64,000 nt of DNA. Origin: Candidatus Gastranaerophilales bacterium. GTDB lineage: Bacteria; Cyanobacteriota; Vampirovibrionia; Gastranaerophilales; Gastranaerophilaceae. The translations under genes were made by a program, and so were the position numbers. The notes under the pieces were generated by a model, which worked only from the letters and a program-made list of their open reading frames with translations, searched no databases and was not told where the DNA came from. Positions within the stretch are counted from its first letter, which is position 1; the number at the start of each line of letters is the position of its first letter. Below are positions 1-64,000 of the stretch, one piece after another. Where the stretch lies: positions 1,113-65,112 of the forward strand of contig CALUWA010000006.1 in assembly GCA_944324365.1 (NCBI GenBank), given 5' to 3'.

Positions 1-630
1 TGCTATTGCTTCTTTAATTTTCAGCATTTCTGAGTAATGAAGTCCTTTGAAGGATGCATTTTGGCTGTTTTTAATATACTTTTTAAACTTCTCCTGTGTT
101 TTGAAATCAAAACCGGGAAGCTTCATATTCATTGAATACCAAAGATAAAATTCCCTAAGCAGCATATAGTAATCTGTTTGTTTGTCGCTTATGATGAACA
201 TCGGTTTGCTTTTAAATCCTATTCCTTGTCCGGTAAGAACATTTACGTAAATAGCTTTTATGCCGCAAAGTTCTGTGATAAATCCTGTGTGTTCGTTTAT
301 TTTTTGTAAAATTGTGTTTGCATTTTTTATTTTATAAACCTTTGTTCCTTGTGCTTCAATGTAATCAATTAATTTTTGCGGGTTGTTGCCTGTTGTTTTT
401 GTAATGTCTTTTACATTGTTTTTTATATTTTCTATGATCTCCAGGGTTTTGGAGTTTAAAGTCATTGTTTCCGTAGACGAGATAATTGTTTTTGATGTTG
501 AATTTGTAAACGTTTTTTTCAACATCTTTTCAAGAGTTTTAGCTCTCATTTTTAATGCAATTTTTATAAAGTATTCTTTCAGCTTTTTCATAAGACCCAG
601 TATAAACCATTCCGGCACAAAAGTTTTCAT
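1..630 (-). CDS. hypothetical protein, 3' end cut by window edge
   Basis: The minus-strand frame is open from ATG (630-628; MKTFVPEWFILGLMKKLKEYF...) to base 1, 210 codons with no stop. It is absent from the ORF track only because it lacks a stop in the window. No family recognised. Confidence 0.5.
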   Translation of the reverse strand, partial: MKTFVPEWFILGLMKKLKEYFIKIALKMRAKTLEKMLKKTFTNSTSKTIISSTETMTLNSKTLEIIENIKNNVKDITKTTGNNPQKLIDYIEAQGTKVYKIKNANTILQKINEHTGFITELCGIKAIYVNVLTGQGIGFKSKPMFIISDKQTDYYMLLREFYLWYSMNMKLPGFDFKTQEKFKKYIKNSQNASFKGLHYSEMLKIKEAIA

Positions 631-717
631 ACGTTGGATGTAATTTTAAATATTAAATTTGTATAAAGATTGTAAAAAATACACTTGCTTTTTGACAACG
701 TTTGCGCTAAAATGTGA

Positions 718-735
718 TTGTGAAATAATTCACGA
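718..735. promoter_or_regulatory. candidate Rex (redox repressor) operator upstream of adhE
   Basis: TTGTGAA-ATAA-TTCACGA inverted repeat about 90 nt upstream of the adhE ATG. It has one mismatch to the TTGTGAA-N4-TTCACAA Rex box. A TTGACA hexamer lies at 692-697. Confidence 0.5.
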
Positions 736-824
736 ATTTACATTTGTATATAAAATCCCCTGAAAGTATGGAATAGCAAAAGTTTTAATGATATAATCAA
801 TTTGTTATAAAAAGGAGAAAAATT

Positions 825-3503
825 ATGACAACAAAAAACAAAAAGACGGTCGATAATTTGGAAAAGGCTTTGAAAAGCTCTTCAAATTCCGTAGAGACTG
901 CCGAACAATTAGAGTTGCTTATTGAAAGAGTTAAGAAAGCTCAAAAGATTTATTCAACTTATACACAAGAACAGGTTGATGCGATATTCAAAGCTGCAGC
1001 AACTGCGGCTGATAAAGCTCGTATCCCGCTTGCAAGAATGGCTGTTGAAGAAACTGGTATGGGTGTTCTTGAAGATAAAATTATTAAGAACCACTTTGCA
1101 TCAGAATATATTTACAATAAACATAAACACGCTAAAACTTGCGGTATCATTAAAGAAGATAAAACAAACGGTATTAAAATTGTTGCTGAACCTCTCGGAG
1201 TTCTTGCAGGTATTGTTCCTACAACTAACCCGACTTCAACTGCAATTTTCAAAGCTTTAATTGCTTTAAAAACAAGAAACGCAATTATCTTTTCACCACA
1301 CCCAAGAGCAAAAAAATGTACAATTGAAGCTGCAAAAATAGTTTTAGAAGCTGCTGTAAAAGCAGGTGCTCCTGAAGATATTATCGGCTGGATTGACGTT
1401 CCTTCTATTGAGTTGTCAAGCCAGTTAATGCAGCACCCTTCAATTGCTTGTATCGTTGCTACAGGCGGCCCTGGAATGGTTAAGGCTGCTTATTCATCAG
1501 GCAACCCGGCACTTGGTGTAGGCCCTGGTAATGCTGCTGCTGTTATTGATGAAACCGCAGATATTAAAATGGCTGTTTCTTCAATTATTATGTCAAAAAC
1601 TTTTGATAACGGTATGATTTGTGCTTCAGAACAATCAGTTGTTGTTGTAGATAAAGTTTATGAAGAAGTTAAAAAAGAATTTATCTACAGAGGAGCTCAC
1701 TTGTTAACTCAGGCTGATGAAAAGAAATTAATTGCTCTTCCTTTCATTGACCCTAAACGCGGCACTGCTCATCCTGATATCGTTGGACAGACTGCTCACA
1801 GAATTGCAGAACTTGCAGGATTTGATGTTCCTCAAACTGCTAAACTTCTTCTTGCGGAAAGACCTTCAGTAGATTGGGAAGATCCGTTCTCAAGAGAAAA
1901 ATTGTCTCCGATATTGACGATGTATAAAGCAAAAGACTTTGAAGAAGCTGCAGAAATGGCTTATGAACTTGTTTCCAAAGGCGGTGCAGGCCATACAGCT
2001 GACTTGTATACTGATACACGTCGTCAGGAAAGAATTGACAGATATGCTGAAAAAATGCCGACTTGCAGAGTGTTGATTAACTCTCCATCTGCACAGGGCG
2101 GTATCGGTGATTTATATAACTTTAAACTTGAACCGTCACTTTCACTCGGCTGCGGTTCTTGGGGTAAAAACGCTGTTTCTGGTAACATCGGCGTTGAAAA
2201 CTTATTAAACTACAAGACAGTTGCAGAAAGGAGAGAAAATATGCTCTGGTTTAAGGTTCCGCCTAAAGTTTACTTCAAGAGAGGTTCAGTTGATTTAGCT
2301 CTCCGTGAACTTGAAGGCAAAAAACGTGCATTTATTGTAACCGACAGATTCTTATTTAACTCCGGTGCAGTTGATAGTATTGTTAATGTATTGGATGATA
2401 TCGGTATTGATCACCAAATCTTCTTTGATGTTAAACCGGATCCTACATTGTCTACAATCAGACAGGCTATGGAAATAATCAAACCGTACGAACCTGATGT
2501 AATTATCGCATTGGGCGGCGGTTCTCCGATGGATGCTGCTAAGATTATGTGGTTGATGTATGAACAGCCTGATACAGACTTCTCTGATATTTCTATGAGA
2601 TTTATGGATATCAGAAAGAGAATCTGCAGAATTCCTGAATTGGGTAAGAAGGCAACAATGGTTGCAATTCCTACAACATCAGGTACAGGTTCAGAAGTTA
2701 CTCCGTTTGCAATTATTACAGATGATGAAACTCACGTAAAATATGCAATCGCTGATTATGCATTAACTCCTAACATGGCTATCATTGACCCTAACTATGT
2801 TGATGGTATGCCAAAAGGATTAACAGCAGCTTCCGGTATTGATGCATTGGTTCACTCAACTGAAGCTTATGTATCATCAATGGCTACAAACTTTACAAAT
2901 TCAAATGCTTTGGAAGCTACAAAGTTAATCTTCAGATATCTTGAAAGATCATACAATGAAGGAGCTAACGATCCTGTTGCAAGAGAAAAAATGCATTACG
3001 CAGCAACAATAGCTGGTATGGCATTTGCAAACGCATTCTTGGGATTGTGCCACTCTATGGCTCACAAACTTGGTGCAATGTTCCACGTACCGCACGGTGT
3101 AGCTAACGCATTGTTATTCAGACAGGTTATCAAGTACAACGCTGTTGATTGTCCGAAAAAACAGGCAATCTTCCCGCAGTACAGATTCCCTAACGCTAAA
3201 GCTAAATATGCTCAAATCGCAGATGAGCTTGGTTTGGGCGGTAAGAATGATGATGAAAAAGTTGAATTATTCATAAAAGCTATTGAAGATTTAATGAAGA
3301 ATATCAACTTGCCATTCTCAATTAAAGAATTTGGTATTTCAGAAGCTGAATTCAATGAAAAATTGGATGAAATGGTTGAACTTGCATTTGACGATCAATG
3401 TACAGGTGCAAACCCGGCTTATCCGTTGATGGAAGATATTAAAGCTATCTACATCGATGCTTACAACGGTGTTGTAAGAGATTATTACAAGACTACAAAA
3501 TAG
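825..3503 (+). CDS. adhE: bifunctional acetaldehyde-CoA/alcohol dehydrogenase
   Basis: 892 aa. N-terminal aldehyde dehydrogenase domain (FDNGMICASEQS catalytic Cys region) fused to a C-terminal iron-containing alcohol dehydrogenase (GGGSPMDAAK; HSMAHKLG). SD is AAGGAG. Confidence 0.95.
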   Translation: MTTKNKKTVDNLEKALKSSSNSVETAEQLELLIERVKKAQKIYSTYTQEQVDAIFKAAATAADKARIPLARMAVEETGMGVLEDKIIKNHFASEYIYNKHKHAKTCGIIKEDKTNGIKIVAEPLGVLAGIVPTTNPTSTAIFKALIALKTRNAIIFSPHPRAKKCTIEAAKIVLEAAVKAGAPEDIIGWIDVPSIELSSQLMQHPSIACIVATGGPGMVKAAYSSGNPALGVGPGNAAAVIDETADIKMAVSSIIMSKTFDNGMICASEQSVVVVDKVYEEVKKEFIYRGAHLLTQADEKKLIALPFIDPKRGTAHPDIVGQTAHRIAELAGFDVPQTAKLLLAERPSVDWEDPFSREKLSPILTMYKAKDFEEAAEMAYELVSKGGAGHTADLYTDTRRQERIDRYAEKMPTCRVLINSPSAQGGIGDLYNFKLEPSLSLGCGSWGKNAVSGNIGVENLLNYKTVAERRENMLWFKVPPKVYFKRGSVDLALRELEGKKRAFIVTDRFLFNSGAVDSIVNVLDDIGIDHQIFFDVKPDPTLSTIRQAMEIIKPYEPDVIIALGGGSPMDAAKIMWLMYEQPDTDFSDISMRFMDIRKRICRIPELGKKATMVAIPTTSGTGSEVTPFAIITDDETHVKYAIADYALTPNMAIIDPNYVDGMPKGLTAASGIDALVHSTEAYVSSMATNFTNSNALEATKLIFRYLERSYNEGANDPVAREKMHYAATIAGMAFANAFLGLCHSMAHKLGAMFHVPHGVANALLFRQVIKYNAVDCPKKQAIFPQYRFPNAKAKYAQIADELGLGGKNDDEKVELFIKAIEDLMKNINLPFSIKEFGISEAEFNEKLDEMVELAFDDQCTGANPAYPLMEDIKAIYIDAYNGVVRDYYKTTK

Positions 3504-3521
3504 TTAATGTAAATAATAAGA

Positions 3522-3555
3522 AAAACCGCTCCGTATTCGGGGCGGTTTTCTTTTT
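3522..3555. terminator. bidirectional rho-independent terminator
   Basis: AAAACCGC-loop-GCGGTTTT hairpin followed by a T run, between convergent adhE and pilin-like A. Confidence 0.6.
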
Positions 3556-3562
3556 ACGGATA

Positions 3563-4720
3563 TTATTTCCAAGGATAGTCGTCTTTGAATGTCCAGCCGT
3601 CACCGGTGAATATTAGGAAACATAATGTAGGAAAGCCTCCGCCATAACTGGACTCTTTGCACATCTCTATAATATCATTTCTTGAAGATATATACATTCT
3701 TGGTAATCTCGGAATCTCAAATTTGCGATTTCCGGTGTTAAATACTGTGGCAATGTCAAAGACGTCACGGCCTACAATATTTGGGGCTTTTTGGCAATTA
3801 ACATCGGTTGTAAATGTTGCAAATTGGTTATTAGACCATAAAGTGATACAAGAGCCGTCTGCCAGTCTAAAGAATGCTCCTCTGGTAATTGAGCCGTCAT
3901 GAAAATATGCATCTTGCCCGTTAAAATTATATGCATGGTATGTATCTGTAAATTTATGAGCTCTGGCTCCGGATGTTCTCAGATACGGCATATAATATTT
4001 TTCTACAAATTCTGTTTGTGTAATTTTGGCCGGTATAGATTCGCCTGTATCCGGATCTGATGATGATATAGGCATATCCCAATATTCCATATCTCCGAAA
4101 TCTTTTACTGCCATTAAATGTGCGTTATATAAAAGAGAATATGTTCTTTTAAGTTGAGTAGCGGTAACAATTTTCTGGTACTTTGCTATAAGCATTGGCA
4201 TTGTCATAGCAGCGACAATACCGATAATGCCAAGGGTAATAAGAACTTCCGCAAGTGTGAAGGCTGCTTTTTCTTTTAGATCGCGGACAGGCTTACGCCT
4301 TCCGCGATGACATGCGGCAGGCAAGATGTACCATAGTTTGTCATCGCGTACTTCGTTGTGCGATCTTTTCTTCTGGATTGCTTCGCTAACTATCGGATTA
4401 TTCGGGTTGTCGCCGGAGTGACGTCCGGCTCCAACTTGCGGGCTGGGGCACTTCGTGCCACGGCACCCTTCCGAAAATCCGACCTCGCAATGACGCCTAA
4501 TGTCATCCTGAACTTGTTTCAGGATCTTACTACCATCGCAATGTGACAATTTGCTTTGGATACTCTTTTCCCGGATTGCTTCACTTCGTTCGCAATGACG
4601 TATGGTGTCATCCTTACAAAGCGAACCGCTGGTTACATTGTCATCCTGAGCGATAGCGAAGGATCTCTTATTTAATGAGATTCTTCGGGCTAAAGCCCTC
4701 AGAATGACAAAAGGCGTCAT
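3563..4720 (-). CDS. type IV pilin-like protein A (prepilin-type N-terminal methylation motif) with repeat-built extended leader
   Basis: KAA|FTLAEVLITLGIIGIVAAMTMP motif (F codon 4261-4259) followed by a 232-aa mature domain ending GDGWTFKDDYPWK; paralog of C. The N-terminal ~153 aa of the track ORF is a translation of palindromic repeats. The frame stays open upstream as far as the G tract at 4819-4830. True initiation is uncertain. Confidence 0.75.
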   Translation of the reverse strand: MTPFVILRALARRISLNKRSFAIAQDDNVTSGSLCKDDTIRHCERSEAIREKSIQSKLSHCDGSKILKQVQDDIRRHCEVGFSEGCRGTKCPSPQVGAGRHSGDNPNNPIVSEAIQKKRSHNEVRDDKLWYILPAACHRGRRKPVRDLKEKAAFTLAEVLITLGIIGIVAAMTMPMLIAKYQKIVTATQLKRTYSLLYNAHLMAVKDFGDMEYWDMPISSSDPDTGESIPAKITQTEFVEKYYMPYLRTSGARAHKFTDTYHAYNFNGQDAYFHDGSITRGAFFRLADGSCITLWSNNQFATFTTDVNCQKAPNIVGRDVFDIATVFNTGNRKFEIPRLPRMYISSRNDIIEMCKESSYGGGFPTLCFLIFTGDGWTFKDDYPWK

Positions 4721-4760
4721 TGCGAAACGCGAAGCGTTGAAGCAATCCAGAAAATTGCAA
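4270..4760. repeat. cluster of GC-rich GTCAT...ATGAC palindromic repeat modules inside the leader region of pilin-like A
   Basis: Modules seen: ATCGCGGA-N13-TCCGCGAT (4280-4308); GTCATCCTGAAC-TTG-TTTCAGGATC (4502-4526); GGATTGCTTC...GCAATGAC (~4573-4599); a 69-nt hairpin GTCATCCTGAGCG...CCCTCAGAATGAC (4640-4708); GTCATTGCGAAACGCGAAGCGTTGAAGCAATCC (~4716-4748). Homologous modules occur at 55562-55632 and 61012-61640. Confidence 0.85.
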
Positions 4761-4818
4761 TACCGGGTTTTAAAAGTGTCTAAAAGGCTGAAACTATCTC
4801 CAAAAGCGGAGAGTCTAG

Positions 4819-4830
4819 CCCCACCCCCCC
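4819..4830 (-). repeat. interrupted homopolymer (G7-T-G4 on coding strand) after the upstream ATG of pilin-like A
   Basis: Plus strand reads CCCC-A-CCCCCCC. It sits 14 codons after ATG 4871-4869 (SD GGAGG 4885-4881). As assembled, the frame stops at TAG 4817-4815. Confidence 0.9.
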
Positions 4831-4907
4831 TGGAGAATATAGGTATAATCAGTGTTTTCAGATTTTAACATTTGATATATCCTCCATAAATTCAAGTATC
4901 TGTTAAT

Positions 4908-4936
4908 ATTTTAACGTGTGTTTCTACATTTTTCAA
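4908..4936 (-). promoter_or_regulatory. sigma70-type promoter of pilin-like locus A
   Basis: Minus strand TTGAAA (4936-4931), 17-nt spacer, TAAAAT (4913-4908), about 35 nt upstream of ATG 4871. Near-identical module at locus C. Confidence 0.6.
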
Positions 4937-5029
4937 TATTAGATTTTTAATTAGCTCTCCAGATGTGTAATTGTATTTATAAAGTTTTGGTTTATGATAA
5001 TATTGTTTTTAAGATAAGGGAGAAATTTT

Positions 5030-5422
5030 ATGAAAAAAAATATTATCATAGTTTTGCTTGTATTGATTTTGCCGATTTTGGCATATATGTTCTTAAGTGC
5101 CGGGTCTGGCAGTGACATGGGGAGTGTAGATGCAAAAACTACAAAACCGCAGATTATAAAATTTACTTCTGCGATGTGTTTAGATTGCCAGACTATGAAT
5201 AAAATAATGAAAGAAATTTATCCGCAGTATCAGGATAGAATTGCCCTAACGGAAATCCATGTTCAGGATAATAAGCCGGAAACTCAGGATTGGATAAAAA
5301 AATACAATGTAACGCTTGTCCCTACGATTATTCTGATGAATTCACAAGGACAGCAGGTGCGTCGTATTGAAGGGGCTGTTGACAGAAATGTTTTTGAAGG
5401 ATACTTAAAGGAGCTTAAGTAA
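5030..5422 (+). CDS. thioredoxin-fold protein (TlpA/ResA-like), membrane-anchored
   Basis: N-terminal hydrophobic anchor and a CLDC (CxxC) motif in a thioredoxin-like context. Translationally coupled to ccdA. Confidence 0.75.
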   Translation: MKKNIIIVLLVLILPILAYMFLSAGSGSDMGSVDAKTTKPQIIKFTSAMCLDCQTMNKIMKEIYPQYQDRIALTEIHVQDNKPETQDWIKKYNVTLVPTIILMNSQGQQVRRIEGAVDRNVFEGYLKELK

Positions 5423-6126
5423 TGCTGAATTATGCGGATTTATTTACGGACGGAGCCAGTATTCCGCTTTTATATCTGATTTCTTTTCTCGGAGGCCTTG
5501 TCGCTTCAATATCGCCGTGTTCATTGGCTATGCTGCCTATAATTATAGGTTATGTAGGCGGATATTCCGATGCAAAGCCCTCAAAAACTTTTATGCAGCT
5601 TTTCTTTTTCATAATCGGTTCTGCAATTGTGTTTTCCGTGATTGGGATAATTTGTGCCGTGACCGGGAAAGTTTTTGTGTCATTTGCAGGAGGGTATTTT
5701 AGTGTAATTATCGCAAGTATTGTTTTAATTATGGGCTTAAAACTTGTCGGTGTGCTTGATTTTGAACTGCCTGTTTTAATAAAGGAAATGCCGAAAAACG
5801 ATGGTACCAGTAATTTTCTTTATCCGATTCTTTTAGGCGGTGTGGTGGCACTTGCGGGTACTCCCTGCTCAACTCCGATATTAGCTGCAATTATGGCTTT
5901 TGCCTCGCTTTCCGCAAGTCTGACCCAATCTGTCATTATGCTGTTTTTGTTCTCTTTGGGACAGGGTTTGATATTGGTGTTTGCCGGTGTTTTAACTTCG
6001 AAACTTAAAACCTGGAAAAATTTTTATAAGATTTCCGATTTGCTTTTGAAATTCAGCGGGATTTTATTAATATTAACGGCATTTTATATTTTTTATAAGA
6101 TTTTTGCGCCTCTGCTTGTAAAATAG
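5422..6126 (+). CDS. ccdA: cytochrome c biogenesis/thiol-disulfide transporter CcdA (DsbD transmembrane domain family)
   Basis: Polytopic membrane protein with the two conserved Cys motifs (ISPCSLAMLP and GTPCSTPIL). Start overlaps the upstream stop (TAATG). Confidence 0.85.
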   Translation: MLNYADLFTDGASIPLLYLISFLGGLVASISPCSLAMLPIIIGYVGGYSDAKPSKTFMQLFFFIIGSAIVFSVIGIICAVTGKVFVSFAGGYFSVIIASIVLIMGLKLVGVLDFELPVLIKEMPKNDGTSNFLYPILLGGVVALAGTPCSTPILAAIMAFASLSASLTQSVIMLFLFSLGQGLILVFAGVLTSKLKTWKNFYKISDLLLKFSGILLILTAFYIFYKIFAPLLVK

Positions 6127-6177
6127 TTCTCTATGTTGTAAAATAGGAATAGATTACAGGATATGTGGAGAAAATAA

Positions 6178-6636
6178 ATGAAAACTTATGAAGGTCAACT
6201 TGTTGTTAGTGATGAAAAATTTTGTATCGTAATTTCAAGATTTAACGATTTTATAGGGTCAAAACTATTGTCCGGAGCTGTTGATGAACTAAGACGCCAC
6301 GGTGTTAATCCGGATAATATTGATATAGTAAAGGTTCCTGGAGCTTTTGAAATTCCTCTTGCGGCATTGAAATTTGCAAAAACCGGCAGGTATAATGCAA
6401 TTATTACGCTTGGAGCAATTATAAAAGGTGCAACAGCTCATTTTGATTATGTAAGTGCGGAGTTGTCAAAAGGAATTGCACAAGTTGGGCTGCAGTGTGA
6501 AATCCCTGTTATCTTCGGGGTATTGACAACCGAAAATATTGAACAGGCTATTGAAAGAGCCGGAACAAAAGCCGGAAACAAAGGCTCAGAAGCTGCTAAA
6601 GCTGCGATTGAAATGGCTAATTTGATGAAATTATAA
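6178..6636 (+). CDS. ribH: 6,7-dimethyl-8-ribityllumazine synthase
   Basis: 152 aa; typical RibH sequence ([12 protein letters not shown]..., [15 protein letters not shown]). Confidence 0.92.
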
Positions 6637-6686
6637 ATAGTTTTCTGCAAGTAATTGGTGTTTATAAGTTATAAGGAGGTAGCGGC

Positions 6687-7580
6687 ATGAGTGACATTAT
6701 TACGGAATACAGAAATGAAAACACGAAGGATATTGATATCCTTCCTACTATTGAAATTGTCAGAAAGATGAACAATGAGGACAAACTTGTTGCTCTTGCT
6801 GTTGAGGATGAAGCGGAGCATATCGCTGATGCTATAGATTTAATCGCAAAGCAGTTTTTAAAAGGCGGCAGACTTTTCTATTTTGGAGCCGGAACATCTG
6901 GTCGTCTTGGTATTTTGGATGCTTCCGAATGTCCTCCGACATTCAGCGTTTCTCCGGATATGGTTCAGGGGATTATTGCAGGCGGTGACAGAGCAATGAG
7001 AAAGTCTGTTGAAGGTGCCGAGGATGATTTTGATCTTGGAAAAGAAGATGCAAAAGTTTTGACTGATAAAGATGTAGCGGTTGTGATTTCTGCAAGCGGC
7101 AACCCTAAATATTTGCTTGGCGTTCTTGCGCAGGCAGATGAAGTTAACTGTAAAACTATAGCTGTTACGTGTAATTCTAAAGGAAGGGTTGCGGAAGAAG
7201 CCGGGCTGGTGATTTGCGCAGAAGTAGGGCCGGAAGTTATCGCGGGCTCCAGCAGGCTGAAAGCCGGTACTGCACAAAAGATGATTTTGAATATGCTTAC
7301 AACCGGTTCTATGATAAAAATCGGTAAGACTTACGAAAACTTTATGATAGATTTGCAAGCAGTAAATGAAAAGCTAAAAGACAGAGCAATAAGAATTGTA
7401 GCACAGATTGCAGATGTAACACATAGTGAGGCCCTTGCAGCACTTTTGAAATGCAATTGGGAAATTAAAACTGCAATTGTTTCTATTATAATGAAAATGG
7501 ATGTTGATACCGCCAGGTCAGAATTAAAAAAACACGGCGGAGTATTAAGAAAATTGATTAAGACAAAACTTGCGGTATAG
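6687..7580 (+). CDS. murQ: N-acetylmuramic acid 6-phosphate etherase
   Basis: SIS-domain protein with GAGTSGRLGILDASECPPTF and the SSRLKAGTAQK motif typical of MurQ. Confidence 0.9.
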   Translation: MSDIITEYRNENTKDIDILPTIEIVRKMNNEDKLVALAVEDEAEHIADAIDLIAKQFLKGGRLFYFGAGTSGRLGILDASECPPTFSVSPDMVQGIIAGGDRAMRKSVEGAEDDFDLGKEDAKVLTDKDVAVVISASGNPKYLLGVLAQADEVNCKTIAVTCNSKGRVAEEAGLVICAEVGPEVIAGSSRLKAGTAQKMILNMLTTGSMIKIGKTYENFMIDLQAVNEKLKDRAIRIVAQIADVTHSEALAALLKCNWEIKTAIVSIIMKMDVDTARSELKKHGGVLRKLIKTKLAV

Positions 7581-7591
7581 GGAGAGAGAGA

Positions 7592-8593
7592 ATGAAATTA
7601 ACGGTATTAGGTGCAGGATGCTGGGGGCTGACATTAGCCTGGCTTTTGACTGATAATTTTGATGAAGTTACGGTTTGGGGCAGAGCGCAGGACTTGTCTG
7701 AAGATTTGATAAACAACAAACACGCCTCTAAGCCGCTTGAAGTTCAGTTGTCTGAGCATGTTGAGGTTACATCAAACCTTGAAAAAGCAATAGAAGGTGC
7801 TGATATTATATTATCGGTTGTAGCAACCTCAGGTGTAAGAGATGTTTGCGAGCACTTGAAAACAGCCGGAATTAAGCCAAATCAAATTCTGGTAAATGCC
7901 TCAAAGGGTATAGAACTTCCTTCCTTGATGAGAATGTCGGAAGTTATTAAAGAGGTTTTGCCTGAACAGAAGCTTGCAATTCTTTCGGGGCCTACATTGG
8001 CTAAAGAAGTTTTGGCGGGTAAACCTACTGCGGCTTGTGTTGCAAGTGATGATATGGCGGCTGCGGAATTCGTTCAGCATGCCTGCAATGTTCCAAACCG
8101 GTTCAGGTTGTATACAAACAGCGATGTTATAGGGGTTGAACTTGGCGGAAGTTTAAAAAACGTTATTGCTATTGCCTCCGGCTTTGCGCATGAGATGAAT
8201 TTAGGCGACAACTGCGCAGGAACCCTTCTTACACGCGGGATGGCTGAGATTGTGAGAGTCAGTATAAACCTTGGAGCGAATCCTTCGACATTATACGGGC
8301 TTTCCGGCATGGGTGATTTGATTGCGACTTGTTCCAGCCCGATGTCAAGAAATTATACAGTCGGTTCAATGCTTGCTAAGGGTAAGAAAGTCGATGATAT
8401 ATTAAAAGAGTTAGGCTCTGTGGCGGAAGGTGTAAAAACATCTAAAGCGATCTGTGAACTTGCAAAAAAACTCGGGATTGAGGTGCCGGTGTCGAATGCA
8501 ATATATGAAGCCGTTTACACGGATATTACACCGCAGGAGCTTTTGTCAAAATTAATGAACAGAAAGTTGAAAGAAGAAGAAAGATACGTTTAA
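7592..8593 (+). CDS. gpsA: NAD(P)H-dependent glycerol-3-phosphate dehydrogenase
   Basis: N-terminal GAGCWG Rossmann motif, GSLKNVIAIA and GDLIATC motifs. Confidence 0.92.
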   Translation: MKLTVLGAGCWGLTLAWLLTDNFDEVTVWGRAQDLSEDLINNKHASKPLEVQLSEHVEVTSNLEKAIEGADIILSVVATSGVRDVCEHLKTAGIKPNQILVNASKGIELPSLMRMSEVIKEVLPEQKLAILSGPTLAKEVLAGKPTAACVASDDMAAAEFVQHACNVPNRFRLYTNSDVIGVELGGSLKNVIAIASGFAHEMNLGDNCAGTLLTRGMAEIVRVSINLGANPSTLYGLSGMGDLIATCSSPMSRNYTVGSMLAKGKKVDDILKELGSVAEGVKTSKAICELAKKLGIEVPVSNAIYEAVYTDITPQELLSKLMNRKLKEEERYV

Positions 8594-9520
8594 ATGAAAT
8601 ATGCTGTCAAATATTTAAAAAATACATTTCATCCTATTACCGTGCCTGATAATATTAAGGTTGAAGAGGGGCAGATGGTTCTTGTAAGAACCGAAAAAGG
8701 AGAAGAGGCTTTAAAAGTTGAGCTTGTAAATTCAAAAGTTGCGGAGCAATGGGCTATGACAAAGGCTGAGCCGCAGGCTTTTCCCGTAATTCGTGTAATG
8801 AACCAGCATGATCTTCAGGTGCTGGAAGATATAAAAAAAGAAGAAGTGGAATCTTTTTTTAAATGTCAGGCGCTTATTGCACAGCATAAACTTGTTATGA
8901 ATCTTGTTCAGTGCAGGATTACTTTTGACAGACGTAAAATTACGTTTTATTATACAGCACCTGAAAGAGTTGATTTCAGAGCACTGCTGAAAGATTTGAC
9001 GCAGGTATTTACACGAGTACGAATTGATTTGAGGCATATAGGAGTGCGTGATGAAACCTCGATACTTGACGGGGTTGGTATTTGCGGCAGACCGTTCTGC
9101 TGTTCTTCGTGTTTGAGAAAGTTTGCCACTATTAACGTTAAGTTAGCAAAAGATCAAGGGATGCCGATTGCTCCCGGTAAGATTTCCGGAACTTGCGGCA
9201 GGTTGTTGTGCTGTCTTACTTATGAATACGCAAATTACATTGATGCTGCAAAAGGTATGCCTCCTATAGGTTCTTCTGTAATGACATCGGAAGGTTTAGG
9301 AAAGGTTTGCTATCTGCAATTCTTAAGTGGTACCGTTGCGGTTAAGATGGAGGACGGAAAAATCAAAGAATTTCCTAAATCCGATATCGAAATGGTTGAT
9401 GCGGATGTTAATGTTGATATTGATATTCCGGCGATTAATGACGCATACGCTGATGATTCAAGCGATATTGATATCAAACAGCTTGAAGATGATAAGAACA
9501 GCTCTACCGGGAATGTGTAA
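8594..9520 (+). CDS. ricT: PSP1-domain protein (YaaT/RicT-like)
   Basis: Cys-rich PSP1 core (GICGRPFCCSSCL ... GTCGRLLCCLTYE). Confidence 0.8.
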   Translation: MKYAVKYLKNTFHPITVPDNIKVEEGQMVLVRTEKGEEALKVELVNSKVAEQWAMTKAEPQAFPVIRVMNQHDLQVLEDIKKEEVESFFKCQALIAQHKLVMNLVQCRITFDRRKITFYYTAPERVDFRALLKDLTQVFTRVRIDLRHIGVRDETSILDGVGICGRPFCCSSCLRKFATINVKLAKDQGMPIAPGKISGTCGRLLCCLTYEYANYIDAAKGMPPIGSSVMTSEGLGKVCYLQFLSGTVAVKMEDGKIKEFPKSDIEMVDADVNVDIDIPAINDAYADDSSDIDIKQLEDDKNSSTGNV

Positions 9521-9685
9521 TTACACATCTTCCGGAATATAGAATTCCGCATTGTTTAAAAGTTCCCGAATGTGCTCGTAGCAGCAGGCATTGTGCGTTA
9601 TCTGCTGGTATTCTCTTACAATGTTTAATACATCATCAACCGACATTTTGATAATTCTGCGCTGACCTTCTATTATTCTAGCCAT
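9521..9685 (-). CDS. small hypothetical protein (54 aa)
   Basis: Best start is ATG 9685 preceded by GAAAGGAAG. The stop abuts the ricT stop (convergent, no spacer). No family recognised. Confidence 0.45.
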   Translation of the reverse strand: MARIIEGQRRIIKMSVDDVLNIVREYQQITHNACCYEHIRELLNNAEFYIPEDV

Positions 9686-9859
9686 ATATACTTCCTTTCT
9701 GTTCAAAAATTTTAACGGCAGAAAATTCAAGAAGCTTTTGCAAAATCAAATATACGGTTTAGAAATTTCTTTTGTGATAATAATGCTAATTTTAAACAAT
9801 TGACGCGTGTTTTAGTATATGGTATAATAACCTTTGTAAGAGAGATAGGAGTTTTAATT

Positions 9860-10285
9860 ATGGCTTTGTGGCAAATTTTTTCAATAATTGCTGTTATTGC
9901 AGTGATATTGGAAATTATTATTCCGTCCGCATTTTTTCTTAATTTCGCGGTTGCGGGTATTTTGACGGCTTTGTTGTCGTTGTTTGTAAACAGCTGGAAT
10001 GCGTTAATTATAGATTTTATTATCTTGTCTTTGCTTTCAATTTGGCTTATTCGTCCTCTGTTATTAAGGCATCGGGATACTAAGGATAATCAAACCGGAC
10101 TTGACGGAAAATATATAGGAAAAACCGCTAAGGTTACGGAAACTGTTACTAAGAATTCAGGTGCGGTCACTATTTATGATGAGAGATGGGATGCAAGGAT
10201 TCAGGATGGCGAAGATATTCCTGCCGGAAGTGAAGTTAGAATTGTAAGAAATGACAGTTTGATTTTATATGTAGAGAGAATTTAA
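9860..10285 (+). CDS. NfeD-family membrane protein (SPFH partner)
   Basis: ATG 9860 after GATAGGAG. Hydrophobic N-terminal half plus a C-terminal OB-like NfeD domain (GKTAKVTETV...RWDARIQDGEDIPAGSEVRIV). Immediately upstream of an SPFH gene, as is typical. Confidence 0.8.
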   Translation: MALWQIFSIIAVIAVILEIIIPSAFFLNFAVAGILTALLSLFVNSWNALIIDFIILSLLSIWLIRPLLLRHRDTKDNQTGLDGKYIGKTAKVTETVTKNSGAVTIYDERWDARIQDGEDIPAGSEVRIVRNDSLILYVERI

Positions 10286-10297
10286 AAGAAAGGATAA

Positions 10298-11278
10298 TTG
10301 GTGTTTATGCTGATTTTAATTTTATTGATTGCGGTCGTAATTTATGTATTTAAGGGTATAATCATTGTTCAGCAGCAGCAGGAAGTGATTATTGAGCGTA
10401 TGGGACGTTATGAAAGAACACTTACTGCAGGGCTGAATTTCATTTTTCCTATTTTGGAAGCACCGCGTGGTATTTTGACAAAGGTTAGCCAAAGAGGTTT
10501 TGACGGGCAGACATATTATTTGTTAAAACAGGCAGATAGGATTGATAAACGTGAGCAGATGTATGATTTTCCTCGTCAGAATGTAATTACGGAAGATAAC
10601 GTTTCGATTACTATTAATGCGTTAATTTATTTCCAAATTATTGACTCAAAAAGTGCGGTATATGAGATCGCGAATTTGCCGGAAGCTATTGAAAAGCTTA
10701 CCCAGACAAATTTAAGAAACCTTGTAGGTCAAATGGATTTGCAAAAAACATTGACTTCCCGTAATACGATTAATACGGAACTTCGCACAATTCTTGATGA
10801 AGCAACAAACAAATGGGGTGTAAAAGTTAACCGTGTAGAAATTCAAGATATTTTCCCTCCTGCTGATATCCAAGCTTCAATGGATAAATTGATGAAAGCA
10901 GACAGAGAAAAAACCGCAACAATTACGGAAGCTGAAGGTTTGAAAGAAGCCGCAATAAGAAAAGCAGAAGGTGAAAAAGAAGCTGCTATTCGTTCTGCAG
11001 AAGGCGAAAAGCAGGCAGAAATTCTGCGAGCCGAAGGTGTTGCTCAAGCTCGTATTATTGAAGCCGAAGCGGAAAAAGAAGCTATTAATAAAATTATTGA
11101 GGCTTTTGCGGATAAAGGACAGCCTGATAAATACCTGATTGCAATGAAATATCTCGAAACTCTTGGTGATATCTCAAAAGGCCAGAATAACAAAGTTGTT
11201 TATATGCCTTACGAAGCGTCAGGAATTCTGGCTTCAGTTGATGGTATCAAGCAAATGTTTGATAAACCGGCAAAATAA
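10298..11278 (+). CDS. SPFH/band-7 (stomatin-like) protein
   Basis: N-terminal TM segment, SPFH core (IIVQQQQEVIIERMGRY...DNVSITINALIYFQI...) and a C-terminal AEGEKEAAIR coiled-coil repeat region. The start could instead be ATG 10307. Confidence 0.88.
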   Translation: MVFMLILILLIAVVIYVFKGIIIVQQQQEVIIERMGRYERTLTAGLNFIFPILEAPRGILTKVSQRGFDGQTYYLLKQADRIDKREQMYDFPRQNVITEDNVSITINALIYFQIIDSKSAVYEIANLPEAIEKLTQTNLRNLVGQMDLQKTLTSRNTINTELRTILDEATNKWGVKVNRVEIQDIFPPADIQASMDKLMKADREKTATITEAEGLKEAAIRKAEGEKEAAIRSAEGEKQAEILRAEGVAQARIIEAEAEKEAINKIIEAFADKGQPDKYLIAMKYLETLGDISKGQNNKVVYMPYEASGILASVDGIKQMFDKPAK

Positions 11279-11304
11279 ACAAATAAATAATATCATATCC
11301 AAAA

Positions 11305-11338
11305 ACAAGCGGGATTTATATATTTCCCGCTTGTTTTG
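11305..11338. terminator. bidirectional rho-independent terminator
   Basis: ACAAGCGGGA-loop-TCCCGCTTGT hairpin plus T run, between the SPFH gene (+) and pilin-like B (-). Confidence 0.6.
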
Positions 11339-11353
11339 TCTTTATTTCTTCTG

Positions 11354-12172
11354 CTAATGATTGCAGGTTCCATTATACTCCCAAGCTCCATAACCAGATG
11401 AGACCCACCATCCCCCGGCATTGACACAGGACTCATAATCCGTACAAAACTGCGGGGTTTCAGCAGAGCATTCCTGAACATCCGCGAGTTCCTCAGAAAT
11501 ATCGTAAAGCTGTCCTCCTTCGCCTGCGAACCTGAATTTAAGAAGGTCTTTGGTCGCAATGTTAGGGTTATTTTTTCCGTTAACATCGACAACAACATCG
11601 AAGGACGAGAAGGTATCATCTGGAATAACGCCGAAAATCATGCCGTCACCTGTTGTGAACATATAGAGCACATCATCCCAATTAAACGGCGACGGAGAGG
11701 CTTTGCCTTCGACGGCGTACGAGTCCGGGAGTCTTTCAGGCTGGAGCCCGTTAACAGAGTCGTTGATAACATTAAATGCATCTTTGTGTTCCTTAGAAAC
11801 GCAGTCTTTGTCTTCCATTTCGTTACACTTAGCCAAGAAAGGAAGATTAGCAACGTTAAAGATTTCGTAGTGCGCCATCATTAATTTATATCCGTTAGCG
11901 ACAATATTTTTGGCTTTTTTAGCCTGAGCCTCGAGAATAAGCTCCTGGACTTTGGTTTGGAGCATAGGCATGGTAAGTGCAGCGACAACACCAATAACGC
12001 CGAGAGTAATCAAAACTTCGGCTAAAGTGAATGCAGTCACATTGTTACGAGGAGCGGCCCCGAAGATATCTTCATACGCAATGTTATCGGATACAGGGTG
12101 AAAACGCTTGCCTAGCTTATGATTAAGTCCCCCCCCCCCCCCGGAGAAATCAGCTATAATTGAGTTTTTCAT
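11354..12172 (-). CDS. type IV pilin-like protein B, G-tract in frame (ON)
   Basis: SD AAAGGAGGA then ATG 12172. Leader is MKNSIIADFS-GGGGG-LNHKLGKRFHPVSDNIAYEDIFGAAPRNNVTA (47 aa), followed by |FTLAEVLITLGVIGVVAALTMP (F codon 12031-12029). Mature domain contains VDVNGKNNPNIATKDLL, related to the DxN(C/G)xxxPNxxG(R/K)D motif of A, C and E. Confidence 0.8.
   Translation of the reverse strand: MKNSIIADFSGGGGGLNHKLGKRFHPVSDNIAYEDIFGAAPRNNVTAFTLAEVLITLGVIGVVAALTMPMLQTKVQELILEAQAKKAKNIVANGYKLMMAHYEIFNVANLPFLAKCNEMEDKDCVSKEHKDAFNVINDSVNGLQPERLPDSYAVEGKASPSPFNWDDVLYMFTTGDGMIFGVIPDDTFSSFDVVVDVNGKNNPNIATKDLLKFRFAGEGGQLYDISEELADVQECSAETPQFCTDYESCVNAGGWWVSSGYGAWEYNGTCNH
12129..12142 (-). repeat. homopolymeric G14 tract inside the leader codons of pilin-like B
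   Basis: 14 consecutive C on the plus strand, translated as GGGGG. The length keeps the upstream ATG in frame with the pilin domain. Confidence 0.95.
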
Positions 12173-12248
12173 AAGTCCTCCTTTGAGAATTACAGTATAC
12201 ATTATAATTTTAACATATTTTAAAAATTTTTCAAGATTGCTTTTAAGT

Positions 12249-12656
12249 TCAGTGTTTTACAGAACAGTCTTTGCATTCTCCGTAAAGTTCAAACTTATGA
12301 CCGGTGATATTAAAGCCTGTTTCATCTGCCAATTTATTTTCCAATTCTTCCAGCGGGCAGCAGTCTATCGGAATCATTTTATGGCATTTTGTACAAATCA
12401 TATAATGCTTATGGGTTTCACGTACAAGTTCATATCTGGCTCTGTTATCATTCAGTGTTGTAGCTTTATTTACAATACCGAGAGTTACAAGTTTTTCAAT
12501 AATTCTGTATATTGTGGACAGCGAAATTTTTGGGATTTCTTCTTTTGCCATATTATAAATTTCTTCTGTCGTTATTGGACAATTCTGATGTTCAAGAATT
12601 TGCAATACCTTATCTCTGTTTTTTGACGCTCTGCAACCTTCTAATTTCTGCCGCAT
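12249..12656 (-). CDS. Fur-family metalloregulator (Fur/Zur/PerR type not resolvable)
   Basis: Winged-helix N-terminus, HKHY motif and two CxxC pairs (CTKC..., CKDC). ATG 12656 preceded by GAAAGGG is preferred over the track's GTG 12671. Confidence 0.85.
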   Translation of the reverse strand: MRQKLEGCRASKNRDKVLQILEHQNCPITTEEIYNMAKEEIPKISLSTIYRIIEKLVTLGIVNKATTLNDNRARYELVRETHKHYMICTKCHKMIPIDCCPLEELENKLADETGFNITGHKFELYGECKDCSVKH

Positions 12657-12752
12657 AATTAACCCTTTCACGATTATTTTAACATAATTTTTAAAAAATA
12701 TAGCAAAATAACTTGATTATTTTTATTTAAGTTGTCTAATTATAAATGCAAA

Positions 12753-12767
12753 TGCAAATCATTTGCA
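12753..12767. promoter_or_regulatory. perfect 7-1-7 palindrome, candidate auto-operator of the Fur-family gene
   Basis: TGCAAAT-C-ATTTGCA, embedded in AAATGCAAATGCAAATCATTTGCAATAAT about 100 nt upstream of the regulator's start. Confidence 0.5.
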
Positions 12768-12835
12768 ATAATAAAAATTGGAGATAAAATTATGCCGATT
12801 CCGAAAATAAGTTCAATAAAAGCAGGTGCTTATGC

Positions 12836-13525
12836 ACAGAGGATAACGTATCTATCACAATTAATGCTTTAATATATTTTCAGATAATTGATTCAAAAAG
12901 TGCGGTTTATGAGATTGCTAATTTGCCGGAAGCCATTGAAAAACTTACACAGACAAACTTAAGAAACCTTGTTGGTCAGATGGATTTGCAAAAGACACTG
13001 ACTTCACGTAACACAATTAATACGGAACTTCGTACAATCCTTGATGAAGCTACAAACAAATGGGGCGTAAAAGTCAACCGTGTAGAAATTCAAGATATTT
13101 TCCCTCCTGCTGATATCCAAGCTTCAATGGATAAATTGATGAAAGCAGACAGAGAAAAAACCGCAACAATTACGGAAGCTGAAGGTTTGAAAGAAGCCGC
13201 AATAAGAAAAGCAGAAGGTGAAAAAGAAGCTGCTATTCGTTCTGCAGAAGGCGAAAAGCAGGCTGAAATCTTAAGAGCGGAAGGTGTAGCGCAAGCTCGT
13301 ATTATCGAAGCTGAGGCAGAAAAAGAAGCTATTAACAGAATAATTGAAGCTTTCGCTGATAAAGGCCAGCCGGACAAATATTTGATTGCAATGAAATACC
13401 TTGAAACACTTGGTGATATTTCAAAGGGTCAAAATAACAAAGTTGTTTATATGCCGTATGAAGCATCCGGAATTTTGGCATCTGTCGACGGTATTAAGCA
13501 GATGTTTGATAAACCTGCAAAGTAG
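12836..13525 (+). pseudogene. 5'-truncated duplicate of the SPFH gene (last 229 codons)
   Basis: Collinear with 10589-11278 (offset 2247). The encoded peptide is identical except K->R. It lacks the N-terminal ~97 codons, TM segment, SD and ATG. Upstream it joins out of frame to a 26-codon ORF starting ATG 12792. Confidence 0.75.
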
Positions 13526-13550
13526 GTTGATAGTATTTATAAGTAAAGAT

Positions 13551-13581
13551 CGGGGTGCACTTATAGGTGCATCCCGTTTTT
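13551..13581 (+). terminator. rho-independent terminator
   Basis: CGGGGTGCAC-TTATAG-GTGCATCCCG followed by TTTTT. Confidence 0.6.
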
Positions 13582-13630
13582 TACATACAAGTTGCTTGAT
13601 AAATATAAAAAAAATGTTATAATAATTCCT

Positions 13631-14230
13631 ATGAGAAGGATTTTATTTACTTTAACTTTAGGGTTGGGCATATTTTTCCACGGAGCTTCGTATGCAGAAG
13701 AGCTGATTGTTCCTGTGCAAATTGATATAAGGTCGTATGACGGAGTTGAAGTTCCGGCAGGGACTTTTATTCCGGTTGCAAGTGCGCAGGAAATTTCAAC
13801 CCAGTATTGCCAGGATGGTTATAAAGTTCGTTTCACTTCAACAAATGACCTTTATATGCATGAAACAAATATTATACCTATTAATACCGCATTTTTAGGC
13901 TATGTGGAAGAAGTTCACGATCCTGTTGTCGGGACAAATGCTTCGATGAAGGTTAAAATCACGAAAATGGTATTGCCTGATGGTTTTGAAATTCCTGTTC
14001 AGGGTTACATTTATACTTCTAATAATAATATGATTGGCGGTGAAATGTCAGCTCCTGCCGAATGGATTAAAATGCCGCATTACCAGGGTAATATCGGTAT
14101 AAATACCACTTTACAGGTTAGACCCGGCCGGACAAGAAAAATGGGAAGTCATGCCGTTATCACATCAGGGGAAGACAGAATTATAATTTTGACGGATCCT
14201 GTGACTGTGACCCATACTTTAACAAATTGA
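13631..14230 (+). CDS. secreted protein with VirB10/TrbI-like barrel signature (paralog family member 1)
   Basis: Signal peptide MRRILFTLTLGLGIFFHGASYA. Core VPAGTFIPVASAQEIST...GYKVRF...IIPINTAFLGYV...MKVKITKMVLPDGFEIPVQG. Confidence 0.6.
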   Translation: MRRILFTLTLGLGIFFHGASYAEELIVPVQIDIRSYDGVEVPAGTFIPVASAQEISTQYCQDGYKVRFTSTNDLYMHETNIIPINTAFLGYVEEVHDPVVGTNASMKVKITKMVLPDGFEIPVQGYIYTSNNNMIGGEMSAPAEWIKMPHYQGNIGINTTLQVRPGRTRKMGSHAVITSGEDRIIILTDPVTVTHTLTN

Positions 14231-14309
14231 CAAATATTCTATATTTATTAAAATATTGTTATTGATGTGTACTATCAGATATGGGTATTTTATCAGAAAG
14301 GGAAGCTTT

Positions 14310-15053
14310 ATGAGCAAAAAATTATTTATATCACTTGCTGTTTTAATGCTTAGTGCTGGAATTTCTTATTCCGCAGAAAATTATAACTATAGTCAAAATG
14401 CAGTAACTCCGGCATATCAGCCTGCAAATTATAACGGGCTGAACCAGTATGCAAACGGAACTTTAAAGGGGAGTGTTATAACCGTTCCGGCAGGTCAAAG
14501 TTTTCCTGCGGTGGTTACTGTTCCGCTGAATTCCGCTAATTTAACTCTTGGACAAAATGTAACATTGGCATTGGGTTCGGATTTTTATTATAATAATAAT
14601 TTAATTGCTCCTGCAGGAAGTTCTATTACCGGAAGTGTATTGGAAGTTTCCAAAGCGAAGCGCGGTAGCATGAACGGAAAATTGTTGATAAGATTTACCC
14701 AGATTGTGACTCCTTATGGAATACAAATTCCTATTTCTGCTGTAATTAAGACCAGTGATAATACGGGAGTACTTATTGGCGGAACTAAAATGGATGTTAC
14801 AAAAGAATATACAAAGGATTTAACGGTAGGTTCCGCTGCCGGAGCTGTGTCAGGTGTTGTATTTGGCGCACTTGCCGGCGGTGATATCGGCAGAGGTGCA
14901 GCACTCGGAACTGCTGTCGGTGCCGGAGGCGGATTGGTTAAATCTCTATGGGATAAAGGAAACGATGTTGATATCCCTGTAAATTCACAGGTTGAAATTA
15001 CCTTAACCCAGCCGATTACTGTAAACCCGGCAATATATAATTCTAATTATTAG
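14310..15053 (+). CDS. secreted protein with VirB10/TrbI-like signature and C-terminal glycine-zipper (paralog 2)
   Basis: ATG 14310 after GGGAAG, with a signal peptide. Core VPAGQSFPAVVTVPLNSANLTLGQNVTLAL...IAPAGSSITGSV...LLIRFTQIVTPYGIQIPISA, then GSAAGAVSGVVFGALAGGDIGRGAALGTAVGAGGG. Confidence 0.6.
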   Translation: MSKKLFISLAVLMLSAGISYSAENYNYSQNAVTPAYQPANYNGLNQYANGTLKGSVITVPAGQSFPAVVTVPLNSANLTLGQNVTLALGSDFYYNNNLIAPAGSSITGSVLEVSKAKRGSMNGKLLIRFTQIVTPYGIQIPISAVIKTSDNTGVLIGGTKMDVTKEYTKDLTVGSAAGAVSGVVFGALAGGDIGRGAALGTAVGAGGGLVKSLWDKGNDVDIPVNSQVEITLTQPITVNPAIYNSNY

Positions 15054-15136
15054 TAATTAGGGTAATAATTTTATTTTTGATTTAGAATAGAATTATAACG
15101 GAAATTGATTAGGGGAAATTTTAATAAGGAAAAACA

Positions 15137-16342
15137 ATGTCAATCTTAGGTAAATACATAGATAACGTAGAAGAGAGAGAACTAGATGATAATAAAGGGT
15201 ATACATTGCCAGCTGTTATGCGTGAGGACCGTGACAGTATTTCAATGGAAAAAGCCTTTGTATTATCAGTTGTTTTGCATATTGTATTTATTATAGCGGC
15301 AGTTAGTCTTTCGTTTTTGTTGACATGGCTCGGAATTATTATTCCGATTTCAAAAAGACCTCAGCCAAAACTTAATGATATTGAATTTGTCTTGGTTGAA
15401 AAAGAAGATACTCCTATAAATAAAAACACTCCATACAGAGCACATATAAATTCACGTGCCGGAGGGCACCACGATCCGAAACAAAAAGTTTCGCTTCCTT
15501 CACCAAGTCCTTCGACTCCGTCTAAGCCGCAGGCAGCTTCTGCTCCTGCCGCACCAAAAAAATCACCAACTCCGGCTCAAAAGCCTAAGACTACAGCAAA
15601 GCCGAAGGCTCAGCAGTCGATATTTGATAAAATTACAAAACCTGTTCAGAAACCAGTTGAAAAGCCTGCACCTGCGCCAAAGGCGCCGCAGGTTGCCAAG
15701 CCGAATCCTCCAACTGCAAGACCTTCGGTTAAGCCTCCAATGACACCAAAAACTGTTCAAAAACCATCATCTGCGTTTAAAGTGCCGGTTCCTTCAGGCG
15801 GAACAAAAAGCGGTACTTATGCTACAGGCCCTGTAAGCGGTTCGGGAACTGCAAACAAGGGAGGTTCTACAGGCGGCTCTTCAACAGGTTCGGGTAAATT
15901 TACACCGGCTCCGGCTTTGGCTCCTACAGGCAATAGTGCCGGCGGAAGCGGAACTAAGCTTGGGCATGGCGGCGGCGGTTCCGGAGGCTCAGGAAATCCC
16001 GGCCCGGGTAATCCTAATGGCAGACCGGGTATTGATGCAATAAGAGAACCGGATTTCGGACCTTATATGAGAGATTTACAGCGCAGAATTAAACAAAACT
16101 GGAACCCTCCTAAAGGAAATGAAAGTAAACGTGTAGTTTTATTGTTCAAGATTGCAAAAGACGGCAGACTGCTTTCATGTTCGGTATTCAAGTCTTCCGG
16201 ATTGCCAAACGCGGATAAGGCAGCTTTGGATGCAGTTAAATTAACCGCTCCGTTTAAACCGCTCCCGGTTGAATATAAGGGCGCAAGTATAGATATCCAG
16301 TTTACGTTTGACTATAACGTATTTGGCGCTACAGGTTACTAA
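15137..16342 (+). CDS. TonB-family energy transducer
   Basis: N-terminal TM anchor, long Pro/Ala/Lys-rich and Gly/Ser-rich spacer, and a C-terminal TonB_C-like domain (RIKQNWNPP...VVLLFKIAKDGRLLSCSVFKSSGLPNADKAALDAV). Confidence 0.8.
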   Translation: MSILGKYIDNVEERELDDNKGYTLPAVMREDRDSISMEKAFVLSVVLHIVFIIAAVSLSFLLTWLGIIIPISKRPQPKLNDIEFVLVEKEDTPINKNTPYRAHINSRAGGHHDPKQKVSLPSPSPSTPSKPQAASAPAAPKKSPTPAQKPKTTAKPKAQQSIFDKITKPVQKPVEKPAPAPKAPQVAKPNPPTARPSVKPPMTPKTVQKPSSAFKVPVPSGGTKSGTYATGPVSGSGTANKGGSTGGSSTGSGKFTPAPALAPTGNSAGGSGTKLGHGGGGSGGSGNPGPGNPNGRPGIDAIREPDFGPYMRDLQRRIKQNWNPPKGNESKRVVLLFKIAKDGRLLSCSVFKSSGLPNADKAALDAVKLTAPFKPLPVEYKGASIDIQFTFDYNVFGATGY

Positions 16343-16378
16343 AAAATGTATTAGATTAAATAATGAGGATTAAACACT

Positions 16379-17020
16379 ATGGAACTTTTATGGAACTCAA
16401 TTAAAATGGATTGGCCGGTATTATTACCGATTCTTATCTGTGCATTGCTTGTTGTACAGGTAGTTATTCAAAGGATGTCTGTTTATAACAAAAACAGACG
16501 TGATATAAACAAGCTTATCCCGCGTGTACAAAAAAAATTAGCTGCTAATGATCTGCAAGGTGTGCAAGATATTGCTGTTCAATGTGGGGGGGTAATCGGT
16601 GAAGTTTTGGAAGAATCTGTCAGAATTTTTTCAGATCAAAGAGAAGGGTTTTCACGTTCTTTCGATATTTCGGCAATGCTTGCGACAAGAAAATTAGAAA
16701 AACATTTGACAATATTAGGTACTATAGGCGGTGTTGCTCCGTTCTTAGGTTTGTTTGGTACTGTTGTCAGAATTTTGTACACATTCCAAGATCTTGCAAC
16801 TCAGGGTAACCAGTCAGCAGCTGTTGCAATGGGTATCGGTTCTGCGTTGATTGCAACGGCTTTTGGTTTGATTGTTGCGATTGTTGCAGTTGTGTTTTTC
16901 AACTCTTTCCAGTCTGTTGTTAAACATTATGAGTATGATTTCCAATTGATAAAACTTTTGTTCTTGAGTTTTGTTGATTCGGAAGAAGCAGCATCTGCAA
17001 AATCTGCTTCAAATGTGTAG
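16379..17020 (+). CDS. exbB: MotA/TolQ/ExbB proton-channel protein
   Basis: Three-TM topology with the conserved GTIGGVAPFLGLFGTV and ALIATAFGLIVAI segments. Confidence 0.88.
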   Translation: MELLWNSIKMDWPVLLPILICALLVVQVVIQRMSVYNKNRRDINKLIPRVQKKLAANDLQGVQDIAVQCGGVIGEVLEESVRIFSDQREGFSRSFDISAMLATRKLEKHLTILGTIGGVAPFLGLFGTVVRILYTFQDLATQGNQSAAVAMGIGSALIATAFGLIVAIVAVVFFNSFQSVVKHYEYDFQLIKLLFLSFVDSEEAASAKSASNV

Positions 17021-17046
17021 TTAATTTAGAGGAATAATTTAGAACA

Positions 17047-17505
17047 ATGGCAATGAGTTCAAAACAGGGTAAACTTTTTACCGAAATAAATATAACACCT
17101 TTGACAGATATCTTTTTAGTACTGTTGATTATAATGATGGTAATTGCGCCGACCTTTCAGTCTATGGATAACTCAATCTCCATTCCTGAGATAAACAGCG
17201 GTATTGCAATAGAGCAGAAGAACGCAATAATTTCCATCACAAAGACAGGACTTATGTATGTAAATGGCAGAGAGATTAATCCGGAAACTCTTGTTGATGA
17301 GTTAACGGCACTCAGACCTACACTCGAAAAACCGGAAGTTGTTGTTAAAGCTGACGAGTCAGTAAAAAGTGCCGAAATTCTAAGAGTTATGGATGCAGCT
17401 CAGGAAGCTGAATTTAAGAAGCTTATTGTTGCGGGTGAACCGTTGAGTAAAAAAGAACAAAAAAATCTTGAAACAGAATCTCTAAAACACAAGAAGGGGG
17501 CGTAA
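17047..17505 (+). CDS. exbD: ExbD/TolR biopolymer transport protein
   Basis: EINITPLTDIFLVLLIIMMV N-terminal signature. Confidence 0.88.
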   Translation: MAMSSKQGKLFTEINITPLTDIFLVLLIIMMVIAPTFQSMDNSISIPEINSGIAIEQKNAIISITKTGLMYVNGREINPETLVDELTALRPTLEKPEVVVKADESVKSAEILRVMDAAQEAEFKKLIVAGEPLSKKEQKNLETESLKHKKGA

Positions 17506-17508
17506 ATT

Positions 17509-17901
17509 ATGCCTGGAGAAAGAAAAACTTTTAACGAAATAAATATTACACCTCTTACAGATATCTTTTTGGTATTGCTGATTATAATGATGGTAATTGC
17601 GCCGTTGTTAGACCAGCAGGGGCTTAATTTGACTGTGCCTGAAAATGTTGCCCAGGAGCAAATGGATGATAAAGAGTCTAAAATTTTGACTGTAAGTATT
17701 ACTGCAGACAACAAATATTATATCCAGGGCGAAGAAATCCAGACTTCTGAATTGGAAACAATATTAAAAACACAGGCTAAAGATTACCCGGATGGTATGC
17801 TGATTCAAACAGACGGTGATGCAACGCATGGTGCGGTTGTTAAAGTTATGGATTCTGCCAGAAATTCCGGTATTACGAGTATATCAGTTTCAGCGATGTA
17901 A
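17509..17901 (+). CDS. exbD: ExbD/TolR biopolymer transport protein (second copy)
   Basis: EINITPLTDIFLVLLIIMMV signature; tandem paralog of the preceding gene. Confidence 0.88.
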   Translation: MPGERKTFNEINITPLTDIFLVLLIIMMVIAPLLDQQGLNLTVPENVAQEQMDDKESKILTVSITADNKYYIQGEEIQTSELETILKTQAKDYPDGMLIQTDGDATHGAVVKVMDSARNSGITSISVSAM

Positions 17902-17923
17902 AATTCTCAAAATTTAATACTAT

Positions 17924-17960
17924 GAAATCAGCATTTGGCTAATTCAAATGCTGATTTTGT
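17924..17960 (+). terminator. rho-independent terminator
   Basis: AAATCAGCATTTG-loop-CAAATGCTGATTT followed by TGTT. Confidence 0.6.
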
Positions 17961-18173
17961 TATATATCTTTATGAAAATTAAAGTTTTTGTAATATTATG
18001 CCGTTGTACTGGAAAAATCAGTGTTTTTTAGCTTTAATAGATAGAGGAGGGCTAGTAATGTAGCTGGTTTTAAATAGTAAATTGTTAATAATTGTTTACA
18101 AATTAGCAATTTTTTATATATTTTATTGTTTATATTATTATACGTATACAAATAAAAATAGTGAGGGATATTT

Positions 18174-21100
18174 ATGTCTAAAAAATTATCGAAGATGAGT
18201 ATCGCAGCTTTAGTTATTGCTTTTTCTGTAGCTACAAGTGCCAGAGCTGGTGATATTACTGGAATTACCGGAGTTGGTGGTGTGTTTGATATTAGTCCTT
18301 CAAGGATTAATGGAGAAGCTGGTCTTAGAGAATATACAAATTTTAGATTAGATCAAGGTGAGGTTGCAAACCTGATTTTTAAATACGGCAATCAAGATAT
18401 TTCAAAATTCGTAAACCTTGTCGATAATCAAATTAATATTAACGGTTTGGTCAACACTGTAAGAAACGGACAATTTTATCCTGGCGAAGCAATATTTGTA
18501 TCTCCAAATGGTATGGTTGTAGGTGAATCAGGTGTTTTGAATGTTGGTTCATTATCTGTTTTGACTCCGACTGCACCGGGTATGAAAATGTTTAAAGATG
18601 GTAAAGCTACATTAGAAGAACTTGGTTACCATGGTAATTCGAATATAACAGTTAACGGTATGGTTCTTGCCCGTAATAATATAGGAATGGTCGCAAGAGA
18701 TTTGACCGTAGGGCCTAATGCTGCTTTAGTTGCCGGCATGGGTACAGGCTATAATACTTTGGTAAATAATTCCCAGCAAGCTTCCGATTTATTTAATCAG
18801 CTTGTAAATACTGGTAAAAATTCAAGCAGTGCAAATATTGAGTTAAGAACATATAACAGAGACGGCGCAGGTACTAACGGTATGAATATCCAAGGCGATG
18901 TTATAAATCATGGTACCGGCGATATTGTTATGATAAACCGCGGCGCAGGATTTAATACATCAGGCGGTCATATAACAGCTCATGGCGGTGATGTTTATCT
19001 TACTAATGGCAATGGAGCAATGAATGTTAACAGTACAGTTTCTGCGGATAGCATTTATATTGCTGGTGGTTCTAATGCCGGTGGTATAAATATTGATTCG
19101 GATTTGTCCGGAAAAGATTTAGTTCAAATTGTTCATAATGGTTCAGGTAATACCTCTGTGGATGGTGATATTTCAGGACAAGGTAACGTTTATATAACAG
19201 AACGTAGTGGAAATTTGGCTATTAACGGTGATATTACAAATGCTAATGGTAATGTTGTTATTGCAAGTAACGGTACAGGTTTGACTATCGGAGATAGTTC
19301 AGTTATTTCAAATAATAATAAAATTCAAATTGCAAATACCGGTAGAAATGGTATTACATTAGATGGCCAGGTTAAAAATTCAGGTAGTACCGCAATTACA
19401 AACCGTTCCGGTAATTTCAACATAAACGGTTCTGTGGAAAACACATCCGGAAAAATGAATATTACAAATACAGGTAATAAACTTACTTTAGGCACTTCTT
19501 CGTCAATTGTCGGCGGCGGAGATGAGTTATTAATCCAAAATACAGGTGCCGGCGGTTTTGAGGCTAACGGTACAATTCAAAATACAGCATCAACCTTCCT
19601 TCAAAATACCAATGGTGCGATGAATGTTAACGGCACAATTACAAATTCCGGCGACGTTCTTTATATAGCAAATACCAGAAACGGTTCAGGTTTAACTATT
19701 GGACAGAATGCCAATATATCAAATGATAATTCTCTCCAAATCCTGAATACAGGTGCTAACGGTATGACAATCGGCGGTACAATTTATAATGACCATAATT
19801 ATGAAAGAGGTACCGCGATTACAAATCGTGCCGGTAATATGGTTGTTAATGCCAAAATAACAAGCAAAGATGGTAATATAAATCTTACCAATGTCGGTAA
19901 TGGCGGTCTGACAATTGGTAACAGTGCAGAAATCGGTTCTGGTAACGGTGAATTGACTGTTCAAAATACTGGTAACGGCGGTTTGACTGTAAACGGTACT
20001 GTTAATAATAAAGGTACTGCATTTGTATACAATAAGACCGGCGATATGAACGTTAATGGTAAGATTGTTAATTCCCAGGGCGGTCTTTACATTACAAATG
20101 ATGGTAATGCAATGAATCTTAATGAAGGTTCTGCAGTCAGAGTAGCCGGCCAAGGTGCAAAACTTAATATTCTTAACCGAGGCGATGGCGGTATGAAGAT
20201 TAGCGGCAATGTTGCAGATACCGGTAAAACTCTTATTACAAACGTAAAAGGTGATTTCGATATTGATGGTGTTATCAGCAACAAATCAGGTCAGTTAAAT
20301 ATTACCAATAACGGTAATAAGTTGACCATAGCAGAAGGTGCCAGCATATCAAACGATACAAACAGAATTTATATAACAAATAAAGGTGCCGGTGGTATGG
20401 ATGTAAACGGCCAGGTTGTTGGTCAGGGGCATATACTTCTTACTAACAGAAATGGCGGCATGAAAGTATCTTCAAATGTTACATCCGGTAAGGCAAATGT
20501 TGTATTAACAAATACCGGGAATGAAGATATGGTTGTCAATGGTACAGTTACCGGACAAAAGGTTACAGCAACAAGTAAAGGCAATGATATGATTCTTGGC
20601 AACACTGAAACTGATCAGGTTGCGATAAACGGTACTCAAAAAGTTGCAATTACTGTTGAAAACGGCAGCCTGAAAAATGCCGGCAGCGAAGCTGATTTAA
20701 TTAAATCTAATGGAAATTTGTTTGTAAATGTTACAAACGGTACAATTGGCGAAGAATCCGCAACCAAAGATTTGACAAAATCAGTAAATGTTAACATTGG
20801 CGGTAGAATTAAAGCCTTTACAAATAACCGTGATGGTTCAAACAATGACTACAGCATAAATATGGCAAGCCAAAATGCCGATATGAATGTTGACAGAATC
20901 AAAGCTGACGGTACATTAAGATTGGATACAACCGGCTCAATCTTAAATGCATCAACTGATCTTGCAAACTATGCAAACGTTAAAGGTACAACACTTCAAT
21001 TATATGCTGATCAATACATCGGTACCGCAGATAATGCATTGCATTTCCGTCAAACAGATGCGTCTCAGAAATCAAATGTGGTTGCAGGCAGAGATGTTAA

Positions 21101-21311
21101 CCTTCACCATCGTGGCGAAGCTGTTGGTGAAAATGTTAACTTTGATACTATCGGCTCTAAAACCGGTAATGTCACTGCAGATATCATCAAAGACGGTGTA
21201 ATTGATAATGTAATTGCTCCGGGATCTATTAATGTTACATCCCGTAGACAGGATGCTAATCTTGAGATTAAAAATCAATCAAATGATACATCATTAATCA
21301 AAGATTACTAA
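18174..21311 (+). CDS. filamentous-haemagglutinin-type (TPS domain) beta-helical exoprotein
   Basis: Signal peptide, then a TPS/haemagglutination-activity region (FVNLVDNQININGLV...AIFVSPNGMVVGESGVLNVGSL). About 800 aa of periodic N/G/T-rich repeats follow (NGxI.N..G...I.N.G.GLTIG). No TpsB gene in the window. Confidence 0.8.
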   Translation: MSKKLSKMSIAALVIAFSVATSARAGDITGITGVGGVFDISPSRINGEAGLREYTNFRLDQGEVANLIFKYGNQDISKFVNLVDNQININGLVNTVRNGQFYPGEAIFVSPNGMVVGESGVLNVGSLSVLTPTAPGMKMFKDGKATLEELGYHGNSNITVNGMVLARNNIGMVARDLTVGPNAALVAGMGTGYNTLVNNSQQASDLFNQLVNTGKNSSSANIELRTYNRDGAGTNGMNIQGDVINHGTGDIVMINRGAGFNTSGGHITAHGGDVYLTNGNGAMNVNSTVSADSIYIAGGSNAGGINIDSDLSGKDLVQIVHNGSGNTSVDGDISGQGNVYITERSGNLAINGDITNANGNVVIASNGTGLTIGDSSVISNNNKIQIANTGRNGITLDGQVKNSGSTAITNRSGNFNINGSVENTSGKMNITNTGNKLTLGTSSSIVGGGDELLIQNTGAGGFEANGTIQNTASTFLQNTNGAMNVNGTITNSGDVLYIANTRNGSGLTIGQNANISNDNSLQILNTGANGMTIGGTIYNDHNYERGTAITNRAGNMVVNAKITSKDGNINLTNVGNGGLTIGNSAEIGSGNGELTVQNTGNGGLTVNGTVNNKGTAFVYNKTGDMNVNGKIVNSQGGLYITNDGNAMNLNEGSAVRVAGQGAKLNILNRGDGGMKISGNVADTGKTLITNVKGDFDIDGVISNKSGQLNITNNGNKLTIAEGASISNDTNRIYITNKGAGGMDVNGQVVGQGHILLTNRNGGMKVSSNVTSGKANVVLTNTGNEDMVVNGTVTGQKVTATSKGNDMILGNTETDQVAINGTQKVAITVENGSLKNAGSEADLIKSNGNLFVNVTNGTIGEESATKDLTKSVNVNIGGRIKAFTNNRDGSNNDYSINMASQNADMNVDRIKADGTLRLDTTGSILNASTDLANYANVKGTTLQLYADQYIGTADNALHFRQTDASQKSNVVAGRDVNLHHRGEAVGENVNFDTIGSKTGNVTADIIKDGVIDNVIAPGSINVTSRRQDANLEIKNQSNDTSLIKDY

Positions 21312-21338
21312 TAGTGCTAACAGTCAATAGCAATAAAA

Positions 21339-21363
21339 AAGGCGGATTTAAAAAATCCGCCTT
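21339..21363. terminator. bidirectional rho-independent terminator
   Basis: AAGGCGGATTT-AAA-AAATCCGCCTT between convergent genes. Confidence 0.6.
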
Positions 21364-21387
21364 TAACTTTTTTATATAGAAAAGTTA

Positions 21388-21924
21388 TTATGAAAAATAT
21401 CTTTTCAATAATCCGTCAAAACCTTTTCCGTGACGAGCTTCATCTTTTGCCATTTCGTGAACTGTGTCATGAATTGCATCGTAACCCAATTCTTTAGCGC
21501 GTTTTGCGATAGCTAATTTACCTTCGCAAGCGCCGTGTTCAGCTTCAGCTCTAAGTTCAAGGTTTTTCTTAGTTGAATTTGTTACAACTTCACCGAGTAA
21601 TTCTGCAAATTTTGCAGCATGTTCAGCTTCTTCGTAAGAATATCTTTTATAAGCTTCTGCAACTTCAGGGTATCCTTCTCTTTCAGCTACTCTTGCCATT
21701 GCAAGATACATGCCAACTTCGGTACATTCACCTGTAAAGTGAGCTCTCAAACCTTCCATTACTTCTTTATCTTCAACTTTACCGTCGCCTACATTATGCT
21801 CGCATGCATAAACCTTTTCGCCGCCGCCAACTTCTTTAAAAGTTGTTGCACCGCATAAAGGGCATTTTTCCGGAGCTTTATCAGCTTCTGTAGACCAACC
21901 GCATACTGTACATACATATTTCAT
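21388..21924 (-). CDS. reverse rubrerythrin (N-terminal rubredoxin-like, C-terminal diiron ferritin-like domain)
   Basis: ATG 21924 after AAGGTGG. CTVCGW...CPLCG at the N-terminus, then ExxH diiron motifs ([18 protein letters not shown]). Confidence 0.85.
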
Positions 21925-21993
21925 ATTTACCACCTTTCTTTTTACCATTTTATTGTATATTAAATTCTTTTATTTGTAAAGTGAGAATAGTTA

Positions 21994-22563
21994 TTATTTT
22001 GTAATATTTCTTAATAAATTTATTACGGTTTCTGTGTCAAGCCCGATTATATTTTCAAGACTGCCTTTGTATGATTTTATGTAATCTTGAGGCATTTCCT
22101 GAATTCCGTAGGACCCTGCTTTATCAAATGGTTTGTATGTATCTATATAAGAGTATATTTGCTCATCGCTAAGCTGTTCAAATTCAACGTAGCTTGTGAC
22201 GGAAGTTTGTTTTAATTCTTTATTTTCGGTATTATAAATTGCAATGCCTGTTACAACCGAGTGCGTTCTGCCAGCGAGGTTTTTAAGCATTTTAAACGCG
22301 TCTTCTCTGTCTTTTGGTTTGCCGAGTATTTTATTATCAAGAACAACAACAGTATCGGCGCCGATTATAATTGAGGGTTCTTTTACAAGCGGAGCCACGG
22401 CCACGGCTTTGTTTACGGCTAAACTCTCTATAAATTCATAAGAAAAATCCGTCCTCGTATGGTCTTCTATATACGGTGACGGGATAATTTCAAAATCGTA
22501 TTTAGTTTTCTTTAGGAGCTCTCTTCGTCTTGGAGAAGAGGACGCCAAAATAATTTTTCCCAT
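21994..22563 (-). CDS. maf: Maf-like nucleoside triphosphate pyrophosphatase
   Basis: ILASSSPRRRELL N-terminus and the GKP...DKAGSYGIQ motifs. Confidence 0.9.
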   Translation of the reverse strand: MGKIILASSSPRRRELLKKTKYDFEIIPSPYIEDHTRTDFSYEFIESLAVNKAVAVAPLVKEPSIIIGADTVVVLDNKILGKPKDREDAFKMLKNLAGRTHSVVTGIAIYNTENKELKQTSVTSYVEFEQLSDEQIYSYIDTYKPFDKAGSYGIQEMPQDYIKSYKGSLENIIGLDTETVINLLRNITK

Positions 22564-22616
22564 AGTTTTTCCTCTTTTTAGATATTATATCTTAAAAAGA
22601 GGAATTTATAAAATCT

Positions 22617-22856
22617 TTAATATGCCCGGTTTGATTTGTTGTATCTTGCATTACGGGCATTGACGGCATAACATGCGATATTAAGCCGCTGTTTCAGCAT
22701 CATCATATTTTTATACATGCTTGCATAATCATTCATTGCGCTCATCATCTTGTTTGGATCGACCATGGATTCCATATCATCGTGGTTGTCAACTTTTTCT
22801 TCTGCGTATTTTTTTACCAATAACTGGTCGATATAGTCTTCAGCACCTATTGCCAT
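22617..22856 (-). CDS. hypothetical small protein (79 aa, Met-rich)
   Basis: Good SD (GGGAGG) before the ATG. No family recognised. Confidence 0.5.
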   Translation of the reverse strand: MAIGAEDYIDQLLVKKYAEEKVDNHDDMESMVDPNKMMSAMNDYASMYKNMMMLKQRLNIACYAVNARNARYNKSNRAY

Positions 22857-23029
22857 AGAGACCTCCCTGTGTTTCCTGTTTTCCTTAACTATGAGAAAGT
22901 ATTAGTATCCTAAATATTCCTTATATATATACTAAGTATTTTATTCCACTAAAATTGCTTGATTTATCATAAATATTAATAATTCTTAACAAAAGAAAAT
23001 GCAGGTATGGGGCGGTTTATAGAACTATA

Positions 23030-23761
23030 TTAAAATCTTCTCACATAATAGTTTTTATCTTGTTTTAATTCCATTTGTGCCGCTTCCAGATCACTATCAT
23101 TAAAGCCAAATGAAAGAATTTTTGCTGTTTTTTCTCTGATTGTATATTCGTTTATATTTTTTGTTTTTAGTAGTATTTCCTTAAGCTGTTCTATAGGAAT
23201 TGCCCGGCAAAAATTATATATAGTTTCAAGGCACCAATATAGTTTGAAAACTTCTTTATTTATTTTATATTTTCCGTCCTGCAGGTCGAATTTTTCTATT
23301 TCGGTTATGAGGCTGTTTGTTTTTTCAATAAGCTTTGGGCAAAAGTACGAACAAAATTCTTTGGAATTTTTTAAGTTTGATATTGCGGATATTGTGTTTC
23401 TGCAAATATTACCGTTTATATCAATAATTGCCTCAAGAAAAATATCGTAGCTTTTTAGATTTTTAAAATATTCAAGAGTTGTTTGCTCACTCATGAATTC
23501 TGCAATGCGCATAGAAACAGCTTCCCTGATTTTTCCGTCCTGCCCTGTGAGATTTTTAAGCAAAATAGCGGCTTCCTCTTGAGAATTTATTGTATCAAGC
23601 TTTAGGGCAGCAATTTGTTTTTGCGGAATATTGCCGTTTTTAAGTAAGTTAATCAGCTCGCTGTGAGAAAAATTTCTTTCAATAAGCTTCAGGGCCTCTT
23701 TAAAATTTTCATCTAAAGTTTCATAGTAAGTGTTATTCAAATTTAATTCCTGATTTACCAT
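23030..23761 (-). CDS. hypothetical protein, alpha-helical (HEAT/ARM-like) repeats
   Basis: 243-aa ORF with helical-repeat-like periodicity. No specific family recognised. Confidence 0.5.
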   Translation of the reverse strand: MVNQELNLNNTYYETLDENFKEALKLIERNFSHSELINLLKNGNIPQKQIAALKLDTINSQEEAAILLKNLTGQDGKIREAVSMRIAEFMSEQTTLEYFKNLKSYDIFLEAIIDINGNICRNTISAISNLKNSKEFCSYFCPKLIEKTNSLITEIEKFDLQDGKYKINKEVFKLYWCLETIYNFCRAIPIEQLKEILLKTKNINEYTIREKTAKILSFGFNDSDLEAAQMELKQDKNYYVRRF

Positions 23762-23855
23762 ACATAATTAATATAGCATAAAATCTAATGTAATTTGCAT
23801 AATATGCAGGTTTAATGTATTATATCGTTAGCAAACACAAATGAGGAGATACATT

Positions 23856-24032
23856 ATGAAAGGTATTGTAGCATTTTTGAAAGATATATTTACTTTTTCT
23901 GATGATAACAGCACAAAAGTCGGATTATCCCAGTTTAAGATGACAAAAGAGTCTGTTCGTCCTGCAGCAAAAAAAGCTGTTAATCAGACCGGAGAGGTTA
24001 AGTTGTCAGATTTAATGCGCAGAAGTTATTAA
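23856..24032 (+). CDS. hypothetical small protein (58 aa)
   Basis: ATG 23856 preceded by GAGGAG. Confidence 0.4.
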   Translation: MKGIVAFLKDIFTFSDDNSTKVGLSQFKMTKESVRPAAKKAVNQTGEVKLSDLMRRSY

Positions 24033-24036
24033 TTTT

Positions 24037-24823
24037 ATGAAAAATGTCTTGTTAAAAAAGAGTTGGATAATATTTTTATCTTGTTTTATTCCAATTTCTG
24101 CAATAAGGAAGCGTTGGCGTGCCAAACATTTGTCTGCTTTGCCGGCAGGACAAGCTGTTGTCAGCTATGGTTTTGGCAATTGTATATTTTTAGTAGATAA
24201 AGGCGGACACAAGCATAAAGTAGAGGAAGTTCCTGGACTTCGTATAATCTAATCTTTCAGGGTTCTAATTCAGTAGTTGAAATTTACGAGCCTTTTCATT
24301 TTAATAATTGCGAATTTGCGGTTGGAAGTAATTCTCAGATTTGTATTCAAAGCACGAAATATAATATAGTTGGATTAACAATGACTCCAATGAACTCTGC
24401 TAAAGTTGCAATAGGCAAAGATTTTTCCTGTATAGGCTGCCATATAGAAAATCATGATGAAAGCGGTTTAAATATTTCTATTGGAGATGATTGTATGTTT
24501 TCATACGGTATAAAATGAGAACAAGTGATGGGCATTCTATATATAATCCTGATACCGGAGAATTGCTTAATAAACCTAAATCAGGGATTAATATAGGAAA
24601 TCACGTCTGGGTAGGTACTGATGTATTTATACTAAAAGATGTATCTATTGCGGATAATACCGTAGTTGGAGCAGGGTCAATAGTGACGAAAGCTTTTACT
24701 GATAAAAATGTAATTCTGGCCGGAACCCCGGCTAAAATAATTAAAACAAATGTGAACTGGTCACGTAAAAATACGGAACACTTTATTAAGGATAAAAAAA
24801 ATAATAATCTAGCGGGTGTATAG
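24037..24823 (+). pseudogene. hexapeptide-repeat (LbH) acyl/acetyltransferase disrupted by two frameshifts
   Basis: Three collinear ORF pieces in frames 1, 0 and 2. The first break is at a TAATC-TAATC tandem duplication (24245-24254). The second is at an A4 run (24512-24515). The C-terminal piece has IGNHVWVGTDVFILKDVSIADNTVVGAGSIV hexapeptide repeats. Confidence 0.75.
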
Positions 24824-25402
24824 TTCTTCTTTGCTAAATTGACGTGAGGTGATATCGTAATTTAGCAAATATTCTAATGCATCTTCCGGAGTAGATGCCA
24901 GGTAGTATAAATCTTTTGCTTTTTTGTTTGCAAATTTTTGGTAAAGGATTTCTTCAAAGAACGCAAAAAGCTTGTCATAAAAACCGTTTGTGTTTAAAAA
25001 GATTATTGGTTTATTATTGTAGCCAAGCTGCTTTTGGACGATAATTTCACAAACCTCTTCCAAAGTGCCGAAACCTCCCGGCAAGGCAATAACTCCGTCT
25101 GATAATTCATCCATTTTTGCTTTTCGCTCTCTCATTCCCGGTGTTAGGTAAAATTCGTCGCAGATATTTGCAGAAACGCCAAAATCATTAAGTTTTTCGG
25201 GCATTACACCATATAATTTCCCGCCTGCTTCTTTTAGCGCTCCGGCACAAGCCCACATTAAACCGAGTTTGCTCCCGCCGTAAACCATATTAAATCCGTT
25301 TTCACCGAGCAGTGTTCCTGTTTTTGAAGCTTCTTTGTAATAAATTTCATCCAGATAATTACAGGAAGATGCAAATATACAAATGTTTGACTTAGTCCTC
25401 AA
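24809..25402 (-). CDS. LOG-family (TIGR00730) nucleotide 5'-monophosphate nucleosidase
   Basis: GGSKLGLM and PGGFGTLEE motifs. Confidence 0.85.
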   Translation of the reverse strand: MRTKSNICIFASSCNYLDEIYYKEASKTGTLLGENGFNMVYGGSKLGLMWACAGALKEAGGKLYGVMPEKLNDFGVSANICDEFYLTPGMRERKAKMDELSDGVIALPGGFGTLEEVCEIIVQKQLGYNNKPIIFLNTNGFYDKLFAFFEEILYQKFANKKAKDLYYLASTPEDALEYLLNYDITSRQFSKEELYTR

Positions 25403-26024
25403 AACTTCCTCCGATGTTGTAATAATGTGAGCAGGCTACTCCGCTTCCATTTTCGGAGCAATCTTCTTTTAGCTGCTGCAAAGATAAATCTTCCCCGAGA
25501 GATTCAATTCTGTCAGCGTATATTTTGGCCCCAAAAATATCTTTTCCCCAGGTGTTTGGAGGTAATATCCCGTTTACATCAAATGTCATTAAAAACAAAG
25601 ACTCGGTTTTATTTGTATTTGGGATATCTTTTATGCCGACAATCATTTTCTTGTCAGTAAAGTAGTAATCCGTAAAATAATAGATACTGTCCTTTCCTAC
25701 TCGGTCACCGTTCATAAATTTTGTATGATAGCGTCTAGTTGCTTTTGTTGTGTATAATCTGAAATATGGCTTAAGAATTTCTCTAAAAAGTTCTTCACGC
25801 TCTTCAGCAGTTTTAGCTCGTCTGAAACTTGTCAGAATTTCCTGTTTTTCCTGCTTAAGAATAACATCCTGCACATAAGTAAGTTTATTGTAGCAATCTT
25901 TCCATTTTGTGATTAAGTTTGCCTGAACTGTTGATTGCAATGATGTCGGAATAAATAATAGCACTGCCGTAAATACTATTAATAATGTAATTGTATATTC
26001 AACACGCCAGCCTGGAAGTTTCAT
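25392..26024 (-). CDS. divergent pilin/pseudopilin-related membrane-anchored protein E
   Basis: Short leader MKLPG then WRVEYTITLLIVFTAVLLFIP hydrophobic helix. Shares the FDVNGILPPNTWGKDIF motif with pilin-like A, B and C (D(V/L)N(C/G)xxxPNxxG(R/K)D(I/V)F). Confidence 0.45.
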   Translation of the reverse strand: MKLPGWRVEYTITLLIVFTAVLLFIPTSLQSTVQANLITKWKDCYNKLTYVQDVILKQEKQEILTSFRRAKTAEEREELFREILKPYFRLYTTKATRRYHTKFMNGDRVGKDSIYYFTDYYFTDKKMIVGIKDIPNTNKTESLFLMTFDVNGILPPNTWGKDIFGAKIYADRIESLGEDLSLQQLKEDCSENGSGVACSHYYNIGGSFED

Positions 26025-26035
26025 AGTCTGCTCCT

Positions 26036-26884
26036 TTATGCCATATCAATGCATTTTTTTTCTTGCATAAGTTTGTCGTATATCCATTCCGGAACAAAGT
26101 TTTTACCGAGAATAATTTGTCCGTTCATAATATTTGGTGCATGAAAATCTGAGCCTCCGGTTACGATAAGTCCTAGATTTTCTGCCATTGATGAGAAATA
26201 TTCGACACAAGCCGGAGAATGTTTTCTGTGATAAGCTTCAATTCCGCGCAGCCCGTGTGTCATTAGTTCTTTAATTAAACTTTCCGCAATGTCAAGATCG
26301 TGTGGATGGGCTATAACCGGAACTCCGCCGGCTTCGTATATTATTTCAACCGCATCTTGAGGTGAAACAGTTTTTCTTGGTACATAAACCGGAGAATCGT
26401 CATGGATATATTTTGCATAAGCTTCTATAACACTGGTTGTTCCGCCTGCATTTGTAATTGCTTTGGCAATATGCGGACGTCCTATACTTCCGCCTTCGGC
26501 TACTTGTTTTTTTATATCTTCAAATTTAATCTTTATTCCTTCTTTTTTGGCAAGCAGGTCTATGATTTGATTTACCTGCTCAATTCTTGCCTTTTGCTGA
26601 ATTTTTAATAACTCCTGGAAATCTTTGTTATTTGTGTCCATCATATAACCAAGAATATGAACTTCGTAATTATTATATAACGTATTTATTTCGACACCTT
26701 GTATAACTTCAAGTTTTTTCCCTGTTTGGTTTATATAGTCTTGTGCCACCTGATACGATAAAATGTTATCGTGGTCAGTAAGTGCAATGACTTGCAATCC
26801 GACATCAATAGCGGTGTCAACTATTTTTTCCGGCGAGAAAACACCGTCGGAAAAATAGGTGTGGATATGAAAATCTGACTTCAT
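26036..26884 (-). CDS. PHP-domain phosphoesterase
   Basis: DFHIHTYFSDG N-terminal metal motif and the GGSDFH C-terminal motif. Confidence 0.8.
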   Translation of the reverse strand: MKSDFHIHTYFSDGVFSPEKIVDTAIDVGLQVIALTDHDNILSYQVAQDYINQTGKKLEVIQGVEINTLYNNYEVHILGYMMDTNNKDFQELLKIQQKARIEQVNQIIDLLAKKEGIKIKFEDIKKQVAEGGSIGRPHIAKAITNAGGTTSVIEAYAKYIHDDSPVYVPRKTVSPQDAVEIIYEAGGVPVIAHPHDLDIAESLIKELMTHGLRGIEAYHRKHSPACVEYFSSMAENLGLIVTGGSDFHAPNIMNGQIILGKNFVPEWIYDKLMQEKKCIDMA

Positions 26885-27702
26885 TGACTTTTTTCCTCTT
26901 CTGTTTCATTACTACTACAAAAAATCCTTTTTATAGCAACAGCATATCCTGTATCCTTATTTACAGCCACTTCTACGGCGTTTATCTGGATACTGCTGCT
27001 GTCTGCTATTTCGTAACGTTCAGGGATACTTGTCAAAAATCTGTTTAATGAAGTTTTATAATCCATGCCGATTACACTGTCTTTTGCGCCGCAAAAGCCG
27101 GCATCTGTAATGTATCCCATATTGTTAATAATACTTTCATCTGCAGTCTGAACATGCGTATGTGTTCCGAAAAATGCAGAACATCCTAAATCTGCGCAAT
27201 ATTTAGCAAAACATATTTTTTCAGCGGTTGCTTCCGCGTGAAAATCTATGATGACTATTGGCGTAATTTCTTTTATCTTTAAAATTTCTTCTTTAACAAC
27301 TTTCCAAGGGGAGTCGACAAGGTTCATAAAGACCTGTCCTAAAAGGTTTATTACACCGATTTTTACCCCGTTGAAATCAAAAATAAAGGACCCTTTGCCT
27401 GCCGTAACTGCGGCTGGATAATTTGCGGGACGCAGCAGTTTAGATGCATTATCAATGTAGTTAAAAATATCTCTTTTATCCCAAATATGGTTGCCTGAAG
27501 TCATACAGTTTATGCCGTATTCGGAAAGTTCATTGTAATTTTTTTCTGTTAACCCGAAACCATGAGAAGCATTTTCGACGTTAGCAATGACAAAATAATC
27601 ACTATAATCCTTAGCTGCTAAAAAATCTCTTATTGCATATCTTCCGGGTTTTCCGACTATATCCCCGAAAAATAATATTTTTATTATTTTATCATCACTC
27701 AT
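26881..27702 (-). CDS. ymdB: YmdB-family metallophosphoesterase (TIGR00282)
   Basis: ILFFGDIVGKPGR, NVENASHGFG, GNHIWD and DFHAEATAEK motifs. Downstream of rny as in Firmicutes. Confidence 0.9.
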   Translation of the reverse strand: MSDDKIIKILFFGDIVGKPGRYAIRDFLAAKDYSDYFVIANVENASHGFGLTEKNYNELSEYGINCMTSGNHIWDKRDIFNYIDNASKLLRPANYPAAVTAGKGSFIFDFNGVKIGVINLLGQVFMNLVDSPWKVVKEEILKIKEITPIVIIDFHAEATAEKICFAKYCADLGCSAFFGTHTHVQTADESIINNMGYITDAGFCGAKDSVIGMDYKTSLNRFLTSIPERYEIADSSSIQINAVEVAVNKDTGYAVAIKRIFCSSNETEEEKSQ

Positions 27703-27768
27703 AATTGCACTCTTATTTTTATTTTATTAAATCTACCCTCTGGTAAAAGAGGGTAGATTAGATATCAT

Positions 27769-29289
27769 TTATTTTGCTATTTCAGTGGTTCTGAATTCAC
27801 GAACAACCGTAACTCTGATTTGACCCGGGTAATCAAGTTCATCTTCTATCCGTTTTGCTACATCGCGGGCTAATCTTTGGGATGCTAAATCATCAAACAT
27901 TTCAGCCTGAACAATAATTCTGACCTCGCGGCCCGCCTGAACAGCAAAGGATTGTTTAATTCCTTCGTAGCTGTTGACGATTTCTTCAATTTTTTGTAAT
28001 CTCTTGATGTAAATTTCAAGGGTATCACGTCTTGCGCCCGGTCTGCCGGCTGATATTGCATCCGCAACTTTGACCAGAACGGCTTCAATAGTATTTGCAA
28101 CAACATCATCGTGGTGTGCTTCTATTGCGTGAATAACTTCAGGGCGTTCTCCATAGCGGGCGGCAAGTTCAACCCCAAGTTGGATATGCGTACCTTCCTG
28201 GGTCTGGTCAACGGCTTTTCCGATATCGTGCAAAAGTCCTGCGCGTTTTGCAACCGCAACGTTTGCTCCGAGTTCTGCAGCCAGCATTCCTGCGATGTGT
28301 CCGACTTCCAGAGAATGTTTTAATACGTTTTGCCCGTAGCTTGTTCTGTAATAAAGACGTCCTAAAGTCTTTATTAGCTCTTTATTTAACCCCATAACGC
28401 CCATATCAAGCGCAGCATTTTCACCTTCTGTCCAAATTTTCTTTTCGATTTCTTCATTGGCTTTTTCAACCATTTCTTCAATACGAACAGGGTGGATACG
28501 GCCGTCTACAATAAGTTTTTCCAATGCAAGTTTTGCAACTTCGCGGCGAACCGGGTCAAAACTTGATAATACTACGGCTTCCGGGGTATCATCTATGATT
28601 AAATCAACTCCGGTTAATGTTTCCAATGCTCGAATGTTTCTTCCTTCACGTCCGATTATACGGCCTTTCATCTCGTCATTAGGAAGTGCCACAACTGAAA
28701 CCGTTGTTTCAACAACTTGTTCTATCATACATCTTTGCATTGTTGTTGAAAGTATTTCTTTAGCTTTTTCAAGTGAGGTTTCTTTTATTTTTGCTTCGTT
28801 TTCACGAATAAGTGTCATTTCTTCCTGAGCCAGGTCATGTTTTAATTGTTCAAGAAGAGTTGTTTTTGCTTCTTCTGCTGTCATACCCGCAATTCGTTCA
28901 AGTTCTGAAGTTTGTCTTTGAACTATTTCTGCAAGGTAATCTTCTTTTTCAAGCAGCTCATCAATTTTTCTTTGAACCTGAAGATCTTTGTCTGTGTATT
29001 CTTGAATTTTATCTTCAAGCATATCTTCACGTTTTGCAAGTTTTGCTTCCTGGCGTGTTAACTCTTGTCTTCTTTCTCTTTCTTCTTCGTTTAATTTTTC
29101 TCTGTCTTCTTGAAGCTCTTCTATTGCTTTAATTTTAGCTTCTTTAAATAAAATTTTCTCTTTCTCTTCTAGTGCGATACGGTCTTTTTCTACACTTTGG
29201 AGAACGGATTTCATCTTGTTGTGTTGTACGAACAACACTGCGACTAATGCTATTACCGCAATAATCGCAAGAATTAATGGAATTCCCAT
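27769..29289 (-). CDS. rny: ribonuclease Y
   Basis: N-terminal TM segment, coiled coil, KH domain ([12 protein letters not shown]) and HD domain (HSLEV...LLHDIGK). Confidence 0.95.
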
Positions 29290-29571
29290 CGAGTATTTAC
29301 CTTATCCTTTTCTATTTTTTTATAATACACACAATGCCCGATACATTTAACCTATCGAGCTCTTATTTAAACAAAAACATTCAAATAATCATCATTGCAT
29401 ATATTTCCAAAAATATTTAACTACTACATCTGCCTATAGCATACCATAATTATAGGTTTTTGTATAGTGAATTTTTATATTTTGATACAAACGGATGAAG
29501 AAATTATTATTTGTTATAATAAAAATTATATGGTATTATGAAAATATGAATATCCTAAGTGGAGAGATAAT

Positions 29572-30738
29572 ATGGAAATTAATGATTTAAGAAAAGAAAA
29601 CGAACTGGTAAATTTATTTTGTAATCTTGCGGAAATACCATCTCCTTCTTTGAAGGAAAAAAATGTTTCGGATTACATAAAAAAATATTGTGATGAAAGA
29701 AATATTTATTGCAAATTAGATGATTATGAAAATGTTTATATCTATATTCCGCCGACAGATGAAACTAAGCAACCATTGGCTCTGTCATCGCATATGGATG
29801 TAATCGGAGATGATTCTCCTGTTGCGGTTTATTTGGATGATAACGGCTTAATCCATGCTAAAGAAAGAACTCTTGGCGCTGACGACAAAGCCGGAGTTGC
29901 AAATGCGCTCTATTTTGCGGATTTTCTTTCAAAATCCGATATTAAGCACGGCGGTTTAGAGCTTATATTTACAAGAGATGAAGAATCCGGAATGTCCGGA
30001 ATACACAATCTTGATTTTGAAATGCTTAAATCCAAATATGTTCTGGTTTTGGATAGTGACAGTTTGGGACAGTTTATGACATCAGGCGCAAGTTATACAC
30101 TTGCTACTCTTGATGTTCACTCTTTTAAAGGCGGACATTCGGGGATTGATATTGCGGATACGACACGTGAAAATGCTGCAAAACTTATTGCGGATTTAAT
30201 ATCAGAGCTTCCGCAGGGTGTTTTCTATTCAGATGAAGACCATAATGTTGTGACTTCATGTAATTTAGGCGGAATATCGGCCGGAGATGTTCATGTTACG
30301 AATATTATTAATACGGACGCTAAAGCTTCGTATTCTATAAGAAGTTCAAGCAGAGATTATGAAGAAGAGTTAAAGAAGCTTATGCGTTTTCAGGTAGATG
30401 ATTTTAATAAACAATACGAGGGTATTGCTCAGGCAACTTTAACTTTTGAAGAACACTTACCTCCGTTTGAAAAATCATGGGATAATTATGTTCCGCAAAT
30501 GTTTGAATATGCGGCAAAATCATGCGGGGTTACTCCGGAAGTCGGCTCATTCCATGCCGGCGCGGAAACTCATATTTATGCAAATAACCTTAACTCTAAA
30601 GGCGAAAAATTTATTCCGTTCCTTGTTGGCCTTGCTGATGTCCATAATATGCATTCTGCGGATGAGGATGTTGATTATAAATCTATGATTAAAGGCCAGG
30701 AAGTTTTAAGAAAATTCTTTGAAGAATTTAATAAATAA
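29572..30738 (+). CDS. M20-family metallopeptidase (PepT/PepD-like)
   Basis: SSHMDV, GADDKAG and TRDEESGMSG metal-ligand motifs. Confidence 0.75.
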   Translation: MEINDLRKENELVNLFCNLAEIPSPSLKEKNVSDYIKKYCDERNIYCKLDDYENVYIYIPPTDETKQPLALSSHMDVIGDDSPVAVYLDDNGLIHAKERTLGADDKAGVANALYFADFLSKSDIKHGGLELIFTRDEESGMSGIHNLDFEMLKSKYVLVLDSDSLGQFMTSGASYTLATLDVHSFKGGHSGIDIADTTRENAAKLIADLISELPQGVFYSDEDHNVVTSCNLGGISAGDVHVTNIINTDAKASYSIRSSSRDYEEELKKLMRFQVDDFNKQYEGIAQATLTFEEHLPPFEKSWDNYVPQMFEYAAKSCGVTPEVGSFHAGAETHIYANNLNSKGEKFIPFLVGLADVHNMHSADEDVDYKSMIKGQEVLRKFFEEFNK

Positions 30739-30750
30739 AAGGAGTGAATT

Positions 30751-31179
30751 ATGAAAAATTTAATCGCTGTTTTATTGGGTTTTGTAATTATTGGCGGAGC
30801 TGCTGCGTTTGCTGTTACAGCTTCCGGGCAGAGTGAAGTTGCTGTTGATGAAACTTCAGTGAAAACTCCGGACAATACTAATTCAGCGCAAGGTTTTGGA
30901 CTGCCTGACGGTTCTATTATTGCAGTTTACCGTAAAATGCAAACTTGTTCGCCTGGCATCAGCAAAACTCTAAAAGTAACGGGGCTTAAAAATGGAAAAT
31001 GCCATTTCTCATTTAATAACTACAGTTGCCAAGTGCCGTTGTCCGTTGCTCAAAAGATTTCATCAAGCGGTATAAAGTCTTTATCCGGAATAGATAATGA
31101 AACTTTGGATAAATATATTCCTGTGCCGGAGTATCTGGAAGGTGTTTTGCAAAATCAGGATTACTGTACTGCAAAATAA
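30751..31179 (+). CDS. hypothetical secreted protein (142 aa)
   Basis: Signal-peptide-like N-terminus (LIAVLLGFVIIGGAAAFA) and four Cys. Confidence 0.5.
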   Translation: MKNLIAVLLGFVIIGGAAAFAVTASGQSEVAVDETSVKTPDNTNSAQGFGLPDGSIIAVYRKMQTCSPGISKTLKVTGLKNGKCHFSFNNYSCQVPLSVAQKISSSGIKSLSGIDNETLDKYIPVPEYLEGVLQNQDYCTAK

Positions 31180-31200
31180 ACAATTCCAAAAGTTATAAAA

Positions 31201-31227
31201 AAAGAGCCTTATAAGGGCTCTTTTTTA
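31201..31227. terminator. bidirectional rho-independent terminator
   Basis: AGAGCC-TTATAAG-GGCTCT flanked by A and T runs. Confidence 0.55.
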
Positions 31228-31228
31228 T

Positions 31229-31882
31229 TTATCCTTCCATAATTTTTACACCTGAGCTTGTGCCAAGGCTGTAGGCTCCGGCTTCAATCATTTTCAATGC
31301 GGTTTCTTTATCTCTTATTCCGCCGGAAGCTTTTACTTTTAAGCCAAGCGGGTTGACTGTTTCAAACATCAGTTTTACGTCTTCTTCTTTTGCCCCGACT
31401 CCATTTTTGACAAATCCTGTTGAGGTTTTCACAAAATCAGCTTTAGCTTCTGCCGCAATTGCGCAGGCTTTTGTTATTTCGTCTTTTGTAAGCAGATCTG
31501 TTTCAAGAATAACTTTAAGCGGAATTTCGCCCGCGGCAATTTTTACGGCTTTAATATCTTCTAAAACGTATTCCCAGTTGTTATCTTTTATTGCCGTAAC
31601 ATTAATGACCATATCAACTTCATCCGCGCCGTCTGCTTTTGCTACGGAAGCTTCAAATGCTTTCACTTCTGTTTTATTTGCACCCAGCGGAAAGCCTATT
31701 ACGGTTACTACTTTAACGCCGGTGTCTTTGAGGGCGTCTTTTGCCGTTTTTACGTAAGCCGGATTAATACATACTCCGCGAAAATCGTATTTTTTTGCTT
31801 CCTCAAATAGTTTGTTTAATTCGTCGCTTGTTGCATCCTGTTTTAACAGGGTATGTTCAATATATTTGTTTAGATTTGTCAT
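31229..31882 (-). CDS. deoC: deoxyribose-phosphate aldolase
   Basis: IEHTLLK..., DMVIN and FVKTSTGF (Schiff-base Lys) motifs. Confidence 0.92.
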   Translation of the reverse strand: MTNLNKYIEHTLLKQDATSDELNKLFEEAKKYDFRGVCINPAYVKTAKDALKDTGVKVVTVIGFPLGANKTEVKAFEASVAKADGADEVDMVINVTAIKDNNWEYVLEDIKAVKIAAGEIPLKVILETDLLTKDEITKACAIAAEAKADFVKTSTGFVKNGVGAKEEDVKLMFETVNPLGLKVKASGGIRDKETALKMIEAGAYSLGTSSGVKIMEG

Positions 31883-31893
31883 AGCTGCTCCTT

Positions 31894-32745
31894 TTATAAA
31901 ATGTTATTTAATATTGCAATACTTGACTCTGCTTTGTTAAGTGTGAAAAAGTGCAGGCCGTCAACATTGTTTTTTATAAGTTCCTGACATTGTTTTGCTG
32001 CAAATTCAATCCCGAATTTTTTCATATCCTCCGAAGATGAACTGTATTTTTCTATGTTTTGTTTCAAATCTTCCGGGATACTTATGTTTGCAAGGGAAGT
32101 CATTTTGTCTACTTGTTTTTTGCTTAAAACTGGCATAATTCCTGCCGCAACCGGAACGGTAATTCCTTTTTGCCTGATAAGTTCTAAATATTTGAAAAAT
32201 TTTTCATTATCAAAAAACAGTTGGGTAAAGATTGCTTCTGCTCCGGCATCAATTTTCCGTTTTAAATTATCAATATCACTATTTATATTTTTTGCTTCTA
32301 TATGTCCTTCCGGATACCCAGCAACCCCGGCCGAAAGGTTACTGTTTGTCTTAATAAATTCAACAAGTTCACTTGCATACTTGAAATCATAGCAGCATAA
32401 ACTTTTATCATCCGGAATGTCGCCTCTTAGTGCCAAAATATTTTCTATGTTATTGTTCTCAAGCGTTTGAATATGCGTTTTGACAAATTCCTTTGAACTG
32501 CAAATGCAGGTAAAATGCGGCATTATATTAGAACCGTTTTGCTGAATTTTTTTTGATAATTCAAAAGAGTTATTATTTTTTCCGCCGGCGCCCCAAGTGA
32601 GAGAAATGAATGCCGGATTAACGGCTTTGAACTTTTTTATTTCTGAAATAAGATTCTGATATTTATCAGGTTCCTTAGGAGGAAATACTTCAAAAGATAT
32701 TTTTTTATTAATATCCTCAATTTTGTAAATTTCTCTTAATTTCAT
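31894..32745 (-). CDS. metF: methylenetetrahydrofolate reductase
   Basis: SFEVFPPK, TWGAGG, ALRGD, GYPEGH and TQLFFD motifs. Confidence 0.9.
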   Translation of the reverse strand: MKLREIYKIEDINKKISFEVFPPKEPDKYQNLISEIKKFKAVNPAFISLTWGAGGKNNNSFELSKKIQQNGSNIMPHFTCICSSKEFVKTHIQTLENNNIENILALRGDIPDDKSLCCYDFKYASELVEFIKTNSNLSAGVAGYPEGHIEAKNINSDIDNLKRKIDAGAEAIFTQLFFDNEKFFKYLELIRQKGITVPVAAGIMPVLSKKQVDKMTSLANISIPEDLKQNIEKYSSSSEDMKKFGIEFAAKQCQELIKNNVDGLHFFTLNKAESSIAILNNIL

Positions 32746-32805
32746 ATTCGGATTATATCATAGATATAGCAAAAAAATTTATTTATTTGCTTTAACAAAA
32801 ATATA

Positions 32806-33690
32806 ATGTTTATTTATCCTCTAAAATTCAAGTCAAATATAACAAATTATAAAAATTCCCGTGCTGCTTCGATAGGGTTTACTTCAAATCCGGCAGTTGA
32901 TACATTTGAAAAAACATCAAAGCCGGAAAGTTTTAATATGAAAGTTTTTAATCTCTATACTTATTCTTATTGTGATAGTGATGTTGCCCTGGATTTGACA
33001 AAACCTCAAAGATTTTCGCTTGTTCATAATTCAAGACACTTATACAAGGATAAATCTCTTGAATTGGACTATAATCCGCAAAGATATGACTATTTGTTTG
33101 ATAAAATCAATAACACAAAATTAAAAACAATGATTCTCATATCAGAAAGCGGGAGGTATAAAACATCTTATCATTTTATGTCTGAAAATCTTGATAAGGA
33201 ATACGGGTATGTAGAACTTTCCAAATGTGAAAATCCAAGAGTGTTTGATACTCCGTATTATGATTTGCTAAAAGATTATCCGGACTTTGATATTGTTGGA
33301 CCGAGAGTTATAGTTGATTATTTGCAAAACTGGGATGACAAGCAAATCGGAAAAATCGGGCATCTTGCAGATAAGTTAACCGTAAAATTTTGTCTTGAAA
33401 ATAATCTGCCGTTGAATATAATATCCGTTGCGGATAAGGGGTCGCATGTAGCTCATTATTTACGCGGGAAACGTTATTTGCCTATTGATAAGGATACATG
33501 CACATACACCTTTTTTAAAGAAAGATATGGTAAAGATGATATTAATGAAATTCTTTCTGAATTAATTCAAAAAGCAAAGCAAGCCGGCGAAAAAGTTAAT
33601 TTGAAAGACTGGGGTACTCAGACCATGTATATGCCAAAAGAACTATGCGAAAAATATTTAAAAGAACTGAAGATGTTTCCTATTCTTTAA
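32806..33690 (+). CDS. hypothetical protein (294 aa)
   Basis: Long ORF with typical codon usage. No family recognised. Confidence 0.5.
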   Translation: MFIYPLKFKSNITNYKNSRAASIGFTSNPAVDTFEKTSKPESFNMKVFNLYTYSYCDSDVALDLTKPQRFSLVHNSRHLYKDKSLELDYNPQRYDYLFDKINNTKLKTMILISESGRYKTSYHFMSENLDKEYGYVELSKCENPRVFDTPYYDLLKDYPDFDIVGPRVIVDYLQNWDDKQIGKIGHLADKLTVKFCLENNLPLNIISVADKGSHVAHYLRGKRYLPIDKDTCTYTFFKERYGKDDINEILSELIQKAKQAGEKVNLKDWGTQTMYMPKELCEKYLKELKMFPIL

Positions 33691-34051
33691 GCGTTAAATA
33701 TCGCCAAAATCTTATAACATTTGAACGGAAATCATTTGGCATAGGTATATCTGCAATTTTGTAGTATTTTTCGTAATTTCTTATGATATTGTCAGGCAGT
33801 TCTTTTCCCTGTTCAAGTGTCTGAAATATAAGAGTGAGATAGTCATCCTGTTCTTCTCTGTAAAGGATATCTCTTCTTCTTATATCTTCATCGGCTTCAT
33901 AATGCAGCAGTGCATGAAATGCCGCCTCGATACTTTTATCTTTCGTCCCCGAGGGAAACAATGTAACGGCATTTCGAACCGATAATTCACCAATCAAAAC
34001 TTTACGGATTAATTCCGATACAAAAACTCTGTACTCTTCTATATTATTCAT
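33680..34051 (-). CDS. hypothetical protein (123 aa)
   Basis: Downstream of, and probably co-transcribed with, the BlaI-like repressor gene. Soluble, with no TM segment or HExxH, so not a BlaR1-type sensor. Confidence 0.5.
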   Translation of the reverse strand: MNNIEEYRVFVSELIRKVLIGELSVRNAVTLFPSGTKDKSIEAAFHALLHYEADEDIRRRDILYREEQDDYLTLIFQTLEQGKELPDNIIRNYEKYYKIADIPMPNDFRSNVIRFWRYLTLKE

Positions 34052-34058
34052 CTTATTT

Positions 34059-34397
34059 TTATTTAATTAAATCAAATTTATTTTCAACAAATCTGATTAA
34101 ATCGGCATAATCTGAATTAAAAAACTGTTCAGCAACTTCTTTTATGCTTTCGGATGCCATTTCATCTTTATCAAGTGCTGCGCTGTAAAAGAATTTTTTA
34201 CCGACTTTATAACGCACAAGAATACTTTTTGTAGTAAGTCTGTCCATAACTGTTTTTATTGTAGTGTAAGCGCGTTCTGTACCATTGGAAGCCAAGTCAT
34301 CTACTACATCCTGGATGGATATGTCTTTCCCGTCATTATTAGACGTTAATTTCCAAATCGAGTTCAAAATGTCTATTTCTAACTTACCACACGCCAT
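34059..34397 (-). CDS. BlaI/MecI/CopY-family winged-helix repressor
   Basis: LEIDILNSIW...AYTTIKTVMDRLTTKSILVRYKVGKKFFYSA matches the penicillinase-repressor fold pattern. Confidence 0.7.
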   Translation of the reverse strand: MACGKLEIDILNSIWKLTSNNDGKDISIQDVVDDLASNGTERAYTTIKTVMDRLTTKSILVRYKVGKKFFYSAALDKDEMASESIKEVAEQFFNSDYADLIRFVENKFDLIK

Positions 34398-34500
34398 ATT
34401 TTCCTACTTTCTTTAAAATAACCTTTTCTAATAACTACTAACATTGTAACATAAAATTTTTAATTTACAACCCATTGTAAAGCAAGATTTTACAATAGTT

Positions 34501-35658
34501 TTAATCAATATTGAATAAATCTTCCTGCTTTTTAAAATTTACTTTTCTTGTTCTTACTTTATCGTTTTTCTTTTTTGTTTTAGCAGATACGTTTTTGTAT
34601 GCATTATCTACGGAAATTTTTGTTAAAGGCTTTTTATTTCTTCTGTCGTAGAAGGTCAGCCAGAATCTTCTGTTAATATTGTCTACTGCAAATGAAATAT
34701 CCCCCACAACTTTTTCGCCCGGTTTTATTTGTTTAAACATTAACTTTGTGTCGCCAAAAATTGAAGGTCTGAATACTGCGTTGTAATCATTTACCAAAGC
34801 TGAATCCAGCCCTGAAAAAGTTTTATCGGACATGTTTGAAATCATTACGGTTAATGTTATTGTATTTGCTTCTCCAAACGGATCCTCTTCGTGTTTTACG
34901 TTTGTAATGGTTATATCAAGCCCCGGATATTTCATTTCATGCTGCATAAGGGCACTGTCTTTGTAAACAGGAAGCGGAACAGATGTGTTGATTTTTACTT
35001 TAATTTCGTCACCAGGAGCGATTAAAACCTCGTGTCCTTTTCTGATTAATGCGGCACCAAGACCTATAGCGCCGCCCAATGCGGCACCGCCCGCAAGAGT
35101 ATAACCTTGAGAGGCGATAGCGGCTTCAAGTCCAAGCCAGTTAAGTGCCAATAATCCTCCAACCGCGCCGCCTGCAAGAGTGTATCCCACATCCTGTGCA
35201 ATAATTTTTGATGTTTCAGCGACAGGGTGAAGTTTTGTAGTCATTTTTCCTTCTATCGGGATTTCTCTTCCGTCAGGTGTTATCAAATAATCAAAATCTA
35301 ACGTTAAACTGGCAGCTCTTCCGAGACGTTTTGCTTCTGTTGTATTGGAAATTCTTCCGTGCGCAAATGTTCCTTTCGGAATTATTACCCCGCTGTCGCC
35401 TTCGACATCGTTTACAACTTCTGCAAAAAACTCATCCCCTTCAATGTTTATATTTGAATCCAAAACTTGTGACACTGTCATATGGATTACGTCGGAACGT
35501 TCCATGTATTCAACTTGCCCCGTAAAAAGTTCGCTCTCAAGTTCTTTTCTTAATTGCTCGCTTTTTTCTGCGTGGCCTTCCAATACCGGCGCCGCGTATG
35601 CCATGGTATTTGTGCCTAAAAATGTTATTAACAAAAATAGTGCAAAAATCCTTTTCAT
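34501..35658 (-). CDS. secreted protein with VirB10/TrbI-like signature and glycine-zipper (paralog 3)
   Basis: Signal peptide. Core GVIIPKGTFAHGRISNTTEAKRLGRAASLTLDFDYLITPDGREIPIEG, then GYTLAGGAVGGLLAL...GYTLAGGAALGGAIGLGAAL. Confidence 0.55.
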   Translation of the reverse strand: MKRIFALFLLITFLGTNTMAYAAPVLEGHAEKSEQLRKELESELFTGQVEYMERSDVIHMTVSQVLDSNINIEGDEFFAEVVNDVEGDSGVIIPKGTFAHGRISNTTEAKRLGRAASLTLDFDYLITPDGREIPIEGKMTTKLHPVAETSKIIAQDVGYTLAGGAVGGLLALNWLGLEAAIASQGYTLAGGAALGGAIGLGAALIRKGHEVLIAPGDEIKVKINTSVPLPVYKDSALMQHEMKYPGLDITITNVKHEEDPFGEANTITLTVMISNMSDKTFSGLDSALVNDYNAVFRPSIFGDTKLMFKQIKPGEKVVGDISFAVDNINRRFWLTFYDRRNKKPLTKISVDNAYKNVSAKTKKKNDKVRTRKVNFKKQEDLFNID

Positions 35659-35750
35659 ATTCAGTATTATACTATTTCAAAAAAATATTGCCAGTTTTTA
35701 ACATTTTTGATAAAATTGGCTTATATAAGAAGCTTAAAAAGGAGTCTTTT

Positions 35751-36071
35751 ATGGAGAAAAAACAAAAACGCTGGTATGATGCGGATCCTGTGCTCAGCAG
35801 AGCAGTTGCGTTATGGGAAAAAGCCGATGAAGAACTACAGACTATATGCGCTGAATATGTTCTTGATAAATTAAAAGATTTCGATTTTAAGATGTCGCTG
35901 GAAGAGCAGTATAATTATATTTTAAGACGCTGGTATGATAAAAATGTAACGGTTTCCCATGCGATGGAATATATTAAAAGAGCTCCGTTTGAGCTGAGAC
36001 ATGAACTTGCGCTTGATATTATTGAATATATTGAGAAAATGGAAGCCGAAAAAGATAAAAATGATTTGTAA
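35751..36071 (+). CDS. hypothetical protein (106 aa)
   Basis: ATG 35751 preceded by AAAAGGAG. The upstream part of the track ORF overlaps the neighbouring promoter region. Confidence 0.5.
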   Translation: MEKKQKRWYDADPVLSRAVALWEKADEELQTICAEYVLDKLKDFDFKMSLEEQYNYILRRWYDKNVTVSHAMEYIKRAPFELRHELALDIIEYIEKMEAEKDKNDL

Positions 36072-36110
36072 ATAATTTGATATTTACAAAAATTTTGCTA
36101 CGATAAAATT

Positions 36111-37808
36111 ATGATTAGGGTATTATTAATATCTCAAAGACCTGAGGTTATAGGAAGGTATGAAGAATTAGTCGGAAAACTCCGTTTTGATTTTGTGTCA
36201 ATGTCGGATGCCGGTTTGATTGCGGACTATCTTTTGGCTGCAGCTAACGAGATTGTTATATTTGACACATTGTCAGGAAATATAGATTTTAAGGGGCTTA
36301 TAAATAAATGTAAGCCTATGTTGGAATCCTCCGCTTTGCTTTTTATTGTTCCGGAGCAATTTTGTGATAGAGAGTTGATAAAACTTGCGAATGGTTTTTT
36401 GTATGACGGAATGTGCGATGAATTAATAGGCGGTACAATCTCTATGAATGTCAGAATGCGGGCATCATTGGAAAAACTTTCTGATACTAACAGGGATCTT
36501 GCAGACAGCAACTACAGATTGAATGCTCTTTATTCTACAAGTTCGCAATTTGCCGGAACATTGGATAAGGAAAAACTTGTTAATTATATGCTTGAGGGAA
36601 TGGATAAGGCATTAAGTTATTCACTCATTCTTACCTTGTCATTTTGTACGGAAGATGAGCCTGTATTATTGATAAATTCTCTTTATGAGCTGTCGCCGGA
36701 ATTAATTGATTCATTAAAACTTCGTATGGTTTTGCATTATAAATCCTTGTTCAAGGAAGATAATCTTCCTTATGCTTTGGATATTGAAACTCTCAAGGTA
36801 AGAAAATTTGTGAAGTATCCCGCAAGCCGTTTTAATTTTACGTTGTTTCAGTTTGATAACATGTTTTCTCCGATATCTCTTGGGGATAACTTTTTCGGGT
36901 GTGTTGAAATTTTTAAGGAAACTCCGTTTTCAACAGAAAATGCCACCTGTTTTCAAACCATAGCACAGCAGGTATCGTTGCCGTTAAAGAGTGCAACTTT
37001 ATATCAGGAGTTAAAAGAAACAAACCATAAACTCGAAAGACTCGAAAGATTAAAATCGGAATTTATTTCTATTGTTTCGCATGAACTTCGTACTCCGTTA
37101 ACTTCTATTAAAAACTCCCTGGATATTATGGGAAGCGGAAAGTGTGGCGAGCTTACTCCTGCTTATGAAAAGTTTTTGTCTATGGCAAAGCGCAATGCTC
37201 AGCGGTTATCTGGGATTATAAACGATCTTCTTGACCTGTCAAAAATTGAAGCCGGCAAGATGGATTACCATTTCAAAGATATGGATATAAATTCCGTTAT
37301 AGAGGATGTAAAAAATGCTCTTTCTGTTTTGGTAAAAGATAAGGGATTAACCCTTATAACAAAAGAAAGTGAGGAACTTCCCAAAATTAACGCTGACTCA
37401 CAGCGCCTCGAGCAGGTTCTCACAAATCTAGTTTCAAATGCTGTTAAGTTTACTCCTGAGGGAAAATCTATTGTCGTAAAATCTGAATTGGTAAATGCAA
37501 AAGATTTAAAATGTGAAGACTGTTTTGCTCCGATTTTAGATAAATTAGAAGGGGAATATATTCTTGTCAGCGTAAAAGATGAGGGTATTGGGATTGCGAA
37601 GGAAAATCTTTTACATGTATTTGATAAATTTGCCCAAATTGAAAACTCTCTGTCGCGTAAAGTCGGCGGCTCCGGTCTTGGATTGCCGATTGCAAAACAG
37701 TTAATAGAAGCACACAAGGGCGCAATCTGGTGTAATAGCGAAGAAGGGCAAGGCACTACTTTTTATTTTGCTATACCGGTTGTAACGGAATTGCAAGTAA
37801 TTAAGTAA
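36111..37808 (+). CDS. sensor histidine kinase (pseudo-receiver/GAF-like N-terminus, HisKA, HATPase_c)
   Basis: H-box SHELRTPL, N-box LTNLVSNAVKF and G-boxes DEGIGI / GGSGLGLPIAK. Confidence 0.88.
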   Translation: MIRVLLISQRPEVIGRYEELVGKLRFDFVSMSDAGLIADYLLAAANEIVIFDTLSGNIDFKGLINKCKPMLESSALLFIVPEQFCDRELIKLANGFLYDGMCDELIGGTISMNVRMRASLEKLSDTNRDLADSNYRLNALYSTSSQFAGTLDKEKLVNYMLEGMDKALSYSLILTLSFCTEDEPVLLINSLYELSPELIDSLKLRMVLHYKSLFKEDNLPYALDIETLKVRKFVKYPASRFNFTLFQFDNMFSPISLGDNFFGCVEIFKETPFSTENATCFQTIAQQVSLPLKSATLYQELKETNHKLERLERLKSEFISIVSHELRTPLTSIKNSLDIMGSGKCGELTPAYEKFLSMAKRNAQRLSGIINDLLDLSKIEAGKMDYHFKDMDINSVIEDVKNALSVLVKDKGLTLITKESEELPKINADSQRLEQVLTNLVSNAVKFTPEGKSIVVKSELVNAKDLKCEDCFAPILDKLEGEYILVSVKDEGIGIAKENLLHVFDKFAQIENSLSRKVGGSGLGLPIAKQLIEAHKGAIWCNSEEGQGTTFYFAIPVVTELQVIK

Positions 37809-38184
37809 ATTCTAAACTTCCGTATGAACTCAGAACACTGAGCGGCACTTCTATTTCGACATTTGTATGGTGCGGGTTTTGGAGGATTACCGTTTTGGTT
37901 TCGGGGTTATAATCTTTAACCGTATAAGCATGAGGAGCATATAAGTCATACTCCAAAAGGGCTGCTCCTTCACGTCCGTTTTCGGTGTGTCCGCCGCGTT
38001 CACAGCTATAAATTACGGTTTTTGATCTGTTGTTATCTACCCATTCACATAGATGCTTGTGATACTGTTTTGGTTTAAAAATTTTTGGAAATTCATGCAG
38101 CAGAAACTGTTTAAATGTTATAGAACTGTTTTTAAGTGCGTCAAAAAATTCTCCTTGCTTTACTATATTCACAGCCGCGTTCAT
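37801..38184 (-). CDS. hypothetical protein (127 aa)
   Basis: ATG 38184 preceded by GAGGAAG. Overlaps the upstream gene by 44 nt. Contains CERGGH ... PHAYTV ... LQNPHH (weak cysteine-peptidase-like His/Asn spacing, unproven). Confidence 0.45.
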   Translation of the reverse strand: MNAAVNIVKQGEFFDALKNSSITFKQFLLHEFPKIFKPKQYHKHLCEWVDNNRSKTVIYSCERGGHTENGREGAALLEYDLYAPHAYTVKDYNPETKTVILQNPHHTNVEIEVPLSVLSSYGSLEFT

Positions 38185-39034
38185 ATTTGTATACTTCCTC
38201 AAAACTTACAGGTTCTTCTGTGTCCCAGGCAATTGGTATTTTACTCATTTCTATTTCTGTAAGCATCATATCTTTTGGTTTTTCTGGCTTATTTTGTTTG
38301 TCTTTATGTAATTTTATTGCAGATTTTGTAAGGTTTGTTAAATTTAAAACTTCTACAGAACCACTTTGTGTAACCAGTTGTTTTTGAAGATTCTTCATTT
38401 CTTCCATGGTTGCCGTACTTAAAACTTCATCCACATAATCACTTATAATCTGTTTAGTTTGCTCTTTACTGTATTTCCCGCGAAGTGAATCAAGCATTGT
38501 GCTTCCAGTTGTGGTTTGTAACACTTCTAAACGCGTCAGTATCATATCTTTTATTCGCTGTGAATTTTGCTCAAAATATTCCCTGCGGGTTAACCGGTGA
38601 TCACGGGCATTGATTAATGCCGTTACTCCGCCCATCTGATACTGAATAACCTTCCAGACATTTTTGCTTGACAGTTTGTCATCTTCCGATTTGCTGCGGT
38701 CATATGCGCCCGTTATTGCCCCAAGATGCTGGCTGTTATAAATATTGTATGCATCGTCAACATTGGCTTGTATTTCATCTATTGCCGCCTGCTGTGCCTG
38801 CTCTTCACTAAAATTTAGCGACATTATCCGCTCTTGTTCGTTTACTTCCGGATGCTCTGGACTAAAATGTTCTACAGCTAAACCTTTCATCATATCCGTG
38901 TAATTCCCGGCTAATAACAAACGCAGTTCGGCCTCGTCCTTTTTCAGCAGCTGAGTGCGCAATGTTTCCAGGTTCGTGCCCGTTACACCACTTCTTACAC
39001 ATATTAAGTTTACTAAATTGTTTTTATCTGTCAT
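38141..39034 (-). CDS. hypothetical protein (297 aa)
   Basis: Long ORF. No family recognised. Confidence 0.5.
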   Translation of the reverse strand: MTDKNNLVNLICVRSGVTGTNLETLRTQLLKKDEAELRLLLAGNYTDMMKGLAVEHFSPEHPEVNEQERIMSLNFSEEQAQQAAIDEIQANVDDAYNIYNSQHLGAITGAYDRSKSEDDKLSSKNVWKVIQYQMGGVTALINARDHRLTRREYFEQNSQRIKDMILTRLEVLQTTTGSTMLDSLRGKYSKEQTKQIISDYVDEVLSTATMEEMKNLQKQLVTQSGSVEVLNLTNLTKSAIKLHKDKQNKPEKPKDMMLTEIEMSKIPIAWDTEEPVSFEEVYKYERGCEYSKARRIF

Positions 39035-39194
39035 TACACACCTTTTACAGTAATGATTTTCTCCTTATTCATACGGCTCTTCCCCTAGAAATCTTTACTA
39101 CTTTCTTGTAAAAAGTTAATAATCTTAACAGAACATAAAAAAATCTCCTAAATTTAAAATAATTTAGGAGATTTTTCCATATTTATAAAATAAA

Positions 39195-40658
39195 TTATAT
39201 ATTAGCTAACTGTTTCCAATAATTATGTGCCTGTTCAAACTGGTATGCCATATTGAACAATTTACCTTCCTGAAGCTGCGGTGCTAATATTTGCAATCCG
39301 ATAGGCATACCATCTTTATCAAATCCGGCAGGTACGCTTATGCCCGGGATACCTGCAAGGTTAGCTGAAATTGTTGCAATATCGGTTAAGTACATCTGAA
39401 GCGGATCAGAAGCTTTTGCACCCAAATCAAATGCTGTATTCGGGCAGGTAGGAGATATCAAAATATCAACTTTTTCAAAAGCTTTTTTGAAATCTTCTGT
39501 AACCAAAGCCCTCATTTGTTGTGCCTTTTTGTAATAAGCATCGTAATATCCTGAACTTAATGCGTAAGTACCAAGCATTATACGGCGTTTAACTTCCGGA
39601 CCGAAACCTTCTGCTCTTGTTTTTGTGTACATTTCCATAAGATTTTTGGCATCAGGAGTTCTGTAACCGTATTTTACACCGTCAAATCTTGCAAGGTTTG
39701 AACTGCATTCTGCTGTTGCAAGAATATAGTATATTCCGATTGAATATTTTAATTTAGGAAGAGAAATTTCAACGATTTCGCAGCCTAAATTTTTGTATGT
39801 TTCAATTGCATTTTTAATTGCTTTTTCAACGTCTTCCGTAAGACCTTCTGACATTAAATCTTTGATAACACCGACTTTTTTGCCTTTTATATCATCTTTT
39901 AAAGATGCTGCATAATGTTCTACCGGTAAATTTAATGATGTGGAATCTTTAGGGTCATGACCGGAAATTACTTCCAAAAGGTTTGCGGCATCTTCTACAG
40001 AACGCGCAAAAGGCCCGATTTGGTCTAAAGATGATGCAAATGCAATAAGACCATATCTTGAAACACGTCCGTAAGTCGGTTTCATCCCTACGATACCGCA
40101 GAATGAAGCCGGAAGTCTTATTGAACCGCCGGTGTCGGAACCTAATGCCAAAGTTGCTTCGCATGACGCAACGCTGGCTGCTGAACCGCCTGATGAACCT
40201 CCAGGAACTTTATTTAAGTTCCAAGGGTTATGAACTTTTTTGAATGCTGAGTTTTCATTTGATGAACCCATTGCAAACTCGTCAAGGTTAGCTTTTCCAA
40301 CAATCGGTACAAGATTATTTAATAATTTTTCCGTAATTGTTGCGTTATAAGGCGATACAAAATTTTCCAAAATCTTACTGGAGGCAGTAGTTTTGGAACC
40401 TACAAGGTTCATGTTGTCTTTTAGAGCAAGCGGAATACCGGCTAAAAGCGGTAAATCTTCCCCTTTTGCAATTTTTTCATCAACTTTTTTAGCTGTATTC
40501 AGGGCAGTTTCTTTTGTCAGAGAATTGAAAGCTCCCAATTTTTCATCAACTTCGTCAATTCTTGCAAAAGCAGCCTGGGTCAATTCAACAGCTGAAATCT
40601 CTTTATTTTTTAATGCCTTACTTTGTTCAGCGGCAGTTTTCTTTAAAAGCTCGTTCAT
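39195..40658 (-). CDS. gatA: Asp-tRNA(Asn)/Glu-tRNA(Gln) amidotransferase subunit A
   Basis: Amidase signature GGSSGGSAASVA...GSDTGGSIRLPASFCG. Confidence 0.95.
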   Translation of the reverse strand: MNELLKKTAAEQSKALKNKEISAVELTQAAFARIDEVDEKLGAFNSLTKETALNTAKKVDEKIAKGEDLPLLAGIPLALKDNMNLVGSKTTASSKILENFVSPYNATITEKLLNNLVPIVGKANLDEFAMGSSNENSAFKKVHNPWNLNKVPGGSSGGSAASVASCEATLALGSDTGGSIRLPASFCGIVGMKPTYGRVSRYGLIAFASSLDQIGPFARSVEDAANLLEVISGHDPKDSTSLNLPVEHYAASLKDDIKGKKVGVIKDLMSEGLTEDVEKAIKNAIETYKNLGCEIVEISLPKLKYSIGIYYILATAECSSNLARFDGVKYGYRTPDAKNLMEMYTKTRAEGFGPEVKRRIMLGTYALSSGYYDAYYKKAQQMRALVTEDFKKAFEKVDILISPTCPNTAFDLGAKASDPLQMYLTDIATISANLAGIPGISVPAGFDKDGMPIGLQILAPQLQEGKLFNMAYQFEQAHNYWKQLANI

Positions 40659-40884
40659 GTTTTCTCCTTAGCTAATTCTCTATTCCAATCCTATGACAAA
40701 CAACGGGTGATGACAAGTATTTATAAAAACTCTTAGCATCTCTTCATAAATCTATTTACAAATTCTAAATCATGTGTCATACTTTAGTTGCAAATATTTG
40801 TAACAAATTATTAAAAATGCGCAAAAATTTTTTTTCAGATGATTTTAACCATCTGAGACATTAAACTAATGGAGTGTAGAAAAT

Positions 40885-41706
40885 ATGTTAACAATTCAAC
40901 CGGGCTTAGTAAACAATTTTAGTCGTAGTCAGGCATTCGGAAACAGAAATTTCCAGCGTTATGCACAAGACGTGGATTTCGTTGATTATGAGGATGTAAC
41001 TGATTTGTATGGCGATAATGCCTCTGATCGTTATGATTTTGATATAAACAGGGAAAAAGAAAAAACTAAAAAAGAACTTGATCTTTGGAAACAGACAAAA
41101 GCTAATGTTGATGCTATTGCAAAATCAACAGAAAATGTCCCGGGAGTAAAGACCGGAACAAAAATCCTTTCCGGTTTAACTGCTGTGGCTATTGGCTGGG
41201 GCGGTTTGAGATGGGGTACCGTAGGTACTTTGGAAGTACTTTCCAAAATGGGTAAATCTGATGCTGCACAAGCTGTAAAAGGTTTCGCTGAAAACTCCGG
41301 GAAATGGATTTCTAAGCAAGCTGACTCACTGAAAAAATATGCTCAGCGTACTGATGTTTATAAGAGTGCAGCCAAGAGAATTTCCGGCTGGGAAAAATCT
41401 TTTGCTGACAGTTCTGTTGGTAAAACGCTTGACGGTTGGAAAAAAGCAATAAATGATAATTCAGCATATAAAGCAGTTGTTAAAGCTAAAGATAATACGG
41501 TTGATTACCTGAGGAAAGTAAATTATAAACGCGTATTTGTCGAAGGCATGGGTGTTGCCGGCGGCGGAACTGCTGCAGTTAATGTTCTTGGCGGCAAAAC
41601 TATCGACGGACGCAAACAAAATGTTGAAGTTGATAATGATGGTAAGTATTATGTAAATGGCAGAGAATATATGTTTGACGAAGGAGATGTTTCAGATGCC
41701 GCTTAA
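40885..41706 (+). CDS. hypothetical protein (273 aa)
   Basis: SD GGAGTG before the ATG. One central hydrophobic segment (GLTAVAIGWGGL). Confidence 0.5.
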   Translation: MLTIQPGLVNNFSRSQAFGNRNFQRYAQDVDFVDYEDVTDLYGDNASDRYDFDINREKEKTKKELDLWKQTKANVDAIAKSTENVPGVKTGTKILSGLTAVAIGWGGLRWGTVGTLEVLSKMGKSDAAQAVKGFAENSGKWISKQADSLKKYAQRTDVYKSAAKRISGWEKSFADSSVGKTLDGWKKAINDNSAYKAVVKAKDNTVDYLRKVNYKRVFVEGMGVAGGGTAAVNVLGGKTIDGRKQNVEVDNDGKYYVNGREYMFDEGDVSDAA

Positions 41707-42175
41707 TGCAATTGGTCCTAAATTTGTAACATTTACAAGCAGTGCAAACGGTACTACAAAGTCAAGTGACGATAATAATAACCGTCGCGAAAACGTCGGT
41801 GCTGCGGCTGCGGCAACCGGTGCTGCAGGGGCCGGTTATTCTGCGACACGCGGAGCTGCTTTTAAAATGTTCAAATCAAGCGAAAATTTACGCGGAACAA
41901 TAAATACAATTGCAGAAGGCGCAAATGTTGTAAATCAGCCTATTAAACAGACAAATTCACTATGGAATGCCTTGAAGGTTAATTACAAACAGTTAAGACT
42001 TGATATCGCAAATTGGGCTAAGGCTTCAAAAATGCCAAAATTTATGAAATCAATGTTTACAGGTAAGCTTGGAGCAATTATTGGCGGCGGTGCTTCTGTG
42101 TTTGTATTTATTACCGGGATTACAGAAGTTGTAGATACTTTTGCAAATAAAGTTAATCCGATGATGAATAAGTAA
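41696..42175 (+). CDS. hypothetical membrane protein (159 aa)
   Basis: ATG 41696 after AGGAGATG, overlapping the upstream stop. C-terminal TM segment (LGAIIGGGASVFVFITGI). Confidence 0.45.
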   Translation: MPLNAIGPKFVTFTSSANGTTKSSDDNNNRRENVGAAAAATGAAGAGYSATRGAAFKMFKSSENLRGTINTIAEGANVVNQPIKQTNSLWNALKVNYKQLRLDIANWAKASKMPKFMKSMFTGKLGAIIGGGASVFVFITGITEVVDTFANKVNPMMNK

Positions 42176-42221
42176 AAGTTTGTATATTGAATAATCAGTA
42201 AAATTATGCTAAACTTCGGTT

Positions 42222-43358
42222 ATGCATAATTTTATTTTAAGGGAATTAAAAACAGAAGATATTCTGACGGGATTAAATGAGATTGGGTTTGATAAATCCT
42301 ATGCTCCAAGAGCGTGTGATAAATATAGTTATAAGAATATAAAGATTTTTGACCTTTCTGTGGCGCAGGCTAATATTCTAAAACAGACTGCATTATCGGT
42401 AGGTGCCGATTGTGCTACAAACCGGGATGTTGTGACCGGCAGAGCGGAAAAATCTGATTGTATACTTGGCGGCAGTGTGGCTCAATTATCAAAAATTGCG
42501 GTGCAGCTTGGACTGCAGCCATTTGGGTTAAGAAATCTCGGACGTGAAATCGAAAGTTTTCTTTCTATTGAAGATGTTCCGGGCACAAAAATTATGGGAA
42601 TTTTAAATCTTACGCATAATTCTTTTTCAGATGGCGGTGAATATGAAAATTTTGAGCAGGCGGCTACTCATCTTATAAAATTAGTTGAGGATGGGGCGGA
42701 TATTGTTGATATCGGTGCTGAATCTACAAAACCTTTTGCGGAGGCTGTTTCTGTAGATGAGCAGCTTTCAAAGTTACTTCCTATATTGGATTTTGCAAGA
42801 GAAAATAATATTGAAGTGCCGATTAGCATAGATACAAGAAGCTCGGAAGTTGCCAGACGCTGTCTGGAAGCCGGAGCTACGGCTATAAATGATGTGTCTG
42901 GGCTTGATTATGATGCGGAAATGGTTTCCGTAATTGCGGATTTTGATTGTCCTGTTGTTATACAGCATTCAAAAGGTATTCCGGAAACTATGCAGATTAA
43001 TCCAATGTATGGAAATTTGATGGATGAAATATTTTTGGATTTAAACCGCCGGATTGAATTTGCGCTTTCAAACGGTGTAAAAAAAGAAAATATAATTATT
43101 GACCCGGGGATTGGTTTTGGCAAAACAAGAGAACATAATTTTGAGATTATAAATCGTATAGAGGAATTAAAAGTATTTGATTGTCCGATATTGCTCGGAT
43201 TATCAAGAAAAAGTCTTTTAAATATGCCGGATGCGGATAATTATACAAAAGATATTTTTACCGTAGCGTTAAATACCCTTGCTGTCGAAAAGAAGGTTGA
43301 TATAATAAGAGTCCACAACGTGAAATTACACAGACAGCTTTTAGATATGTTTAAGTAG
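42222..43358 (+). CDS. folP: dihydropteroate synthase with N-terminal extension domain
   Basis: GILNLTHNSFSDGG, DIGAESTKP, SIDT, NDVSG and GIGFGK motifs. Confidence 0.9.
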   Translation: MHNFILRELKTEDILTGLNEIGFDKSYAPRACDKYSYKNIKIFDLSVAQANILKQTALSVGADCATNRDVVTGRAEKSDCILGGSVAQLSKIAVQLGLQPFGLRNLGREIESFLSIEDVPGTKIMGILNLTHNSFSDGGEYENFEQAATHLIKLVEDGADIVDIGAESTKPFAEAVSVDEQLSKLLPILDFARENNIEVPISIDTRSSEVARRCLEAGATAINDVSGLDYDAEMVSVIADFDCPVVIQHSKGIPETMQINPMYGNLMDEIFLDLNRRIEFALSNGVKKENIIIDPGIGFGKTREHNFEIINRIEELKVFDCPILLGLSRKSLLNMPDADNYTKDIFTVALNTLAVEKKVDIIRVHNVKLHRQLLDMFK

Positions 43359-43456
43359 CATCTTGTTATGCCGGATTATGTAATAATTTGTAAACCGGTT
43401 TGACAGATAGCGGAAAATATTGTCTAATGGATACATAGACTTTGATTAGGTAAGAT

Positions 43457-46400
43457 ATGTACATAAAAGAACTTGAGATAGATAATTTTAAGTCATTTGC
43501 AAATAAATCGGAAATCCCCCTGTTGAAAGGGTTTACTACGGTTTCGGGCCCTAACGGCTCCGGCAAAAGTAATATTATAGACAGTATTTTGTTTGCCCTC
43601 GGGCTTGCAAATGCTAGTGAATTGCGTGCAGAGAACCTGTCGCATTTTATTTCGACTTATACAAAACGTAACGATGCGTTTGTAAAAGTTACGTTTGGCG
43701 ATATGGAGGACGGTAAGGATTTAAGTATTGCAAGGCGTATCAGAAAATCTACTCAAGGGTATGCAAGTACATATTATATTAATGACAGCGTTACGACATT
43801 GACTAACGTGCATGCGATGCTTGAAAAGTACAATGTTACCCCTAACAGCTACAATGTCATGATGCAGGGAGATGTTCAGGGGATTACCAACTGTACTCCG
43901 AAGAACAGACGCAAAATTATAGATGAAATTGCCGGTATTGCAGATTTTGACAGGCGTATAGAACAGGCTACTAACGAGCTTAATGATGTTGAGCAGAGGG
44001 TTGAGCGTTCAAATCTTATTCTTACCGAAATTGAGGGGATGCTTGAGCAGCTTAAAGAAGAAAGAGAAGTTGCAATTAAATACCAGAAGCTTAGAGAGGA
44101 AAAACAGGGGCTTGAAAGCCAGATTGTGAAGGTTCGCTTCTTTGATATTAAACGCAATCTTGAAAAAGCTCATGAAAATATTCTTGAGTTCACCAAAAAG
44201 AAAAAGGAAGAAGAGCTTAAAAATAAGGATTTGGATGAAAAAATCAAGCTTATCCGTAAAAAATACGAAGACATTTCCCAAGAGGTTAAAGAAAAAGGGG
44301 AAGAGCAGCAGATTGATTTGAAAAAGCAGCAGGAAACTTTAAAAGGTGAAATTGATAGAAAACAAAATGCCCTTAATTTTGCTGATAAGCAGATTATGGA
44401 CAACAAGCGTACTGCTGAAAACGCCAGAAACGGTATAGAAACCTTTAAAAAACAAATCGAAGATATAAAGCTTAACATAACATTAAAAATCGAGAATGCT
44501 CAAAAAATTGAGGATGAAATTAAGCAAAAAAATGCGGAGTTAAAGAAAATTCTTGAGGATATGACAGGCTTAAGTTCGACTGCTGAGCAGCATATCGAAA
44601 ACAGAAACCGCTTAAGAAAAGAGCTGGAAGATTTACAAGATAAGGAAAATCAGCTTTTAAAAGAAAAATATCCGCTGGAAAACGAGTTAAAAAATCTTCT
44701 TGAAGATATTGAAGAGGCCAAGAGCAAGCTTGCAGAGTTAGAGGAAATGAAAGCAAACTATACCTCAAACTTTGATTTGAAGAAAACTCTTGTTGAGCAG
44801 CTGCAGAAGGAAATGCAGGAATTTAAAGAAATTCAGCAGTCTGCAATGCATGATTTGGATACCACGAATAATGAAATAAACGATATTAATTATAATATTC
44901 GTATGGCTTACGGAAAATTGTCAAGGCTTGAGGCGCAAAAACAGGTTGCAGCAAGTTCCGGGACAAATATGGCAATTGATACCGTTATGAATGCCAAATT
45001 ACGAGGAGTTCATGCTCCTCTAATGCAGTTGGGAACGGTTGATAAAGAATATTCAACGGCATTGGAAATTGCTTTTGGCGGAAGGCTCGGACATATTGTA
45101 GTTGACGATGAGCATGTTGCATCTGTTGCAATTGAGCTTTTGAAATCCGCAAGAGCCGGCAGAACAACGTTTATCCCGCTTAATAAGGTTGCAAAAGCTC
45201 CTACACGTCTTGCACTGCCAAAAGATAAAGGAGTTATAGATTTTGCAATTAACCTTGTTGATTTTGATGATGAATATGTAAATGCGTTTTATTACGCGGT
45301 CGGCGATACAATTGTTGTTGAAGATATGGAGTGTGCCAAAAGGCTTATAGGTAAATACCGTATGGTAACTCTTGCCGGAGAATTGTTTGAAAAATCAGGT
45401 GCTATTACGGGCGGTTCCGTGAGAAAATCGGGCTTTTCTTTCTCTCAAAATGATGATAACGAGCTTGAAGAATTTAAGCGAAAAGTTAAGGAAATGGAAG
45501 AAAATCTTGGGAAGCTTGAGAATAAAAAGGCTTCACTTGAAGCAAAATTGCAGGATGTACGCCAGAAATATTCCGACTGTATGAGCGAGCATTCAAAAGC
45601 TAAGGTTGAACTTGATAATATGTCAAGAAATTATGAAAACAGCGAGAATATCTTAAAGGAAAAAGCTGATTTTATTGCTCAGGCAGAACCTAAAGTTCAG
45701 GAATTAAACAAAAAACTTGATAAACTTGAAGAAAAAAATCTCGAAGTTAACGATAAAATGCTTGAGGTAAAATCCGGAATTGAAGAAATCGAAAAGCTTA
45801 TAAATGACAAAGATCTCAAAGATTTAAAAGAAAAAACTGAAGGAGTTGAGGCTGAGATTAAGCGCCTGCAATCCAATTTAATGACAACAAATAATGATAA
45901 AAACGATCTTGAACGCAGGATAAGTTTTAACGAGGATTTAATTAAAACGAAACAGGAAGAAATAGAAGAAAAAGAAAAAGCTAACGTTAAGCTTGAAGAG
46001 GACAAGACTGTTTTCAAAGGTGAGATTGAGGAGTTAAATAAAAAAGTTGAAGTTCTTGAAGAACAGATTGCTGTAATTCAAGATAAACTCGGAGAACTTC
46101 TTAAACAGCGTGATGAAATTTCAAATAATATTAATGAGCTTGAAAAAGAACGTCATATAAAATCATCCGATATAGAAAGAATTGCAGAGCAGATTGAATC
46201 TTTCCGGGCACGCAGAAGAGAGCTGGAACCGCAGCTTGATAATGCAAAAAAAGAGCTTGAGGACACCGGTGCTGATATTTCGAAGTTAGAACCTGTAGAG
46301 ATTTCAATTGATGAGATTACGTCTAAAATACAGCGTCTTGATAAAAAAATGACGGAGCTCGGGGATGTTAATATGAGAGCTTTAACCTCATATGACGAAA

Positions 46401-46951
46401 AGCTTGCGCGTCAAAATGAGCTTAAGGAAAGAATAGAGGTTCTTTCAAAAGAGCGCAAAGAAATATTAGAAAGGATGAGCGGTTACGAGCAGCTTAAGAA
46501 AGAAACGTTTATGAAAACTTACAACAACATAAACGAAAACTTTAAGAGTGTGTTCCATCAGCTGTCGGAAGGCGAGGGGGAATTAAAACTCGAAAATCCG
46601 GAAGATCCGCTAAACGGTGGTATGACAATCGAGGCTCAGCCGAGAGATAAAAAACTTCAAAGACTGGAAAGTATGTCGGGCGGAGAAAAATCTCTTACTG
46701 CATTGGCATTTGTCTTTGCTATTCAGCGTTATATGCCGTCGCCTTTCTATGCGTTCGATGAAGTTGATGCTAGTTTGGATACAATGAATGTTGAGCGTAT
46801 CGCCCAAATGGTGCAGGAACAGTCAAAAGATACGCAATTTATAGTAGTTAGTCACCGTAAACCTATGATAGAATCAGCTAATAGAACAATTGGTGTAACT
46901 CAAAAAGAAAAGGGCATCACGAGGGTAACGGGAGTAAAATTAAGAGATTAG
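43457..46951 (+). CDS. smc: chromosome segregation protein SMC
   Basis: Walker A GPNGSGKSN, long coiled coils, hinge domain, signature LSGGEKSLTALA and Walker B FYAFDEVDA. Confidence 0.95.
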   Translation: MYIKELEIDNFKSFANKSEIPLLKGFTTVSGPNGSGKSNIIDSILFALGLANASELRAENLSHFISTYTKRNDAFVKVTFGDMEDGKDLSIARRIRKSTQGYASTYYINDSVTTLTNVHAMLEKYNVTPNSYNVMMQGDVQGITNCTPKNRRKIIDEIAGIADFDRRIEQATNELNDVEQRVERSNLILTEIEGMLEQLKEEREVAIKYQKLREEKQGLESQIVKVRFFDIKRNLEKAHENILEFTKKKKEEELKNKDLDEKIKLIRKKYEDISQEVKEKGEEQQIDLKKQQETLKGEIDRKQNALNFADKQIMDNKRTAENARNGIETFKKQIEDIKLNITLKIENAQKIEDEIKQKNAELKKILEDMTGLSSTAEQHIENRNRLRKELEDLQDKENQLLKEKYPLENELKNLLEDIEEAKSKLAELEEMKANYTSNFDLKKTLVEQLQKEMQEFKEIQQSAMHDLDTTNNEINDINYNIRMAYGKLSRLEAQKQVAASSGTNMAIDTVMNAKLRGVHAPLMQLGTVDKEYSTALEIAFGGRLGHIVVDDEHVASVAIELLKSARAGRTTFIPLNKVAKAPTRLALPKDKGVIDFAINLVDFDDEYVNAFYYAVGDTIVVEDMECAKRLIGKYRMVTLAGELFEKSGAITGGSVRKSGFSFSQNDDNELEEFKRKVKEMEENLGKLENKKASLEAKLQDVRQKYSDCMSEHSKAKVELDNMSRNYENSENILKEKADFIAQAEPKVQELNKKLDKLEEKNLEVNDKMLEVKSGIEEIEKLINDKDLKDLKEKTEGVEAEIKRLQSNLMTTNNDKNDLERRISFNEDLIKTKQEEIEEKEKANVKLEEDKTVFKGEIEELNKKVEVLEEQIAVIQDKLGELLKQRDEISNNINELEKERHIKSSDIERIAEQIESFRARRRELEPQLDNAKKELEDTGADISKLEPVEISIDEITSKIQRLDKKMTELGDVNMRALTSYDEKLARQNELKERIEVLSKERKEILERMSGYEQLKKETFMKTYNNINENFKSVFHQLSEGEGELKLENPEDPLNGGMTIEAQPRDKKLQRLESMSGGEKSLTALAFVFAIQRYMPSPFYAFDEVDASLDTMNVERIAQMVQEQSKDTQFIVVSHRKPMIESANRTIGVTQKEKGITRVTGVKLRD

Positions 46952-46952
46952 T

Positions 46953-47774
46953 ATGAGTACGGCTGTAGTAAATTACAATTTAGACTTACCTGAAATAGAG
47001 AAAACCGCCGAAAACGAAGGTATCGGCATTCTTGTTTCAATGGCTAAAGCCGGCAAAATTGATCCTTGGAATATAGATATTATTGATGTAACCGATAAAT
47101 ATCTTGCCCATTTTTGCTCAATGAAATCCCAGAATTTAAGAATTACGGGCAGAACTTACCTTTTTGCATCGGTTCTTTTGAATATGAAATCAAAAATTCT
47201 TGACGGGGTAGATGTGCTGCAGTTTCAGGATGCTCCGGAAGAAAATATTGAATACGATGATGACGGATTTATTGTGGAATATCCGGAAGATGATATTCCA
47301 ACTGCAAATGCCCAGACAATAGATGATGTGCTGCAAAGACGTACAAGTGTCAGGTTAAACAGAAATCGCGTAGTTACGTTGCGGGATTTGATCCGTCAAT
47401 TGCAGTTTTATGAAAAGTTAGAGCAAAAACAATCCTTAAAACAAGCGCACGAGCGTGCAAAAAACAGAGTTCGCTCATATGCAAGGTTTACACCGGATGA
47501 TATTATTAACCTTGCACACGAAGAATATATTGAAGATTGCGTTTTAAGGTTAAAAGAAAATTTGGTTCAAATTTTTGAACATCAGGATAAAATTGAATTA
47601 AATGAACTTACGCTTCTGGGTATGGATAAGATAAGCGCCTATATTGCGCTTTTATTCCTTAGTGCCGAAACTGATTACGATTTGGAGCAGAAAGAATTTT
47701 ATTCTGATTTATATGTTGTGAGAGGTAATAATGGAACAGCAGAAATCACTGGAACACTTGAAAGCGAGAATTGA
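46953..47774 (+). CDS. scpA: segregation and condensation protein A
   Basis: Position directly after smc and a kleisin-like N-terminus (GKIDPWNIDIIDVTDKYL). Confidence 0.85.
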   Translation: MSTAVVNYNLDLPEIEKTAENEGIGILVSMAKAGKIDPWNIDIIDVTDKYLAHFCSMKSQNLRITGRTYLFASVLLNMKSKILDGVDVLQFQDAPEENIEYDDDGFIVEYPEDDIPTANAQTIDDVLQRRTSVRLNRNRVVTLRDLIRQLQFYEKLEQKQSLKQAHERAKNRVRSYARFTPDDIINLAHEEYIEDCVLRLKENLVQIFEHQDKIELNELTLLGMDKISAYIALLFLSAETDYDLEQKEFYSDLYVVRGNNGTAEITGTLESEN

Positions 47775-48270
47775 GGCTGTTTTATTTACGACAGCTCAGG
47801 CTTTATCAATAAAAGATATAGCAGAAATTCTGGAAGAAGAAGATTTGGAAAAAACGGAAGAAGCCATGTTAGAATTAATTATGGACTATTCTTCACGTCC
47901 GGGAGCACTGGAGATAGATGACGAAAACGGTTATATCCTTCAGGTTAAAGAAGAACATATGGATATTGTGGAAAAGCTTTGTCCGGTTGAGCTTAAACCT
48001 GCGACCCTTCGAACTCTTTCCGTAATTGCTCTAAAGGAACCGATAAGACAAACTGATTTAAAAGAATTACGAGGTTCTACGGCATACGAACATGTTCAGG
48101 AATTGTTGGAAAAAGGATTAATTAGCAGAACAAAAGATAAAAACGGGAGAAGCTATAACTTGAAAACAACTCCAAAATTCGCGGAATATTTTAAGTTAAA
48201 AGGCGATACCCGCTCGTTAGCAAAACTCCTTGAAGTTGATAAGGGAATTAAGGATAGTGTCAGCGACTAA
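47731..48270 (+). CDS. scpB: segregation and condensation protein B
   Basis: Typical ScpB winged-helix repeats (IEAVLFTTAQALSIKDIAEIL...; LSVIALKEPIRQTDLKELRG). Confidence 0.88.
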   Translation: MEQQKSLEHLKARIEAVLFTTAQALSIKDIAEILEEEDLEKTEEAMLELIMDYSSRPGALEIDDENGYILQVKEEHMDIVEKLCPVELKPATLRTLSVIALKEPIRQTDLKELRGSTAYEHVQELLEKGLISRTKDKNGRSYNLKTTPKFAEYFKLKGDTRSLAKLLEVDKGIKDSVSD

Positions 48271-49603
48271 AAAAATTTTATTTGGGATTTTTGTTGTAGG
48301 ATTGTTAGGATTTGCCGTTGGTGTAAATCTTGTGCCTGAATATTATTTTAAATTAGGGATGGATGCTTATGAAAAAGGCGACTATCAGGCTGCGTATAAG
48401 AATTTTTATAATGCCCTTTTAATTGCTCCTTCAGATAACGATTACAGATATTATTATGTTCAAACTCTTATAAAATTTAAACCGTCTGTAAGAATTCAGA
48501 AAGAAATGTTCAGATTTGTAGAGGACGGGAAAGATGACAGTGCGCATGTTGCTGCCGGCATTCAGGTTGCAATGTGGAAAAGTAATATAAATCAGCAATA
48601 TGGTGATAATTATATTGAGCAGGCGCCGATTAATAATCAGATTATGCGCTGGAACCCAAAGACGTTCCCGTTAAAAGTTTTTGTTGATTTGCAGGATGTG
48701 TCTATGGTGCCTGATTATTATAACACCGAGATTACAAGGGCTTTTGGGCAATGGCAGGCATCTTCTGGGTTTTTGGCATTTACGTTTGTGAATGAGCCGA
48801 ATTCGGCGGATATAGTTGTGAAATTTGCTCCGCTCCCAAAAAATAATTGTGATAAGCAGGGCTGCAAGTATGTTGTAGCACATACAATTCCTACAGTGAA
48901 AAAAAATATTTTGAAAAAAATGACTATAACTGTTTATGATAAAGATGCCAACGGAAGTTATTTTTCGGACAGACAGCTTTATAACACTGTTTTGCACGAG
49001 ATCGGGCATGCGCTCGGAATTATGGGACACAGCTACAGTACGGATGATTTAATGTATATGTCAAAAGACGGGGCAGAAAATCCTATGCTTACGCGTTACA
49101 GAAGTGATTTTCAGTATATTTCGATAAAAGATGTTAATACATTAAGGCTTTTATATAATATTATTCCGTCAATAACAAATACTCCTTTGAGTGAGATTAA
49201 TACCGAGAATTTAATATATCCGCCTATTGTTTTTGGAACAACCAAAAATATGAGTACCAAAAAACTTAAAGAAGCTCAGGCTTATATTGAGCAGGCTCCG
49301 AATCTTCCTAACGGATATATTGATTTGGCTATTGCATATGATGAACTCGGGCAGTTTGAAAAGGCTGTTGAAGCTTTGCAGAAGGCATTTAATACATCTC
49401 AATCCGAAATGGATAAGTATATTGTTTTATATAATTATGCGGCTTTGTATTTGAATAATGATAACCCGGAAACCGCATTGCAGTACGCCAAACAGGCACA
49501 GAATATAAATGATACGGAAGAAGTTGCAGATTTAATAAGCAATATTGAACACGCAACCGAAACAAAAACTTCTCCGTTTAAAGGGGTAAAACTTCTAAAA
49601 TAA
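48257..49603 (+). CDS. metzincin-type zinc metalloprotease with flanking TPR repeats
   Basis: HEIGHALGIMGH (HExxHxxGxxH). TPR-like helices at the N- and C-termini, with an N-terminal TM/signal segment. GTG 48257 after AAGGA is preferred to the track's TTG 48230. Confidence 0.7.
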   Translation: MSATKKILFGIFVVGLLGFAVGVNLVPEYYFKLGMDAYEKGDYQAAYKNFYNALLIAPSDNDYRYYYVQTLIKFKPSVRIQKEMFRFVEDGKDDSAHVAAGIQVAMWKSNINQQYGDNYIEQAPINNQIMRWNPKTFPLKVFVDLQDVSMVPDYYNTEITRAFGQWQASSGFLAFTFVNEPNSADIVVKFAPLPKNNCDKQGCKYVVAHTIPTVKKNILKKMTITVYDKDANGSYFSDRQLYNTVLHEIGHALGIMGHSYSTDDLMYMSKDGAENPMLTRYRSDFQYISIKDVNTLRLLYNIIPSITNTPLSEINTENLIYPPIVFGTTKNMSTKKLKEAQAYIEQAPNLPNGYIDLAIAYDELGQFEKAVEALQKAFNTSQSEMDKYIVLYNYAALYLNNDNPETALQYAKQAQNINDTEEVADLISNIEHATETKTSPFKGVKLLK

Positions 49604-49608
49604 TTTCG

Positions 49609-50445
49609 CTAGTATTCGATGTTTTTTAATGCGTTGAAAATTTTGTCCGTAATTTCCTGGATATATTCTTGGGAAACCATTCCGTTAATAACGGCATCAG
49701 CTATCTGGTAAGTCGGGCGGATATATTGTTGTGCGGTTTTGTTTACATCCTGGAACTGCAAATCCGCAGCTGCACCGGTTTTCCCTCTGGTTTCAGCTCT
49801 TCTGTACCAGCGGTCTTTGATTACCTCAAGAGGGGTGTAAACGTAAACTTTTACGTCCATAATATCCCTGACGCCTTCGTTTAGTACGTATAATCCTTCC
49901 GTAAGGACTACTTTTGCCGGATTTTTGATATCTCCGTCCGGGTTGGATTCACAGGTCACAAAATTGTATTTTGGCGAAGTGATGGTTTTGCCTTGCTTGA
50001 GCTCAATTAAATGATTTTTCATTAACTCAAGGTCAATGGCATCCGGAGTATCAAAGCTGAAACCGGTTTTAAATAATTCTTCGTAACTTCCTGCTTCTTT
50101 TAGCTCTTTAGAAGTATCCTTGTAATAGTCATCACAGCGGATAACCGTATAAATACCTTCTTTTTTTTCTTTAACACAGGCTTTTATAGTGTTATCGACA
50201 AAAACGGTTTTTCCGGAGGCGCTTTCGCCGGTAATACCTATAAGAAAAGTCTTTTTCTTTTCCTGAACAACCATACGCGCAATGTTCAGGATTAAATTAT
50301 CGGAAGTTTTCAAAAATAACGGCTGAGCCTGCTTGTTATCTTCTTCCAAAATCTTTTTTAAAGCATCGACAATATTGGATATAATTTCCATATCGTTTCT
50401 GCTTGAATAATAATTGTAGTCCGTCAAATGAAAACTTGTATTCAT
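49609..50445 (-). CDS. uridine kinase/phosphoribulokinase-family P-loop kinase
   Basis: Walker A GITGESASGKT, then the PRK/UDK family pattern DDYY...LTEGLY. Confidence 0.7.
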   Translation of the reverse strand: MNTSFHLTDYNYYSSRNDMEIISNIVDALKKILEEDNKQAQPLFLKTSDNLILNIARMVVQEKKKTFLIGITGESASGKTVFVDNTIKACVKEKKEGIYTVIRCDDYYKDTSKELKEAGSYEELFKTGFSFDTPDAIDLELMKNHLIELKQGKTITSPKYNFVTCESNPDGDIKNPAKVVLTEGLYVLNEGVRDIMDVKVYVYTPLEVIKDRWYRRAETRGKTGAAADLQFQDVNKTAQQYIRPTYQIADAVINGMVSQEYIQEITDKIFNALKNIEY

Positions 50446-50849
50446 GTCTAATCTAATTCCTATAACCAGCTTTTATAATATTGTACTTTAAAGTAAAATT
50501 ATTTTCTCATTATGCTAAATTTTGTAACAAATTTATTAAAATATTAAAGTTTTTTCTTAAGGCGGTCGTAATTTAAATTGTTGATAATAATGGGAGTCAG
50601 AGATGAGTAATAATATGATAGATTTACAATCAATGGAGGGCCGGACAGATATGGAGAGCAATTTGATGGACACAGCATTAGAACAGTTTTTTAACAATGT
50701 ATTGGAATGTGTAATTATTGATGAGAGTGTTTTCTGCGTACAAGAATAGTTTTTTGCTAAAAACAAGAGCCGCCTTGAAATTTTTTTTGTTTTAGGTTAA
50801 AATATCAATACTGATACTAATACAAGACTGCAAAGGTGGTGAAATATAA

Positions 50850-51023
50850 ATGGCAGAAGTTAAAGTTGGCGAAAACGAAAGTATTGAAGTCGCTTTAAGA
50901 CGTTTCAAAAAGAAAATCCAAAAAGCCGGAATTCTTTCTGAAGTTAAAAAACGCGAAAGATACGAAAAGCCAAGCGTTAGAAGAAAACGTAAATCTGAAG
51001 CTGCTCGCAAGAGAAAAGTGTAA
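50850..51023 (+). CDS. rpsU: 30S ribosomal protein S21
   Basis: 57 aa, [59 protein letters not shown] is AAAGGTGG. Below the ORF-track length cut-off. Confidence 0.92.
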
Positions 51024-51044
51024 GATTATGTATATATTCTAAAA

Positions 51045-51072
51045 AAGGACTGATTTAATCAGTCCTTTTTTG
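51045..51072. terminator. bidirectional rho-independent terminator
   Basis: AGGACTGAT-TTA-ATCAGTCCT followed by TTTTTT. Confidence 0.6.
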
Positions 51073-51077
51073 TTATG

Positions 51078-52148
51078 TTATTTTGTTTCTATGTAATTAG
51101 TATTCGGAATATATTGCTGCTGCTGGTTAATATCAATTTTGTTAATGATATTGGCGCGTTTTTTGCGGAAAAGCATATCTACAAACGCCTCCAGTCTTGT
51201 GATAAATCCTGCTTCACCGGTTTGCTCGTCAATTGTAAGGTGCAGGATAGGCTTGTTAAATTGTTTTGCTTTCCTTACTATTCTTTCAATCATCAAAGAA
51301 TCAGGGCCGCAGCCGAATGCGTTAAGCGCAATAATCCCGTCTATTTTGTTATCTTTAAGATAATGTCCGGCAGTTCCGGTCATTTCAAACTCATTTGCCC
51401 AGTATAATTTTTCACCGAGGGCGTTTATGCCTTCCATAGTTTGTTCTTTGGATAATTGAAGCGATGTATACACTTTTACATCCATACTTTCAAGTTTATC
51501 AATAATTTTCATGGAAGTGCGTTCATCAAAAATATTATATCCGTGTGAAACGAGCGCTATTGAAATCGGATATTCTTTTGTATTATTTTCAATGAAAACT
51601 TTACCCTGAAGTGCGTAGTTAATAGCTTTTTTATAACTCATTCCGGATTTGGACATAATGTGGAAATTGTTGTAAGTCCTCCAGCCTGCTTTTGAAGCTT
51701 CTTTAATTTTGTTTTCATCGGTAATTCCGAATGCCGCAGCGGCTTGTTTCAAAAATTCATACAAGCCCTGGTTCTTTTCTGACTTGTCTAATGTTGCTTC
51801 AACCATAGTGAAAGGTTTTTTTACAACGTTTCTGATTAAGTCCGGCAATCCTCTGATTTTAGAGCAGTTATAAATCTTTGGCGCAATAGATTGGATAGAC
51901 GGCACAAAGATTTTATCAATACCTTTATCTATCAGGTTAAGAATGTGGCCTACATAAACTTTAATAGGCAGGCACGTCTCCGTCACAACGAGCGCGGAAC
52001 CGCTTGACATTGTTTGTTTTGTAGTCACATCAGATAATACAATTTTAATCCCCAGAGCAGTGAAAAAACCGTAGTAGAACGGATAGTTGTGATAAAAGTT
52101 CATAGCTCTTGGTATCCCTATAACCATTTCATTATTATTTGCTTGCAT
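51078..52148 (-). CDS. acyl-CoA dehydratase activase-related protein (DUF2229-like)
   Basis: N-terminus IGIPRAMNFYHNYPFYYGFFTALGIKIVLS...TCLPIKVYVGH is characteristic of this family. Confidence 0.6.
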   Translation of the reverse strand: MQANNNEMVIGIPRAMNFYHNYPFYYGFFTALGIKIVLSDVTTKQTMSSGSALVVTETCLPIKVYVGHILNLIDKGIDKIFVPSIQSIAPKIYNCSKIRGLPDLIRNVVKKPFTMVEATLDKSEKNQGLYEFLKQAAAAFGITDENKIKEASKAGWRTYNNFHIMSKSGMSYKKAINYALQGKVFIENNTKEYPISIALVSHGYNIFDERTSMKIIDKLESMDVKVYTSLQLSKEQTMEGINALGEKLYWANEFEMTGTAGHYLKDNKIDGIIALNAFGCGPDSLMIERIVRKAKQFNKPILHLTIDEQTGEAGFITRLEAFVDMLFRKKRANIINKIDINQQQQYIPNTNYIETK

Positions 52149-52371
52149 TATAAGATATTTCTCCCTGTCAGATAATCTTTATTTTACTACCTTTATAATA
52201 CTTCAAAACGGAGAAAAAAGCTATAAATTTGTAACAAAATTTTAATAAAAGGTAATAAAGAAAAGAGAGTATGGAACTCAAGCCATTAACTTACGTTTGT
52301 TGTAATACAAGAGTGCCGGAGTAATGCTTTCTTTTTTGCCTTCTTTTTTCTTTGAGCTAAAGAAAAAAGAA

Positions 52372-52516
52372 TGGTGGCCCCGGCGCGATTGTCTTGGTCG
52401 CTCGCGTGTAACGGCATTCCGTATTTTGCTAATGTGTTTTCAACACAATCGCAAAATAGCTCCAGCCTCAGCTCGCTCCCGCTCGACCGCAATAGGCGTT
52501 CTCATCGCTGCCGGGG
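52372..52516 (-). ncRNA. candidate structured small RNA, copy A (hypothetical)
   Basis: Extended -10 TGTTACAAT (52533-52525). 5' CCCCGGCAGCGAU pairs with 3' AUCGCGCCGGGG (12 bp, one bulge), followed by CCACCA and a T-rich tail. Internal 8-bp UAUUUUGC/GCAAAAUA stem encloses a GUGUU-GAA-AACAC hairpin. No family recognised. Confidence 0.3.
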
Positions 52517-52578
52517 TTATGTTTATTGTAACACAAAGCTTCCTTAGGAATTTTTTCCTTCAAATGTAAAAAAAAGAA

Positions 52579-52723
52579 TGGCGGCCCCGGCGCGATTGTC
52601 TTGGTCGCTCGCGTGTAACGGCATTCCGTATTTTGCTAATGTGTTTTCAACACAATCGCAAAATAGCTCCAGCCTCAGCTCGCTCCCGCTCGACCGCAAT
52701 AGGCGTTCTCATCGCTGCCGGGG
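52579..52723 (-). ncRNA. candidate structured small RNA, copy B (hypothetical)
   Basis: Same as copy A shifted by 207 nt. The 3' end reads CCGCCA. Confidence 0.3.
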
Positions 52724-52785
52724 TTATGTTTATTGTAACACAAAGCTTCCTTAGGAATTTTTTCCTTCAAATGTAAAAAAAAGAA

Positions 52786-52862
52786 TGGTGGCCCCGGCGC
52801 GATTCGAACGCGCGATCTTCGGTTTAGGAAACCGCTGCTCTATCCTGCTGAGCTACGAAGCC
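52786..52862 (-). tRNA. tRNA-Arg (anticodon CCT), CCA encoded
   Basis: Hand-folded cloverleaf: acceptor GGCUUCG/CGGGGCC, D arm GCUC/GAGC, anticodon loop UUCCUAA, T arm GCGCG-UUCGAAU-CGCGC, discriminator A plus CCA. Confidence 0.85.
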
Positions 52863-52868
52863 GTAAAA

Positions 52869-52942
52869 TATGCTTGACGGGAGTCAAACCCGTGACCTTC
52901 GGCTTCGGAGACCGACGCTCTATTCAACTGAGCTACAAGCAC
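52869..52942 (-). tRNA. tRNA-Arg (anticodon CCG), no encoded CCA
   Basis: Hand-folded cloverleaf: acceptor GUGCUUG/CAAGCAU (G1-U72), anticodon stem UCGGU/GCCGA, loop CUCCGAA, T arm ACGGG-UUUGACU-CCCGU. The unusual U56 is matched by a D loop (AGUUGAAUA) lacking the GG pair. Confidence 0.7.
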
Positions 52943-53005
52943 AAATTATAAAATAATTGTACTATAACCCGGTTTATTTTTCAATCATAATTTGCAATAA
53001 TCAGA

Positions 53006-53152
53006 TTATTTGTTCATGACTGCCAATACAACTTCTGCCAGAACTTTACGTCCTTTTTGGGGTTTAAAGTAAATTTCTTTTTTGGTAGGTTCCGGGGCAA
53101 ATTCTGATTTCTGATAATTTATTAAAAATCTCATAAATTCGGGACTAAACAT
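53006..53152 (-). CDS. hypothetical small protein (48 aa)
   Basis: ATG 53152 preceded by AAAGGAGAAAT. MFSPEFMRFLINYQKSEFAPEPTKKEIYFKPQKGRKVLAEVVLAVMNK. Below the ORF-track cut-off. Confidence 0.4.
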   Translation of the reverse strand: MFSPEFMRFLINYQKSEFAPEPTKKEIYFKPQKGRKVLAEVVLAVMNK

Positions 53153-53323
53153 ATTTCTCCTTTAATTTTTTACACATACACCATAATCTAAAAAACTTCA
53201 CATATATAATAAACCACATAATTTGCAAAAATTGTTATTTCTTAATAAAATTTTTACATTCGTTAATATCCCGTAATTTAGTGATATAATAAGTATAAAG
53301 TCGATATATTAAAAGGATAAATT

Positions 53324-53983
53324 ATGAGGCAGACCTCGATTATAGATATAATTTCCCCGATAATGGTAGGGCCGTCAAGTTCGCACACGGCGGGAGCCGT
53401 GCGGCTTGGGCTTTTGGCAAGGAATATGTATAACGGAACCCCGAAAAAAGTTACGTTCCGGCTTTATAACTCTTATGCTAAAACCGGCAGAGGCCATGGC
53501 ACGGATAAAGGGCTTCTTGCCGGATTTTTGGGGCTTGGTGTTGATGATGTAGGCATAAGGAATATTTTTGACCTTGAGATTTCAAAGAATTTTGAGTATA
53601 AATTTGAGTATCTTGAAGATTTTAACAGGCATCCGAATGCTGTGGATTTTGTAATTGAGGGTACTCCAAATATTGTGATTTCCGGAGATTCAATCGGTGC
53701 CGGAGAAGTTGTTATAAACAAAATAGATAATTTTTCTGTAAAACTTAACGGCAAATACAATACGCTTTTGCTGATTTATAAAGATATTCCGGGAATGATA
53801 TCCAATGTAACATCTAAAATTCCGGTAAATATTGCATCTCTGAATTGCGACAGATATGCCAAAGGGGAAGATGCTTCCATGTGTATTGCTCTTGACGGGG
53901 AATTGCAGGAAGATATAATCGCATCTATCAGAAGTTTACCGAGCATTTATATAGTGAGATATATTAAAAAACTTGAAAGTTAA
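53324..53983 (+). CDS. sdaAB: L-serine dehydratase, iron-sulfur-dependent, beta subunit
   Basis: GPSSSHTAGAVRLG N-terminal motif plus a C-terminal ACT-like domain. Confidence 0.9.
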   Translation: MRQTSIIDIISPIMVGPSSSHTAGAVRLGLLARNMYNGTPKKVTFRLYNSYAKTGRGHGTDKGLLAGFLGLGVDDVGIRNIFDLEISKNFEYKFEYLEDFNRHPNAVDFVIEGTPNIVISGDSIGAGEVVINKIDNFSVKLNGKYNTLLLIYKDIPGMISNVTSKIPVNIASLNCDRYAKGEDASMCIALDGELQEDIIASIRSLPSIYIVRYIKKLES

Positions 53984-53985
53984 TT

Positions 53986-54870
53986 ATGGAAAAAAATATA
54001 AATATAAGAACATTTGAAGATTTGTACAACGCTTGCGAAAAATATGAAAAGACTATTTACGAAATTTCACAAGAGCGTGAGGCTGAACTTGCGGAGGTAT
54101 CAATTCCGGAAGTCAGAATAGAGGTTAAGCGCAGTATTGACGCTATGCGCGAGGCTATTCAGAACGGTTTGCATTCCGATAAAATGTCAGTGAGCGGGAT
54201 GTGCGGAGATGACTGCGTACGGCTTCAAAAGGGTTTTGAAAGAAAGCATGCACTATTCGGAAAGTTGTATGAAAAAATTGTGACATACGCGCTTGCAACA
54301 TCTGAGGAAAATTTAAGGATGGGCAAAATTGTTGCGTGTCCGACAGCGGGTTCTTGCGCTATTGTGCCGTCTGTATTGGTTGCGGTAAGTGATAGCCTTG
54401 GGATAAGCGAAAAAGAACAGATTGATGCTCTAATTACGGCCGGTGAAGTCGGAAGGATTATTTCAAACAAGGTTCAATTGGCCGGTGCTGTTGCCGGGTG
54501 TCAGGCAGAATGCGGGGTTGCATCAGCGATGAGTGCCGCTGCATTAACCCAAATGAGGGGCGGAAATGTTAAACAAATTCTCAATGCGGTAGCTCTTGCG
54601 ATGAAGAATTTGTTAGGTCTTACGTGCGATCCTGTATGCGGGCTTGTTGAAATCCCTTGCGTAAAACGTAATCCGTTCCTTGCAATTCATGCGGTCACGG
54701 CATCAGAAATGGCTTTGGCTGGTATAGTTTCTAAAATTCCTCTTGATGAAATTATTGACGCGATGGAACAAACCGGGAAACTTATGTCGCCGATGTTAAA
54801 GGAAAGTTCGGAAGCCGGACTTGCCAAAACCAAGACTGCAATTGAACTTGAGCATAAGCTTGGAATGTAA
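53986..54870 (+). CDS. sdaAA: L-serine dehydratase, iron-sulfur-dependent, alpha subunit
   Basis: Conserved Cys ligand regions (ACPTAGSCAIVP, GCQAECGVASAM, CDPV...EIPCVKRN). Confidence 0.9.
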   Translation: MEKNINIRTFEDLYNACEKYEKTIYEISQEREAELAEVSIPEVRIEVKRSIDAMREAIQNGLHSDKMSVSGMCGDDCVRLQKGFERKHALFGKLYEKIVTYALATSEENLRMGKIVACPTAGSCAIVPSVLVAVSDSLGISEKEQIDALITAGEVGRIISNKVQLAGAVAGCQAECGVASAMSAAALTQMRGGNVKQILNAVALAMKNLLGLTCDPVCGLVEIPCVKRNPFLAIHAVTASEMALAGIVSKIPLDEIIDAMEQTGKLMSPMLKESSEAGLAKTKTAIELEHKLGM

Positions 54871-54874
54871 ATTG

Positions 54875-55702
54875 TTACTTCCACGGATAATCGTCTTTGA
54901 TTTGCCAGCCATCGTAAACTATTATCGCAAAACAAGCTGCTTGTTTGCCTCCATTGTATGTGTGTGTTTTGCAGCCGGAGTTGTTCATTATTTGTTCTCT
55001 AGGAAATGATTTAAACGCATCAAGTCCTGCAATAAATGGTTTTTTGTTGTTCATGTAATATAATTCAAAAATATCAAAAATATCCCTGCCGTATATATTT
55101 GGGCCTTTTTCACAATTTAAATCTGTCGTTAATACAACATACTGATTATTAGACCACAGTGTAAGACAAGAGCCATCGGACATTCTGAAGGAGCTGCCTC
55201 TGCCATGAACATTATCGTATTGAATATCTTGTCCGTTAAAATTGTATGCTTTGTATAATCCGGATTTCTTTTTCTGATGCTGCAGGTACGGCAGATAATA
55301 TCTTTCAAGAAATTCATCATTAGTTATACTTCTTTGGTTATTTTCATCAGTAATCGGGTAGTCCCAGTATATTGAATCCCCGTAATCATTAACCGCCATC
55401 TGGTAAGCATTAGAAAGGAGTGAATAAGTTCTTTTAAGCTGGGTAACAGTCACGAGTTTTTGGTACTTTGCAATTAACTGCGGCAAAGTCATTGCCGCGA
55501 TAATTCCGATTATGCCGAGGGTAATAAGGACTTCCGCTAACGTGAATGCTGCTTTCTTTTTGTCATCCTGAGGATGAAATCCGAAGGATCTCTTGCTTAA
55601 TGAGATTCTTCGGGCTTTGCCCTCAGAATGACGATTGGTGTTCTTCTTACAAAGGAAGCCGCCAATAATCCAAGAAGCATTGTAATGTCGTACCTCAGGC
55701 AC
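54875..55702 (-). CDS. type IV pilin-like protein C, upstream start out of frame (OFF as assembled)
   Basis: KKKAA|FTLAEVLITLGIIGIIAAMTLP (F codon 55546-55544). The mature domain is a paralog of A and ends YDGWQIKDDYPWK. The track start is a GTG without an SD. The frame is open upstream to the G12 tract. Confidence 0.78.
   Translation of the reverse strand: MPEVRHYNASWIIGGFLCKKNTNRHSEGKARRISLSKRSFGFHPQDDKKKAAFTLAEVLITLGIIGIIAAMTLPQLIAKYQKLVTVTQLKRTYSLLSNAYQMAVNDYGDSIYWDYPITDENNQRSITNDEFLERYYLPYLQHQKKKSGLYKAYNFNGQDIQYDNVHGRGSSFRMSDGSCLTLWSNNQYVVLTTDLNCEKGPNIYGRDIFDIFELYYMNNKKPFIAGLDAFKSFPREQIMNNSGCKTHTYNGGKQAACFAIIVYDGWQIKDDYPWK
55562..55632. repeat. 71-nt GTCATCCTGAGG...CCTCAGAATGAC palindromic module inside the leader of pilin-like C
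   Basis: Imperfect long hairpin. Same module as 4640-4708 and 61044-61111. Translated in the pilin frame as HSEGKARRISLSKRSFGFHPQDD. Confidence 0.85.
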
Positions 55703-55788
55703 TCGGGCTTCGCCATCAGAATGACGACATAGCGCGGACTTTAACCTGTCTAAAAGGCTGGAACTTTCTCCAAAAGCGGAGAGCCTAG

Positions 55789-55800
55789 CCCCCCCCCCCC
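55789..55800 (-). repeat. homopolymeric G12 tract after the upstream ATG of pilin-like C
   Basis: 12 consecutive C on the plus strand, starting 14 codons after ATG 55841-55839 (SD GGAGG 55855-55851). The assembled phase terminates at TAG 55787-55785. Confidence 0.95.
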
Positions 55801-55877
55801 TGGAGAATACCGGTATAATCAGTGTTTTCAGATTTCAACATTTCGTATATCCTCCATAATTTCAAGCTTCTGTTAGT

Positions 55878-55906
55878 ATTATAACGTATTTTTTGATATA
55901 TTTCAA
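55878..55906 (-). promoter_or_regulatory. sigma70-type promoter of pilin-like locus C
   Basis: Minus strand TTGAAA (55906-55901), 17-nt spacer, TATAAT (55883-55878). Confidence 0.65.
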
Positions 55907-55917
55907 ATATCAAAGTG

Positions 55918-57360
55918 TTACTGATTGTTCTGCTGCTGTTGTTCTTTTTCCTGCTGTTTTTGAAGTTTTGCGGCTTCTTTTGCCTTTTTGGCTTCTTCAC
56001 GCTGCTGTGCCTTTTTAGCTTTAGCCTCTTGCTGTGCTCGTTTCCTTTGCGCTTCAAGTTGGCGTTTCTCATCTAGTTGTTCTTGCAGGTCGTTATACTT
56101 TTCAACATTTTCATTATTAACCGTAGAACCTTCAAGGCTGTTTCTTAGCTTATAATCCTCTTTTTCACGTTTGAATTGTTCATCTACGGCCTGTAGTTTT
56201 TCTTTCCGTTCTTGTTTCAATTGTTTTACGATAGCTTTATCTTTAGCCTTTTCTCGTTTTGCCTCATCTTTGGCATATTTTTTTTCGGCTTTTTCTTGTG
56301 TTTTTGCAAGTGTATTCCTTACTACTCCATCCTGCACGATTTTAAACCCGTTTGAGGCAACTTCTATACTTCCGTTTTGCAAGGAAATTAATCTTGATTG
56401 TTCGCCTTTTGTATCAATTGTCCAAACCCCGAGAAATATCGGAGTATCGCCCGTATATGCATAAGCTGTTGCTAAAATTCTGTCCGGATTGCCTTTGCTG
56501 AAACCAAGCGGATACAAGTCCCAGCGTTTATCCGTAAGATTTAATCCTTTATATTCTTGCCAGAAATATTCAATCGCGTATCGCAGTTCAACAAGGTCAT
56601 AGGAAGTATGAGTTGTAAAGTCATACACAATTGCTCTGGTTTGCCAGATGCCATCTTCCGAACTGCCTATTTTTTCTTTTACTAACAATTTTTTGCTGTC
56701 TGCTGAAAAATCTATAGGGGTTAAGGTTCTGAATGCCGTGCTGTTTTTGACTTCTTTATCTGTTGAAAGAATTGGCTCCGGATACCTGTTTGCGATATTT
56801 GCTTTCAATATTTTGTTAACTGCGCTGTCGTTATCGCGAAGTGCAATCATAAATAAGTCGCATGTTACACTTTCCGATACCGGATAGTAGTATACGGCCG
56901 GATAAACCATTATGGAAAAATCCGGTGCCGTAATTCCCGGCAAATTTAGTTGGCGGGTTTTATATAAATCTCTGCTGATTGTAAGATTAGGACTTCCCGG
57001 CGGGTCGTTGTATCTTGCAAGTTTATATGTAGGCTGTGGTACGTATTGCATATCGTAAGGCTTTTCGACCTGTGGAATCCCATAATCAATAACGGCTTTA
57101 TCTTTTGGCTGGGATAACATTTCATATTCTTCTACAGTCATAAAGCCGGACGGATTTCTGTCCATAATTTTTCTTCCGTATTCTTCTTTAATACGTTCTT
57201 TTTCAACACGCTTTAAATATTCGGCCTCAATTGTGGCCTGGTCTTTCTTAAAGTCGACGCTGTTTTGAATATTGGTTTTAATTCTGTCCCAGTCAACTTC
57301 TGCCGACACGGAATTTATTGTTAATATTACGGCTGAAAGCAGCAATAATAACTTTCGCAT
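55918..57360 (-). CDS. secreted hypothetical protein with K/E/Q-rich coiled-coil C-terminus
   Basis: Signal peptide MRKLLLLLSAVILTINSVSA. The C-terminal ~130 aa are highly charged and low-complexity. Confidence 0.6.
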   Translation of the reverse strand: MRKLLLLLSAVILTINSVSAEVDWDRIKTNIQNSVDFKKDQATIEAEYLKRVEKERIKEEYGRKIMDRNPSGFMTVEEYEMLSQPKDKAVIDYGIPQVEKPYDMQYVPQPTYKLARYNDPPGSPNLTISRDLYKTRQLNLPGITAPDFSIMVYPAVYYYPVSESVTCDLFMIALRDNDSAVNKILKANIANRYPEPILSTDKEVKNSTAFRTLTPIDFSADSKKLLVKEKIGSSEDGIWQTRAIVYDFTTHTSYDLVELRYAIEYFWQEYKGLNLTDKRWDLYPLGFSKGNPDRILATAYAYTGDTPIFLGVWTIDTKGEQSRLISLQNGSIEVASNGFKIVQDGVVRNTLAKTQEKAEKKYAKDEAKREKAKDKAIVKQLKQERKEKLQAVDEQFKREKEDYKLRNSLEGSTVNNENVEKYNDLQEQLDEKRQLEAQRKRAQQEAKAKKAQQREEAKKAKEAAKLQKQQEKEQQQQNNQ

Positions 57361-57363
57361 AAT

Positions 57364-58029
57364 TTAGACAAGTCCTTCTTTCATTGCCATTGCTGTTGCT
57401 TTGGCGCGTGTTCTTACATATAATTTTTGCAAAATACTATGAACATGTGTTTTGGTTGTAGAAATTGTTATACAAAGTTTTTCTGATATCTGCGGGTTTG
57501 TAAGCCCGTCTACAATTAATGCCAAAACATCCATTTCGCGTTCTGTTAAGCCGTATAAATTTTTGCCGAGTTTGTAGTTAATTTCTCCGCGTCTGCCTTC
57601 CTGAACATTGCTTCTGCGTATATTGGTAAGCACAACCTTTGCAATAGCAGGATCAAGCCATCCAGTACCTTCGCTTACGGCAAGTACTGCAGAAATTGTC
57701 TGCTCAACCGTCGCTCCTTTTGTTATATAACCATCGGCACCCGCCTGAAAAGCATCAAATATATCATTTTCATCTTCTCTTGAGGTGTACATAAGCACTT
57801 TTATGTCCGGATTTTCTTCCTTGATGCGTCTTGTTGCTTCAATTCCGTCAATAGTCGGAAGCCCGATATCCATAATGACAAGATCCGGTCTTAATTTTAG
57901 CGCTTTTTCAACCCCTTCCAGACCATCAACGGCCATATCCGCAATCTCGATATTCTCGTTTTTGCTTAAAACTACGGATAATGCCACGCGTGCCATATCC
58001 TGATCTTCAATAATTAACACTTTAACCAT
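57364..58029 (-). CDS. NarL/LuxR-family response regulator
   Basis: REC domain (VLIIEDQD...DLVIMDIGLP) plus LuxR HTH (LTEREMDVLALIVDGLTNPQISEKLCITISTTKTHV). Confidence 0.92.
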   Translation of the reverse strand: MVKVLIIEDQDMARVALSVVLSKNENIEIADMAVDGLEGVEKALKLRPDLVIMDIGLPTIDGIEATRRIKEENPDIKVLMYTSREDENDIFDAFQAGADGYITKGATVEQTISAVLAVSEGTGWLDPAIAKVVLTNIRRSNVQEGRRGEINYKLGKNLYGLTEREMDVLALIVDGLTNPQISEKLCITISTTKTHVHSILQKLYVRTRAKATAMAMKEGLV

Positions 58030-59608
58030 TTACGACCTGTCTTTCTTCATTAACAACGTTTGTCAGAAGGAAGGTAAACTCACTCCCCTTATTAAGTTTG
58101 CTGTCAAGCCAAATTTTTCCGCCGTGAGCTTCTACAATCTGCCTTGATAAATATAAGCCCAAACCCGTTCCGGTAGAACGTTTTCTGCTTGTTCCCTGAG
58201 AAAATCTGTTGAACAGATGCGGAATATCTTCTTTCGGAATACCGTTTCCGTTATCGACTACGGAAAATATTAAATCTCCGGACTGAGCTTTTGCAATAAT
58301 TTGGATTTCTCCGTCTTTGTTTGTGTAATTTACTGCATTTCCGCATAAATTTATGATAACCCGTTTTAATTCGGCTTTATCTGCCAGAATTTCAACTTTA
58401 TCGTCAATATCACATTCCAATTTGAAAGCTATATTCTTTTTGTCAGCTAAAGGCTTGAGCTCGTCATAACACTGCGTTATCAAATCTTTTATAGGGAAAT
58501 TTGTTTTGCATAGTGTTAATTTGCCGCTCTCAAATCTGTAAACCTCTAGCAATGCATTAACTAGTCCGAGCAAATCTTCGTTGCTTTGGAGCATTGTGGA
58601 AAGCAGTACTCCCTGTTTTTCCTCAACAGGCCCAAGTGAACCGTCAAGGAAAAACTTCAAAGTCTGAATTGCAGCAAGAAGCGGAGTTCTCAAATCATGC
58701 GTAAGTGTCGCAATGAAATCATCTCTTAACCGTTCGGTTTCTTTTTGTTTGCTAACATCACGTATTACACCGACGTATTTTTCCGTATCATCTTCCGTGC
58801 TTATTGCCGCAAAATTAATTTCCACAGGGATTTCTGTTTTTCCAAGGGTGTTTACTATTACGCAGTTTTCAACCAGAACGTCGTTTTTATCTCTATCCAG
58901 TCCGAAAATTGTACCTGATTTGTTATCAAGTGACTGGTTGCCGCTTTTTGTTGTGATATATGCAATTTCCTGAAATTTCTTTTTCTTAAGTGCGGCTTCG
59001 CTTAATCCTGTCATGTTTTCACAAGCCGGATTTGCCTGTTCTATATTGCCTTTTTTATCTATAATAATTATTCCGTCGGCGCAGTAGTTAATTATCCCGG
59101 CAAGTTTGCTGTTAGAAATTGTGAGTTCCTTCGTTCTTTCCGCAACAAGTTTTTCCAAATTGTTTGAATATTCTTCCAGCAGCCCTTTTGCCTTTTCAAG
59201 TTCCGTGATTTTATCTCTTAAGTTCGACAAAAGATGACTTCTTTCGATACCGTTTCTTATATTCATAAGCAAGTCATCGTTATCCCAAGGCTTTTCAATG
59301 TATTTGTATAAGCCAATTTCATTAATTGCCTTTATTGCGTTTTCTTTGTCCGCATAGCCTGTAAGCAAAATCATACTGACTTCCGGGTACAATTCTTTAG
59401 CTTTTGTCAGAAACTCAAGCCCGTTCATTTCAGGCATTAAAAAGTCTGAAATAATTATATCCGGTATATTGTTTTCTATGTATGCTATGGCTTCTTTTGG
59501 GGAATTAAAACAATTCACATTCGTATAGCCCTCAACTTTAAGCAGTGTCTTAAACGCCGAGGTAACCATTTTTTCATCGTCAACTAAAATAATCTGCGCA
59601 TTTTTCAT
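58022..59608 (-). CDS. hybrid sensor kinase (REC-PAS-HisKA-HATPase_c)
   Basis: N-terminal receiver (ILVDDEK...IISDFLMPEMNG), PAS-like segment, H-box THDLRTPL and G-boxes DNGNGI / GTGLGLYLSR. Confidence 0.9.
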   Translation of the reverse strand: MKNAQIILVDDEKMVTSAFKTLLKVEGYTNVNCFNSPKEAIAYIENNIPDIIISDFLMPEMNGLEFLTKAKELYPEVSMILLTGYADKENAIKAINEIGLYKYIEKPWDNDDLLMNIRNGIERSHLLSNLRDKITELEKAKGLLEEYSNNLEKLVAERTKELTISNSKLAGIINYCADGIIIIDKKGNIEQANPACENMTGLSEAALKKKKFQEIAYITTKSGNQSLDNKSGTIFGLDRDKNDVLVENCVIVNTLGKTEIPVEINFAAISTEDDTEKYVGVIRDVSKQKETERLRDDFIATLTHDLRTPLLAAIQTLKFFLDGSLGPVEEKQGVLLSTMLQSNEDLLGLVNALLEVYRFESGKLTLCKTNFPIKDLITQCYDELKPLADKKNIAFKLECDIDDKVEILADKAELKRVIINLCGNAVNYTNKDGEIQIIAKAQSGDLIFSVVDNGNGIPKEDIPHLFNRFSQGTSRKRSTGTGLGLYLSRQIVEAHGGKIWLDSKLNKGSEFTFLLTNVVNEERQVVNG

Positions 59609-59674
59609 AATACCAATATTATAGGATATTTTGCGCCGCCGGACAAATTCGTTACAAAGTTGAAATAATTTGTT

Positions 59675-60598
59675 TTATGAAGCTTTTTCAATTTCGTTCA
59701 TAATTCTGTCGGGGTTAATTGTTAAAGTGCCGCGGTTTTGAAGTGCATTGTTCAAATTTTCAATATAAGAGGCTTTATTTCCTTCATATTTTGCTATTTG
59801 CGCAATATAATAGTATAAATTTCCAATATCCGGGCATTCATTAATTGCGTACATCAGCATATTTTTTGCGTCTTCAAATAACCCCATTTTTGCAAGAATT
59901 TTGGCATAATTTATGTATGCCTGTTCGTCTTTAGGGTTAAGTTCAATTGTTTTATCAAGGTTAAGCGCGACACTTTCGTAATCTTCTTCTTCAAAGGCTA
60001 TCGAAGCAAGATTATAATAAGCCCAGCTGTAATCTGGAGAAATACTCAGAACTTTTTGAAAACATTCTTTTGCTCCGTCAAGTTCGCCCATTTCTCTTAA
60101 AATATTGCCCATATAGAAATATGCATATAAATCGTTGTCGTTTAAGTCGATTGTGTTTTGAAAATTCATCATGGCATTGACAAGATCACCTTTTTTGAAA
60201 TAACAAATTCCGATATTAAAATAGGAGTTTGAATCGTTTGAATCCTGCTGCAAAACTTTTTTAAAACACTTAATCCCTTCGTCATATTTTTGCAATTCCG
60301 TATATACAAGCCCAAGGTTATAAACGGCATCAATTTCCTGAGGTGCGATTTCCAGGCATTTTAGGTAAGCTTCTTGGGCTTTTTTAAATTCTTTTTGCTT
60401 TTCGTATGCTATGCCTAAGTTATAATATATTGCACTGTCGTCAGGAAAGGTTTTTGCAAGATATAACAGGTGCTGTGCCGCTTCTTTCGGGAAACCTGCG
60501 TCTATTAATAATATGGCAAGCTCTCTTCTTGCCTGGAAGTTTTGCGGATCTTCGCGCAGAATTTCTTGTAACTCTTCGATTTTTTCTTCGTTCGCCAT
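59675..60598 (-). CDS. tetratricopeptide-repeat protein
   Basis: About 8 consecutive 34-aa TPR units (AxYNLGxxYxxxGxxxEAxxxFxKALxxxP pattern). Confidence 0.85.
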   Translation of the reverse strand: MANEEKIEELQEILREDPQNFQARRELAILLIDAGFPKEAAQHLLYLAKTFPDDSAIYYNLGIAYEKQKEFKKAQEAYLKCLEIAPQEIDAVYNLGLVYTELQKYDEGIKCFKKVLQQDSNDSNSYFNIGICYFKKGDLVNAMMNFQNTIDLNDNDLYAYFYMGNILREMGELDGAKECFQKVLSISPDYSWAYYNLASIAFEEEDYESVALNLDKTIELNPKDEQAYINYAKILAKMGLFEDAKNMLMYAINECPDIGNLYYYIAQIAKYEGNKASYIENLNNALQNRGTLTINPDRIMNEIEKAS

Positions 60599-61266
60599 AG
60601 TTTAATTTTAACAATACTGCGGCTAAAGTGCAAGTTTTATATTTAGTGCCTGAGGTACGATACTATAACGCTTCTTGGATTATTGGCGGCTCGACCGGCT
60701 CAACGCAGCTCTCGCCTGGACGAGTTTCGCTGCGCTCACTCTTGCCAAAATCTGCTTCGCTGTGCGAGACGCACTATTAGTAGTATTTATTGTTCATTTT
60801 CTCTTTTTTATTGCGAAGAAAAAAGCGGATTGTGAGCGTAGAGTGAAGAGCGTTGCCATAGGGCAATGCTCTGGAACTCGTAATACGCGAACAACCAAGC
60901 AGAGAAAACGAACCAAAAGAGAAAAACACGCAATCGTTTTTTGCGCTGCCTGCGGCATCGCTTTGACCGAATGGATATACGTTCCGTTTGCTTCGCAAAC
61001 GAAATCGTTAAGCGCTGCTAAGGACAACGCAGCGCAATAAATCGTCATTCAGAGGGCGAAGCCCGAAGAATCTCCTTAAATGAGAGATCCTTCGCTAACG
61101 CTCAGGATGACACTAAGAGTCATTGCGAGGAGCTTTGCGACGAAGCAATCCACTAGGTTAAAGCGTATTCTCCTGGATTGCTTCGCTAGCGCTCGCAATG
61201 ACGTAAAAAGTGCTGCGTTGTCCTTAGCAGCGCAGCGTCATGTAAAAGAGGACTGTGGCCTCCCCC

Positions 61267-61295
61267 TTGCAAAATTTGTGAACGTCGTTTATACT
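61267..61295 (+). promoter_or_regulatory. sigma70-type promoter of pilin-like locus D
   Basis: TTGCAA (61267-61272), 17-nt spacer, TATACT (61290-61295), followed by AAAAGGAGGA and ATG 61318. Confidence 0.55.
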
Positions 61296-61348
61296 AATAG
61301 AAAAGGAGGATATAGATATGCAAAAGTCAAGTATAGCGCGGAAACACC

Positions 61349-61358
61349 GGGAGGGGGG
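61349..61358 (+). repeat. interrupted G tract (G3-A-G6) after the upstream ATG of pilin-like D
   Basis: Located 10 codons after ATG 61318. The assembled frame stops at TAA 61369-61371. Confidence 0.9.
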
Positions 61359-61603
61359 TATCTGCATCTAAGTCAGGGCAAGGGTTTGTGCCCGTTTGCC
61401 ATTGCGGCGAGCCTGAGGCTCTACACTATGACGCTGCGCTTCGTGGAATGCTACAATTAATCCAAGAGAAGAGATCGCGGACAAACCTTTGGTTTTCCGC
61501 GATGACATGTGGCTGGCGGAAGGTTCCAAAACCTGTCATCACGCACTTGTTGCGCGATCTATGAATTGCTTCGTCGCAAGCTCCTCGCAATGACGAGAAA
61601 TAT

Positions 61604-62392
61604 TTGCTTAGCAACCCTTTACTGAAAATCCGACCTTGCAATGACAGGAAAAAGAGTTTCTTCGGATTTCATCCTCAGAATGACATAGCAAAGAAAGCGG
61701 CGTTTACGCTTGCGGAGGTGCTGATTACGCTTGGTATAATCGGTGTAATCGCAGCATTGACATTACCCGGACTGCTTGCAGAGTATTCAAAGGTTGTGGT
61801 TGAAACAAAATTAAAAAAATTCTATTCCCAGATAAATCAGGCAGTACAGTTATCAGAAGCAGAGTATGGGGATAGAGCATACTGGCATCTTGGCGTAAAT
61901 ACTCTGGAATTTGATGAGAATGGAAAACCTATTCCGGGTACATCTTCTGTTGAGCAATGGTTTATGAAGTATATAGCTTCTCATATGACAGTAATTAAAG
62001 TTGATTATGATGATAATGCCAGACCAACGTTTTATTTTAAAGATGGTACGGCCTTAAAGCAAATGAATGGTTCTATCCAATCTTCTCATGAGGATTGGAA
62101 TCAGGATTGGATGTTTTATACTTCAAATCCGGAAAAATGTGAAAAGTTATATGGTTCTGAATATAAAGCACGAGGTCGATGCAGTTTTGCATTTATGTAT
62201 TTGACTGTTAGCGATGATCCTGCCTATAAAAATTTGGTAGGTAAAGGATTTGAGCCTTATAAGTATCGTTGGGATGGAACTGTTCGCTATTTTAAGGAAA
62301 GATGTAAAACTCAGCCTGAATACTGCACAGCCTGGATTCATTTGAACGGGTGGAAAATTCCTGATGATTATCCGTTTAAGGTTTCTTATTAA
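61604..62392 (+). CDS. type IV pilin-like protein D (possibly silent or decayed expression site)
   Basis: AKKAA|FTLAEVLITLGIIGVIAALTLP. C-terminus NGWKIPDDYPFKVSY is related to A and C. The track start is a TTG without an SD. The pilin frame is open back to the G tract except for one TGA at 61562-61564. Confidence 0.7.
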   Translation: MLSNPLLKIRPCNDRKKSFFGFHPQNDIAKKAAFTLAEVLITLGIIGVIAALTLPGLLAEYSKVVVETKLKKFYSQINQAVQLSEAEYGDRAYWHLGVNTLEFDENGKPIPGTSSVEQWFMKYIASHMTVIKVDYDDNARPTFYFKDGTALKQMNGSIQSSHEDWNQDWMFYTSNPEKCEKLYGSEYKARGRCSFAFMYLTVSDDPAYKNLVGKGFEPYKYRWDGTVRYFKERCKTQPEYCTAWIHLNGWKIPDDYPFKVSY

Positions 62393-62396
62393 TAAA

Positions 62397-62428
62397 AAAT
62401 CCCCTCTTTTATAAGAGGGGATTTTTAT
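62397..62428. terminator. bidirectional rho-independent terminator
   Basis: AAATCCCCTCTT-TTAT-AAGAGGGGATTT plus T run. Confidence 0.65.
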
Positions 62429-63579
62429 TATTCGTATATCCAACCGTTTGTAAGATCGATTTTTAGAGGTTTAAGCAGTTTCAAATAAACTGTATCTTCA
62501 GGTGTTGCCTCAAGTTGTTCGCCTTTTAATGTTGCTCTTACAAACTTCATAAACCAGTTTCTGTCTTTATGAAGCTCGCCTGTTGCCGCAAATTCCGCAA
62601 CCTGGTCATTGTTTGTTGTGATTAGTGAGTTTTGTAATACTAACACACCGTTTCTGACAAACCATTTGCCGCTTCTTACATCAAGGAGTTGGCCTTTTAG
62701 ATTTGAATTAGCATAAATTAAGATAAATTTTTCCTTTGTAATGTAGTTTTGCGGAACTAATGCAACATACATATCTCCGGACTGAGAAGTTTTTGTTGAT
62801 ACGTATTTTGTAATTTTTACAGGAAATTCCGCTCCGGCAGGAATTGTTCCGACACTTCCCTGAACAGTAGCACCCGGAATAACAAATCCTTCGCCGGTTT
62901 TCTTTCTCATCGCTTCTGCAAGTTTTGCATTAGGATTTAATTTTGCCTGTTCTGTCATATTGTACAAAATAGCTGCAACTTCCGCTCTTGTTGCAGGACG
63001 TTCCGGTTCAAGTTTTACTTCGTCGCTGCCCGGTTTTACAACAATCATGTTTAAAATTTCTGATTTACCGGCAGGAATTAAAAAGCTTGCAGGAATAGAA
63101 TTTGCATCTGCATATTTTTTAGATAAAACTTCTTTTGCTTTTGCTTCGCTAATCTGTTCTGTTGTAAGCGCGTTAACTGCAATTGTCGTTGCTTCTTCTC
63201 TTGAAACGCTGTCTGCCGGTCTGAATTCCGATCCGTCTTTTTCACTTGAGATTAAGTCAAAATATACTGCCTTTTGGATTGAATCGTATGCCCAAAAATC
63301 AGGTGTAATATCTGTGTAAGTTATCGGCTGTGCAATTTTGGTGTGTTCTTGTCCGAGAGCTTTTATTGCCATTGTTGCAAATTCCGCTCTTGTTACATTT
63401 TCATCAGGTTTAAATGTTCCATCAGGATACCCTACAATAACACCTTTGTCTGTTAAATCTTCAATCTGCTTTGCAGCCCAGTAGTCTGTTGCTACATCAG
63501 GAAACTGGAATGCATTTGCCGGCATTAAACAAAATGCGGCTATTGCTGCAGAAATGAAAATTTTGAATAATCTTTTCAT
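62428..63579 (-). CDS. SLH-domain protein with C-terminal VirB10/TrbI-like signature (paralog 4)
   Basis: Signal peptide. Three S-layer-homology repeats (FPDVATDYWAAKQIEDLTDKGVIVGYPDGTFKPDENVTRAEFA...). The C-terminal part reads IPGATVQGSVGTIPAGAEFPVKITKYVSTKTSQSGDMYVAL. Confidence 0.8.
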   Translation of the reverse strand: MKRLFKIFISAAIAAFCLMPANAFQFPDVATDYWAAKQIEDLTDKGVIVGYPDGTFKPDENVTRAEFATMAIKALGQEHTKIAQPITYTDITPDFWAYDSIQKAVYFDLISSEKDGSEFRPADSVSREEATTIAVNALTTEQISEAKAKEVLSKKYADANSIPASFLIPAGKSEILNMIVVKPGSDEVKLEPERPATRAEVAAILYNMTEQAKLNPNAKLAEAMRKKTGEGFVIPGATVQGSVGTIPAGAEFPVKITKYVSTKTSQSGDMYVALVPQNYITKEKFILIYANSNLKGQLLDVRSGKWFVRNGVLVLQNSLITTNNDQVAEFAATGELHKDRNWFMKFVRATLKGEQLEATPEDTVYLKLLKPLKIDLTNGWIYE

Positions 63580-63819
63580 CTTTACTACTCTCCTATATAA
63601 AATAACCCTCCAACATGTTAAATTGAATATTTATTTATCTCAAGTTGATTTAAAGAAATGTAAATGATTATCTTTCAACTTTATAATGATATTTAAAATT
63701 TTTCTGCAAGAGAATATTGTATGTGGTCGATGGGCAGTTTTGCTGATCGAGAAGATATTCAGAGCTTTATAAATAAAAGATTCCTGTTAAGTTTTTGTTA
63801 AAAAATATTAATTATACAC

Positions 63820-63847
63820 TTGCAAAACATCGAACCCGAGTTATAAT
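63820..63847 (+). promoter_or_regulatory. sigma70-type promoter reading out of the window
   Basis: TTGCAA (63820-63825), 16-nt spacer, TATAAT (63842-63847), followed by the palindrome TAGATATAT-AAA-ATATATCTA (63850-63870). No ORF follows within the window. Confidence 0.4.
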
Positions 63848-64000
63848 GTAGATATATAAAATATATCTAATATAAATCAAAAAGAGATAAGATATTAATA
63901 AAAGTAAAGAATCTACGAGAAGAAGCAATCAATATTGAAGAAAAGCATAACGCATGCCGAGTAACAAGGTGTGCGAAGTGAGCAATTAACTACGAGGATT

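Follow-up and report, generated by a model that had tools for sequence, protein, structure and literature searches.

Can the length of a G run decide whether a pilin-like protein is made in an uncultured bacterium? This question is raised by locus C, found in a 64-kb window (the whole stretch of DNA that was analysed) with a GC content of 37% from a Gastranaerophilaceae (Melainabacteria) MAG. The initial annotation described a run of 12 G between the start site and the pilin-like gene as a slipped-strand translational switch.

Layout of locus C and its product

The locus is on the minus strand. It begins with a promoter-like site (55878-55906), TTGAAA (55906-55901) and TATAAT (55883-55878) separated by 17 nt, which agrees with the sigma-70 consensus at 11 of 12 positions and is the best in the region. 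In the alignment, the site is kept in the orthologues L001, L002 and L109 as well as in the paralogue at locus A. The Shine-Dalgarno (SD) sequence GGAGG (55851-55855), invariant across five aligned loci, is located 9 nt 5' of the start codon ATG (55841-55839). Fourteen codons (MLKSENTDYTGILQ) lead from this ATG to the G12 homopolymer (55789-55800), the proposed switch. As assembled, the frame after the tract reads GGGG and then ends at TAG 55787-55785, i.e. the OFF reading is a mini-ORF of 18 aa plus stop (MLKSENTDYTGILQGGGG, 55785-55841). The order of these elements and the end of the mini-ORF are as first annotated, and all sequence statements about them were confirmed.

With G11, the ATG precedes the Phe codon (55546) by 294 nt, which encode a stop-free leader of 98 aa; G14 is equivalent. 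Most of this ON leader comes from the spacer of 242 nt (55547-55788). Only its pilin frame is open, and its RNA fold has a z-score of -3.45. Rfam returned no known RNA motif at locus C, and two tRNAs were its only hits in the whole window. The spacer contains a partial palindromic repeat unit of repeat family D8 (GTCATTCTGATGGCGAAGCCCGAGTGCCTGAGGTACGAC, 55687-55725) and a 71-nt palindromic unit (GTCATTCTGAGGG...CCTCAGGATGAC, 55562-55632) that is translated as RHSEGKARRISLSKRSFGFHPQDD.

The start used by ORF finders is indeed a bare GTG, as noted before: GTG 55702 is in the pilin frame, has no SD and lies within the D8 unit, which is missing in the alleles L109-L115. The statement that no ATG is closer to the cleavage motif is correct for the pilin frame, but an out-of-frame ATG (55566-55564, caggATGac) exists at the 3' end of the 71-nt unit. 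We considered this ATG, in caggATGacaaaaag, as the start of a canonical MTKKKAA/F leader (the slash marks the predicted cleavage site) and rejected it: it is out of frame, lacks an SD, sits inside the hairpin and opens an ORF of nine codons (MTKRKQHSR, then a stop). In some other alleles the ATG at this position is in frame, so the rejection is limited to the present allele.

The mature pilin-like protein (54875-55546) has 223 aa plus stop, begins with FTLAEVLITLGIIG and follows a predicted cleavage site KKKAA/F. It matches PF07963 with 26.5 bits (cutoff 21.2), covering the cleavage/methylation motif and the hydrophobic stretch, and TIGR02532 with 19.9 bits (cutoff 16.3). The AF2 model has a pLDDT of 86 and consists of a helix (residues 3-55) and a beta head. 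In the PDB, a structure search found nothing significantly similar to the head domain; the best match, PAK pilin (1oqw), is weak, with E = 0.3 and TM-scores of 0.31/0.45. There are 4830 homologues of the protein.

In common with type IV pilins, the protein has basic residues before the cleavage site, Phe at +1, Glu at +5, a hydrophobic alpha1N helix and, in the predicted model, a lollipop-like shape. Type IVb pilin leaders have about 15-30 aa. The leader at locus C departs from the short (~5-30 aa), basic type that has Gly at -1, as it would have 98 aa, carries Ala instead of the canonical Gly and looks canonical in its last residues KKKAA only. To our knowledge, a leader of 98 aa, and of up to 183 aa in relatives, far exceeds any characterised prepilin leader (~5-30 aa). 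Unlike type IV pilins, the ON alleles of the family have leaders spanning 47-183 aa, often with Ala at -1, and the genes occur singly, scattered among housekeeping genes. Relatives with leaders of 20-22 aa and Gly at -1 exist. None of the ten large window ORFs that were scanned encodes pilus machinery; a Gastranaerophilales genome is reported to contain pilB, pilC, pilD (the prepilin peptidase) and pilT (PMC5877343).

Tract length between samples and paralogues

Tract lengths at the orthologous loci, a comparison already proposed with the initial annotation, are G10, G11 and G12. Among the 11 syntenic alleles, nine have G12 (the window plus L001, L002, L109, L110 and L112-L115), one has G10 (L111) and one has G11 (L007), i.e. 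one of the 11 DNA-checked alleles is ON; because looking alleles up by their exact protein product skews how often each tract length is counted, ON/OFF proportions here and below are indicative only. A single G is the sole difference between L007 and L001 over 6.19 kb, but the two may be assemblies of one ~3x sample, so this pair could reflect read noise. Three ON proteins from other samples (P0128, P0129 and P0143) start with MLKSENTDYTGILQGGGARLSAFGESSSLLDRLKSALCRHSEGEARVPEARHYN and continue to FTLAEV after the cleavage site. Together with L007 they bear out the stop-free leader that had been predicted for G11 and G14, and the interpretation that these lengths would couple ATG 55841 to the pilin ORF is supported. 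When the 5' flank of the tract was used as an exact pattern to scan JGI metagenomes, there was no match.

The window contains four G/C runs of at least 7 nt. Three of them are upstream of pilin-like ORFs, namely G7-T-G4 at locus A (4830-4819), G14 at locus B (12142-12129) and G12 at locus C, while the fourth, a G7, is inside an ordinary MotA/ExbB ORF. The earlier claim of the same design at three other loci holds for the design itself, but the states differ: B is ON, A is OFF and D is a decayed copy.

Locus A (3563-4885, minus strand) has its SD at 4885-4881, the ATG at 4871, the Phe codon at 4261 and the stop at 3563. The tract is an interrupted 12-mer, and the mini-ORF ends at TAG 4817-4815. 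The spacer, 557 nt long, is full of repeat units, and locus A shares 86% identity with locus C across a 5' block of 167 nt. No contig encoding the product of locus A, P0005, was found by look-up; P0173 is its ON form from another sample. In locus B (11354-12181, minus strand; SD 12181-12177, ATG 12172, Phe codon 12031) the G14 tract is in frame, giving a leader of 47 aa. Across samples, locus B has either G14 (ON) or G13 (OFF, L116-L119). Locus D (61305-62392, plus strand; SD 61305, ATG 61318, Phe codon 61703) looks decayed, judging from its interrupted tract (GGGAGGGGGG, 61349-61358) and from a stop codon in frame at 61562. L025, L053 and L077 correspond to it in their flanks and have an intact G10.

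The sister locus beside adhE has G10 in four cases, G12 in two and G13 in one, with P0173 as the ON protein. For a relative with a short leader (MQKSIVERVSGGGQLSFKQG/F), contigs from unrelated studies have G11 (10 contigs) or G10 (four), and its 90% cluster comprises ON forms from about 9 contigs and OFF forms from about 40. In-phase DNA alleles are present at every locus examined.

To describe the family, we used two independent gene sets, 80 family genes from species genomes and 69 from metagenomes. Locus D scores 58.9 bits against PF20318 (DUF6613; cutoff 24.3). Loci A, B and C have no PF20318.3 match at E <= 0.01; a precomputed PF20318.4 match is present on P0001, which is 99% identical, and on most homologues. 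A G/C run of at least 7 nt is found within 600 nt upstream of 40/80 and 35/69 family genes, about 50%. These tracts are G or C runs located 8-10 codons after SD and ATG, and are mostly 10 nt long (exactly 10 nt in 54 of 75). From the tract to the Phe codon the pilin frame is open in 70 of 75 loci (36/40 and 34/35). Of the remaining two frames, one is open in 5 and the other in 4 of 75 loci (1 and 1 in the species genomes, 4 and 3 in the metagenomes). For spacers of at least 90 nt the pilin frame is open in 22/26 and 14/15 loci and either other frame in none. The OFF frames end a median of 17-19 nt past the tract. In 340 kb, 43 of 47 G/C runs of at least 8 nt have a family gene within 600 nt on their downstream side. 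Between paralogues, conservation reaches 80-86% in the promoter, SD and mini-ORF, versus 59% identity in the head domains.

Mechanism and alternative readings

We consider locus C to be a contingency locus, a hypermutable on/off gene, with a probability of roughly 78%. It has a 5' homopolymer that varies in length between conserved flanks, an ORF open in one frame, and the tracts are enriched upstream of the family. Transcription would start from the TTGAAA/TATAAT promoter, with a predicted start site near 55871, and ribosomes would enter at the sole SD-linked ATG, 55841. Fourteen codons on they would reach the G run, whose length would be altered by slipped-strand mispairing during replication. 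With G12 (or G10, G13) a stop would follow within a few nt, and the pilin-like gene, having no start of its own, would not be made. With G11 (or G8, G14) ribosomes would read through the 98-aa leader, partly made of palindromic repeats, to KKKAA/FTLAEV, and prepilin peptidase would remove the entire cytoplasmic leader to give the 223-aa pilin-like subunit.

The module of SD and ATG, 8-10 codons, a G/C run of about 10 nt and an open spacer precedes about half of the Gastranaerophilales paralogues, and for this reason each cell would show a small, changing subset of them. The anatomy, the tract polymorphism between samples, the ON alleles, the preserved frame and the missing alternative starts are read from the sequence. 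From these we infer the slippage mechanism and its rate, the translation and cleavage of the leader, the surface exposure of the product and a selective agent, either host immunity or phage. Switching would presumably be reversible within one clone. Weighing against this model are the scarcity of ON alleles and the length peak at exactly 10 nt, together with the size of the predicted leader, the Ala at -1 and the possible origin of L001 and L007 from one sample.

It is unlikely that the tract acts mainly by recoding, i.e. that out-of-phase alleles are expressed at a low, constitutive level through RNA polymerase or ribosome slippage and that the DNA length differences are secondary. ON alleles are depleted, with 8 of 68 family loci (binomial against 1/3, p = 4e-5), most loci share the phase that needs one more nucleotide, and a run of G matches the slippery pattern X XXY YYZ perfectly, all of which would fit recoding. 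So would the sharp length peak at 10 nt; such a peak is not expected for a neutral switch, and therefore points to selection for OFF, mutational bias or another route of expression. However, both out-of-phase classes exist, as one nucleotide fewer (-1 nt) is needed at locus C and in the short-leader cluster and one more (+1 nt) at most other loci, and in-phase alleles occur at the DNA level wherever we looked. There is also no RNA structure 3' of the +1-class tracts (median z = 0.04, 0/41 with z < -2), and the best-documented cases of transcriptional slippage are at A/T runs. A classical programmed -1 frameshift was rejected, given that no downstream structure is found and both phases are seen. 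Slippage could act on top of the DNA switch; the earlier description of locus C as currently OFF stands for the DNA, while some expression by slippage on G12 may still occur.

It is still less probable that locus C is a decaying or silent gene, fixed in an OFF length, with the upstream ATG and the tract as a relic. The predominance of G12 (9/11 alleles), the decay of locus D in the same window and the interrupted tract of locus A would be in line with this. Against it, the alleles of locus C have four spacer lengths, 149, 242, 446 and 452 nt, all of them 2 mod 3 and stop-free in the pilin frame, and none of the alleles has a disrupted mature ORF. Moreover, ON alleles exist, among 75 family loci each other frame is open in just 4-5, and never where the spacer has at least 90 nt, and the 5' elements are better conserved between paralogues than the heads are.

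We regard it as very improbable that translation starts downstream, at GTG 55702 or near the cleavage site, and that the mini-ORF with the tract is an unrelated upstream ORF. GTG 55702 is the start that ORF finders call, but besides lacking an SD it lies in a repeat unit absent from the start-less alleles L109-L115. In alleles with a 149-nt spacer there is no in-frame ATG, GTG or TTG before the Phe codon, and gene callers consequently start at an internal Met. Elsewhere in the family, L040, L051 and L072 have their own GGAGG and ATG with a short leader behind an uncoupled tract ORF, and some alleles have an in-frame MTN(R/K)KKKAA/F. Against these stand the 34 of 68 family loci without an alternative in-frame start (an alternative with an SD is found in 8/68) and, at locus C, ATG 55566, which is out of frame and stops after nine codons. 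A downstream start would also leave unexplained why the pilin frame alone is open back to the tract. Judging from the start-less alleles, this reading appears already largely refuted.

A sequencing or assembly artefact is hardly credible: Illumina indel errors do increase at long G runs, and L001 and L007 have low coverage and are perhaps one sample, but several studies, with more than 10 assemblies among them, have the same tract at the same position, the calls at the short-leader locus are reproducible (10/10 G11 and 4/4 G10), and the tracts are nearly confined to the pilin-like family (43/47).

Known switches and the repeats in the leaders

The contingency locus proposed here can be compared with several known systems. 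Neisseria pilC is listed with a genic poly-G tract in the 5' coding region, G9-20 (Jonsson et al. 1991, as cited in PMC5953494). In both systems a G run stands near the beginning of a coding sequence related to type IV pili, the ON and OFF states depend on the frame, and the length varies between strains. Whereas PilC is a Sec-exported tip adhesin/assembly factor with one or two copies and no class III signal, the family here is pilin-like and has many copies per genome; its tract is within the prepilin leader, and up to ~180 aa of leader come after it. The lineage also differs, being an uncultured non-photosynthetic relative of cyanobacteria.

Poly-G contingency genes of Campylobacter jejuni and Helicobacter, studied by Bayliss, Moxon and colleagues, are mainly glycosyltransferases and genes for capsule/LOS and flagellar modification. 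As in these genomes, the GC content is low, rare G/C runs of 8-12 nt with a mode of ~9-10 are focused in surface genes, and many independent loci per genome give combinatorial phase states. In contrast to the diverse families there, a single paralogous DUF6613 family shares one 5' switch module here, and both the OFF excess and the sharp 10-nt peak are more extreme.

Mycoplasma hyorhinis vlp (poly-A) and Neisseria opa (CTCTT, signal-peptide region) are multigene surface-protein families with repeat switches. For opa, PMC5953494 lists CTTCT 7-21. As in vlp and opa, each paralogue has its own repeat switch, placed in the leader-coding sequence in the case of opa, and a conserved 5' part is combined with a divergent body (here 86% versus 59%). 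The differences are a homopolymer instead of a pentamer or a promoter tract, a class III prepilin signal instead of a Sec or lipoprotein one, and the long leader built from repeats, which has no counterpart in vlp or opa.

In the literature searched on phase variation, homopolymers or pilins in Melainabacteria/Gastranaerophilales and on DUF6613, no description of such a switch came up. We rate it as a new form of classical homopolymer phase variation. Homopolymer phase variation is textbook knowledge for a handful of pathogens; here such a switch would organise a large surface-protein family in common uncultured gut commensals, a sister lineage of Cyanobacteria whose biology is barely known. 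This suggests that immunity or phages exert strong pressure on the pilus-like structures of Gastranaerophilales. For annotation, gene callers assign dozens of different false starts to these genes or truncate them at an internal Met. The tracts are also ready markers for the population dynamics of strains in metagenomes.

The repeat units in the leaders are imperfect palindromes of about 40-70 nt, multicopy and with strong hairpins. They are gained or lost between strains in multiples of 3 and are stop-free. Like REP/MITE elements, they are multicopy imperfect palindromes that form hairpins and come and go at the strain level; unlike them, they are not intergenic: the frame in which they lie is open and apparently translated, and they cluster in pilin leaders.

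If prepilin peptidase removes the whole cytoplasmic leader, in-frame insertions of elements between the switch and the cleavage site could be tolerated. Tentatively, and with more doubt than confidence, we suggest that the prepilin leader is a 'safe harbour' for palindromic elements, that in OFF cells the switch may be tightened by polarity or RNA decay arising from the long, structured stretch that goes untranslated, and that the outcome is a mostly-OFF lottery across the family, with dozens of pilin-like proteins at the surface. If the safe-harbour reading is true, these are the longest prepilin leaders known (47-183 aa). The long in-frame leaders raise the questions of how long a leader a prepilin peptidase substrate can carry, and whether repeats can spread into coding sequence whose product is afterwards removed.

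All 29 repeat termini in the window are in pilin leaders. At other loci 25 of 34 termini are in leader zones, which make up 18% of the sequence. The predicted ON leader of locus C includes the peptide LSAFGESSSLLDR.

The G tract of locus C and its relatives in the window

Locus C is a minus-strand pilin-like gene preceded by a G12 tract (55800-55789). The top-ranking promoter-like site of the region, TTGAAA (55906-55901) and TATAAT (55883-55878) separated by 17 nt, matches the consensus at 11 of 12 positions. It is followed by a GGAGG Shine-Dalgarno (SD) sequence (55855-55851), ATG 55841-55839 and the 14 codons MLKSENTDYTGILQ between this ATG and the tract. As assembled, the frame is closed after the tract (GGGG) by TAG 55787-55785. 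With G11, 294 nt separate the ATG from the Phe codon (55546), which encodes the first residue after the predicted cleavage site; this gives a 98-aa leader, ...ILQGGGARLSAFGESSSLLDRLKSALCRHSDGEARVPEVRHYNASWIIGGFLCKKNTNRHSEGKARRISLSKRSFGFHPQDDKKKAA/FTLAEVLITLGIIG... (here and below, a slash marks the cleavage site). G14 likewise restores the pilin frame. All these elements, and the leader expected for G11 or G14, are as described in the initial annotation. Its statement that no ATG lies closer is true of in-frame ATGs; out-of-frame ATGs nearer to the Phe codon do occur, and the one at 55566 opens MTKRKQHSR before a stop.

The downstream ORF comprises 223 aa from the Phe codon (stop 54877-54875) and carries the prepilin cleavage/methylation motif, with 26.5 bits for PF07963 (curated cut-off 21.2) and 19.9 bits for TIGR02532 (curated cut-off 16.3). 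The window has 37% GC and contains just four G/C runs of at least 7 nt. Three are found upstream of the four pilin-like ORFs, and the fourth is a G7 within a MotA/ExbB-family ORF.

Locus B (minus strand; ATG 12172, G14 12142-12129, 47-aa leader) is in frame and ON, i.e. the tract length joins the upstream ATG to the pilin frame. Locus A (minus strand; ATG 4871) has an interrupted 12-mer, G7TG4 (4830-4819), and is OFF. Despite this interruption its pilin frame is intact, open over 201 codons through the 557-nt spacer, the distance from tract to Phe codon. Between loci A and C, a 167-nt block that spans the promoter, SD, mini-ORF, tract and the sequence beyond is 86% identical, against 59% for their head-domain coding sequences. 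Locus D (plus strand, 61305-61703; ATG 61318), with an interrupted tract GGGAGGGGGG (61349-61358) and a pilin-frame stop at 61562, is probably a decaying copy; versions with an intact G10 and matching flanks are present in other genomes (L025, L053, L077). A 300-nt direct repeat with 90% identity (10589-10888 and 12836-13135) lies on either side of fur and locus B, in what the annotation of the orthologous contig L004 suggests are two Band_7/SPFH paralogues.

Frame conservation across the family

We analysed two independent sets, 80 genes from species genomes and 69 from metagenome contigs, counting G/C runs of at least 7 nt within 600 nt upstream. Such a run precedes 40/80 and 35/69 genes, respectively. 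Tract lengths are 8-12 nt throughout both sets, with exactly 10 nt in 31 and 23 cases, and in the species-genome set the SD-linked ATG is mostly 8-10 codons ahead of the tract. Of 47 G/C runs of at least 8 nt in 340 kb, 43 are located shortly upstream of a gene of this family.

The pilin frame is open from tract to Phe codon in 36/40 species-genome loci and 34/35 metagenome loci, while the other two frames are open in 1 and 1, and in 4 and 3, respectively. For spacers of at least 90 nt the pilin frame is open in 22/26 and 14/15, and the other frames in none of either set. Both OFF frames stop at a median of 17-19 nt past the tract. No alternative in-frame start exists in 20/35 and 14/33 loci, and an alternative start with an SD was found in three and five.

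The tract is G in 27 and C in 13 of the species-genome loci, and G in 30 and C in 5 of the metagenome loci. The poly-C form (C8-C10, read as PPP; L037, L052, L054, L060, L067, L073, L080-L082, L085, L087, L098) lies between about 10 and 260 nt ahead of the Phe codon (position 2001). Three loci are exceptions, as stops separate the tract mini-ORF from a pilin with its own GGAGG and ATG: L040 (G11, 164 nt upstream), L072 (G11, 166 nt) and L051 (G10, 329 nt, two copies). They are either switch relics or a different arrangement. Short leaders of this type are MKKRNA/F and MKKKNA/F.

Tract-length alleles and repeat-built leaders

A comparison of orthologous loci, proposed in the initial annotation, revealed tract lengths that vary across samples. 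Syntenic alleles of locus C have G12 in the window and in eight contigs (L001, L002, L109, L110, L112-L115), G10 in L111 and G11 in L007. Its sister locus adjoining adhE has G10 four times, G12 twice and G13 once, and locus B has G14 (ON) or G13 (OFF). A short-leader relative (MQKSIVERVSGGGQLSFKQG/F) has G11 in 10 contigs and G10 in 4, from unrelated studies; in its cluster, about 9 contigs carry ON forms and about 40 carry OFF forms. Among predicted proteins of the same 90%-identity clusters, P0128, P0129 and P0143 are ON forms that start MLKSENTDYTGILQGGGARLSAFG... and continue to /FTLAEV, and P0173 is the ON form of the sister locus. For the remaining members, starts were called at assorted internal codons or at a Met within the mature protein.

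L001 and L007 differ by one G in the tract and nowhere else over 6.19 kb (6190 and 6189 nt, identical ends). Their assemblies are named differently (ONAT22-1_SAMEA6814564 and BRZ_KK) and have about 3x coverage. The identical ends and the coverage make this pair alone weak evidence, as both contigs may stem from a single sample that was assembled twice; in that case, either its reads contain both lengths or the single G reflects read noise.

Spacer length differs among the locus C alleles (149, 242, 446 and 452 nt); each length equals 2 modulo 3, and each spacer is stop-free in the pilin frame only. The ORF-track start, claimed to be a bare GTG, is indeed the in-frame GTG 55702 without an SD. 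It lies within a repeat unit absent from the 149-nt alleles, in which no in-frame ATG, GTG or TTG precedes the Phe codon.

The locus C spacer is composed largely of imperfect palindromes, among them a 71-nt unit (55632-55562, minus strand; GTCATTCTGAGGG...CCTCAGGATGAC), and its RNA folds strongly (z = -3.45). Such units are gained and lost between strains in multiples of three. All 29 matches to the unit termini (GTCATTCTGAGG, CCTCAGGATGAC, CGCGATGAC) in the 64-kb window are inside the leaders of A (4262-4818), C (55547-55788) and D (61372-61702). In other loci, totalling 552 kb, leader zones hold 25 of 34 matches and account for 18% of the sequence. In many leaders, part of the pilin N-terminus is duplicated around a small palindrome GTGCGACGCACGTCGCAC, giving AFTLAEGATHVA...RRAA/FTLAEVLITLG (proteins P0041, P0055, P0062, P0065, P0067, P0093, P0097; loci L026, L035, L036, L048). 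The arrangement resembles an insertion, with target-site duplication, into the start of the pilin.

Mechanism, precedents and host lineage

The reading with the best support is classical slipped-strand phase variation, with translation as the step it controls. The locus would be transcribed and translated from one promoter and one SD-linked start, and the hypermutable run would set the frame, with two wrong frames terminating at once. In the right frame, ribosomes would traverse the long leader, and we infer that it is then cut off at the prepilin site. A prepilin peptidase gene has been reported in Gastranaerophilales (PMC5877343).

Most family loci would be ON at 8, 11 or 14 nt. ON alleles are scarce (8/68, p = 4e-5 against one third), and 54 of 75 tracts measure exactly 10 nt, in most cases 1 nt below the ON length. 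Both could result from selection for OFF or from a contraction bias. The main rival, low-level expression by RNA polymerase or ribosome slippage, is also a candidate cause of both and is compatible with a DNA switch. Classical -1 frameshifting lacks support, since sequences 3' of the tract show no structure (median z = 0.04; 0/41 below -2) and loci fall into both phases.

Poly-G contingency genes are known in Campylobacter. These, together with Neisseria pilC and opa, are the nearest precedents. pilC has a genic poly-G run and opa a repeat in its leader region (PMC5953494). Phase variation by homopolymer is already known, and four features set this case apart from these precedents: its lineage; a tract placed within a class III (prepilin) leader; a single conserved switch module that serves about half of a very large paralogous family; and leaders of 47-183 aa built from palindromic repeats held in frame. 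Literature searches found no published description of the switch, the module or the long leaders.

The mature locus C protein has 4830 homologues, the few named ones being "type II secretion system protein" of Candidatus Gastranaerophilaceae. In scans of species genomes and metagenomes, nearly all matches are Gastranaerophilales/Melainabacteria MAGs from gut and rumen. The genes are single, amid housekeeping genes (adhE, serine dehydratase, fur, RNase Y, SMC), and many have plain short leaders, e.g. MRKA/F or MTNRKKKAA/F. The AlphaFold model of the mature protein (pLDDT 86, pTM 0.81) combines an N-terminal helix of 53 residues with a beta-sheet head. PAK pilin is the sole pilin among the PDB structure matches and a weak one (E = 0.3), so the head domain has no close solved relative.

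No Pfam match at E <= 1e-5 was obtained for two large ORFs of the window, 18174-21311 (plus strand, 1045 aa) and 34501-35658 (minus strand, 385 aa); in the former a 36-nt motif is repeated across 19005-20549 at spacings of 600, 363 and 546 nt. The minus-strand stretch 52344-52943 holds three tandem units of 207 nt, all of which finish with the 3' part of tRNA-Arg(CCT). The last alone holds a complete tRNA (52786-52862), and tRNA-Arg(CCG) then lies at 52868-52943. Repeated integration at the tRNA may have left these units behind.
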